From contig OZ260667.1 in NCBI GenBank assembly GCA_965285935.1, positions 52,762,001 to 52,826,000 of the forward strand: 64,000 nt of DNA, given 5' to 3'. The notes under the pieces were generated by a model. That model was not told where the DNA came from. It searched no databases and saw nothing but the letters and a program-made list of their open reading frames with translations. Position numbers and translations under genes: made by a program. How positions within the stretch are numbered: position 1 is the first letter of the stretch; every line of letters starts with the position of its first letter. The DNA comes from Ophelia neglecta. Lineage: Eukaryota. Positions 1 to 64,000 of the stretch are shown here, one piece after another.

Positions 1-1155
1 ACATAGTCCATTCTAACTATCTGGTTAAACAATGTGTATATTGCGTTTACAAACGCCAATTATGTAAATTAAGTATCTTTAGCCTACCCCTGATAGGCAA
101 AAGAGATACGAGACCTGGTAACTATGGGCATCTCCTCCGAATACGTTCAGGCATTAATAGTGCACACAATAATATTCGAAGTGAGCTTAGTCTAGTGCAA
201 GATACATTATAGTATCGTAATTTGCTGTTGCCCATATTTGGTGACGATTACCATCGCAGCTATGTTAGGGTTTTAGCGTTGCTCGGCACTGCGTATCCCT
301 TACATGCGCAGCTGTTTATAATCTATTGAACAAGTTGTCATGGCTTACTGCTTACATCTCCAAAAAAAGACGATACGTGCATGTACAACCCCTGAAAATG
401 AAATGCTCCCACCCGCGGGGTTACCAGTTAATAATGCACACAATAATACAACAGCGACATGCATTCAGACTTATGGAATATGTTAAGGACAACTTCGTTT
501 GCTGCTGCAGATATTTAGGGACAATATGTCTATCATACGATTGGTTGATTGATTGATTGTTTATTATAGTGGCATAGTGCATATATTTATAAGCATAAAA
601 AGTAAACCTTAGACAAACAAATTACACCCATCCCTACTGGGCTTGTTAGTCACCTGCAAATATGGCATTTCGTAAAAGGAAAAAGGCAAAGTGCATGGCA
701 CGGCCTAGCACAGCCTCCCAAAAACCCATCTTTATGTAACGTGTTTACACTGGGCATAGTATACCATGTGCAGGAAAATCTAAGTACAATTTCTAAATTT
801 TCGAGCATACTTTATACTTGTTTGGAACGCCTATACTGAAATATTTTCAAGATTAGTGTATACAAATCAAACATACTATCATGGTTATAACAGGCCAGAT
901 ACATGTACATGTATATGGGTACAATATTTGGATTAACACAACCCAGGCTATAAGAAATGGGTTAACATGCAAGATATAACGATATTAGGTTTATTGGAAT
1001 AAAAAGTAAATTAAGCAAGTGTACCTGCTTCAATTTTTAACGCTAATGAGCCATGCCTACCCCTGATAGGCCCGCTTTTAAAGATTTACTGGTCTTGTTG
1101 CTACCGATTGGTGATTAACCCCGGCATTAATTTCAATGATTACAACAGGTGTATA

Positions 1156-1333
1156 CAGTGGAACCTGTGAATTAAGACCACCAATGGGACTGGAAAAAGC
1201 TGGTCTTATTTTGGAGGTTGTCTGTTAAGTCATGTTATTAGACATACAAAGTATACAGCATAGTCCTCGTATTAGTGGTCTGAATTGACAAGTGGTCTGA
1301 TTATAGAGGTGGTCTTTAAGGCATGTTTTACTG
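1156..1333. mobile_element. 178-bp MITE, Tc1/mariner-pogo type
   Basis: TA on both flanks (1154-1155, 1334-1335). Imperfect TIRs: CAGTGGAACCTGTGAATTAAGACCACC vs reverse-complemented end CAGTAAAACATGCCTTAAAGACCACC. Internal GGTCT subrepeats. Confidence 0.85.
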
Positions 1334-1649
1334 TATATCTAAAAACTGAAAGCATCGATGCAATAGAGTCGACTTGCGATTTTTACCAAACCTGCATCAT
1401 GCGTGCTGACACCTGTTGGGCATCTACAAGTAAGAGTATGACATAAGATGACATGGTGTATAAACCTAATCTATTTGTTACGTATGACATAGTGAAATGC
1501 GTAATATAAATTGGGTGACAATTTATGACAAGTGTGCAGAATTGAATAATAGGCACCCCAGGCGGCTAGCCCCTATTAGTGTGAAATCTTCGGGAGTATG
1601 AGTATGGGCATGTCTACCCCTGATAGACCTTGACCCAAGTGTATATTAT

Positions 1650-2120
1650 AACCGTATTATTTCTGAAATGCATTCGAATGCCACAGTCCCGTAGCTTGGA
1701 TTTCTAGGTCGGGTTTCCCTTGTTTAACTGCGACCTAAGCATCTCATATCCGAACACTATGGCCCTTGTATAAATTGGGGCCGAGCCCGCCTGATTTAGG
1801 CAGGCACTTATGTTCTGTAAAGCAGTATCTAGACACTGGCTTGCCGTCTAGGCAGGTAAACAGCGGACCAGGGTAAGTTCCTCTCGCTTTAATACAAGAC
1901 GTTAGTGCTGTTGTAGGACACATGCCTATCGTGGCATTCTCTGATCGGCAATGTAACTGGTCTAGATGCAGTGTTCATTTGGGTAAGAGCGGGGAGGTTG
2001 TAGGGCTTATGGCAATAGGAAATTGCTGCCCAATGAGAAGTTATTGTGGCGGGAGCTAAGCCCTGGTCAAATTTAGGACCTATGCATGAGCAGAGGACAC
2101 TTGTAGGAATAGGAAAGGAT
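1650..2120 (-). pseudogene. Tyrosine recombinase of the Ngaro element, internally deleted, with stop codons
   Basis: One frame at 1770-1660 reads YKGHSVRI*DA*VAVKQGKPDLEIQATGLWHSNAFQK, matching box II HSFRIGAA..A...G.....I...GRW.S.AF..Y. ORF 1889-2179 contains the N-terminal GLAPATI.S...AISY.HK segment. Confidence 0.85.
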
Positions 2121-2129
2121 GAATGAAAC

Positions 2130-3060
2130 AGGATATTGTACTTCATATATGCGAGTACGAGGCGTTGCACTAAACACATGAATTGGGGAATATTGAAGTC
2201 TGTTTATTGATAATGTCTACTGTACCCCTATTATCGGTGTGAAATAACACCCACTGAATGGTGTCTATGTGTCGTTAAGCCCCAAAAATCTAAATCCAAA
2301 CCCACTGAATGCGCCAGGCATCACCCAAACTTCTACCGCCAAGACAATTGGCACCAGTTCCAACAATGGAGTTGAGAGATCGGCCCCGGACTTTGGGAAA
2401 GGGACATAAACCCTTTTGTATTCCTAAGTGCAGCTAGCCCTACCGTGGAAGGTGTATACGTGTAGAGATTCAACAGATCGGAGGATATGCAATATTGGAT
2501 TAAGAATAAAGTAGTACCGTTGTAACTCTTAATAAAGAATACCATGCTTCGCCTCATTATTCAAATGAATATGGTGGTGTGGTTTGTTAGCGTGGCATGT
2601 CACGACGAAGGCACGGCCCAGGGCAACTGCTATAGTGTCAAAATTCCCAGGGACGGGCAATTGATACCAAAGCGGATTAAATTATCCGAATTTTGTCTAA
2701 TGGCATGTGGATTTCCATACAGATAGTATCACCATCCGACACCATGAGCTATAGCGACATTTAAAGGTCTTTCATTAATCGGTATGCTTACTTCTTCACA
2801 GAACGTTAGTAACAGGTTTAAATGTTCTAAATAGGTTTCGTCGGGTATATACCAATTGACAGGAGCACCAGGCCTAAGGGACTGCATATCAGCTCAGAGG
2901 TTCTAGGACAGGTTCTGCTACTCTGTTTAAGGATACTTCTATATGAATGGATTTTGTCGCTAAGTTGGGCTTCTTTAAAACTGTTGTGATTCTTTACTAT
3001 CCTAGCTTTTGGTGGCCCCTGATAACCAATGCGCTAACCCCCTGTAAACCCTTCAAATAT
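2130..3060 (-). pseudogene. RT/RNase H remnant of the Ngaro element (RT core largely deleted)
   Basis: RNase H motifs ELVPIVLAVEVW and FHTDN are visible; FHTDN becomes contiguous with the rest once the 2261-2299 insertion is removed. RT N-terminal GF..G.RIGY.GP and EV.L.RVA.P motifs are also present. Confidence 0.8.
2261..2299 (+). mobile_element. 39-bp 5'-truncated retroposon (SINE/LINE tail) insertion with 12-bp TSD
   Basis: ACCCACTGAATG is duplicated at 2249-2260 and 2300-2311. The insert ends in an A-rich AAAAATCTAAATCCAA tail. Removing it restores the Ngaro RNase H reading. Confidence 0.75.
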
Positions 3061-4084
3061 AAAGGTAGCCCTTTATGTGCATAATGTCATATTGGTACCA
3101 TATATCGTTTGGGCGGGAGTGATGGATCTCTCGAATGGTTGGGATATATCTCATAAGTCAGGGCCCAGCCTACGGAAAGGTCTCTAAATAAATAGCCGTG
3201 TAGGTGACAAAGACTAGGGTCCACTCATCGAAGGAATTGATCTTGTCAGGTTTCTTAGAATCTTCAATGGGAATCGAAGGTTGATTGTTTCTTTCTATTA
3301 ACGTAAAAACGTATGTTAATATCCTCATTATGGGCAAGGAGTGAGGCAAGATCTCCGTACTGATAAGCGCTATTCTATGATATAAGGGTATATTTTATCC
3401 CCCCTCCCAGGGGCATGCTAGAACTTTGGGCTGTTGTTGGCCAATTAAAGGAATCATGACTAGCCGCCTGGTTACCTTGTAGTGCCAATACTGCAGTTTT
3501 TCTCTAGTCTAGAGTGGTGAGTTCGCTGCTGGCTGGTATGTCGGTGACCTGGTCATAATCCTCAATTGGCCGACTGGGCTCGTGTGTATCAGATGCCGAC
3601 GGTGTTGCGTCGTTGACATCCAGGTTCGAAACGGAACTCCGCTAATCGTGGTTATTCGCTGGGTCCTCCTTGATGGCGTCCTGTGGAACATGGGTAACTG
3701 TAGACATGCTTTTGAGGGCTTGATGTTTAGGAATCTGGTGTTGTTTGCCTTGTGTGATACGGCCGTTTCTCCGGATGGTCCCCATGGGTTGTTTTCTTGT
3801 TAGTAGGAGCCATGCTGAAACATATACTGACCAACCAGAGTATGCGTGTATAATATCCTAAGCTGTACAACTTTAGACACTTGCTACCCGACCAGTGTTG
3901 TACGTACATTACCGACTAGCAGTTGCCTACATATTACTTAGGAAAAAGGATATAGGGTCCATAACTCGTCACGTTTAATAATAAGGGTGTTAATATATGT
4001 ACCTGAGACATGTATATTTGTCATAGTTATACACCAGACGAATATCCCCCGTGACGCAAGCGTGTAATTGTATTCGGCCTATGG

Positions 4085-4700
4085 GTCAATTGCCTGACGC
4101 AGCACATTAGTATGGCTACTAGGCCAGCCATAGGCACGGGCCACATCTAGCCGAGTCCAGCTCACAAAAAGCATAGCCGGATGTGACCCAATAGGTGCAC
4201 TTATATGGGTATTTGGCCAGCCATAAGCACGGGACACACCTAACGAAATCCAGCTTATAAAAAGCATGGCCGGATGTGTCCCGATAAGTGCAAATATATG
4301 GTTATTTGGCCCGTCGTAAGCACGGGCCACATCCAGTCAAGTCCCGTTTATAACGGGCGTGGCCGGATGTGACCCAATAAGTGCAATTATATAACGCGTT
4401 CAGGCGCAAGCACTAGGCGAGCACAAATGTAGAGAATGGTTATAATACGACAGGCCGATAAACCATAGTTAAATAATTTTGGCCAGCAAGTAGCACGGAC
4501 CCCGTCCAGCCAAGTCGAGTTTATAGAAAGCGTGGCTGGGCGTGACCCAATAGGTGCGATTATATAACACATTCCGGCGCAAGCACGAGGCGGGCACAAA
4601 TGTAGAGAATGGTTATAATATGCTAGGCCAATAAAGCCACAAATAACAGTAATAAGGCGAAATAGGCCATATCTAGCTAAGTCCAGCATTGTGGAAAAAC
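4085..4700. repeat. Diverged minisatellite: about three 93-bp units followed by longer (~173-bp) derived units
   Basis: The anchor GTGWCCCRATARGTGC recurs at 4183, 4276, 4369 (period 93) and 4542 (period 173). The block GGCGCAAGCAC..GGCG.GCACAAATGTAGAGAATGGTTATAATA occurs at ~4403 and ~4576. Confidence 0.85.
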
Positions 4701-5049
4701 ATAGCCGATAATAACCATTCCGCGTGGTTACTATCCATGTGGCAAATATAATATACGTGCTGTATATAGTATATATGGCAGGCCCGAAGTTTTCACGCAC
4801 GCTTACACCGGGGAACACTCGTCTACTGATAATAGGTACAAGCTTGTGACTTACAATATGTTATAATTGTATAATCAAAGTGAGCCCACTCTACTATGGA
4901 TGCTCAATAATAGTCATATTGTCCACTACGAGTCGTTGAGAAATTTAAATGCTTTCGGCACCGCCCCTCTGATATCTCAGTAGAGGTACCACTCTCCCAG
5001 GGTATTCAGGTGAAGTGGTCGGCGAGCAATATGTGAATTGGGTCGTATA

Positions 5050-5450
5050 GAATCTTATCTTTTTTGCTATGGTACAAACTAATACAATATTGAAATTCCC
5101 AAGGGATGCTAATTCATCACCCTTGTGTATAGTAAAACATAGCAAGTATGAGCAAGGCCACTGAAATAGCTAGGGGTATTAACACAATACAGCCCTCTTT
5201 AGAAGACAGTTCAAATGCGTAAAAATTTTACCCCATAGCCTTCTATAAGGAAACCAGCAGATGGTATAGCGTTGATCCCCAATTTTGGGCGCACACCAGG
5301 CAGCTAGTTCATGTAGCCTCAGGCCAGCTCAACCAAATATGAGAGAACTGTACAAGTGCCTCTAGCACTAAAGTATTCTGAAACTTCCAATGGAATGTAT
5401 CAGTATATTTGGAATTTGCCCAGTAGGCAATGAATGAATGTCCAAATAAC
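5050..5450 (-). pseudogene. SGNH/GDSL hydrolase-like remnant of the kind carried by Ngaro elements
   Basis: LFGHSFIAYWA (5449-5417) resembles block I W..GHS...WA. KLGINAI (~5285-5265) resembles block III LG.ND. KGDELASLGNFNI (~5125-5087) weakly resembles DGVHL..LGN. Confidence 0.5.
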
Positions 5451-8400
5451 TCTACAGTGAACATAATGGCTATGAAGAAGTACCAAAACTAGCAGAGACA
5501 CTAACCCAATTGCTCGCCGACCACATGTATCAGTGCTATAGGTAGGAGAGTTTCCAAACACACCTATCTGGTAAGAGTGAAGCTCGCTGAAAGGCAGATA
5601 GTCTGTAGAACAGGCCAGTCTTGATCCGCATGGCTGCTTTTGGGCAGGCCTATTATCCGGTCAATGGCTTTGCCACCTTCACCCCTTTGGCACAATAGTT
5701 TAGTCTGCATAGCTAATTACCTTAAGGCTGGCTTGTACCAGTAAAATGTAGCATAGAATGGCATGTGTGTACAATAGGTAATATAACTGTTATCAAAACA
5801 AAATACTCCCATGAAAACAAGAAATGCATTTATTGTTACAATAAATTTGTTTTTCTTTCTCATCATTCTCTGGTTTGTGTTTAAATTTCATTTCTAGTCG
5901 CATAATTAGGAGGGACCTCCGTCCGCCATTGACTTTGCTATGGCATGTTTGATCCCTCGCGGGCAATGACGATTGACTCGTTTATTTTTCGGCTCTTACT
6001 CGCATCTTCGAAAACTGTTGACTTCTTATCATAGCAAGGAATTAATAAAGTGTTTGGTTGTGGCAAGTATCCACTCCCGTGTTTTATCTGCAAATTGAGT
6101 TTTGATGCAAAATGCATATATATGCATTCACATATAATAACAGGCTGAATAAGGTAATTTTACTAATTATTTTAGCGAAGCGTATCCTGTGCGGTAGAAT
6201 ACATGAAACCGAACACAATCATTGCATTAAAAACATATGTGGCATTTGTCCTCTTTTGCCATGTGTGTATGTCTACTCCCAAAACGATACATTATCTGGT
6301 ACTACGGGAAATTGTAGAGAAACATATTCACTAGAGGACCATCCTTGAGTTGTTTTTATGTACAGAAAAGGCCCCAGACTGCTCATAATCCTCAGTCATA
6401 TACCTTACACAGATTTGACATTCCCACGGGCACTGATTGTAAATGGTTAGCTGGTCGTAACAGGTTTGATCGTTCCCTGGTTAATTTCCGACCTTACACG
6501 CCGCTCAGATATAATTGGATCGAAGGCTGAATATCAGCAACGCCAGAGTCGCAAGGCTGGCCGAATCGCAAAGCAAACACCAATAATCTCGTGAGAATAT
6601 TGGTAGATTCCGGGGAAAATATACAATTAATAGATTCCTGCCCCCATTATACACAGGTTTGGGGTTGACATTTCTTCAATTCAAGAGCAGTCAAATGGAT
6701 CCATGTTTTGACATTTTTGCACTCGGAAAAAAACCGCTCACGCCCCATGCTATGACGTCCTTAATGCAAAGAAACATTACTTTGTGTCTACGTGCTGCTT
6801 TATTATGTCTTCTTGATTAGCATCATAGATCTGCAGTGACTACCTCAGAGAAGGTCGAAATTACCGCTCACTAAAGCCCGCATTGCTTTACCTAGACCTG
6901 GTTTCTCTAGTCCATTGTGTCTTGAGTAAAAAAAACAGCTTAGCAATAAACTGAAAGAGGAAAAAACTTGCGCCTGTAGTCCCTTATGAATTTAATGATG
7001 TGTAAATACATTTATTCGTGTAGAATTATCACTTAAATCGTAAGCTGCTAATGACTTATAAAACAAACCAGTCGACAATCAGTCGGCAATATTACGATGT
7101 GATTATTTCATGTCCTTTTATCTGAATTTGTTTGTAGAAAAAAGCCAAATAAACGACCATGAATTGCGTTTTTCTGAGACTACTGGCGCTACTGTGGTCT
7201 CATTCTAAATATGTGATAGCATGTGTTACCATGTGGTTCATTTTTGTAATACATATGATTTGGTAACGTCATTTCCTGGATCTGAATTGTGGAGCACTTA
7301 GGTACCCATTTACTCCGTCATGAATTTCAATCACAGTTTTGTCTGACAGCTGGATAATTGGCTTAGCACTAATAGTAAACGGAGCGTGGATTTGTCAATA
7401 TCAAGGCTAATGATATTGACATTTCGATCAATAATGAACAACTATCCCCAGAATGATCAAGTGAGTTTGCCTGGGATCTCTTGAGGTGTTGCGGACAACA
7501 GTTTAAATATAAAAGTTCATCAGCTAAAATCAGTCGACACCATTCCCAATTCTACAAATTGTCTTACTATTGTATTTTTTGTGGTATACTTTGATATGTT
7601 ATCATTCGACATCAAGGTAGATAGAATTACTAATTTGTTTAAAGTATTAACGGAAAAGCTATCTTAATAAAATGAATTATGTAATAAGAAAATTGATAGC
7701 AACATTATTTATAGCTACTACATCAAGAGGCCAAGCCTTTATGCACGAAAAGGCACATTTTGCTTCATCAATTATAAGTTCTGTAATGAATAATTCCATT
7801 AAAGCGTTGCCATAACGTACATTCCCATCATTGTTTCTTGGCAAGAAACATTCCCTCCCTAAGTGATCAATTTGATTTGAACGCCACGGATGTCTTTTAT
7901 ATCAAATGTCCACAGGACTTGGCCTAAAATTGGGGTAAAAGTTATCCAATAGTTGAAACCTACGATACAAGCAGCAGCTTTCCGAGCCAGAAGTGGAAGC
8001 ACTTCTCCTTTCCAAGATGCATCACGCACTTAACGCTTTGCCATAAGTACATCATTTTGTACTAGAGATATATCAACAGGTGAATTCAATAAAAATGAGG
8101 GAAATAAAAACTTAATGAATAATGAATAATGATGCAGTAATTGAAAGAGGTTTTATTTTATATACACGAATGAAGCTATACATGTGATGTGTCTTGTGCG
8201 TTTACTTGTTCTAATTTTTGTCAAGGTAGATATGTGTTGACCAAGATAAAGGTTTTACAATGTGCACATTTCCATTTTATTGTTCAGGTCATGAATGTAA
8301 TGGTATCAATATCCACGAGAACAGATGAATCGATAGTAATGTCATCAGTATTTACATTTTTTTATTGCTGAAATAAATGAACGATTCGGTATTAATGAGT

Positions 8401-11400
8401 GTGTCTGTCGGGTACCCATTTCGGTGTTTGTCTGCTGTTAGATAAAAAATTCAACATATAATGAGGATTTCTGTTTTAGGTGCTATTTTCCAGGAATGTC
8501 ATGTCTACTACGACAAATCTAATTACAGTGGGTCTATGCTGGCCACTGACCCTTATTGATCCGAGTTAGTAAACATTGCTAGGTCGTGTTAGAGGTCCTA
8601 GCCTAATTGAACCGATAAAGCCCCAATCCAAAGTAATTTCTCTCGGAATGCAAAATTAATAAGGAACAGAGTGCGTTCGACAACAAAACCTGATAAAGAC
8701 AACTTGTACATATTCGGTTAGAACATCAGGCACTCAGACACAGATCTTGGTTGCCTAAGGACGAAATCAACGTACAATTAAATGTGTCCACACTTTTTTG
8801 GTAGTAGCTATATGAATCATATGACCATGTATTGCATTTGGTAACTATCAACTCTAATACATCCGGGAAAGAAATAGTATTCACATGGAGTAGATGTTCC
8901 ATGACGATAGAATTCGCCTCCTTTGCGTAAAATCACACTAAAGTCTTGTATATATCGCTCTATAAATAGGGCAGTATATGGATCTAAATCAAAAACCAAG
9001 TAGGAATAATTAAAAAGTATTTTGTCTTTCTGCATGGATAGCAAATTCGCTTGTGGCCCTTTTTTCGATGTGAGGGATTGATGTACCATACCTTGAACTC
9101 ATATCATATTTCAAAGCAGTTGCCAGTCATCTATAAATATCATTACTGTGGTTTTCTTCAATATACTTAAGAATAATACATTCAAGCGGCGATCTCGTAA
9201 ATCACGTACATACCTGTATTGCGAATACGCCAGCAATGTATTCCTTGGCTGGTTCTTGGTTTCGTGTTTTAATTACATGTAAAGGCCTAGAAGCGAGGAC
9301 GATAACTGAACTTTATCTACCTCAATTGCTTGTAATAATCATTTTTACCTGGTTAATTTCTGTTCTACAGCTGATCGGCTTTGGGATTAATCGACTTGTG
9401 AACGTGCGTCTGCTTCCCGTTTTTAAAATACCCAACCTATCTATAGAAAGCGCAAATCGTTTGTAGTTAACATTGATATTTCGAGAGAAAGATCAGTAAA
9501 CGTGAGTATGTCTATGAAGAAATAACATGCTTGGCAGACAAAGCGAAATCAATAGACAAGAACATTTTATTAAATCGGTCCGAAATCAATGGCGTGTATT
9601 GCCCAAAGTAGCTAAGATTTCAGCATTTTGAATATAACCTTATATAATTTCTCTGTTTTATCGACTCAAATTTTTATAGCAAAACGCCATTGGTGCCTAT
9701 GAAGTTGTTCTTTCGTCGGTTTTCCACGGTCAGCGTTAGTTAGAAAAAAAACCATAGTAAGATAAAAAAAGAAACTCAGAAAAATATGGATAGTTTAAGA
9801 CGTATTAAATAATCCAACCTGGTTAAGCAAAGGAAGCCTAAAACAGCAGACGCGGGTACATGGCAAATGCGTTTTGCCGCCGGTATTAGTGGGCTGCGTA
9901 GTGCCTATTGTATACGCATAACTTACCATCCTCATACTGTCGCGTCCGTCATATACCCAGCTTACTACAGCACCGTCTGCACATCAAAGCTGGTAGCTGA
10001 ATAAGCCGGAGTTTCTATCTTTACCAAAAACGAAACAACCGAAATAGGAAGCAAATGGAGTTCATTTTCGAACGTTACTCGAGTATACGTCCCTAACATC
10101 AATATTTATTTTGAAGCATATTTCCAAATAACTTTCTATTCAGATAATTGGAATAACGTTAAAATATTTGAGGTTACATTAGTATGCCCCATAACTTACA
10201 GAATATATGGCTAAACACAGGCCATAAAGTTTTAATGTTTCATTTGTCGTTTACTTGTTATCAACCAGGAAATGTAAATAGCGATGTTCATGCTTGTTAA
10301 TGTAGGAGCGACATATGTGGCAGAAATCCAAACCGTTGTTAGCCCTCCCTTCACATTGACACAGCCGAATAATGTTTCGTGTTTTATTGCCTTACCAAAG
10401 TACTTAATTTAAAGAAAAAAGTAATGTGTTGTTCTTTTTATGTTTAGCCTCATTTTGGCCAAGGAACAAAATAATTATGAGTTATTTTCAGACCTATAAC
10501 GTCGATGTTCAAACGGAAAACAGGCAAAATAATTTATCCTTAATATTGGATTAAATCCGGGAACCAACGGTCAATTAAGGCACAAATATGTCAATCCCAT
10601 GCTCCCAAACAGTGAAAATAATAATAATAATACTGCTTTTAGTAGGAATGAGATCTAGTCTACAGTATTCATAAATACTATATCCTATGAAACTAAGCCC
10701 CTCCGCCTGTCTCATAATTCACGTGTATACATTACGGCCATCAAAGGCATGATCTAAATGACTTCATGGTAGTCTATTCTCTGTCTGCTCCGAGTTTGGC
10801 TTTGAACCCTCAAAGATTATCTGAATTCCACCATGGAATTCTAAATAAGAACTTTATAACTGATGTGCCCTTGACTTCCTTCAAATCGTTGTCCGATAAA
10901 TTTATAAATATTCCGTTTTGTCTTAGAAATATCGATTTTGGTAGACTATCTGCAACCACACAGCCCTATAGGGTTTTCAAGTTGACCTCCAAATTCCAGG
11001 ACCTTCTACCGAATATTGATCGGTGTAGTCTAATCTCAGATGCACACAGTTGGTTGATGCGCTCATTCCAATTGAATGTTTGACAGCGTTGGCCCCAGTC
11101 CATAAACTAACTTTTAAATCTATGTTTGATTAACGCACATGGGACACTGGCAATGCATGCCTGTAATGCAAGAAATTTATGATGAAAATTTATGATGATG
11201 GTCCTCAATATATATTTTTAAATAAACAAGTTGATACCAGACAGACAAAGCACACGCATTATTCAAGAAAAGTCCATTCTCGACCAAGTCGTCCGAAAAC
11301 ACCAGGAACCTTATTAAGCAGACTGAAAGACATAAATCATACTTGCATATATATATAATGCTCACTTATATCGTATATTTCTCAGAACGGCAACTTTAAA

Positions 11401-13134
11401 TTGGATGTCATGTATCTGATATAATGTATTTCATTCTTATCACTGAATCGTCATTGAAGTTCGATAAACCTTGAGCTATATAGAATGTTGATGTTTTTTC
11501 ACCGCGATAATTCGGAAATGCTTGGGGCACTGTCCTCTTATCTTTGTACTTGTTTTATCTATCTTTTATAAGCCAAACGATGCACTAGATGAAGTGACAC
11601 TAGAATGCAAATATTGTAGGGCGCACCTCTTTTTGTAAAGGTAGGTAATAGCTTTTGAAACAAATACCTTATTATCTTAATAAAACAAAATAAATAATAA
11701 TACGTCACACATCAAATCCCATTTCGACGAATCAATCGAAAATAAACGGGGAAGCAATCAGTATTCCGACTTTTTGATGTGCTATGAATTATGATAGCCA
11801 TTAATGAAGTTGTCTGAATATGATAGATAGGAACATTGTAACGTTATGCACTCCTTGCTCTCCTGCCACTCAGATGATTGATTAAACAATTTACCGTTGG
11901 GTGATAGGAATTCATTATGATTGATGTCATGACGAAAAGTGTTTAATACCGTTTACACCTTCCTTGATGTGTGACAAAACTATGATATTAGTTCACGGAA
12001 ACAGGATCCATGGCAAACTTTTCAGTAACACATCTATCATATATTATTTTCAATCTTAACGTTTTTTGATAATTATTTTCTTCCAAAAAAAATTCAGTTA
12101 CAAACAAATGTAATTGGAATTGATATACGGTTTAAATTTACATTGAAATATGTCAATGCCATTCACATAGGGTGTACTAATGTAATACACCATTTTAAAG
12201 TTTGTGTAATGAACAAAAATCAAATTTCAGGTGGCGTTGTAGCAGTATGCACATCGCTCGTTGTTGCTAAGCAGCGTCGCTGGAGGGACACACATTGACC
12301 TCATTGGTTCCGTGTGCACAGCTGTGTTAAAGCTGTTTAGAAATTAATATAATGTTCCAGTACACTGTCGTGAACGGAAGATGTAATCTCCCTTGCCATC
12401 ATTTAACTGCGCGACTTTTTCCAGCGTGTGTGGTTTCACTTAAATTACCATGAAACGGCCGTTAAACACAACTATTGGTGCACGAGCAGTCTACAACTCA
12501 TTGCGTTCAGATTCATATGAAATGGCAGTCTTGCCTTTATGTAAGTGGAAAATTAGACGTTGCTTAATTTTCATGCACCTGTCATTAACCGAATGTTATA
12601 TTTAAAAAAAACATAACACATTGAATCCAAATACCGAAAATAATTAAAACATTATTCAGAGTGGAGTAGTGTACAAAACAACTCAATTGTATATCCCGCA
12701 TTAACCAGAAAGGGACATTGAAAAATGTTTGATTAGTGTATGGGGAAAGTTATTTGTTTTTATTCATTCCGATCGTTTATTCAATTTTTGATTTTTACAG
12801 TGTTCCTTTCTGGAACTTTCCTCATCACCTAAGTTTAAATCTTAGAAACACACTTCCAAAAAACCCGTGTCCTACCTGCCCTACCTGTTTATCGTTTTCG
12901 CAAATGTGTATCACGGTTACATGTTAGCGAGCCCAAAAAATGCAATGAGGCCTGTTTTAGATATTGCTTACTTCTAGCCAGCTGTCACTTTCCCCCCCCC
13001 CCCCTCAAAGCCTGTACGCAAGTATAGAAAAGTGATCAGCTAAAGGTGGGAAGTTTCATTTACAGCTGTGTTACTGAGCCTGCCTGTCCATCAGTTTACC
13101 GAGCGTATTGTCCCGGTTTATAAATGGGAGGCGT

Positions 13135-14677
13135 AATGAAGGAAAAAGTTCATAATCAATTTCGGTCACAATCAACTTCCGCTCTCCAGCGTTTATTATG
13201 CACGTCGCCTCTGAAACGTTCGATCCCGCTGACAGATGAAGGATAATCACATTCAATGTAAACAATATAGTTCACAACCAATGTGTTTAGGTAGTAGACG
13301 GGAATATTCCTGATATCAAAACTAACATAGTCAGGAAAACTATGAGAGATGCATTACGTCGTCATCGATGGTTGTAACCGCTTGCTATAAAGCGAGAATA
13401 CCATTACAATTAAAAGAATGGACGGCCAGTGCGTATAAGTAAGACTTGTTGCTATGTGGTTAGTTAGCATAGAGGTATAATCCTGCTAGCTAAATCGAAA
13501 TCAGCTGACAAAGTTCAATATATAACATAAATCACTACCTTCTATGCGTCAGAATGATTAACTGAAAATTGCGATCACCGTCTAGTTTACTGTCTGACGT
13601 ATGAACGCGACAACGATTTGGCGAAATGTCCTGCTATTTATATCAGTTAGATATTTTAACATACAATATAACTAGATAAGTATACTATAATTATGTTTTG
13701 TCCCGGAAAATCATGTCACACTAACACTTAATGAATGGCTAATGTTGACTGAATGACCTATTTTTATTATCATAAGATTCGAAATATGTTCGCGGCAGCA
13801 TTCTCCACAGTATCAAAGACAAATGGGCTTCAGTTGTTGTTAATATAAACAGGAATGTATATATAGACACCGAGCCCTTGATTTAAATGTATTAACGTAA
13901 GTGCTACAGCGATTAAAACTTTGTCAAATCATAGTTATCGTAGTTATCACAGTTTACTACTGCGAGCTTACCGATATTGATTATGGAGCCAGACTCTTAT
14001 TAGTTCATTTCCTTTTCATGCCACCAAACTCTCTGGAACCACCAAGGTTGCAACCGCATATCTTTAACACTCGACTTGCGTCCTATGGGCTATCAATATT
14101 CTACATCACCAATAAAGATCAAAACTATAAGGAAATATGGAGCCGATGAAAATCAAACTGATACTTGGGGTATGTCATTAGCCTCACATTTAAGATCATA
14201 AAAGTAACAGGCAATGTTTAATTTGTAGCCGTTAGGACACACATAAGTGTGGTCAAATCCTCTTTGAAGAAAATGCCATGGAGTGAACTTAAGTAGAGGG
14301 GCGAGCCTTGATTTTCCCATGACATTGTTCCTACGTCATAGTATAGGAGTTTTCATTTTATAAATCAGAACACCTCACTCCCTTTTCAGTCATATAGTGT
14401 CCCTTGGTCCGGACACATATGTGACCAGGAGTTATTCTTAAACGACATTTACGATGACGTCGTGTCGTTTATAATCCCCTTCATGCAGAGAACATTTCGA
14501 ATAAAATGGCATATACATGTTACGCATCTAAGCAAGATTAATGTTTGCTACTTTATTAGTCTTCTCTAGCAGTTTCTATTCAACAGATTGCCTTTAAAGC
14601 TCCAACTAATCTATAACATCCACAAAATAGATTTTGCATCACTTCTTGATTATACATTTAAAATGAATGATGTTCAT
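13135..14677. repeat. Old tandem duplication, copy 1 (~1.54 kb)
   Basis: GTTCATAATCAATTTCGGTCACAATCAA occurs at ~13148 and 14691, with colinear similarity (roughly 80% by eye) through the unit. Confidence 0.9.
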
Positions 14678-16207
14678 TATGAAGGCAAACGTTCATAATC
14701 AATTTCGGTCACAATCAATTTCCGCTTTCCAGCGTTTAGTATGCACGTCGCTACTGAAACGTCCGATCCTGGTGACAGATGAAGGATAATCACATTCAAT
14801 ATAAACAATATAATTCACAAGAAATGTGTTTAGGTAGCAGCCGAGAATATTCCTAAAAACTAATAAAGCCATGAAAACTATGAGAGATGCATCACGTCGT
14901 TATCGATGGTTGTAACCGCTTGCTGTAAATCGAGAATATCAATATAATTAAAAGAATGGACAGCTAATGCGTATAAGTAAGACATGTGTCTATGTGGTTA
15001 GTTATCATGAAGGTATAATCTTGCTAGCTAAATCGTAATCAGCTGACAAAGTTCAATATAAAACATAAATCACGACCTTCTAAGCGTCAGATATGGAACG
15101 GTTGACTGAAATTGCGATCACAGTCTAGTTGACTGCCTGAAGTATGGACGCGGCAACGATTTGGCAAAATGTCCAGCTATTTTTATCAGTTAGATATTTT
15201 GGCATACAATATAACTAGATTAGTATACTGTAATTATGTTTCAGTTCCCGAAGAACCATGTCAACGCTAACGCCTTATTAAAGGCTAATACTGATTGACT
15301 AACCTATTTTTATTATCTTAAGGTTCCAAATAGGGGCAGCATTCTCCAAAGTATCAAAGACAAATGGGCTTCAGTTGTTGCTGAAATAAACAACAATGTA
15401 TATTAAGACACCGAGCCCTTGGTTGAGATATTATAACGTCAGTGCTACAGCGATGGAACTTTTTCAAATCATAGTTACCATAGTTATCATAGTTTACTAC
15501 ATATTCCGGCAGGTTCTCCATATTGATTATGGAGCCAGACTCTTATTAGTTCATTTGCTGTTCATGCTCCCAAATTCACTGGAACTATCAAAGTTGCAAC
15601 CGCATATTTTTAACACTCAACTTACGTCATATGGCTCTTTAATATTCTCCATCATCAAATAAGAAAGAAAATTTGAAAAATAATGGAGCTGATAAAAATC
15701 AGACTGATACTTGGGGTATGTCATTAACCTCACTTTTCAGATCATATGAGTAACAGGCAATGTTTAATTTGTAGCCGTTAGGACATACAGCAATGTTGTC
15801 AAATCCTCTTTGAAGAAAATGCCATGGAGTGAACTAAAGTCGAGTGGCGAGGATTGATATTCCCAGAGCATTGATTCCTACGTCATAGTATAGGTGTTTT
15901 CATTAAATTAACCAGAATTCCCCACTTACTTTTTAGTCATGTACCGTCCCTTGGTCCGGGAACACGTATGGGACAAGAAGTTATTCTTAAAAGACATTTA
16001 CGATGACGTCGTGTCGTTTTTCATCCCCTTCATACAGAGAACATTTCGTATAAGATGTCATATACATGTCACGCATCTAAGTAAGATGCTACTTAATTAT
16101 TCTACTCTAGCAGATTACCCTTAAAGTTACACATAATTTGTAACATTCACAAAGAAAGCAGTTGCATCCCTTCTTTATTACATATATAATGAATAATGTG
16201 GTTCATG
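14678..16207. repeat. Old tandem duplication, copy 2 (~1.53 kb)
   Basis: Colinear with 13135-14677; for example ATTGATTATGGAGCCAGACTCTTATTAGTTCATTT and GACATTTACGATGACGTCGTGTCGTTT occur in both copies. Confidence 0.9.
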
Positions 16208-17890
16208 ACAGTACAGCTTAGAGGCGAGCATATCAGTTTCGGGTAAGCTTGCTCCTTTTGTATCCTGTATTTCAAAATGGGAATCAACACCCGACAGACG
16301 GAGTATATTGATACATTTAGTTTCAAAAACTAATCGGGATACCCGGCAGGCAAAGCTGACAATAGTCCATTAAATTCACCCAATTCATCAGGAACTGGCA
16401 GCCACAGCACCACAAACATCATTCTTAAGCTCCCAAACAGTAAATGTAGTAAATTAAACATAACAAAACAAAACAAAAGTGATATCATCAGCAATCATAA
16501 GTAGTAAATAGTTTTTCATGGTGCGAGTGAGATCATAAAACTAACGAGTCAGTGGTCAACGTGGATCGGAGATTAAATAAGTCGCAAAAGAGACTGCGAT
16601 TGTGTAACCTACTAATACTTTGAGACTTCAGATGAAAGCGAACAGTCTATTTAATAGGCTCGATATTATCAGGAACCTTCAGCTTTATTGATGAACAAGG
16701 CTAGCCGGAGATATTTCATGCTGCTAACAAACAGTCACACTTCTCACATTGCAGTGTGAGTAAGGGGTTAGTATAGCTAATTTTAGTAGTGCAGAGGAAT
16801 TTAACAAGAGGAATTTGTTTAACTACCACCACCCCCTCTCCACCACCACCACATCCGTTTGAACGAACGAAGCAAAAAAAAGTCTTGCTGTATTTATAAC
16901 AGGGCTATATATTAGGTATGTATTTTCATTTTGGTCAGAAGCCTCGAAGATATCAAAGAGCACACCAACGCTGCAAACATGACAAAATTAGCTCTATTGA
17001 TACTGTTGCCTAGTCCTAAACAGTGCGGTTCCTGCTAGATTAGAATCTGATCTATCCTTAGTGGTGTCTTATCCGACTGGCAGTATTGCCTCGAGAAACA
17101 CAATGCCAGCATTGAAAGCATGGCAGACAGGGTAGGGAGGTACCGAAAGATAGACAAGGGGGATGCGTTTCTACAAATAGGATGTTATAGGCCTGTTCAA
17201 CAAATGCCCACCATGGTCTGTGGGGCGGAACCTTATAGGACATATTTGTGTGCTTTTGGCAATTATGTGACACACTAAGTGAGTAGAAGTCTAAAATACC
17301 GTATTTGCCGGATACAACAAGGCCGATGGGAAGCATATACCTCGATTGAATATAAATCCGTTTAGCCTAGTTGTCGGCATCAGAAGAAATACAGGGAACA
17401 AATTTGATAAACTTGCATCCTCCTTGTCTTGTTTGCTGCAATTTGTCTTCCAGGAATGTATCATATTTGTGCAATGAATATAACAACATGTTTTCACTTT
17501 GTGTACAAGTTGTACCTTCCAATCGTCAATATGTTACCAGGATTAACGATGACCAAATTCTTCACAGAATCACTGGATTGACATGGCTATGAAAGGTTAT
17601 CATAAAGCGAAATAAAAATACATACTAATCTCAAGTTTGGCATGGAAAAGCGGCAAGTGAACTAAATATATTGGTATAAAACTGCCTTCTTAAAGTATTA
17701 TATTCGGTTTTGTTTAAATCATCTTTTAGGTACCAGTATTAGTTCGATATAGATATGTCTTCATCGGTGTTTGTTATGCCGCGATTCTTGACTGAAACAT
17801 ACCGTCGCCGCTGTTTTATACAGGCGGATGGAAACGATGGAATAATTATATGTTCAACGTCCAGGGCGTTGGATAGGCGCTTTATATATA

Positions 17891-17923
17891 AATAATAATA
17901 ATAATAATAATAATAATGATAAT
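17891..17923. repeat. (AAT)n microsatellite
   Basis: aataataataataataataataataatgataat. Confidence 0.95.
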
Positions 17924-18699
17924 TATATGTTTGAAAACGTGTAAAAATACTTTCCTTCAAGATTTTCTTACGGCAAGTGATTGCCACGAACATTTATTTT
18001 ACCATATTCACATTTAAAGCAATTCATTAGATTTCAATGTATACCTTTTTTTGAATATTCTAGATATCATATGCGGCGATCGTGTAAGCAGGGGATCTCA
18101 TGACAAGAGGATTTTGCTTTCACTGAGACAGTCAAACTAAGTGAATTAATGTCATATGATGGTGCATAAACAAACTATTTCTCATTGGATGTGTCGTGTA
18201 GGGTATCTTATTGCTATGACCTACATGGCACGCCCCCATAAGGTGTGTGCTGCACAAGCCAATTGAGTGGCTGACTACATTAGAGAATTTTCTGGTAATT
18301 TAATAAGCAGCTTACGGTCATGGTTTAGTAAAAATTTACTTGTGCTGGTGCGAGGACACAGTGATGAGACAAGTAATAATGTTTAGGGCCAAGAATCTCC
18401 CTAGGATGCTTCTGTCATATGCCATAGGGTTCTCAATCATGTCATGTGAGCATGCTAGAGCGGAAACAATCTTTTCACTTTGTGTGTCCGCTCTAACGTC
18501 TATGCTCGGCACCGAATGCTTTGTCCGAATAGCATACTTTACAGCGTAGCTACAAATAATACTCGCGAGAATCAATACATTCAGCGAAGTTATATCTATT
18601 GATAAGTAATACAATTCCTTACATTTACATTCAGTGCACGTCCCACTGTCAGGTGTAATCGTCAGACAGTTAGTCTTATGAGTAAGAGTTCTCTTAGGT

Positions 18700-21230
18700 C
18701 TGTATTATGTGTGTTGCTATTCAGCCTCAGGAGCCAGCTGTGAGGTGCTGTCGCCAGTCTATCGCCAGTCTCGGCCGGATGAGTTACCTTTCGGCGGACC
18801 CTCGTTGGATGCTTATATTCTGGTGGAAGGCAGTGACGAAGACCAGTTCGTTTCACCTCAGACTGAACGTGATATCTACAATGAAATAAAATAGCAACAT
18901 GGAAACTCACTAAGGACGGACTTCGTCAGCAAACTGCAGGCTCTATGAAAGAGAAGTCCTGCATGAGACTCGGGTGGCGCTGTATGTTTATTGTTACACC
19001 AATATCCCCGACACATCGAATACAAACCTCATCAAGAGGATAGGAAATAATGAAGCGGAGAAGTTAGCTGATGACATATACCTGCTATATCAATTTGGAG
19101 AAGGCGATAATTCAATCAATTGGGGAGGCTTCTTACCTTTCACCGCGAAATCAGCAGACATGTATCAGACTAGCTCTCCGATGATGAGGACTCGCTTGAC
19201 CAGGAGGCTGGTGGCGGTCTGTTGCAGCCTCTTCTAGACCTCGTAGCACTACACCGTCAATTACAGGAACAACTTACTATGGATGAAAAGAGACAGTTGA
19301 GAAAAGATAACTGTACTCTAAGGGAAACGAATTAATGGTGGCAAACAAATGAAAACGATATAAGGCAGATATTGACAATTTGACTTGAAGTCCTAGACAG
19401 ACCCCCTATAAGTAGCTGCCCAATTTTTTCGGGAGTTGTAAAATTGTCAAACAGAAAACGTCATGAAGACGCTAGGTTTATTGAAATATCATTGGACCCG
19501 AATCAAGAAAAGTCAACCAAACACTAGACTATGGATCAAAATAACAACCAGTCTGCTACTTCCTTACCTGGGGCCAGTGGAGTTAGGGTCGAGCATTGTA
19601 TCATGCTTAAGAAGACCGATTCTTACAGGTCGTACAAGCTGACCATGGACATCTCGTGACGGCATCTACATGCTGGCCAGAAGGAGTGAACGTTCGCCAT
19701 AAGGTATAGCGTTAAACTTACCCAACAGAAAATAAAACAATTGTAAAACAAAAATGGAAACGATAAACTTACCGTTTACCGTGGTGCCATGTTTAGCAAG
19801 TACCTAATATAACTCAAAAGTCAAAAAAAACTTGTTTAAAGGAATGTACAGTTCCTCAGTGGACTTTAAATCCGTGCCACCAGCAATACCGCTCCCCACT
19901 GAACCACATATGTATCCCGACAAACTGTGTGTCCCTCGCCAGCCATTTCGCAGTGTATGCAAACTGTACCCTGATCACCTCGGACCATTTACCAGTATCA
20001 TGTTAGCTACACATCCAAGAAGAACACTTCATGCCCCCCCCCCCCCCCCCCCCCCGGGTGGGAAACACTCAGTTGGCACAATGGTGACATAGCTTAATGC
20101 GCTTATCCTGTTGACGAGAACATCGGTGATTTAAGAAAAACCTACCAACTGGGGATAGCGACACGTTTCTCATTGATGCAACACGAGAATATTAAATCAA
20201 GCCACACAGGGTACAATTCCCCAGTCCTAAATCACATTTTATCAAAAGAACATTTGGAAAAGCAAATTGAAGGCGGCACACAAAAGCTGAAACGTATATT
20301 ATGGACGCCGCGTGGTTCCGCTGGAGACAAGCATCATTCATCGAACAGCAGCTATAAGGCAGCAAAAACGAGATTTAGGAAGAAAATAGGTTCGAGACAA
20401 GGATATGTGAAGTTTGTGGTGTTTTTACGAGTCGCAGAGGCTGGAACGATTCCATCTGACTGTGCTCCACCAACTCTACTCCCCTTGAACTTTTTTTGGA
20501 AGAATCATGTTTGACACCTGCTTATGAATAAAGCGAGGAAGCAGAGCACTATGACACTCACTTCGCTAAGCTAGTACAACTAAAGGAAAACATCGTAAAG
20601 CAATCAGACAATGATTGCGACGATACCTGTACATTTCTGTTGGAAAATTCTAAAATCCAGACGGATGAGTCTGAGGAGACCAACCGCGTGGTAAAGCCTC
20701 TGTAACTGACAGTCTCATTTCTGAAACCTCAAGTATTGAGGACCTTCACTTCATAACCTATTAGTAAATCTGCTCAATTCTTTTTACATATCTGAAATTT
20801 TCAAAACAGGCGTTATAATAAATTCCTTTGTATAACGGGGAAAAAAGTCAAAATCTTCCAAAGACTCGGTACAGGGGGTTATCTTCATCCCGGCGCTTGG
20901 TAAAAAACCTATTAAAATCTATCGCTCGAACTGAAGCCTTAGCTCATTGACAGTGACTTTCAGGACACCCTGTAGCACTGGAAACAGGAATCGAACAAGA
21001 TGTGACTGTCATTCTCTATTTGGGAGACAATAAAGCATAACTAAGGGAGTTAAGGCAAGGTTTGTACTGCTTTTCTAGACGCCGAAAATGCCTTTGACAG
21101 GGTTTGATGGTAGGGTCTTTTCTTGATGCTCCATCAGATCGGAATAAAGGAAACTGCACTATATTCAAAGAGAAGTATCATGGCTAGTAAGTGTCAAGTA
21201 AGACTGCCATCCATGGCACGGCACAATCAG
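18700..21230 (+). mobile_element. Degenerate non-LTR retrotransposon (CR1/L2-group LINE) with ORF1 and ORF2 remnants
   Basis: ORF1-like AEKLADDIYLL (ORF 18974) and C-terminal CWPEGVNVRH (19671-19700). ORF2 linker YKAAKTRFRKKI (ORF 20173). RT remnants FKTGVII (~20800), a YRG..PALGK-like stretch (~20870) and VCTAFLDAENAFDRV*W*GLFLMLHQIGIK (from 21060). Confidence 0.8.
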
Positions 21231-23682
21231 AAAAGGCGAATGTTAAAGCTTTCACTGTATTGCTTCGCCTACTTGCCAAACCACCTCTTTAACTGAAGCG
21301 GTGTCTCATGTTTTCTCCCTTTTTTATATAACTGGGGGAACATGTGTAAGGGTTTCCATTTGATGGTAGTTGGGGGGAAAACGGAACAGGTTCCCCTTGA
21401 ATGGCAAATAGAGGTAAAACATAGGACAATTTGCCAATGAAAGAATGTGCTTCGAATTGGTAACGTTAATAAAATGAGTAGTATGTGTGTTGTGTTTGTA
21501 TTGATTATAATATAAGTGGTTAATATAGTATGGTAGTATTCAGAACAAAATGTGAAATACATTTACTGCAGTAGTCCGGTCGTTAGCTTAGCTTTTTGTA
21601 ATTGGATATTAAGCCTGTCTATAATAGACTTACTAGGCCCTAACCCGTTCCTCCCTTTTTTGTATTGAGCATAATCTCAAGGAAAAAGTAAGATAATGTT
21701 CATTTTAGCCGATACTTACGCCAATATGTTGGGATTGTACGATTACACATGTACAAAACCTAGCTGATTATGTTAGTATCTTATCCAAGACCAGTATCTT
21801 ATCAAGTAATAATCTCACTGTGATAATTGGACTTTAGAAGAAACAAAGGGCCTTTTATTAAGTCAACCGCTACAGCAGAAAACATTTTCGTGAATATCAA
21901 GTAGGGAAACTTACATGCCTTTGATTGAAAGCAGACGAGCAGAGGATTGGCGGTGTGAATCTAGGAAATAGGGCACACAACTAGACTAGAACAACAATAG
22001 TCCTAATTCTTCAATACAATTTAGATATAAGTCGTTTAGTAAAGTCGAAGACCTCCGCGTTTAACCAATATCCACATTCAGTGTTATTTCTGACGTATAT
22101 AATAATTTTTGTCATTGTGTTATGCTAAACTGTAGAAAATATACATTCATTAAAATGCTGAATTGGATCTATGGACCCTCTAGTGTGAATCCTGTATTGT
22201 AATAAACTACAGGTAATATACTTTAAATACCAAATCTAAATCAGACAGACATCGTTGTCCAGTTTTATATTGTACCTTTATATGCGAATTTCAATGTCTT
22301 TGGGTATTGACTTTAGTGCGAGATGGCATTTTGCCCAGATACTCGCGGCACGACAACATCAATTTTTCACGCCAATGCTTTGTAATATCTTTTTAATATA
22401 AGGGACAGTTTTATGTGGTGTAATGCAGTACATTAAGAAAATCATACTTAATAGAAACTTCGGCATAGTCTTAACGGGCAGCATGAAAGAATCCTGGCTA
22501 GGAACTGAAGTAGCAATGACACATTTCTAATATAAGTACGGGGCAGGCGAACATACATGAGTGATTTACCCCAGGGCTACTGTTGTTCAACTATGTGAAA
22601 AGTGACATTTAAGACTCTCGTATGAATAAATGTATCTGTGGTTGGCAAGTTAAGATACACAACTTGAATTTGAAAGCATGTTTGTGAAATATATTAGGAT
22701 TAAACATTCATGCTGTGAATCGAAATGAAAAGTTTACATTCGGCACAATATTGTGGTGGTGCTGATTGTTTTATTTATCATGCGGAATATAGCAATACTA
22801 TCGGTACAGTCTCCGTATGGTTCCCTATATATTCCCCACCTCTGGTCAACATAAAGGCAATTATGAATACCAAGTACACATATATTGTAACAGCTAGTAT
22901 CACATTCTTACAAATATGTTATTGTGAAATAAAAACTTTAACCTCACTACACAGGTAGGAGGCACTAATAGTACATTAGATGTTTTTGACGTCAGCCTAC
23001 CGATGAATGTGACAGGGCTATGCTCAGGTCATAACCTTTATTGTTAGCAAAAACCACCCGCTGCACATGGCTTTCTATGGATGAAAACACCAGTGAGTGA
23101 CTAGTACAGAGCAGCAGTAAAACATCTACCTGTGGATATGCCTGACTGCTCTATCAGGCGCAACCGTTATGCGAGGTTTTATCGATAAATGTAACATGAA
23201 ACAGATTGTTGTGGCTATAGCATCTTGCTTGTATTGTATAGTCAACAGTAGAAGGCCGATGTTAATTCTTCACAGTGAAAACGGCATTCAAAGTTATCCA
23301 GGATCACATAAGAAATGTTATAATTGTTGTTCATCTGTCCAGGATTCCATAAGGTATGTCGAAATGGATGTTCTTTTGTTTTGAGGTTTGGCTTTGTCTT
23401 CTATTCTCAGGATACGAATGCCAGAAAGTAGGTTACTTTATGTATACTTATGTATATACATATATAATGTCTCAACGTTCACAAATAAATCTAACGATAA
23501 CTTACTGTTTTCCCGTGCGATAAATAAAGCATACGTCTAAATCCCCAACTTTAGAACTATTTTAATGATATTTATATTTAAATACTTGTTATGCATATTG
23601 CAATTTGTATTTGGGTTTTTCTCGATTTAAGATCCAGATGCCCCTGTTTCAATTCACGTCTGGGAAACTGATATAGTCGACC

Positions 23683-24551
23683 ATGTCGAACTCGTATGGT
23701 TTGAAACATTTGAAGAGTCCTGTGATACTGGCTTTCGTATTAATCTGCCTCGGCCTGTCCTTGTTTTATGTTCTGTGTCCTCGTTATGAGGTCTGGTACG
23801 GCTTCAACAATAGTGGAACAGTCCTCATGACAACTAATGTATCAACGAACTCCAGTCCCAGCACAATTCCAGCGTTCCCGTTATCACCAGTTAATACTAC
23901 CATTGGAACACAGACGTTGGGTTCAACTGCCCAATATAGTTCGGATAATCAACATTCGCAAGACTATGATATGGACAAGGATTTCAAAGAAAAAAGCCAG
24001 GTGTTAGAGACTGATCAGGGTCGAAGTTTCAACTATAGTCTGGGTCCAGGTGGGAGTTTCCAGGTTGGCGATGAAGATATTTACATATACAGCGCCTTTC
24101 TGGACACCCGGTTTAAACCTCACTCGATCCGAATGTTCGGCATGCAGTCTCAAGCTGTCACTTCGTTACTGCGTTGCTTGTTCACGTTCCCAAACGGCAC
24201 CCAACTTGTGGCCAGTGAAGGTATATCCGAAGCTATATTTCCTGATTGGCCTACGCCCAAAGTACAATATCTAGCCTACTACTACAGCTGCAAGCTGCCA
24301 ACAACGCGGGGTCTTACTGATGATGTAGCATTGGAACTTTCTGTGAATGGATCAGGCCTGCGTGCCAGAGTTCCGTGGACTGAGATTGGAATGGTCCCAG
24401 ACAAAGATCGAGGGACTCTGGCTCTGTGTGTTAAGGCAGTATGGGGCCGACTAGATTCCCGCCGCCTGGTGGAGTGGATAGAAACTAACCGCGAACTGGG
24501 AGTCCAAAAGATTGTTTTCTATGACCGGACCGTCGTTGGACCATCTCAAAG
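23683..24551 (+). CDS. Glycosyltransferase family 92 (DUF23) protein, paralog 1, coding exon 1 (type II membrane anchor, Ser/Thr-rich stem, start of catalytic domain)
   Basis: 290-codon ORF with TM segment VILAFVLICLGLSLFYVLC, YIYSAFLDTR and LALCVKAVWG..LVEWIE...LGVQKIVFY. Donor AG|GTAAGT at 24551/24552, phase 2. Confidence 0.92.
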
Positions 24552-24604
24552 GTAAGTTGCAAATATGTTTATGTTGTTTACCTGAAGAGATCAAAAGTAT
24601 TTTT

Positions 24605-24634
24605 CAGACAGACAGACAGACAGACAGACAGACA
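24605..24634. repeat. (CAGA)n microsatellite in the GT92 intron
   Basis: cagacagacagacagacagacagacagaca. Confidence 0.95.
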
Positions 24635-25048
24635 GGCAATATTTATTTTGACCACATTGTCTAGGTAATACAAGCAAACTAAGAAGTTTGATAGTATAAT
24701 GTCAATAGATATATAAAAGGAGACTGATAAATTTTTAGCAGCGGCCAAGGAGACTCAAACTTAAGATATATACTATCGCTATCGTGTGAGCCACCCATGT
24801 GAAGGGTGCGAAAACCTAAAAATTAATATTTTGAATGTACTAGTATATACTTATATAATAGGTGTCCAGTAAACTGTATAGATATATATAATTCATATGA
24901 AATTTACATATTCATGAAATGACATATATTTCACTCAAAACTATAAAGTGTTTTGTCCAGTTAAACAGCCGATAACAGACGAAAAGTGGCAAGGAATTCA
25001 GGTACTAGGTAAGGAATATGCTAAATGAAATTTCCTATCTTTTGAAAG

Positions 25049-25742
25049 AGTTCTGCAATATTACTCTCAGCGAAGCTTGGTGGAAATCATACCATATACC
25101 TACGCACTCGCCATGGCGTCTCTGATGAATGATGACCCAATGAGACTTAAACTCAAGAACGAGGGTTTCATTATGGAGCAGGGCTACCTAGTATCTATAA
25201 ACGACTGTTACTATCGCTTAAGGGACAGATACAAATACGTTCTCCTGATAGACATTGATGAAATCCTTGTGCCAGTCAAAAACGAGACATTTCATTCGCT
25301 TATTTTTCGCGCGAAAAACTACGCACCCACTGCTTCAAGCTTCGTTTTCCCAATGGCCTGGCATTTTGGAGAGTATGATGAGTCGACATCAAATGAGAGT
25401 ATTCCACAATACATGTACATGCAGCGACACCTGAGAAGAACACAAATAATGAATCCTGCTAACGACCAACCGAAAGCAATTTTGGATACGGACGGAGTGC
25501 TTACCTTAAACTGGCATGGTGGTGTCAAGATACCAGAAGGACATGGTTACGAAGGCAACCTTAAACTTAAATGGTCGGATTATGGCTTTTTGCATCATTT
25601 CCGGGAAAGTTGTGAAGACAAATATAACCCAAATGAATGTAATTTTATGAAGGATATGTCTGAAATTGATAAATCAATACCAAGACTTGCTAAAGCGTCC
25701 ATGCGTGTCAAAATGACCCTTCAAGAACTCCAATTACTCTAA
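25049..25742 (+). CDS. Glycosyltransferase family 92 protein, paralog 1, coding exon 2 (spliced product ~520 aa)
   Basis: Acceptor TTTTGAAAG|A at 25048/25049 restores the frame (QR-VLQYYSQRSLVE). Contains INDCYYR, the DxD motif LLIDIDE, PKAI and LHHFR; stop at 25740-25742. Confidence 0.92.
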
Positions 25743-26101
25743 TAACCGCAATGGTTTTGTATTTACCGTTCATATATACAATATTTAAAAACTAAACTTA
25801 TAAATAAAAATGTTTTTCAGTTCTAAGCTCTTGTTAATATAGAAAATAATTCACTGCTATGAAATTGATTAATGTCATGGGTTTAACAAAAGTACTGCAA
25901 TATCTAAACATCAATCATGAGTGAAGGTAAACTGATGATATAAGAAAACATACCGTGCAAACATTGACGTATTTTATTCATAGCATGTTTAACAAAACAC
26001 ATATTTTTATGCACTAGATGTGCCTTAATTCATATAGGAAGATTCAAGTTGCATACTGGTACCAATGGTTAAAATAAAACAAATCTAACATTATTTTTTA
26101 T

Positions 26102-29100
26102 CAGGAATAATCAAACAAGGTGCTTTAAGCTGCGCTAGAGCATAGCTGTGAGTGATTGTCCTTTCGGCGGTCTAGATTTGCTATGGTTTGGTATAAGATA
26201 AATCATGAAAAAGTTGCTTACGGAAGAAATAAGCTGTTCCCTTTCAGCCCCTCCAATATTTTCTAGAATGTTTTTTAGCATTGGTGAGGATCAGCGAGGC
26301 ATAACAATATTTCGACCTCCCGTGTAACAAATAATCGAAGTGCATTTTCGGGCATTTCCAGATCGATTTGGCTTCCGAAAACGATAAATAAGGGAGAAAA
26401 TATAGTAACATATAATATAGGAAATAACTGTTGTTGAAACCGCTGACGCATATGAAACATGGAAAAGCGGAAGAAAATCGTGGAATATAGAGCAGGGGTA
26501 GAAAATGAGATAAATATTAGGAGCGTGTAATGTGGTCACTGCTTAAGAGTCATGCACCTACCAAGCGGAGTCTAGTACCTAATCACTCGGACTCACCGTG
26601 GCATAATGACGCCATTCGTGATGCTCGCAGGAACAGAAGAAAGCAGCAGCGTATTTATCAGTACACCAAATTGTGGGTGGATACTCAAGCACGAAGCCCA
26701 GGACGAAGATGTGCGGGCAATAATTTAATCTGCTAACCTTGACTACTAATCAGAACGCATCAAAGAGCCCTCTTTCCCCCAAGAGAGCTGCACTCCTTAC
26801 TTAACTCCTCAAGGATTTCTCAGTGCACCCCTACCTGTCATTACAAATTTGATTAATGTTTCAATTGTCTTACATTGTGTTAACCAAATTTGCTCGCCCA
26901 TTACATAAAAAAAGGCTGGTCATTAAAGAACTATTGTCAGACCTCCTACCTCTTTTTCAACTCAAGAAGATTGAGAAAGTTGTTGCCTTTCGTTTATCTG
27001 GGCATATGAGAGGAACGGTCTCAAAGTCTATCAGTCAGCTACCAAGCGTTTCCACAGCAAGTTCACGTAACTGCAGTGTTCACAATGATATTCAGACACA
27101 TTTTTATAATCCTCAGTACTTCTCGTGTTGGCTTATCTGGCGCATTTGATACTGTGGATCATGCTCATTTTACCGACTGAACAATGAAATCGTCCTGAAT
27201 GGCACAGCCCTGAGCCGGTTTTGGTCTTACCTGGAGAGTAGCCCTTAAAGTGTCTGTGTGGGAAGAAATGAGCGCAGTCTCGCGTTCACTTTACGGCGGT
27301 GTTGCGCAGGGGTCCGGGACCACAGTATTAGGTACATTATATAGTGTATGGACCTACAAAATGGAAATATCTAGATGAACATGACAGGAAGAATTGGGCT
27401 GCAATGATCAGATCAAATTTATGTCCATGCAGCTATGGACATGTCTAGCATAGTAATGACGTCAGAGTCTGCAAAATTCTAGTTGCCAGACTCAGCTCGG
27501 TATTTTCATGTTCTCAATCACCCTATCAACCTGAGAGAATTGCCCTACCAAATGAAGATGCTCTTACCACAACCTGTCATTTGAGATACAAAATGGCGTG
27601 CTGGATATGGCAGAGATATTGTTTAATTTTATGAAATAAGACATGTAAACTTCGTGGGGTCTTAATTTATTTTATTTATTTGCGTAGTGCCTGCTTCCTT
27701 CGTTCTTATTTTATGTTTTCTTTTCTAGAATATTCATACTGCCATTATTTTTGTATAAATATGCAATATTAATGTCCTAATATATTGCATAATACCATCA
27801 AATATTCAGTCACATGTTTTCCCAATCAAACTCTTCAAATTAATGCGAACAACAGAGAACGGTGGAACCATAGAAACCCAACATTTACATATACGCATTT
27901 ATATCGGGATCTTCCATTCCAAGTTGAATCCCGACTTCCCCAAAATCTAATCTAATGAAATGTTTACAATTTACAATTTTTTGTCTTGAATTTTCTGGCG
28001 TGTATTTATGCCAGTTCCTTCCTTTTGTGGACTGCTTGTTGGAAGGAGTATGGAAAAAAGTGTAACATCACCGGCCAAGAACATGTATGCCTCATGTATC
28101 CCGTCAGATTGCAGGGCATACAGTTTGCTTCGCTGGAGTACCACTCCTAAATGCCAAGTTCAATCATAGGGTTACTGGTAGTATTGTATCATTTTCTTCG
28201 TATTTCTGAATCATTTATAGTAGAACGATATCATACCGCAATGAGGGTTAACTTCCCACAGGATAAGTACTTGGCGTTTTACGTTTTTATGAACTACAAT
28301 TAGCTAGGCACACATGAGCAAATGCGTCCCTGTCAGTGACCATTGTCCACTTCATCAGTATCGTCCACGACGAAAGATCAAGTAAAATTTACCAACGCAT
28401 CTCATGCCTTATTTAACAGTAAACAGCGCCAAGCTTTGAGTTAGTAGTTAGTAGGTGGCCCAAATACCGACCAATGTGGGCCGTAAACAGGGCTTCTTAG
28501 CAAATGAAGTACTGCAGGGCAGCGCTAAACGACAGAAGAAATGTCAAGGTTCTTATCTTGAGCCATATCCATTAAATTAATAAGCCCAATATATATTTTC
28601 ACCGAATAAGGACAAGAATATCAGAAAAGGTATATAGCTCATTTCACTCCTGGTTCATTGCACTTTATCCAACAGCTGCTGTAACATTGATAATATTCCC
28701 ATATCGTCGCTAGAGCCAATCAATGCACATGGTTTGCCATTTCGCTGGAAATAATCGTATAACCGTGAAGCAGTATGACAACGGTATATACGGTCAGCTG
28801 CTGCCGTTGGTCAAACATTGGTATTTATTCCCAGTAGGCAGTGCAATATAACAAGTGCTTTCGTGATTACTTCTTCATTCTGCAGGTCATGTTATTAACT
28901 CACTGGGAACATTCCGCTCTTCCCTACCAGCATTGATTATTCGCCGGCGCCTTTGAAATTATAAAATAATCTAATAATGTAATCAGTCTTCATTTAGAAG
29001 CATTATGCCCCAGGGGAATGTACAATCGTAGAAGGTTTTACATATCCTATCAGTGGAATGAATCGCGTTCCCAATAGAACTATATAGTGTCAAGATATTA

Positions 29101-30706
29101 TCGAAGTGCAAACGTACCACAGTTCCGTCCGATATGTTTAAAATACAAGGCCACATAATATTCGTTCTCATGCTAAACTGTAAGCATTGTATAGTACAAA
29201 TGTGTCTGTTGAAAAACGTGAACCAAACTTTTTATAAAGGAAAATATAAAGGATATGCATCAACGCCTTAGATATGTAACGACCATCGATCACTTATAGT
29301 ATACTTGCTGCGATAAATATTTATCTTTAATGATTCCGGTCATAACACTAGAGAAATGTCAATTTAGTGTTAATGCTAGGCATATCACATATTGGAACTA
29401 TCATGCCGGTCGCCTGTTTATAATGCTATGTATACGTTGCTACACGGCTTCGATTAGAAATATCTAGAGCGAACACACTACGCCACACTATATACTACTA
29501 AGTCGAGAGTTCCATTTGACCTTCCTTTGGGTCTACTTTCTTTCAAACTTAAGCAAATTGGCTAGTATATATAAAAGTAACAATTTGATGGTTTTACATG
29601 CAACCCATACGTGCTATATTCATATCAACCACTTACCTTAACTAAATATAAAAATGTAAAACTGAACATGAATGTTAGGTTTCTAAGTCAAAACGGGATT
29701 TGGTGTGCCTTCAGTCTTGTCAAACATGTACTTTTTCTATAACTTAATTCTGTTCATAATTCTGGTTATCTTTAAATAACTGCAAGTGGCCAATAGATTT
29801 TTCAAACTTGATCATGTAAATGGGCCGACCCAAAGAATTAAAAGACATTTAAAATCCAATTGGTGCCCTCTGGTGACGAAAATATACCAGTGGAGACCCG
29901 ACAGACAAGCCAAAACATTTATCTAGAAAAACCCATTAAGTCGGCCCCAAATCATCAGGGTCTAGTTTCTAGAAGTGGTCTCAAGTTTTAGGATTTTTTA
30001 GCCTATTACCGATTAGCTGGGAACATGTTAATCTGTGTTCCATTGATCAGGATTCAGTTTAGGACCATAATGGCTAGGTTTAAGATCAAATCCAGCTCCC
30101 AGAAACCCAGATTAGCAAGCTAAGACAGATTCTGCACTTTAATCGTGTTTTTAATTCGAATTGAGAGTTAATATCACTTCTAGATACTGGTCCCAGGAAC
30201 CAGCAGCCACAGCACCAAACACATCAATAAACCAGTATCTAGCTCCAAACTAGAAAATAAACGTGTAACTAAATAAAGGATTCGATAAATCGCACATTGT
30301 TTTATTTATCCCTGCATCCTCCTGCATTTTTTGACGCGAAAAATTTATAGGAAGCATATTTACATGTTAGAAACGCCAAACGCGGACCCTGACACAAAAT
30401 GCCGATATTGATTCTTGTGAAATTAGGAAGAATAATATACGTGCCGAGACGACTTGGTGTGTGTTTATTTTGTTTGAGTCAGTAAGGGCAGTCCTTGTGC
30501 TTGCACAGCGTTTATTTTGATTGATGAGACAGCAGACTTCTTAGCCAATGCGGCGAACTGTTTTAGTTTCTACGTCACAAATTCGTGGTGTGTCCTAATC
30601 GGCGCTCAGCAGTGTTTGTGTAGATATGACTAAGCAGTTCATGGGCAAAAGCTTCCAAAGTGGCGCTACACAAAAGGTTATATGGGACCCGCCAAGCAGC
30701 CAGCAG
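26102..30706. repeat. Segment X, copy 1 (4605 bp), apparently identical to 31170-35774
   Basis: All ORFs recur with identical translation at offset 5068 (26275/31343, 26856/31924, 28983/34051). No differences were noticed by eye. Confidence 0.97.
26540..27320 (+). mobile_element. Decayed L2/CR1-group LINE ORF2 fragment
   Basis: LLKSHAP..PWHNDAIRDARRNRRK, LPVITNLINVS, IEKVVA, HNDI, AFDTVDH, GTALSRFWSYL and GVAQGS occur in order across frameshifts. Confidence 0.85.
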
Positions 30707-30712
30707 CCTTAC

Positions 30713-31170
30713 CTAACTTGTAGCTAGTGTTGTACTGGAGTGGTTAACAAATGTTGAATATAACAAACCTGTTATTATAGATACACTTAATTCAACGTTT
30801 AATGATTCGATTAATTGCAAACTTATTATAGCGACAATGACCTCTGATTAGTTCCATCCGCAAGCATTTCTGAGCTCGTATGTCCTCCCATTCCAAGCAC
30901 CTCTTTCCCCCCGGCAAATACCACCGCCCACACACCATTCTGCCTTCTTACCTTAACCATCACATTGAAACCACCGCATATGCCCCCTCCTTCCCTTTAA
31001 CGTTCCATTGCCTCAAAAAAACTCTTTTTTTTTTTTCGAACATCAATTTGTACCAGGCTGTCTTATCTTTAGCCCTATCGTACGTTCGGTGTTAGCTTCC
31101 TTACTGGGTTCAAAATAACAATTTCCCTAAAGGGTTGATACATGTCTAGACTTCACTCGTGGTTTCTAAC
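30713..31170. repeat. Segment Y (458 bp), apparently identical to 38432-38889; diverged third copy at ~46388-46850
   Basis: ORF 30880 equals ORF 38599 (offset 7719); ORF 46555 is a diverged version. Confidence 0.95.
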
Positions 31171-34100
31171 AGGAATAATCAAACAAGGTGCTTTAAGCTG
31201 CGCTAGAGCATAGCTGTGAGTGATTGTCCTTTCGGCGGTCTAGATTTGCTATGGTTTGGTATAAGATAAATCATGAAAAAGTTGCTTACGGAAGAAATAA
31301 GCTGTTCCCTTTCAGCCCCTCCAATATTTTCTAGAATGTTTTTTAGCATTGGTGAGGATCAGCGAGGCATAACAATATTTCGACCTCCCGTGTAACAAAT
31401 AATCGAAGTGCATTTTCGGGCATTTCCAGATCGATTTGGCTTCCGAAAACGATAAATAAGGGAGAAAATATAGTAACATATAATATAGGAAATAACTGTT
31501 GTTGAAACCGCTGACGCATATGAAACATGGAAAAGCGGAAGAAAATCGTGGAATATAGAGCAGGGGTAGAAAATGAGATAAATATTAGGAGCGTGTAATG
31601 TGGTCACTGCTTAAGAGTCATGCACCTACCAAGCGGAGTCTAGTACCTAATCACTCGGACTCACCGTGGCATAATGACGCCATTCGTGATGCTCGCAGGA
31701 ACAGAAGAAAGCAGCAGCGTATTTATCAGTACACCAAATTGTGGGTGGATACTCAAGCACGAAGCCCAGGACGAAGATGTGCGGGCAATAATTTAATCTG
31801 CTAACCTTGACTACTAATCAGAACGCATCAAAGAGCCCTCTTTCCCCCAAGAGAGCTGCACTCCTTACTTAACTCCTCAAGGATTTCTCAGTGCACCCCT
31901 ACCTGTCATTACAAATTTGATTAATGTTTCAATTGTCTTACATTGTGTTAACCAAATTTGCTCGCCCATTACATAAAAAAAGGCTGGTCATTAAAGAACT
32001 ATTGTCAGACCTCCTACCTCTTTTTCAACTCAAGAAGATTGAGAAAGTTGTTGCCTTTCGTTTATCTGGGCATATGAGAGGAACGGTCTCAAAGTCTATC
32101 AGTCAGCTACCAAGCGTTTCCACAGCAAGTTCACGTAACTGCAGTGTTCACAATGATATTCAGACACATTTTTATAATCCTCAGTACTTCTCGTGTTGGC
32201 TTATCTGGCGCATTTGATACTGTGGATCATGCTCATTTTACCGACTGAACAATGAAATCGTCCTGAATGGCACAGCCCTGAGCCGGTTTTGGTCTTACCT
32301 GGAGAGTAGCCCTTAAAGTGTCTGTGTGGGAAGAAATGAGCGCAGTCTCGCGTTCACTTTACGGCGGTGTTGCGCAGGGGTCCGGGACCACAGTATTAGG
32401 TACATTATATAGTGTATGGACCTACAAAATGGAAATATCTAGATGAACATGACAGGAAGAATTGGGCTGCAATGATCAGATCAAATTTATGTCCATGCAG
32501 CTATGGACATGTCTAGCATAGTAATGACGTCAGAGTCTGCAAAATTCTAGTTGCCAGACTCAGCTCGGTATTTTCATGTTCTCAATCACCCTATCAACCT
32601 GAGAGAATTGCCCTACCAAATGAAGATGCTCTTACCACAACCTGTCATTTGAGATACAAAATGGCGTGCTGGATATGGCAGAGATATTGTTTAATTTTAT
32701 GAAATAAGACATGTAAACTTCGTGGGGTCTTAATTTATTTTATTTATTTGCGTAGTGCCTGCTTCCTTCGTTCTTATTTTATGTTTTCTTTTCTAGAATA
32801 TTCATACTGCCATTATTTTTGTATAAATATGCAATATTAATGTCCTAATATATTGCATAATACCATCAAATATTCAGTCACATGTTTTCCCAATCAAACT
32901 CTTCAAATTAATGCGAACAACAGAGAACGGTGGAACCATAGAAACCCAACATTTACATATACGCATTTATATCGGGATCTTCCATTCCAAGTTGAATCCC
33001 GACTTCCCCAAAATCTAATCTAATGAAATGTTTACAATTTACAATTTTTTGTCTTGAATTTTCTGGCGTGTATTTATGCCAGTTCCTTCCTTTTGTGGAC
33101 TGCTTGTTGGAAGGAGTATGGAAAAAAGTGTAACATCACCGGCCAAGAACATGTATGCCTCATGTATCCCGTCAGATTGCAGGGCATACAGTTTGCTTCG
33201 CTGGAGTACCACTCCTAAATGCCAAGTTCAATCATAGGGTTACTGGTAGTATTGTATCATTTTCTTCGTATTTCTGAATCATTTATAGTAGAACGATATC
33301 ATACCGCAATGAGGGTTAACTTCCCACAGGATAAGTACTTGGCGTTTTACGTTTTTATGAACTACAATTAGCTAGGCACACATGAGCAAATGCGTCCCTG
33401 TCAGTGACCATTGTCCACTTCATCAGTATCGTCCACGACGAAAGATCAAGTAAAATTTACCAACGCATCTCATGCCTTATTTAACAGTAAACAGCGCCAA
33501 GCTTTGAGTTAGTAGTTAGTAGGTGGCCCAAATACCGACCAATGTGGGCCGTAAACAGGGCTTCTTAGCAAATGAAGTACTGCAGGGCAGCGCTAAACGA
33601 CAGAAGAAATGTCAAGGTTCTTATCTTGAGCCATATCCATTAAATTAATAAGCCCAATATATATTTTCACCGAATAAGGACAAGAATATCAGAAAAGGTA
33701 TATAGCTCATTTCACTCCTGGTTCATTGCACTTTATCCAACAGCTGCTGTAACATTGATAATATTCCCATATCGTCGCTAGAGCCAATCAATGCACATGG
33801 TTTGCCATTTCGCTGGAAATAATCGTATAACCGTGAAGCAGTATGACAACGGTATATACGGTCAGCTGCTGCCGTTGGTCAAACATTGGTATTTATTCCC
33901 AGTAGGCAGTGCAATATAACAAGTGCTTTCGTGATTACTTCTTCATTCTGCAGGTCATGTTATTAACTCACTGGGAACATTCCGCTCTTCCCTACCAGCA
34001 TTGATTATTCGCCGGCGCCTTTGAAATTATAAAATAATCTAATAATGTAATCAGTCTTCATTTAGAAGCATTATGCCCCAGGGGAATGTACAATCGTAGA

Positions 34101-35774
34101 AGGTTTTACATATCCTATCAGTGGAATGAATCGCGTTCCCAATAGAACTATATAGTGTCAAGATATTATCGAAGTGCAAACGTACCACAGTTCCGTCCGA
34201 TATGTTTAAAATACAAGGCCACATAATATTCGTTCTCATGCTAAACTGTAAGCATTGTATAGTACAAATGTGTCTGTTGAAAAACGTGAACCAAACTTTT
34301 TATAAAGGAAAATATAAAGGATATGCATCAACGCCTTAGATATGTAACGACCATCGATCACTTATAGTATACTTGCTGCGATAAATATTTATCTTTAATG
34401 ATTCCGGTCATAACACTAGAGAAATGTCAATTTAGTGTTAATGCTAGGCATATCACATATTGGAACTATCATGCCGGTCGCCTGTTTATAATGCTATGTA
34501 TACGTTGCTACACGGCTTCGATTAGAAATATCTAGAGCGAACACACTACGCCACACTATATACTACTAAGTCGAGAGTTCCATTTGACCTTCCTTTGGGT
34601 CTACTTTCTTTCAAACTTAAGCAAATTGGCTAGTATATATAAAAGTAACAATTTGATGGTTTTACATGCAACCCATACGTGCTATATTCATATCAACCAC
34701 TTACCTTAACTAAATATAAAAATGTAAAACTGAACATGAATGTTAGGTTTCTAAGTCAAAACGGGATTTGGTGTGCCTTCAGTCTTGTCAAACATGTACT
34801 TTTTCTATAACTTAATTCTGTTCATAATTCTGGTTATCTTTAAATAACTGCAAGTGGCCAATAGATTTTTCAAACTTGATCATGTAAATGGGCCGACCCA
34901 AAGAATTAAAAGACATTTAAAATCCAATTGGTGCCCTCTGGTGACGAAAATATACCAGTGGAGACCCGACAGACAAGCCAAAACATTTATCTAGAAAAAC
35001 CCATTAAGTCGGCCCCAAATCATCAGGGTCTAGTTTCTAGAAGTGGTCTCAAGTTTTAGGATTTTTTAGCCTATTACCGATTAGCTGGGAACATGTTAAT
35101 CTGTGTTCCATTGATCAGGATTCAGTTTAGGACCATAATGGCTAGGTTTAAGATCAAATCCAGCTCCCAGAAACCCAGATTAGCAAGCTAAGACAGATTC
35201 TGCACTTTAATCGTGTTTTTAATTCGAATTGAGAGTTAATATCACTTCTAGATACTGGTCCCAGGAACCAGCAGCCACAGCACCAAACACATCAATAAAC
35301 CAGTATCTAGCTCCAAACTAGAAAATAAACGTGTAACTAAATAAAGGATTCGATAAATCGCACATTGTTTTATTTATCCCTGCATCCTCCTGCATTTTTT
35401 GACGCGAAAAATTTATAGGAAGCATATTTACATGTTAGAAACGCCAAACGCGGACCCTGACACAAAATGCCGATATTGATTCTTGTGAAATTAGGAAGAA
35501 TAATATACGTGCCGAGACGACTTGGTGTGTGTTTATTTTGTTTGAGTCAGTAAGGGCAGTCCTTGTGCTTGCACAGCGTTTATTTTGATTGATGAGACAG
35601 CAGACTTCTTAGCCAATGCGGCGAACTGTTTTAGTTTCTACGTCACAAATTCGTGGTGTGTCCTAATCGGCGCTCAGCAGTGTTTGTGTAGATATGACTA
35701 AGCAGTTCATGGGCAAAAGCTTCCAAAGTGGCGCTACACAAAAGGTTATATGGGACCCGCCAAGCAGCCAGCAG
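31170..35774. repeat. Segment X, copy 2
   Basis: Matches 26102-30706 at offset 5068, then continues into unique sequence at 35775. Confidence 0.97.
31608..32388 (+). mobile_element. Duplicate of the L2/CR1-group LINE fragment at 26540-27320
   Basis: Same motifs at offset 5068. Confidence 0.85.
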
Positions 35775-36284
35775 ACGTTCTCATTGGTTACAGTTGAACA
35801 CCGCAAAATACTGGCACTGAACCGGACAGTAAGATGCGCTATGCCAGGAGACGGCTGCCGACCGGGCAGACGAGATAAGTCAACATCATTTTATACAACG
35901 TATATATTATATACAATTTCTTCTGCCTGCCAAGTTCATATTTCTCTTGGCGATATCATTTCATTGCGCAGTCATTATCATTATATTTATAATTTTCATG
36001 TTATTACATCCCAGTTATACCTATTGTACTTTTAGCATTGATATTATTCCTATGATATATGATAAATTGTAAATAAGTTGATTTTTGTAAAGACATACTG
36101 GTGATATCCCACGATTAGCTTGCAGCTATTGGAGGGAACTAGTATGAATAAATATGTTTAAACTAAGTCAACATCATTGAACATGCTGAGGCGCTAGGCA
36201 CCAAGGACCACAGAGGAACCACCAACATTGTTCAGTAAAGACCAATATACGGCCAAATCACAGGTATTTTGCGCACACTATGCT

Positions 36285-39200
36285 ACCGAGTATGAATTCA
36301 CATTATGGGGGCATCTACGGGCACTGATGAAATACATGTGTAAGTGGTTATTCATTGTAAACAATCACCTGTAATGTAATTTTCAGCAACCAGACTGGGT
36401 TATTGCTGGGTCATTGCTCATTTTTTATTTTGGCTTACTGAACGTCATAATTGTGGAATCGTAGGTCAAGGCTTTCATCACTTTACAACAAACTATTTGT
36501 ATAAGTAATAATGAACTGTAGTAAAAACAATTAATATGCAGATATTGTTCAACTTTTATTTAATTTTATTTAAAATGCTGCGGAACTCACCCATTTATCA
36601 ATGGGCCTCTCACTTTTTGTAGCGAGCGCGTCCTATGTCTCGCTTTATCATATTTGTAGATGAATAACTGTTGGCAATAAGAAGTGGTCAGCTGTTTTCC
36701 ATGATGCAAGTCTGAGTGAAACTTTTCATGTGACTATTTTGGCTTTAACCTGAATTCAAACCTATTTCTTGACACATATGGACTCGTCTAATAGAATTCG
36801 GCTATTTGTTTGCCACTAGTTGGCAAAACGCTAAAACTAGCCACATTAAAAGATAGCAGGTGCACATTTTAAATATGACATGGTGGCTGGGAGATATTTT
36901 AACCATTAATAAAACAGATATTTACCTAGATAATCATAGACATCAACTACAACTTCATTTATTTAAAAGCATACCAAACGTTGTCGACTTCTGGGGATTT
37001 TCATTCGCCATACTGGCCACGACAGTCATGAGAAACTCCCCCACCTCCCACCCCACCCCATGGCACATATAACCTAATGGGAGTTTTGAAAAGATCGACG
37101 AAAAGAACATCAGTGCAATGCGACATAACAAGGCATAAAGTGGTAAAAGAGGAATCGCTATTTGTATGTTAGAAAGAAGGTTCTTTTATAAAATGTCTTT
37201 CCTGTTTAGCGTTCAAATTTACAATCATGGAACAACGATAATGAATCTATTAACAAGTAATCATTTGTTTTCAACAGAACGTTTTGCATGAAGCTTTCTG
37301 GGAGAAAATTCATTCCTATATTTTTGTAATTAGAGTATTATTTTATATTCACCACAGGCATTAATTTCTCTAACAAGATTGACCACAAATTATGGTGGTA
37401 ATTGAAATTCCAAATAAAAAGTGTGCTCGCAAGGTTTGCAAGCATTTGTAAGCTTAAAATACGGAGGGTTGGTAGAACATCATATGATATGTTTGTTGGT
37501 AATGGCAAATTAACAAGCTATGGAACTTTTGAAGCATTGTTTTAGCAAGCGTCACCACACATCCAAATGTTAGTGGCAACATTGCCATCCGACAGTTCTT
37601 GAAGCGAGCGTCTATGATAAATAGGATAGAATCATGTCTGCCTCTGCGTCATCCTTCAGGGGCTGGGACCAATCGATAGGGAATTCAATGAAATGTTGTA
37701 TAAGCACGGTATCCTTACTTCCCCGTGAGATGCACTTGCCAGCCACACCTGCTCCTTCATTGGCCATATTGTCATGGTAATGATGCACGCAAGATTAATC
37801 TGAATGCACGCACATAAATATCCGGAAGACGACGCAAAATCATTCGTCAAGAACCTTCCAGCATATCGAAATGAACCTACCGAAAAGGTCTTTCCGAAAT
37901 CATCTTCAGCAAGCCACACAGCCAACAGCCACATGTATTTGAAATGTCATGTTGTAAATACATGTATGCATCGTTTCAAAACTCATTCCTCATTGCTGGT
38001 CGAATATTTTGTCAACCCTGATTAATAAATCTAGTGCGGTTTGGGAAAGTCTTAAATTGAAATACAGTGTTTTTTCTTCGACGTTACAGGAGAGATAGTG
38101 AATCTAAACTTATACACCTTTATTGTTTACATTCAGTTATTCGGGTTCGTAATAGTTTCAAACACTATACTTGCCCCATAACTGGTATTTATCATTCGTA
38201 TAAACAGAATAATCACTGATAAAGAGGTTTCTCGTCCTAGAATTGATTCGCTATGACCAGAATCTGAAAGACCCGTGATGTGAATGCATGCGTTACTTGA
38301 CAAGTTCATTATACTTCACCTTTAATCAGAACGATCATATTGATGCACATGGTACCAGGAAGAGATTTTGTGTGTGTGTTTGCGTGTGTGTGTGTGGGGG
38401 GGGGGTATATCGGGCTCTACAACACCCTAAGCTAACTTGTAGCTAGTGTTGTACTGGAGTGGTTAACAAATGTTGAATATAACAAACCTGTTATTATAGA
38501 TACACTTAATTCAACGTTTAATGATTCGATTAATTGCAAACTTATTATAGCGACAATGACCTCTGATTAGTTCCATCCGCAAGCATTTCTGAGCTCGTAT
38601 GTCCTCCCATTCCAAGCACCTCTTTCCCCCCGGCAAATACCACCGCCCACACACCATTCTGCCTTCTTACCTTAACCATCACATTGAAACCACCGCATAT
38701 GCCCCCTCCTTCCCTTTAACGTTCCATTGCCTCAAAAAAACTCTTTTTTTTTTTTCGAACATCAATTTGTACCAGGCTGTCTTATCTTTAGCCCTATCGT
38801 ACGTTCGGTGTTAGCTTCCTTACTGGGTTCAAAATAACAATTTCCCTAAAGGGTTGATACATGTCTAGACTTCACTCGTGGTTTCTAACCGTTTCTACCA
38901 ATAAGCGGGGTGTCAATTGTAGGCATGTCTGTCTGATAGACCCATTAAACCAGCCTCACCATCACATGGTCACATTTTTTTCAGTTACGGATCAAGTCTC
39001 TGAGTAACATTTCAGATGTCACGGACATTAAAGGGCATATTACTAACAAAATGGCAAGCTTCGCCATATTGATAGCTCTTAATACAATTATAACCAACAT
39101 AATAGTGGTGCTTAGGAGACCGCACAACACATATACACAGTAACTTCTTTAATAAAGACTGACAGTGTAGAAACAAATTGACTAACTCAACACCAGCTGT

Positions 39201-40226
39201 CACGGAACAGACGTATAAAAAGAACCAAACATGAAATCAAATATATTCTTGCTTTGTTATAGCTCTATCTGCATCTGCATATAATACATTAGACGACTAC
39301 TGAATATTATATGGTCTTATTACTATTTCAAATTGTCTACCCAATAGCTGGGGTTAACTTTACGATCAATACTAAAGATAGTTTTCTTGATATATCTTCC
39401 TTTTGAATATCCGTTCCTCTATCCTGTGTCTATAATACGACATACAATACCAATTCAACCGGTTTGTATTTGGCTGAATTGCCTTCTAGCTCTTTCGTTC
39501 AGTATTATCTAATTCAATTGAAGCAGGCAAATTTTCATATAATCGCCCAAGCGTAGTGATTGTAAGTTGGTATTCTTACCATTTAAATAAACCCCGATAC
39601 GAGTCATATCCATCAGGCGGGTAACACGAATAACAATCCATTGGCAAATCATAACCAAGCAAATAAAATGGCCACTCTTAACATTACAAAAATATGGAAT
39701 AAAGTTAAGTACAGCACTGGACCAAGCACGATACTATCCAAGCAGTCGCACTGTGAGGTTTCCTAAGATGAGATTGCCGCTCAAGGAACACATATACTTG
39801 TAATAAACATTTGTCGTAACTATATGCTTAGATTGTGTCTCCTTCCCTTTATTTCGACGATTGGTGTATGTCCCATGGCCATTCGCACCATAAATGCATT
39901 GACGATGGTCATCGCCTGTAGCAAATGAAGTGTAATGATAAGGCGGGTGTGTTTCCTTGGATGCCTACATGGATCACTATCTATGGACGAATGACCTAAA
40001 TGACCTGCCCGCTGGGCCATATTAACGGCAAAGACGGAATCGTGTGACTGTAGAGGGAATCATGCCATTGTATCGTTGGTTAACTATGTATGGAATTCAC
40101 ATTTAGGTTTGGCTTATTGGTTTAAACCGATAAAACAGTTTGGCTTCTTGGCTATACTTTGCAGGAAAAATCAATAGACCCATTTCATTAACATTTGATG
40201 AAATTTTGAGGTATTGTTGTAATATG
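36285..40226. repeat. ~3.9-kb direct repeat, copy 1 (left of the DIRS element)
   Basis: Colinear with 44255-48370 from AAGTGGT.A.TCATTG.AAACAATCACCTGTAATGTAAT to AAATTTTGAGGT. Roughly 85-90% identical by eye, with several indels. Confidence 0.92.
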
Positions 40227-40840
40227 ATATGCCTGTAGTGTGATTGGCAGTAAGTGTTTGCCTGGTTTGGATTGTTTTAGCAGAGAATTAACGATAAAGT
40301 ACACATGTGGTTTCAGTCAGGCTTATGCAATCTTCCGAAATTGTCAGTTTTTGGAGTGTCTGGACCCTCTGACCAGACAGTAGAGCCAACAAGACAGCTA
40401 GCTTCTCTGATAATGTTTTTTTGGGAAATTCCCTCAAGTGGGATAGTCTGTAGGTGTTTTAGAACTAAATTAACATCCCTCATGGCGGGGTTTTTTGGCA
40501 ATGATGGCCTGGTATTACAAATTACTTTCATTAGTTTGGTTACTAGTGGGTGGTTGCCGATGGTGTTAACTCTAGACGTTTGATCTCCAATGTGGAGAGC
40601 AGATAATGCACTTCTAGCAGAGTTGACTGAGCTGTAGGATTTTCCCTCCTCATAGAATCTGGCCAGGAAGTCTAACACATTGTTGATATGTGGAGAAAGG
40701 GGATCCACTTGGTCTGAAGCACAGTACCTTTCCCACTGTCCCATGTATGTGTTGTATTGTTTATAGGTGTTTGGTCTCCAGCCTTGCATGACCAAGTCAG
40801 TAGCCCTTTCAGATATGCTTCGGTCAGTGAGGGCACTCCT
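40227..40840 (-). pseudogene. DIRS tyrosine recombinase, N-terminal half only, with two frameshifts
   Basis: MQGWRPNTYKQY..SYSSVNSARSALS..HPLV. A frameshift in a T7 run (40416-40422) is followed by KLAVLLALLSGQRVQTL (box I Arg). A second shift near 40300 is followed by FIVNSLLKQSKPGKHLLPITLQAY, where it ends. Box II and the catalytic Tyr are absent. Confidence 0.9.
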
Positions 40841-42720
40841 GACACGCAGCAGGCCAGTAGGTGCGGCTTGTGGTGAAGTTGGTGGGGAGCTCCTGAGCCC
40901 CCAGGAAGAAGAAGGAGTTTTCGACTTTTGTTCAAAATAATGGGATGGTCTGTCAGTAGTCGCATGGTAGATGGGAAGTATGGTTGTGTGGTCCACAGGG
41001 GAATGATAAGTACAGCTGAAGCCTTGTCGTTGACAATCTTCTGTAACACTCGTGGGATCAGGCTGAAAGGAGGGAATGCATAAAGTGTTTGGCTTCCCCA
41101 TGCCATGCTAAAGGCATCAATAAATGAAGCACCTGGTTCAGGCCTCCATGACACAAATTGATCAATCTGTTTATTCATTCTTGAGGCAAAGAGGTCAATA
41201 GTGGGCTTGATTTTGATGTTTCTGATAACTGACTCAAAAATGCTAGGATTCAGCATCCACTCAATTTCTATTCTGAAATGTCTACTCTCCCTGTCTGCGA
41301 TGCAGTTAAGAGTACCTTTTAAATGACTAGCACTAAGCCAAATATCTCTTTCTATTGCCCACTGCCATATGTCGTAAGCTAGAGCATTGCACAGTAGAGA
41401 ATGGCTGCCCCCCATTTCCCTAATGTATGCCACTGCGGTTGTGTTATCAAGCATCAGCCTGACATGAGTAGATCTAAGCTCATTACAGAAACATTTAAGA
41501 GCTAGGAAGGCTGCCATTAGTTCTTTCCAGTTTATGTGATTAACTGATTCTGATCTCGTAAAGAGACCGCCTGCAGTCTTTCCAGTACCCACTGCATGAC
41601 AGCCCCACCCAAAGTCACTAGCATCACTTTCAATGGTCAAGGTGGGATTGCCATGTGAAATCATTTTATGGGTGGAAGTGATATTCTGTTCCCACCAATG
41701 ATGGTCTGTTAGTGACTCATTAGACAGTGTCATTTCCGAGTCATACTCATCATCCCTGGTTAATTTGCAGCTGGGAGAAAATCGTTTGATTGCCTTGATC
41801 TTGTCATTTTCTACATTCCTGTAAAACAGTGGGCCATACTCAACTCCTGGGAAACTAGAGACCATTAGGCCCAAAACGATGGCAACTTGTCTGACAGTAG
41901 GAAGCTCACATGCTATTAATGACAAACATGCCTCCTTTATTCTTGCCGCCTTAGTTTCTGTCAGGAAAACAACCATCTTGTCCGAGTTTAGGTAGAAACC
42001 AAGGAACAGGATTTGCTTTGTCGGAAGGAGTATGGACTTTTCTGGGTGTATGACAAATCCCAGCTTTGATACAAGGGCCGCTGTCTCTAGAACATTTTCT
42101 TGACAATCAAGCAGTGTATCCCCTTGCAAATAACTATCATCAATGTAGCCAGCACTCTGATGACCCTTTTGGCGTAAATTGGAGTAAACTGGCTTGAGAC
42201 ATTTTGTAAATTTCAGTGGTGCACAGGACAAACCTTGGGGCATTGCTGTATATTTAAACAATTGGCCCCGCCAAATGAATTTGAAATACTTTTGATGGTC
42301 TTTATGGATTGGGACAGAGTAATAAGCATCTTTGTAGTCTATGGATGCCATGAAACATCCATGCTTCATCATGGAGATTGCGGACAATAGCGACTCCATT
42401 TTAAAATGTTTATATGGGATGAAATTTTGGTTTAATGCTTTCAAGTTAAGGATCATGCGAAAAGTGCCATCTTTCTTCTCCCTCAAGACATTAGATATGA
42501 ACTCCCCAGGCTCAGGGATGGTTTCTTGTATGACACTTTTATGCAAGAGTTTCTCAATGTCTGCATCCATGATAGATGTTTCATAAATAGAAAAATTAAT
42601 TGGCCTAGGCACCTTATGCTGGGTAGGCTTCTTTGTAAAGTTTATCTTAAGTCCTGTAATAGTATTTATAATGTCCCTGTCAGAGGTTATATTTGACCAA
42701 TCATCCACAAAATGTCTCAA
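40672..42720 (-). CDS. DIRS reverse transcriptase / RNase H / DNA adenine methyltransferase-like polyprotein (frame open upstream to ~42885)
   Basis: FKAGRLRHF..W start; RMILNLK.LN, HFKMES, SIDYKDAYY, MPQGLSCAP, YIDD. RNase H DASDFGWG, INWKELMAA, DNTTAVAYI, ADRESR. MT domain IDLFASRMN and YAFPPF. Confidence 0.95.
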   Translation of the reverse strand: MRHFVDDWSNITSDRDIINTITGLKINFTKKPTQHKVPRPINFSIYETSIMDADIEKLLHKSVIQETIPEPGEFISNVLREKKDGTFRMILNLKALNQNFIPYKHFKMESLLSAISMMKHGCFMASIDYKDAYYSVPIHKDHQKYFKFIWRGQLFKYTAMPQGLSCAPLKFTKCLKPVYSNLRQKGHQSAGYIDDSYLQGDTLLDCQENVLETAALVSKLGFVIHPEKSILLPTKQILFLGFYLNSDKMVVFLTETKAARIKEACLSLIACELPTVRQVAIVLGLMVSSFPGVEYGPLFYRNVENDKIKAIKRFSPSCKLTRDDEYDSEMTLSNESLTDHHWWEQNITSTHKMISHGNPTLTIESDASDFGWGCHAVGTGKTAGGLFTRSESVNHINWKELMAAFLALKCFCNELRSTHVRLMLDNTTAVAYIREMGGSHSLLCNALAYDIWQWAIERDIWLSASHLKGTLNCIADRESRHFRIEIEWMLNPSIFESVIRNIKIKPTIDLFASRMNKQIDQFVSWRPEPGASFIDAFSMAWGSQTLYAFPPFSLIPRVLQKIVNDKASAVLIIPLWTTQPYFPSTMRLLTDHPIILNKSRKLLLLPGGSGAPHQLHHKPHLLACCVSGVPSLTEAYLKGLLTWSCKAGDQTPINNTTHTWDSGKGTVLQTKWIPFLHISTMC

Positions 42721-42854
42721 CCTGCCAGCCTTAAAGGTTTTAGCTAGAGACTTAGCATATTCGAGTAAGTCATTAGTTTGGGCAACAAATGACTTTGTAT
42801 ATGGTATGAGACTTACCAGTGTGGGGTCTTGCTGTATGATACTAGTGGCTGGAG

Positions 42855-44159
42855 TTACTGTTGCCGTTTCTCCTGAGGATTTTGGCTATTGAAGCTGGAG
42901 CCCTTGTGGCTGCGCTGGTGGTTTAAAGCTTTTTTCCCCTGGCGATAGTACGGTTTGTGGCCTTCGCTTAGCCAGTTTTTTGAACCCCATTTGGTATACC
43001 GATGGGCAGGTCTACCATTTTCCTGCCTGTATCCCCCGGTGTATCCACCGTAATTACCTATGCTGGTGGCTGCTTTTGTGGCATGGTATGCCTGTTGTGT
43101 CTCTTTCAGCTTTTTTGGCAAGTCATCCCCAAAAAGTAGCAGAGTAGGCCTATTCTTTTTTGAAAATATAGGTTGGGTGTCCTCCTTAAACAGGTGTTTC
43201 ACCCCATCTCTTCTTGTGAAGGAGATCTCCATACTAGCATGAGCCAATAATGAAACCGAGTCGGTTATATTAGCCATGAGGGATCTAATGTTTTCCCTCC
43301 CCAGAGTTCGTTTGTTTGCAGCCGATGTGACCAAGTCATCCGCCATTCTTAATATTGCTGAAGCAGCCGTTATGATGGCATTCTGAGGGTTAGTGTGGCG
43401 AAGATCTTTTTGCCGATGGTTGCGGTCCATCTGTGCCCACAACTCGTCATTCATCCTGGGTACTGCGAGTTGAGGGCAGTTCTCAGGGCGGTGGTATTTT
43501 CCCATGATGGAATCTAACTCACTTTTAGTGAGGGCCTCCTCAAAGGTTTCTTTAACCATAGTCGCCAGCCTTTCCCTTATGGGTGGGCCTACTTCCTCCG
43601 AGTTTTTCCTGGAGGGCAACATCCCTTCTAGGATGTCATCTTCATCCACATTTGCCGAGTCGGCAGCTTTTGACGAGTCGTCAAGGATGTCACTTGGGGG
43701 AAAGAGGGAGGTTAGGCTAGGCCGACGCCTCGTAAGGGTTGGCCCAGGGGAGGACTCTGAGTCAGAGCCTGATTCCCCATATTTCCCCCTTTTTCTTCTT
43801 GGTTTTGACCCCTCTTCCTCCGACCAGTGATCAGAGTCAAAAGACGTATGACCGTAGTCTGGTCGGGTCGGCTGACGCCGTGATTCGGCTTCCGTGAGCC
43901 TGGCTACTGCCTCAGCCATTGAAGCCATGCTGGCTTGCATGACTGACATCATGTCTGTCATGGGCTCACGGGTCTCAGGAGCTGAAAAATTCCCAGATTT
44001 GGGAGAAGGAAAATTCTTCCTTGTAGGGGATGTTGTGACCTCCTCATAATTGGTGACGATCACTTGGCCCTCCATCCTAATACAGCTAAATATAATTCGG
44101 GCAGGTAGAACTTGAGCTAGAGCACACGAGTAGGGGCAGCGGACTAAATATAGACACAC
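42855..44159 (-). CDS. DIRS gag-like ORF1 (434 aa; first ATG near 44075)
   Basis: Long open frame with an acidic/Ser-rich N-terminus, KYHRPENCPQLAVPRMNDELW, the DIRS-typical LLFGDDL and a basic tail. Confidence 0.88.
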   Translation of the reverse strand: MCLYLVRCPYSCALAQVLPARIIFSCIRMEGQVIVTNYEEVTTSPTRKNFPSPKSGNFSAPETREPMTDMMSVMQASMASMAEAVARLTEAESRRQPTRPDYGHTSFDSDHWSEEEGSKPRRKRGKYGESGSDSESSPGPTLTRRRPSLTSLFPPSDILDDSSKAADSANVDEDDILEGMLPSRKNSEEVGPPIRERLATMVKETFEEALTKSELDSIMGKYHRPENCPQLAVPRMNDELWAQMDRNHRQKDLRHTNPQNAIITAASAILRMADDLVTSAANKRTLGRENIRSLMANITDSVSLLAHASMEISFTRRDGVKHLFKEDTQPIFSKKNRPTLLLFGDDLPKKLKETQQAYHATKAATSIGNYGGYTGGYRQENGRPAHRYTKWGSKNWLSEGHKPYYRQGKKALNHQRSHKGSSFNSQNPQEKRQQ

Positions 44160-44254
44160 TGTGACAACTAGATCAGGAGCTCAGTATAGGACGTCCGTCT
44201 GTGATGAGCGCAGAAGACACACTGATGAGTGGTCAGCAAGATGCTTCTCATGTT

Positions 44255-47200
44255 ACACCGAGAGTGACATGATTTATGGGAGGTAGAATGAAATATAAGT
44301 GGTGAATCATTGAAAACAATCACCTGTAATGTAATATTCAGCCACACGACTGGGTTATGGCAGGGTCATTGCTCAACATGCATTTTGGCTTAATGTACTT
44401 CATAATTGTGGAATTGTAGGACAACAGCTTTAATCACTTTAAAACAAACTGTATTTGTAAAAGCAATAATGAACTGTAGTAAAAACAATTAATATGCAGA
44501 TAATTTTCAAATTTTATTTAATTTTATTTAAATTGTTGCGGAACTCGCCCATTTATCACACTGCCTCTCACTTTTTGTAGCGAGCGCGTCCCAGAGCTAT
44601 CTTTATCATATTTGTAGATGAAAAACTGCTTGCAATAAGAAGTGGTCAGCTGTTTTCCATGAGGCATGTCAGGGTGAAATTTTTCATGTGACTATTTTGG
44701 CTTTCACCTGAATTCAAATCTATATTTCTTGACACATGTGGACTTGTGTTATAAAATTTGGCCATTTGTTTGGCACTAGTTGGTAAAACGCTAACACTAG
44801 CCCCATAAAATGATAGCAGGTGCACATTTTATGTTTGCATATGATATTGTATCTAAGAGATATTTTAACCATTAATAAAACAGATATTTACCTTGATAAG
44901 CATAAACCACATCTACAACTCCATTTATTAAAAAGCATACCAAAATTGGTCGATTTCTGGGGATTTTCATTCGCCATACTGACCACGTCAGTCATGAGAA
45001 GCTCCCCCCTCCTCATTGGCACAGATAACCTAATGAGAGTTTTAAAAAAGATAGACGTAAAGAATATCAGTGCAATGCGACATAACATGGCATGAAGTGG
45101 TAAAAGAGGAATTGCCATTTGTATGTAAAATAGAAAGTTCCTTTATAAAATGTCTTTCCTCTTTATCGTTTCATTTTACAATCATGGCACAACGATAATC
45201 AATCTCTTAACAAATAATCATTTGTTTTCAAAAGAACGTTTTGCATTAAGCTTTCTGAGAGAAAACTCATTCCTATATTTTTGTAATTAGAGTTTTATTT
45301 TACCTACACCACAGGCATTAACTTCTCTAACAAGAGTTAACACAAATTATAATAGTAATTAAAATTCTAAATTAAAAGTGTGCTCGCAAGGTTTGCAAGC
45401 ATTTGTAAGCTTAAAATACGGAGGGTTGGTAGAACATTCTATGATATGTTAGGTAATGGCAAATTAACAAGCTATGGAACTTCAACCATTGTTTTAGTAA
45501 AAGTAACATCACATCTAAATGTTAGTGACAACATTGCCATCCAACAGTTCTTGAAGCGAGCGTCGATGATAAATAGGATATAATCATGTCTGCCTCTGCG
45601 TCATCCTCCACTGGCTGGACCAATCGATAGGGAATTCAATGAAATGTTGTATTAGCAGGGTAAGCCAACTTTCCCGTGAGATACGCTTGACAGCCACACC
45701 TGCTCCTTCATTAGCCATATTGTCATGGTAACGATGCATTCAAGTTTTATCTGAATGCACGCACATAAATATCCGGGAGACGACGCAAAACCATTCGTCA
45801 AGAACCTTCCAGCATATCGAAATGAACCTACCGAAAAGGTCTTTCCGAAATCATCGCCAGCAAGCCACACAACCAACAGCCACATGTATTAGAAATGTCA
45901 TGTTGTGTTTACATGTATGCATCGTTTCAAAACTCATCCCTCATTGCTGGTCGAATATTTTGTCAACCCTGATTAATACATCTAGTGCGGTTTGGGAAAG
46001 TCTTAAATTGAAATACAGTGTTTTTTTCTTCGACGTCACAGGAGAGATAGTGAATCTAAACTTGTACACCTTTATTGTTTACATTCAGTTCTTCGGGTTA
46101 GTAATAGTTTCAAACACTATACTTACCCCATAACTGGTACTTATCATTCGTATAAACAGAATAATCACTGATAAAGAGGTTTCTCTCCTAGAATTGATTC
46201 GCTATGACCAGAATCTGAAAGACCCGTGATGTGAATGCATGCGTTACTTGACACGTTCATTATACTTCGCCTTTAATCAGAAATATCATATTGATGCACA
46301 TAGTACCAGGAAGAGATGTTGTGTGTGTTTGTGTGTGTGTGTTGGGGGGGGGGGGGGGCGGTATATCGGGCTCTACAACACCCTAAGCTAACTTGTAGCT
46401 AGTGTTGTACTGGAGTGGTTAACAAATGTTGAATATAACAAACCTGTTATTATAGATACACTTAATTCAACGTTTAATGCTTCGATTAATTGCAAACTTA
46501 TTATGGCGACAATGACCTCTGATTAGTTTCATCCACAAGCATTTCTGAGCTCGTATGTCCTCCCATTCCAAGCACCTCTTTCTCCCCGGCAAATACCACC
46601 GCCCACACACCATTCTGCCTTCTTCCCTAAACCATCACATTGAAACCACCGCACATGCCCCCTCCTTCCCTTTAGCGTTCCATTGCCTCAAAAAAACTTT
46701 TCGGTGTTTTTTTTTTCAAACATCAATTTGTACCAGGCTGACGTATCTTTAGCCCTATCGTACGTTCGGTGTTAGCTTCCTTACTTGGTTCAAAATAACA
46801 ATTTCCCTAAAGGGTTGATACATGTCTAGAATTCACTCGTGGTTTCTAACCGTTTTTACCAATAAGCGGGGTGTCAATTGTAGGCATGTCTGTCTGATAG
46901 ACCCATTAAACCTGCCTCAACATCACATCATGATCTACGAAGAAATGTCACTTTCCTTGTATTAGTTATGCATTGCCATCAGCGATGGTCACATTTTTTT
47001 CCAGTGACGGATCCAATATCATTCCAGATGTCACAGACACTAAAGGGCATACTCAGCTACTACAAAAGGACAAGCCTTGCCATATTGATAGCTCCTAATA
47101 CAATTATAACCAACTTTATAGTGGTAATAATGAGACCGCACAACACACATACACAGTTACTACTTCATTAAAGACTGACAGTTACTTATCGCCGTTTAAT

Positions 47201-48370
47201 CCAAAGATGTGTGCATATTTGTCCCAAGTCATTATCTAGTTTAGTATGAAAACGAGGTTCCGCTAGAAAGTGTTTAAAACAATTGGGAATGCCCATTTCT
47301 AAAACAGTGTAGAAAAACATTAGTAACTCAAAACCGGCGGTTTCGGAACAGAGATATAAAAAGAACCAATCATGAGAATTAATATATTCCTGCTTTGTTA
47401 TAGCTCGATCTGCATATAATACATTAGACGACTACAGAATATGATATGGTCCTATTACTAATTCAAAATGTCTACCCAATAGCTGGGGTTAACTTGATGA
47501 TCAACACTAAAGATAGTTTTCTTGATATATCTTCCTTTTGAATATCCGTTCCTCTATCCTGTGTCTATAATACGACATACAATACCAATTCAACCGGTTT
47601 GAACTTGGCTGAATTGCCTTCTAGCTCTTTCGTTCAGTATTATCTAATTCAATTGAAGCAGGCAAATTTCAATATAATCGCACAACCGTGGTGATTGTAA
47701 GTTGGTATTCCTACCATTTAAATAACCCCCGATACGAGTCATATCCATCAGGCGGGTAACCCGAATAACAAACCATTGGGTAATCCTAACCAAGCAAAAA
47801 AAAATGTTCACTCTTAACATTACAAAAATATGGAATAAAATTAAGTACAGCACCGGAGCAAGCTAATAAGTATAATACTATCCAAGCAGTCGCACTGTGA
47901 GGTTTCCTAAGATGAGATTACCGCTCAAGGAACACATATTTGTGATTAATATCTATGGTAACTATCTGCTTAGATTGTGTCTCCTGCCTTTTATTTCGAC
48001 GATTGGTGTATGTTCTTACGGCCATTCGCACCAATAATGCATTGACGATGGTCATCGCCTGTAGCAAATGAAGTGTAATGATAAGGTGGATGTGTTTCCT
48101 TGGATGCCTAAATGGATCACTATCTATGGACGAATGACCTAAACGACCTGCCCGCTGGGCTACATTAACAGCAGGGAGGGTATAATATGCCTGTAGAGGG
48201 AATCATGTCATTGCATTGTTGGTTAACTATGTATGGAATTCACATTTAGGTTTGTTTTTTTGGTTTAAATCGATAAAACAGTTTGGCTTCTTTGGCTATA
48301 GTTTGCAGGAAAAATCAATAAACCCATTTTATTAACATTGAATGAAATTTTGAGGTCTTGCTTTAATCTG
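44255..48370. repeat. ~4.1-kb direct repeat, copy 2 (right of the DIRS element)
   Basis: Paired ORFs 36860/44820, 37656/45652 and 38599/46555 have similar translations; the DNA is colinear. Confidence 0.92.
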
Positions 48371-49004
48371 GTTTATTGTGTCACTGTAGTCTGTAACAGT
48401 TGACAATGAGACTTCAATCTAACGCAAGGATCCCGTTCAGGTTTTCACTGGCTTTTACTTTTGGAATGCGAAGGTTATGAGTCTCGCCAGGATTTTAAAT
48501 GAAGCAAGGTGAGGCTTGATAGCCCCAAGGCCAAGCAATTAGTTGCTTGCTTCAAAGTCACATCACGCCTGTCGAGTTTTACGCTGAAAACGATCGGCGA
48601 GAATGTTCAAACACATGAATACGTGATCCATAGCAGGTTAACGTCTTTGGCAAGTGATATAATCAATGTATTGGAACGATAAAGACATTTCTAGTTTTGT
48701 GGACGAGTGAAATTATGACATTTATGTATAGATGCTCACCCTGGTGTGTACAACCTATTTATCAGGGAATACTCAGATTTATGTATGTATTATATATTAT
48801 TGTTAGTATTAATCTATTGATCTAGGCAGTAGCTTGTCAGAAAAAGGGAAGGCTTTATGGGTGCATGGTATGTCACATGGTTAAACTCGGTCAGCTGTGT
48901 CCGAAAGCCTTGGTATTGCTTTCTTTCCAGGCTACACTCCATGATAACCTGGTGAAAATTTCTGATCCCACATTCGAAAGTTTCTTGTAAGACCGGTCAT
49001 TAAT

Positions 49005-49373
49005 TACCCTTCGCACAGAGGCCAATGCTTATCGCATAGCTTCTCCGCATCACCCTCTGCCGAAAACCGAGGGAAATTTCCGAGAATCCGGAATTCGAAA
49101 ACGAGGCCGTTTGACGTAATACATGGGGAAAGCCCTTTTCTATTACATAAAATGACTCGCTGTGACATAATTGTGCGGAAGGCTACATCTGATTCGTCGA
49201 TACGAAGGTCAGCGCGCTTGCGAAACATCGGCAGAAATATATAGGCCGTGTCAGTTCGAAGTCACTTAAGGTCGCCTCGTATGCAAATTAGATAAGGGAA
49301 TTCCCCATTGACGGATTTCGGCTCAGTGCCACAGGCGAAGAGAACGGAGCTGTGTACTCTGCTGCGAAGGGAA
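49005..49373. mobile_element. 369-bp non-autonomous DNA transposon with 9-bp TSD (Mutator-like MITE)
   Basis: GTCATTAAT is duplicated at 48996-49004 and 49374-49382. TIRs: TACCCTTCGCA-CAGAG vs reverse-complemented end TTCCCTTCGCAGCAGAG. Confidence 0.8.
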
Positions 49374-52300
49374 GTCATTAATATGTGGCTACCCTTTTTA
49401 GATTGATAAAACAATGTACACATTTTATCAGTTTATCAGGAGATTGCTCAAGTATATTTACTGTCTTACTATCAAGTTAGGAAATATTGAACACAAGATA
49501 TTTTTTTCTGACCTTTGCCCTCATAATCGATCAACATCTACTTTCAGATTAACGTGAACATGCATCGCCTATTCAAACCGCATTATTGTGAAACTAACAT
49601 TGATAGTTGAATTCTACATGGATCGTCCATTGCGGTTAACGGAAAGTATCTGTCTGAGTAGCTCCATTGTTCAGATGATATAACATATTGTTGCACTTTC
49701 ATCCAATGTAATTGCATTTAGAAATATCATTATATCAGTAGGCGGCATTGTGATCTCTTTAGAAAAAAAATAGTGGCGCTCAGTTTGGTTAATTTGTAGT
49801 GTTGCTAACACAGAAACACTTGTAGCAGATCATTGAATACAGTTCAAGATTTTATATCATGATCAGCGACGTATAGCAATCGACAGTATATGTCCGAATG
49901 GAATCACTGCGGTCAATGACATAAATGTTTATTAATCAAGGCAATGTGTAACACTGTGACACATGAATGAGTGTTTGAAAGTTTCTGGTTCTGGTTCCAC
50001 TACGAAGGCTGGGAATATAATCACACAATTTAAACTGCACTATTAAATGTCGTACACATAAGACATTGACGCTGACAGTCGTTGAAATATTAATCATGAC
50101 TTCGCTCTAGCGACAGAGAGATAATTGTTAAACAATCAATAAGAGTTAACTGAGGATTCGCCTCTCAGGAATTTATGTCATCACTCAGCGTGTAGTGTCC
50201 GTGTCGAGAATAACTATTAGGGACACTTTGCGGCACGGTAGGCGAGAAATTAATGTGTGCTAACTGTTACTAGTAATTATTAACTTGTAGTTTATTTTGT
50301 CTAAAAAGGCCCAAACTACCCTCAGTCGATGTTAGTCGATTGACTTATGTTTGATAAGTTCCTTTGTTGAATGACATATGACTTAACATAAGGCTATACA
50401 ATGACGCTGAAATGACACATAAGCGATTATGCAATACGTCACCTTCCTTTCTGAATGACATTGCTTCTCCTAGCTGTATAAAACTATTTGTCTAGGGAAG
50501 CTACATACAAGTATTCATATCTGGATGGCGTAATTGTTACGACAAATGTTCGGCCGAATGAGATCCTTCATTAAAGATAATTTTTATTTAAATTCATTAC
50601 CAGTTCGTCCACGGGTCGGAGAAAGCTAGCAGTGAATTGATTGAGAATCAAGTGAATAAAGTTAGCGTTATTCCAGTCCGGCAATAATGAATGCAGCTAT
50701 TGCAAGTTACCCGAAGACAGCGTGTCTGAATTTCAAACGGCAGACAATTGTTGCGGTGATACCTAGGCAGATAACTGTATAAATGCCTAACTCACACAGT
50801 GTGACAGACGTGAATATGGAGCTGTTTCAGGTATTCATAATGGGGCGTGCATACTTTCGATGGCAATGTTACTACTGAAATGGCTCGAAAGTGATATAGT
50901 ATTAAGCGTTCATTGTCTAATAGAACGGAACAAACGTATGAAGTAATACTCGAGATTGGCGTGGCAGTAGTTTTTCTATAGCGTGTGATTGAGACAAATG
51001 GTAAAATTGGGAATGGTTATCTAGAATAATGAAGACTAGTTTTAGTTTAACATTGAATTGTGAATGCAGAAATTGAAGGGGAATATCCCTCCACCCCCAT
51101 CCAATCCCACCCCCCACCAACCCCGCCCCCTCCCCAACACTTCCTTTGCAATCTTCCCGCTTAAGCACTCGCCTGTGTTGGGAGGAAACAGCACTACACG
51201 TTTTTTTTACTACATTTACCTGCTAGCCTAATTTCCAAACGTATGTGATTATGCAAATCATGCCACTTCTGTATCTATAAGTGTGTCATTGTCTATACTT
51301 GCAATTAATTACTGACTGCGTGAGGGACCCTGCCTCAAAATGGTTAAGGGATTTTAAGTTGTTTACATTTACCTATATTATTCGCCATAATGAGATGTAT
51401 GCCAAACTTAAAATGTCCTCATATTCGCCGTTTTCCCGGCATACGCTGACATGATAAGCGCGGGAGTAATTATAGCTCCCACTCTGGCTATCATTCTCCG
51501 TTAGCAGCGTATAATATGGCTTTCATTATACCATATCCACGACGTTTTTATTCTGCCTGTTCATCGTAACCAGTTGCTTAATGTCAATCGCGGTAACCTA
51601 AAGTCAATTACGGTAATACTGAAAAAAAATTCTCCTGAATCCATATAAAATAGGAAGAACTGGCAACGGTTGTTAGGCCGATAAGTTGCTATATTCGTTT
51701 TCCAGACATATTAAGAGTAGTATAAGGTTTTTTTACTAATCTTTATCCGCCCTGATATCTGCGCACTAGCTTCTGTTTCTGCACTGCTACAAAATAACCC
51801 CCCCCCCCCCTTCGCTTATCAAAACGATGACATTATTTAGATGGGGTATTAATAATTTAGTATTATCAATTATCTTATAACGCAGCTGGTAAACAAAAAC
51901 ACTACACTGATCTTGTTTTATTTCCTTGTCGTTTTTTTTTGTCACAGTGACTAGTTCTTGATTGCCTTTGCACAACTGGCAAGCTGATAGTTACAATCAG
52001 TGGTGACCAAATACACATTTTTAGGCTTCGGAACAATTCGCGTAGTTTTCCTGTGCATTACTGATATGGCTACCAGGCGGTTATGGATCAGATGTACACA
52101 GAAAAACCGTTATTGAGGTTACTCGGGTGCATTTATGTGCTAAGTCTAGCTGTCCCACAGGGTTTATCTTCTTACCAACATTTAGTAACTTTTCTTTTAC
52201 CGGACCAAATATATTCAAAACGTAATAGTAAATTGAAAGGGGTGGAATGCAGGGAAGGAGAGTCGTGTTCGATTACGAAGATAAGCATGTTTTTACTTGT

Positions 52301-55300
52301 TTGGAAGGTTCACCGGGATATGGTGATTACACTCTATTCATATTACACAGCTAAATATTCCTGCACTGATACCGAACAGCGCATGCGCGTATACCGTAAA
52401 ATGTACCTCGTGCAAAATTCTAAAAATGGTATATCCCTCAAATTGCTTTATTACAATATGACCCCGTCCTCAGTCGCCACCACTATTTCGAGATAAATAA
52501 TTGATTTAATGTGAGGACGTCAGTTGCCCCTGGAGACCTGTATAGCGGCAGACAAACTCCCGAGTGCAACATCAAGTCTTGTTAATCCACTACATGAAGC
52601 GTGTTATCAACCAATTCCAAGATCATAAAACGCTATCGTTCATGTTCATATTGCTTTCATCAATGATGCAATGCACGAAGAAATACTTGACATAGAGTAT
52701 AACATGGAGGCCCACACTAAATTTGGAATTATCTGCAGTAATGCTTAAATTGACATATTGTTGAAAGAGATATAAGCTCTGAAAGGTTTCAGATAGAAAA
52801 CATACTATTGAATTCAATTGGAAACTTTGTTCAATAATATTAACACCAGAACAAATATATATCTTCTGTAAATACTTTGTGGAAATTTACTAATTTTGTT
52901 TTATATTAACAGATATACTTCCTTTCATTCCCAGTAAACCGGTATCCACATGCACGTCTCTCTCTTCATCAGGACTTTTCGTCCAATATCCATATGGTAT
53001 CTTAATCTTTTAAACATTTCTAATATACAAATAAAAAAAAATCTGATAAACCACTCAAACATAAGGCAGTCTCTGATTAGTATTCTTTTTGAAATCAGTG
53101 TTCCTTTAAGTAAATGATGTTCCTTTACACCCAATAGGAAAAACATTTTTTATCTTTGTTAAATCAAACAGAAATTGTCGATTAATATGTGTCTGTAGCA
53201 CATTTATACGATGACTCGCTCAACATGGCCTTGTCACGGCACCAACTGAATTAGGCGCATTAAAAACCTGCCATTTTTGCCTAATGTTTCTTGCCTGCCG
53301 GGTCCCACCCACGCAATGCTCCTGCGATGTTCTGTCTCTTACTAAATAATAAAGCTTATAATCATTTTCTCTGGGCTCGTAAGTCTGTTGTGCAGCATGA
53401 CCTCAAGGCGTTTGCTATACTTCGTTAACTTGGTGGAAAATGCCCGTTTTATTCTGCAGAGGACTTAATGCTGGGACAGTAATTTAGACACCAAGGCTAT
53501 GTGCCTTTTGTAAAAACAGACAAAAATGATAAGCTTTTACAAAGGCCACAAATCTCGAAGTAAACACTTCATATGCTGGTAAATCGGAATATCCCTGTCA
53601 AGGTAAAGGAACTTTATTTATCAAAAGCAACGTATAAGGGCAGTTTTCAAAACGAACTATAAATGCAACAATGGCATAATTTGGATTGAGATACTAAGAT
53701 CAGTCAGTTGGCAAAAAGCACTTGGTGCCACGTTGTTATTTCGTCTTTTAAATGTAATTGAACTACACTTGTATCAGTTGACAATCCTATTCATAATTGG
53801 CCCTGTATTCCTAAGCAGGCGCTTGAGTGTTCTTTTCGATAGTAGCGCGGCGACAATTCGTTGTTTTAACATGCTGTTGCTTAATACTCGTATATAAGGC
53901 TTGTGTGAAAACTCAAAGCATTAGCACGTGGTATTTGACAATGTGTACTGATTAAAATATCTCAATATTCCGAGCAAGACATGCCGTACAGCACACTGCG
54001 GCTGGGTATGTCTTTTTTATCCGGGAAATATTAAGCCCACAGCATGGTAGTCATAATAACCGAGCTGACATGGCTCGAAGCAATACTCTAAGAGCGCCCT
54101 TGATATAGTCGGGTCGAAGTGTGCTTGGCCTCGTAAATAAATGAGCTAAAGACGGTGAGACCTGACTTGATTTTCCTTTCTATCGAAAACATGACTTTTT
54201 TTCGCCATTTGACCTTCAAATGCGTTCAATGACATTATCATGAGCTGCAGTCACAACAAAGAATCTTCATTGTATATGAGACGACTTATGTGGCTATACT
54301 TAATAAAATGCACCTTACCAAGTTTACTGTTTTAGTTACATACACATATATGAAAATATCTTAGACCATAAATTTTTACAGTTTTAGTATAGTGGTACCT
54401 AAAATGTTAGCTATGCACCTATGCACCTATAGATTCCTATGCTACCTAATACTTTGTTGGAGATGGAACTATCCTGGCGTCCTACTGGTTATCATTTTGA
54501 GTGGGTCTAGAAGTAATACCTTCACATGTCTTTCCTTCTATCATTAAACTAAGCTGATTACCTACTGAAGAATATATGGCTTCATACATTACGGTGATTG
54601 CGGTCTAATAAGAAAAACACACTTGCAATATAAATCATACGCATTCGGTGCTACAGTGCCTTCAATTACGCCAGGCCTGCTCGTCATTTAGAAAGAGCAA
54701 CATTGAACAATGATTGTATTTGTCCATTACAATCACTGGTTTAAATGTCAGCGATAGGTGTGCCTTCTTTCATCTTTTGATAGATATTAAATAAATATAT
54801 TATTGAAAAATTGTATGTCCCAGATCGTTGATGCACGTTGCAAGTAGTATCAAGTTGATTATATTTTTCATAATATTTGAATTAGCAGTGAATTTACCGT
54901 CTTCCTGCCGTCGAGTGATGTTTTGATATGAAAATGTGTGTGCCTATTCCGTGCAGATATTGATATTTCTAACAGACCATTGTTGCAGACGTGGCATCAA
55001 GTGCTTTGCGCCAACTGACTGATCTTACTATCTCAATCCTACGTATGACATTGTTGCATTTCCAGTTCGTTTTGAAAACTGCGCTTATATGTGCGGGCCC
55101 TTGGCCGCTGTTTCCTAGTAAATTCGGACTGACTTATGTTTAAACAATTCTAGATTAGTGATTCTGCTTTGTGTGGGAGGTACCATCTAAAATCAGCAGT
55201 GTCAAGTGTATCAGATTGCATTTATTTGTATGATTCAATTTGATTGCTTGTTTATTTGTACAGTAAGAAAATGGAAATTGGTGGTTGTGGGCCTCTAGCT

Positions 55301-56789
55301 ATAGGTTCGCACATCATTTGAATCGAATAAATGGCTGAGTATTGATGACAATGTGTGAACGGACTGCATGGTCTTTTTTTGTTTTCTAAAACCAATCAAT
55401 ATTTAGCTATACAAAAATGAGCCAATACGGTCCATCTGAAAGTCTCCTTGGGCGTATATCAGCTTTGCCCTACGTTGACCCCCTGACTCGTTGGTTTTCT
55501 GGTCTGGTTTACACCATAGTAGACTGCTGTCAAATTCTGAAGGGTATTAATTTAGTGTCCTCTGCAGCAGACGGCTTCTGATAATTCTGGATCGACTTAA
55601 TGAAATTTTGTGCTTACGATTTAGCTACATCTGCGTGGGAAATCCAGTCACGTTTGAATATTGTCTTTGGGGAGAAATCAAGGCTTGGCATGCATGATAA
55701 ACTTTCTTGTTAATCAGCGTTCCCGTTCTTATTTATGCAATACAAACGTATTTGATCGTTGTCTCCAAGTTGGTTATATTTGCCTATAGCAATCAATACA
55801 ATCCCACATATCGCATTGGCAAATCTCTTCTAAACATAGTACCTGCCCGAGCCGAACGGAAATCCAATATGTATGAGTTGTTTAATATATTAAATTGGAC
55901 ACCTTTGGGGATGACTCACTTTGAACGGATCGCATATGGTAAGTCATTAAATAGAAGTTCTAAATCACACTATTATAGCAAAGCGACACGATCACAAATC
56001 AACCTCCCAAACGCTGCGTTTCATGTCAAAATAATATGCAGATCGATCCGAGGGAGGCTCCCTATAGTAATACTTGGATTGTCACTGATTGGAAAGAGCG
56101 GTAATATTGATCAGCCTGTTCATGGTAAATTGATATATATATACTCCTCGTCCTTCTTCGTATATAACCACCAACTCAATTTCTTATCTGCCAGGCACAA
56201 ATAGCGATTGAGATTCCCACTGAGGACAGGTATAAAATCGGGTGGATAACCTGCAGACATGGCTTAATCGTTAATCACGAATATTCCATTATACCTTTCA
56301 GAAATCAGAGGGAATCAGCAACCTATATTTGTACTACTTTGATTATCTGGGATCTATTATTTATAAGGCGGATGGGTTATCGAGCGGTATTTTCCCAAGT
56401 AAAGTTGCAACACAGAAACTTCATTACATATCTGTCTTTCCTCGGCTGGTTCCCTTAGATTTAGATAAATTGCTCTTTGCAATATTTTAACATAAGCTTG
56501 AATTTTCCTGTCCGCCATCGTTTCTATCTTTTCTCAGGTATATATGTTACTGCTTTAAAGTTTTACCCCCTGGAAAGTACGATTTCCGTAGGTTTTCAGA
56601 AAATACAGATTTATCAGAAAGTTTTATCAGAACGTCTGTATTCTTGAAACCTACATCTGTGACTAGAAGGAGGTGCATGACGTGATTGACTTGTTGCATA
56701 ATAGTAGTGCCGGCTAGGGTTCAATTTGTGTCCTGGCTTGAAAAAATGTCGCATCATCCTAAGTATCACCTCTTGTGCATGTTTTGATT

Positions 56790-57115
56790 TATAATTTAGT
56801 CAGGGGTTGACTGTCGAACTTAAAATAGGCAGAGTGGTGCCATTTTTCAAGGGAGGTGATCCGTCAACCTTTACTTATTAAAGGTCGGTCTCTGTGCTCC
56901 CGCTGTTTTCTAAAATTTTCCAGCGGCTTTTGTACACCTGTCTTATTGCATTTATAGCTAAACATAATATTTTATATGAAAATCAATTTGGGTTTCGTAA
57001 GGGCATTCAGCAAACATTGCGCTGATGTTACTAGTGGACCGGACTTCTTGTCCTTGGCCGGGCGACATGTCCTTGGCCTTTTTTCTTGATTGTTCGAAGG
57101 CCTTCGACATAGTCA
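56790..57115 (+). mobile_element. LINE reverse transcriptase fragment (L2/CR1 group)
   Basis: ELKIGRVVPFFKGGDP...SVSVLPLFSKIFQRLL...ILYENQFGFRKG, then FFLDCSKAFDIV. Confidence 0.9.
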
Positions 57116-60100
57116 TTTATTGGTCCGAGAGGTATTTGTGTCAAGGTGTTTTAAAGCGAAGGATTTATCATTTGCTGTATCAGCAGTGTGTTGTCTTTCA
57201 AGGCAAAATAGCCTTTTACCTTCACAGCTCTATCACATAAGAGATGATTTCCATTTTTTCCATGGTTAACTTCCAGTTCCTTAATGGCAATGTACTCATT
57301 TTCAAAGCATATGGGGCGAATGCTTCGTGTGGCCTTCGTGGAGCTGTTTTGAAATGCTTTCGTGCTTAATTTTAACGAAGACTCGTAGCCCTGGTGTCAA
57401 ACTTACAGGGATACGAAATCTGCAGGTTAAAACGGGCACTTTTCAAATTCAAGAATAAATATTCCACCAATTTTTTTAAAATATAACAATCGCCTTGTGG
57501 AATCCGATCAAGGATTTCATTAGGCCCGAGGAGTGTCGAAATGCGGCCGACGAGAGTCCCTGAGACTGGTTCTAGTTGGCAAGCTATTGATTAAATGCGG
57601 ATGTGCAGAGGCTATGCGGAGCCGGAGGTTATTGGTTTTTTCTGAGTGGCATGAAGCAAATAATCGGAAGCAAGGGTAGGGCTAGGGCTGCAGGTTAATC
57701 TGAGAGTTAGGGAATGGTTAGGGACAGGTTTACGGTCTAGTAATGTATGCCTCCCTTTTTAATCATAAACCAATTGCCATTGTTTTAACACCTACGCAGC
57801 GGAGACTTTCAATGGCTTTAGTTATTTGTTCCCCTGATCCTAGGGCTAGGGATTATTGGTATCTACGTAATACTGATAAAATCGTATATGGCAGTAGCAC
57901 GTCACGTGCCCAGACACAATGAAATCGTAACTAGTACATTTCAAATAGTTTACTAATACTGCGCAATCGTTGCACTGTCGGCACCATGGGCGATATATAC
58001 ACTGGACTGGTCCAGCCGCTCCCAATGAACTGCGGGGCTAGACATACAGCGCCGGGTGCAGGGACCCATTTTGAGACATTTTCATCAGAAGTCTCAATAT
58101 CTAATGAGAGCGTAGGCCATCACAGAATTTTCCAAGGGCATTTTTCATCTGTGTCCTGTGTTGACCACTGGCGCGTATATTTGTCTACTGACAGGTATAC
58201 TGGGAAGATGGTAACTACTTCTCAATGCAAGCGATATCAAAATTATGTTTTCTTTAACAATTGTTTGCATTTTATCTTCGTTTACTAATTGGGAGCTGAA
58301 GATTATTTTGATATATGTGGGATTGTGGCTGCTGGTTCCTTATGATTTTGAACAGTTTTACCGGAATATTCTGAATGATTATTTGGCTTTGTCTGACTGG
58401 CATCCAGTCCATTTTTTTAAAGGAAATGACGGCTGTATCTCTGTGAATGCGATTCCGCTTCTTTATGATACATTTTTTGGCGATTTGAGCTAACACATAT
58501 ACGCTTCATTCACTTTAGATGTTTATGAATTTGCTGAAAAAGATGTAGCACGCTACCAAAAAGCAACGCCACCACAACTGATTAGCTTAAATTCAGAGCG
58601 CATTGCTTTGTGAGCTTGATACTGAGATGGTCTTAGTATGCGCGATCGTATGGCTTGCTTGGCTTATATGGCATTCTTATAGTATAGAGGAAACAGGTTG
58701 GGCGTGAAGACATGGGTCGGTGTCAGATAACCCTAATTAAATCAACGCCGTCCCTTCACCATTTAGTTTCAGTATATCTCGTTAACAGACAGGCTTAAGT
58801 GCAACGAACACAACATCGTTTCTGAACAGCACGGACTGATTGCTGCCTGAGGCCGTGTTAACGAGTTTTTATCCGAAAAGGCGAGGTTTGGAGCCAAAAT
58901 GCCTATTTGTTGCCGCATCTTTCAGCTATAATGATGATATTAACGATAACTTACGACCGGTCGTGTGTGGTTAGACAAATACAAAAATACTGGATTATTC
59001 AGTATAAGCACAGAGCAGACGACGATAAGGCCTAACGATAGATTATATAGTGCACAAGAGCAAGTCTCAATACTATCAACTTATACACAGTGGGTAGTAT
59101 TGGGTAGTATTGACACTCGCTCCTGTGATAAAGCAAACCCCTTAAATATGCGACTTAATCATCCATTTTATTCCATGGATAGTTTAGTATCTTAATGTGC
59201 TAGCTTCTACCAACAGGTTTGTAATGAAAATAACGAACTAGTTTTGGCCAGCAGGAACAGATGATACTGCTGCACTGCTATCTAGGGACACACTTCTCAC
59301 CATACTTACTTTAACTGCTCGTTAATGTAATGTTATATATTTTATTCGGAACTTTAGGCCTTGTGTTAAACGTGAAAGTTTTCGCGTAAGATCAAAATAC
59401 TACTTAATTCTACAATCTGCTTGATCGACTAATTGGGCTTCGTTTGAAAATTTGGAACGGTTGTGTGTGGGCCCATGGACTGTGTCTAGTGATTTCGGAC
59501 CTTTGAGTATTCTTGACTCATGATTAAAGCAATATTCCATATTACTCTGTGGCTAAGAATAAGATTTGATGGACCTGTTGAGTGGAAATGAGAAAAAAGC
59601 TTGCTTTTAAGTCAATTGCCAGGGAATGCCTGGATGGCTTCAAAGGATGATTGGATTACATGTATTACTGTCGACTGAGAAATTAGATACAGTCTAATGA
59701 AAGGTTTCTATTGCCACTTTAAAGAGGGGATTGTCATCTCGGTGATGTAGAAGGATTTCATTGCATCCGTGTTGCCAATTTATAATTTGCACATATGTAA
59801 TGGCTTTGTTCCTTGATGAGCTAGTTAATCCCAAATGCGGTATAAATAGTTTATTTTTCCAACTGTACTACAAATAATATATTCATTTACATTCAAGTTA
59901 AGAACGTTTTTATGCCGACGATCAAACGGGTCGACTATATTTTGTTTTATCATAGCATGCCATTTATTGCGAATAGCTCCAAGATAATTGAAGGAGTATA
60001 AAACACTTGGATTCTTTTCTCCTTCCTTGGCAGTAGCAAAATAAAAAACAAATTATCTCGTCTGTATGTTTTATTCCTTTATCTTTGATATCGGAATATA

Positions 60101-60209
60101 ATAAATTTCTCCAATAACCGTATATAGATTTGGCGAATTTACTGTCCATGGTATCTCAACATTTCAAAATTGTTTGGTCGCAATCCAGTAATGGGTGCCC
60201 GAAAAATTC

Positions 60210-60550
60210 CTGGAACTTAACTCTGACACAAACAAGATCATTGTCTTAAGGAAGAAATATCAACTGTCTATATGGGATAACACTTTGCCGTCAGCAGAGA
60301 CATTCCTTGCCCACACACAGCACTCTCACCATAGATGATCATATCTCGAATGTGTTTAAGTCAAGCACATTCCACAGTTACAGCGTCTTTCCTAGGTTCC
60401 AAGGTCGAGACTGGCAACGGCTAGTGACATAGCTTTTCTATATATAGACTAAGGCTCTGGAACAAGCAGTCAAGCGGTTTGAGAATTACCGAGTCAATTG
60501 AAGCATTTAAAACAAGGCTAAAGACATATACCTTCAAGCTTGTTTTTAAT
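60210..60550 (+). mobile_element. L2-type LINE 3' end fragment
   Basis: LNSDTNKII, LTIDDHISNVFKSSTFH, RLWNK and SIEAFKTRLKTYTFKLVF match the order LN.DKTE / HI..VCK...FHL / LWN.LP / FK..LKT.LF. Confidence 0.7.
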
Positions 60551-62583
60551 TGCTGATTCGATGGAGATGGATGTGTGCAATTAAATCTTTAGTTCTGCAT
60601 ATAAATCTGCATTATGTCAAATCATTCAATTAAAATTGAGGTTTTTACGTATCGAACTTTCCCTTTTATCATAAAGCGCCCTTGAGGTCATTAGGGAGAT
60701 ATATTGAATGAGATATAAATGTAATTCGTAGGTATCGTGTATTTTGTGGCGACTAGTTTAGATCTAGTTATTCTATGCATATTGACTGGTGTTTATACAC
60801 TCCAAGCCACAGCTGCATTATGAGATTTTTACTTTGCTCTTTGTACATTTTTAAATTATCTTTCATGCTTTTTTGCGACAAGATTGTATTACGTTGCAAG
60901 CAGGCAGTAGAAGGGTTCTCTTAAGCTCCTTCATATTAAAGGCAAACAACAGGCAGCCGCAATCTAAGAAATATTTTGTGGAAAAATTGGTTCGCGAACA
61001 TTTTGGGTTAAAATTTTCTCATCTACTTTGGCGCCAACTGTGTATTTTTAAGCAATATATGGCCAAGATATACTCAAGGCGGCAGCCATGTTAGCATGTT
61101 CAAAGGTAATTTATATTGATAGCTATCTTAACTGACTAGTTCCAAATAAAGTTTGTTAAGAAATGGACATAATTCTAAAACATAGATGACTTGTAGGCAT
61201 CAACAAAAGGATTGCAGTCCAGGAAATTGGTTATTAGTTGTTGATGGCTGGCATTGTGAAAGCTGTCCAACTCGCCGGTAGCCGATAAGAAGTGATAAAT
61301 GCCCGGACTGTCCCGTATAAATCCGACGTAATCTGATTTACATGCTTCTAGTCTACGAACAAATGAGGAATAACTTGACGTACACGTTTTAATGTATAGC
61401 TACCCAAAATGTGCCCTACGCTTTAGCTGTGTCACTGATTAGGCTAGAAAGGAGCTGCGCTGTGTTGGCCATATATGATGGCATTTTTGCGACTGTCAAC
61501 TGATAATTGAAATACTTGCCCACCTTTTACAATTAAGGGAGACGTTGGAAATTGAAGAACAGACATAAAACTATTTTCAAACACCTTGATATTGCTATTC
61601 TGTTGTTTTCCTATAACACAACGATGTTCTTAGAACAACATTTGAAATAGATACATTACATCATGTTTGTAAGGGAACGATTGCGAGCGCCGCGCTAGGA
61701 GGTGCATAGTCCTGGGACTACAACGTTTGAATGATGCTTATCAACCAATGCAGTTGTACCCCCGCATTCCGCCAGTCCCTGCTCAGATCACTCAACCATC
61801 CCAGTCATTTATATATTTAGTCTGTTTCACTGCATTTTTACACCTATATCCAGTGAGACGGGAGGAAACTTTCAATAAAACAGAATTCATTATAACAAAA
61901 ATCGTAGCGCTTCCGTTAAGCATCGAACCTGCATTACCTATCCGACTTGCCCACCACACACCTAGTTACTAAAAGCTGTGAATACCGTGACTGGCTGTCT
62001 TTTGTCACTCACAATATAAGCCGGGCAAACACAATAGTAGTTTCTCTGGTATCATTTTGCTTGTCACATATGTTTTACCTATTCTTAATATGGATTTTAT
62101 AGTTTATCGCTAATCTCGTAAACAGCAATATTATGGAGTGTTCATTTTCATTAAAGGGAATGTAACAGTTAACTTTATATTGATTCTTTGGCGTTTATTT
62201 TTATATTGAATGGCTATTCTGAGGTTATTCACACAACTTCTGCGTTAGTCTCATACTTCCAATACGCATTCACTATATCCACGATATTCCATTCGACTGA
62301 GAGTATAATCCATCTTAACACATGCTTCATCTAAACGATACGTTGGTGTAGTTCGCCTTTCAAAATTATAATATTTGAATTGGTTTTAACTAAGAAAGAC
62401 AGATCCTTCATATTAAAGGCTCATAATCCAAACAGTTTTAGGTCTCGTTTAGTATAATGTTTAAATACTGTCTGTTAACCTCGATGCCATTTGTCATGTT
62501 TCTTAGATCACATTATACCGCATTTTTCTCAGCTGATTTCTACTACCGATAAAATATATAAAAAAAATAGAAGGAAAATCGCA

Positions 62584-63274
62584 TTAAATAATATTGAGTT
62601 CCTTAAGCACGTTCTTCACGTCTCTTACAACGTAAGCCATCCTAGGTAAGGCTTCGTCATCTACTGTATTGCTTTTCATGTAAGAACATTCGTCGTCTTC
62701 GTATTTCAATGCACATGTATCCCGAAAATGGTGTATGACTCCATAAACACTACCATTCATGTTAATGTTTCCCTGAAAGTCATTCTCGTTTGGAAACCTA
62801 ATACTGACATGCCAATTTATTGTCAATGCTCCGTCCGTATTAATGATAGATTTTGCCTGATCCCTATGCGGCATAATGCGTGTTCGTTGTAGGTGTCGCT
62901 GCATGTACATGAAATGCGCAACGCTGCCACTGGAATGTGACTCCCCGAACTCCTCAAAATGCCACGAGACCGGAAACATGAAACACGTAGCGGAAGGCTC
63001 TTCTTCTTTACTCCGACCAATCAAAGAAAGGATTGTTTCATTTTTAATTGGAACTAATACTTCGTCCACGTCCAATAACAGCACGTACTTATATCGATCT
63101 CGCAGACGATAGTAACAGTCGTTGATAGAGACTAGATAGCCCTGCTCTAGTAAATAGTCCTCGTGAATGAGTTTAAACCTCATTGGGTCGTCTGCCATTA
63201 ATGACGCCATTTTCAGAATGTATGTGAACGGAGTGACTTCAACAAATCCCTGCCTTATAAAGTACGCTAAAACC
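62584..63274 (-). CDS. Glycosyltransferase family 92 protein, paralog 2, last coding exon
   Basis: Acceptor TTGCAG|G at 63275/63274. EQGYLVSINDCYYRLRDRYKYVLL is identical to paralog 1. DxD motif LLDVDE, IHHFR, stop at 62586-62584. Confidence 0.92.
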
Positions 63275-63415
63275 CTGCAAACATTCAAATAGTGGAGCGT
63301 AATTGATTATCATTGCATAAGTAATATGGCTATGTATTAATGATATGATTTATGTTAGCGAAAATATTTAAAAGGTATTAAGTTTCTTGGTCCGACGAAT
63401 GATTCGTCCACTTAC

Positions 63416-64000
63416 CGAGCAGCTGGTCCTACCACTCCTCGGTCATAAATCACAATTTTCTCTACACCGAGCGCTTTGTTAGTCTCTATCCATTCCGCTA
63501 GGCGGCCGGGATCCAGTCTACCCCATACTGCTTTTACACACACAGCAAGTGTCTGTCTTCCCTCGTCCGGAGCACTGCCAACTATGGTCATTGGTACTGT
63601 GGTTCGTAGCTCAGCACCAGGTACATAAACGTCAAATCTAGCGATATCTCTCAGTATGTGTAAATCAGGTATTTCGCATGAATACTGATGGGCCATGTAC
63701 TGTACCTTAAGAGATGGCCAGCTCGGATATATAGAGTAGTGTGTGACGGACGAACTTTTCACTATCGTTCCATTGTGTAGCTTCCACATACAGTTCAGCG
63801 ATGAACGGACATTCTTTTTCTGCATGCCGAACATTCTAACAGCATAAGGACTGAATCTAGTGTCTAGAAAGGCACTGTATATGTATATATCCTCATCATT
63901 AACTTGGTAGAAACCATCCGCATAATTGTTTTTGAGAGAGTTCATTGATGCATTAACCTCTGTTTGTACGCTTTTAAGGCATGCCGAGATTGCCCATACC
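63416..64000 (-). CDS. Glycosyltransferase family 92 protein, paralog 2, upstream coding exon (5'-incomplete, continues beyond the window)
   Basis: Frame is open to the window edge (VWAISACLKSVQTEVNASM...). Contains DEDIYIYSAFLDTRF and LAVCVKAVWGRLD..LAEWIETN. Donor CG|GTAAGT at 63416/63415, same phase-2 position as paralog 1. Confidence 0.9.

Follow-up and report, generated by a model that had tools for sequence, protein, structure and literature searches.

Arrays of protein-binding hairpins are an already known kind of cis signal. The CCHC knuckles of retroviral nucleocapsid proteins read exposed loop bases of the Psi packaging hairpins, and MS2-type RNA phages have an operator hairpin and multiple packaging signals. 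The 3′ stem-loops of LINEs (UnaL2/ZfL2) and hepadnaviral epsilon are single, terminal and bulged; they give template specificity and are borrowed by non-autonomous partners. Ngaro elements, which are tyrosine-recombinase (YR) retrotransposons of the DIRS order, are defined by the layout A1-ORFs-B1-A2-B2 in the available sections of two sources (bioRxiv 2021.08.05.455354; PMC4157794), and these sections do not mention a hairpin array in the tail. Full-text searches gave no description of hairpin arrays in Ngaro or DIRS tails, their scope being such that the founding Ngaro papers, the 2015 review and Repbase lay outside it and could mention tail repeats.

The stretch of DNA analysed here (64 kb, referred to as the window) carries on its minus strand an element that was classified from its sequence as a Ngaro retrotransposon, on the basis of its split direct repeats, the order of its ORFs on one strand and the lack of a methyltransferase. 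The layout is A1-[ORF1, RT/RH, YR]-B1-A2-B2, with B1-A2-B2 downstream of YR, A and B being 303 bp and 131 bp long and the repeat pairs 96-100% identical. The 5′ end of the element is marked by repeat A1 at 5550..5853, and the three ORFs are broken: a gag-like ORF1 at 3077..3860, whose zinc-finger end had no match in the window copy; RT/RNase H, with matched pieces within 2120..3070; and YR at 1646..2330 (upper limit approximate), where tblastn with the YR of an intact relative, L081, matched 1660-1941 and 1967-2149. Positions 1..1645 are the visible part of a 3′ non-coding region of ca. 3.1 kb that extends from the YR stop to B1 (loci L031 and L032), and repeats B1, A2 and B2 lie about 1.5-2.1 kb to the left of window base 1. 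No methyltransferase domain was found; ORF2 of L081 overlaps YR directly and had only RVT_1 in Pfam (E 1e-13). The YR ORF of L081 gave no match when searched against Pfam, and we take it to be a YR from catalytic motifs in the ORF.

Repeats of other kinds were also seen in and around this copy. A MITE-like insert of ca. 180 bp, with the ends TA-CAGT...ACTG-TA, occupies 1155-1334 and so separates hairpins a and b described below; its contig depth of ca. 1e5 marks a very high-copy repeat, and its end word is missing from L081. Positions 2258-2327, inside the RT/RH remnant, give a short match to another high-copy repeat that is skipped by some contigs, and repeats of 93 nt and 173 nt, which contain inverted arms, occur at 4111-4635, in the long 5′ leader of the dead family. 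To the left of the window, pieces of a glycosyltransferase family 92 gene lie beside the 3′ end of the element (L031 865-2497).

The original prediction described three palindromic sites with an invariant 7-nt centre (CCCCTGA), each within an outer stem, the last one about 20 nt behind the YR end and with a compensatory arm change. All three 17-mers (82-98, 1055-1071 and 1612-1628) were verified, and the 64-kb window holds no other match with up to three mismatches (3 versus 0.18 expected; none of 100 shuffles reached 3). Outer, or lower, stems are present around all of them, giving the minus-strand hairpins c1 (73..109), b (1048..1077) and a (1605..1637). Hairpin a has a stem change on both sides, and its core begins 17 nt behind the remnant YR stop, a TAA on the minus strand at 1646-1648; hairpin b has an equivalent in L081; and hairpin c1, a CAGGGG loop with a lower stem, belongs to the first of four tandem units of ca. 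420 bp. The description needed correction in two respects. The informative strand is the minus (coding) strand, with a U-CAGGG-G centre that can be closed by a U-G pair, and the invariance of the 7-nt centre holds only within the window's own family. Secondly, the three sites are real but make up half of an array that is split by the window edge: three further copies (c2-c4) lie to the left of base 1 (locus L031), giving six per element.

The exact site pattern occurred 202 times in the 762-Mb host genome versus once for the control. Its occurrences form clusters of 2-6 with fixed spacing, about 22 of them among the 100 places listed, from which a family of roughly 40 elements was extrapolated for all 202 places. 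Twenty stretches, corresponding to 19 elements and about half of the family, were fetched and compared. The copies are about 7.7 kb long and 93-99% identical to the window copy; 13 of the 19 elements have six hairpins and the rest four or five. All six hairpins sit between the YR stop and B1, and thus outside the longer split direct repeats within which they might have lain as ordinary repeats. In the stretches where the ends of the element could be read, they map to the B/A junction, a short A-rich sequence that element and target have in common, far from the hairpins. L049 and L050 form a subfamily with a shared internal deletion of ca. 1.7 kb of YR/RH, and there the closing pair of hairpin b is changed from U-G to U-A.

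ORF1, RT/RH and YR were all fragmented in the seven copies compared. Of 16 in-frame stop sites, 6 were common to 9 or more of 12 copies, which places the spread of the family after the death of its ORFs; the family is non-autonomous yet young. The array is not confined to dead copies. The intact relative L081 (ORFs of 437, 664 and 336 aa, in order on one strand) carries one copy each of hairpins a, b and c, as against a, b and c1-c4 in the dead family, which therefore multiplied c fourfold and has four of its six hairpins in the ca. 420-bp tandem units. Across nine tandem c units, the hairpin is invariant over 29 consecutive nt; elsewhere no invariant run exceeds 8 nt, and 53% of the other columns are invariant. 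Six perfect hairpins were thus kept in a family with shared ORF stops, as expected of a signal needed in cis. Three sequencing runs behaved as DNA, since the unique flank was evenly covered. One copy (L034, G000:C1:146606900-146612600) is interrupted within its 420-bp tandem units by an insertion of 5.8 kb, in which there are ORFs of 424, 156 and 1114 aa.

The breadth of the array was evaluated in 58 Ngaro lineages, 25 from the host genome and 33 from other hosts. The host genome alone holds at least 25 co-existing Ngaro YR families, many of which have open ORFs and terminal repeats that are 96-100% identical. The other-host set came from a YR-alignment scan of metagenome contigs, which gave 80 loci in 41 clusters at 75% identity, 33 of them with at least 300 nt behind YR; a metagenome scan with a single protein query had given no matches. 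For each lineage, the most repeated 16-mer (up to three mismatches) was sought in the 900 nt behind YR. The 16-mer was present three or more times, two or more of its copies being centred on a hairpin, in 37 of 58 lineages (controls, 0/58 YR ORFs and 3/25 host flanks), and at least two hairpin-centred copies were present in 43 of 58 (controls, 1/58 and 3/25, respectively). The antisense run gave 32-36/58 and is no independent control, the repeats being strand-symmetric. An array was not found in 15-21 of the 58 lineages, some of which are short or decayed. Lineages with an array have 3-9 repeats spread over up to 3 kb, and in most lineages the flanks of the copies share an identity of about 0.3 (range 0.17-0.45).

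When strong hairpins were listed without bias, families without CAGGRG turned out to carry repeated hairpins of their own, and four loop classes plus several single variants were assigned by eye. Class I (loop CANGGG) comprises the window clade, L095 and a large clade from other hosts; class II is UUAGAGC-N3-GCUC (GAGC-WAC-GCUC), class III is CAGC-N4-GCUG, and class IV has UUCUAYA loops. The classes share a common plan, namely a lower stem that covaries, a 5′-side bulge of 1-2 nt, an upper stem of 2-5 bp and a small loop. Loop classes follow clades on the YR tree, even within one host, in a combined tree whose deep branches are poorly supported, so that one and two origins of class I are indistinguishable. 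In an earlier YR tree, eight families grouped together (97/96) under a CAGGRG-only label that preceded L095 and classes II-IV; L090 was excluded as too short. Within the host genome, motifs II, III and IV never occurred outside their own clades, and motif I occurred 36 times in the 8 class I tails and 9 times in 12 other tails, part of these nine being L103-type AGG loops that are apparently intermediate between classes I and II. Hairpin arrays, thus, occur in most of the Ngaro lineages examined, and their loop sequence is specific to the clade.

Nine families of the host genome have 31 distinct CAGGRG sites in their tails, with coding-strand arms such as GCCUAU/GUAGGC, GGCUAU/GUAGCC, GGCUUU/GAAGCC and UGAUUU/GAAUCA. 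On 34 aligned sites from nine families, the covariation score was 0.336 as compared to 0.189 in shuffled sets (0/500), a comparison that relatedness of the sites can inflate; slid registers gave 0.05-0.15. Class II sites gave 0.265 versus 0.143 (0/500). Class I sites from other hosts showed weaker covariation in a single register (12/500), and RNAalifold on this set kept only two apical pairs because the bulge register varies. A strand-neutral comparison was made by folding 167 hairpins with Watson-Crick pairs only. Their isolated mismatches were G-U in 16 cases and A-C in 4 (p 0.012), as against 78:67 in background hairpins of the same tails, and their bulges were 121 on the 5′ side and 45 on the 3′ side, as against 369:395 in the background. 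Since both biases favour the coding strand, the working molecule is most likely the transcript. The position of the hairpins was restricted: in nine elements, there were 0-1 motif hairpins per ca. 5 kb upstream, 1-5 in the 0.3-1.3-kb tail and none from B1 on. Rfam gave no relevant match on window positions 1-6000, hammerhead included, and nothing at gathering score on six intact elements. The pattern of covariation, strand bias and position makes it very probable that the hairpins act as a cis signal at the RNA level. We infer that they fold in vivo and, from the layout only, that they are included in the full-length transcript.

The original prediction had allowed for either RNA stem-loops or DNA sites of the element's own YR. 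The intact relative, the location outside the repeats, the covariation and the strand bias favour the former. As DNA targets, the sites could be duplex core sites or attC-like sites folded in single-stranded cDNA; the inverted arms do flank an asymmetric centre, and one-sided bulges recall integron attC. DIRS cDNA is single-stranded according to the available part of one source (PMC7192593). However, the element ends at the A/B junction wherever this is readable, the wobble bias favours the coding strand and not first-strand cDNA, and the arms vary freely both between and within families. Because duplex recombinase sites would keep their arm sequence, the core-site version is unsupported. Breakpoints inside CCCCTGA, which had been suggested as a sign of recombination, were not seen: among the 19 elements, about half of the family, the placeable internal deletions (L046, L048, L049 and L050) do not end in a hairpin. 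We consider a role as YR targets very improbable. Neutral by-products of tandem duplication in a non-coding tail, a reading to which the four of six family copies in ca. 420-bp tandem units lend some colour, are refuted by the flank identity of ca. 0.3, the covarying stems and the core that stays invariant despite diverging units, and hardly any weight can be given to it.

At the RNA level, the hairpins might hide or present 3′ splice-site-like CAG/G words and so control splicing or the export of unspliced RNA. Many class I sites read YYNCAG/G, and HBV SL-alpha is reported, in the available part of PMC2275152, to contain a 3′ splice site. Since the CAU, CAA and CUU variants as well as classes II and IV lose the loop AG, this function is very improbable. 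Two further candidates were rejected. In an iron-responsive element, a stem of 5 bp carries a CAGUGN-type loop and has a bulged C beneath it; here position -6 was mostly G (23 of 31 sites, with C in one), C.GT loops were not enriched, and Rfam gave no match. Pairing of the loop with a C-rich stretch behind A2 was indicated by an 8-nt complement in L032/L081, with a single occurrence in each of L086 and L096, and this complement is missing from L083, L098, L102 and L119. A C-rich stretch right after A2 is found in most elements checked; it is roughly complementary to a G-rich word near B1 and could serve a template jump. The G-rich word, with small hairpins, precedes B1 or stands at its start in most elements checked (L032, L083, L086, L095, L101 and others).

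As for the reader of an RNA signal, a host protein of the SAM-domain type, such as ZCCHC14-TENT4 or Smaug/SAMD4, might be recruited through CNGG(N) loops and serve the stability, export or localisation of the RNA. Such loops are bound by Smaug and ZCCHC14, as described in the available portions of five sources (PMC4053848, PMC2275152, PMC11055085, PMC9282228, PMC12846552); the window loop CAGGG(G) fits the CNGGN consensus given in the first of these (PMC4053848), and the loop of HBV SL-alpha is CAGGU (PMC11055085, PMC2275152). The host carries a ZCCHC14-like gene (L141/L144: Vts1 domain, SAM, CCHC) and a Smaug/SAMD4-like gene (L142/L156: Vts1 domain, SAM), and CNGG hairpins are enriched in the tails from other hosts (30 versus 2-6 in shuffles). 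However, the same stems also carry CAAGGG, CAUGGG, CACGGG and CUUGGG. The SRE consensus has an unvarying G at loop position 3, which here was G in 23, U in 19, A in 12 and C in 7 of 61 distinct sites from other hosts; it is invariantly G only in the window's subclade, and the sister family L095 has CAUGGG. The pattern C..G.G was the top one of 64 loop patterns, with 70 of 312 occurrences in hairpins as compared to a median of 0.03, to 15/202 in antisense and to 8/262 in the YR ORF. Moreover, classes II-IV are mostly without CNGG, and one host holds all four loop classes. A Smaug/ZCCHC14 reading for the whole class fails on the free loop position 3. A host reader is, therefore, unlikely as the general explanation, and the CAGGGG subset might have a putative secondary use by a SAM protein.

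The four clade-specific loop codes in one host are hard to explain by one host protein, and an element-borne reader is favoured for this reason; judged from sequence, the predicted reader is probably encoded by the element itself. ORF1 and the RT/RNase H protein are the two candidates considered. An RT that reads the same tags for template choice or priming, in the manner of LINE 3′ stem-loops or hepadnaviral epsilon, would be encoded by the element as well and would account for clade-specific loops just as readily. Signals recognised by an RT are, however, mostly single and terminal. The 3-9 copies seen here extend over as much as 3 kb and end short of B1, which fits a multivalent structural protein better. 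According to the part of PMC7192593 available, no primer is known for DIRS elements, although a hairpin at the 3′ end has been proposed in the past. We regard an RT reader as unlikely, if somewhat less so than a SAM-domain host reader.

The C-terminal end of ORF1 is formed by a CCCH finger with a CCHC knuckle immediately behind it. The ligands of both are all invariant in 23 of 23 aligned ORF1s, a set chosen by the zinc motif itself and to which several lineages contributed no intact motif. The fingers gave weak Pfam CCCH matches and were modelled with confidence in the predicted structure. A full-length ORF1 model had a pLDDT of 36 and no fold match, and a trimmed core (L081 residues ca. 180-395) was modelled with a pLDDT of 81 as a conserved helical core with a beta hairpin. 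Compared with PDB representatives and viral models, the trimmed core gave no clear match, the best one having a Z of 4.7 and resting on generic rows of helices. The tree is tracked by loop class and by zinc-finger sequence alike, and their match is not independent evidence of co-evolution. ORF1, rather than RT, is preferred as the predicted reader, at odds slightly better than even. Our main reading is that the three window sites are three of six bulged hairpins which likely form an RNA self-recognition tag, predicted to be read by the zinc-finger protein encoded by the element's ORF1, and we assign it a probability of about 55%.

In this self-recognition model, several ORF1 molecules bound along the tail would start the particle in which reverse transcription happens. 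The RT of DIRS-1 acts in trans, as stated in the available part of PMC7192593, so that a cis tag would be useful. A dead family would keep and multiply its tags to capture the proteins of a helper in trans. More tentatively, and with somewhat less than even confidence, the model may extend to a superfamily-wide RNA code, in which the 3-9 bulged hairpins of each clade would be read only by its own predicted ORF1 CCCH-CCHC module, co-resident clades would avoid cross-packaging, and dead families would win helper protein by multiplying the tag.

How YR retrotransposons choose and package their RNA is the question on which the array bears, and it offers a concrete candidate signal. The candidate reader module has about 40 residues, and the four loop classes in one genome provide a built-in specificity matrix. 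The tag model would also explain how a family with three dead ORFs reached ca. 40 near-identical copies. If true, it would be the first case of a signal for template selection in DIRS-order elements, and would offer a natural library of orthogonal, MS2-like pairs of RNA tag and protein, which may yield small RNA-binding tags. What is new here is the breadth over lineages, the clade-specific loop code in one host, the strand test and the amplification in a non-autonomous family.

The element shares with the Ngaro superfamily its layout, the lack of a methyltransferase ORF and ends at the A/B junction. Like the retroviral Psi and MS2 signals, the array is made up of multiple short hairpins, each with a small loop that is exposed and a bulge on one side, and it is accompanied by a zinc-knuckle protein encoded in cis; it differs in that it lies in the 3′ tail and not in a 5′ leader, in that its loops are clade-specific, and in that the capsid role of ORF1 is putative. 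The SAM-bound CNGGN hairpins, SRE, HBV PRE SL-alpha and HAV Vb, resemble the window hairpins in their loop, which CAGGG(G) fits, and likewise in their 3′ non-coding position; unlike them, the Ngaro class has a free position 3, a fixed G at position 6 and three further loop classes. The LINE 3′ stem-loops and epsilon are likewise element-specific bulged hairpins, from which the Ngaro signal differs in being arranged in arrays of 3-9.
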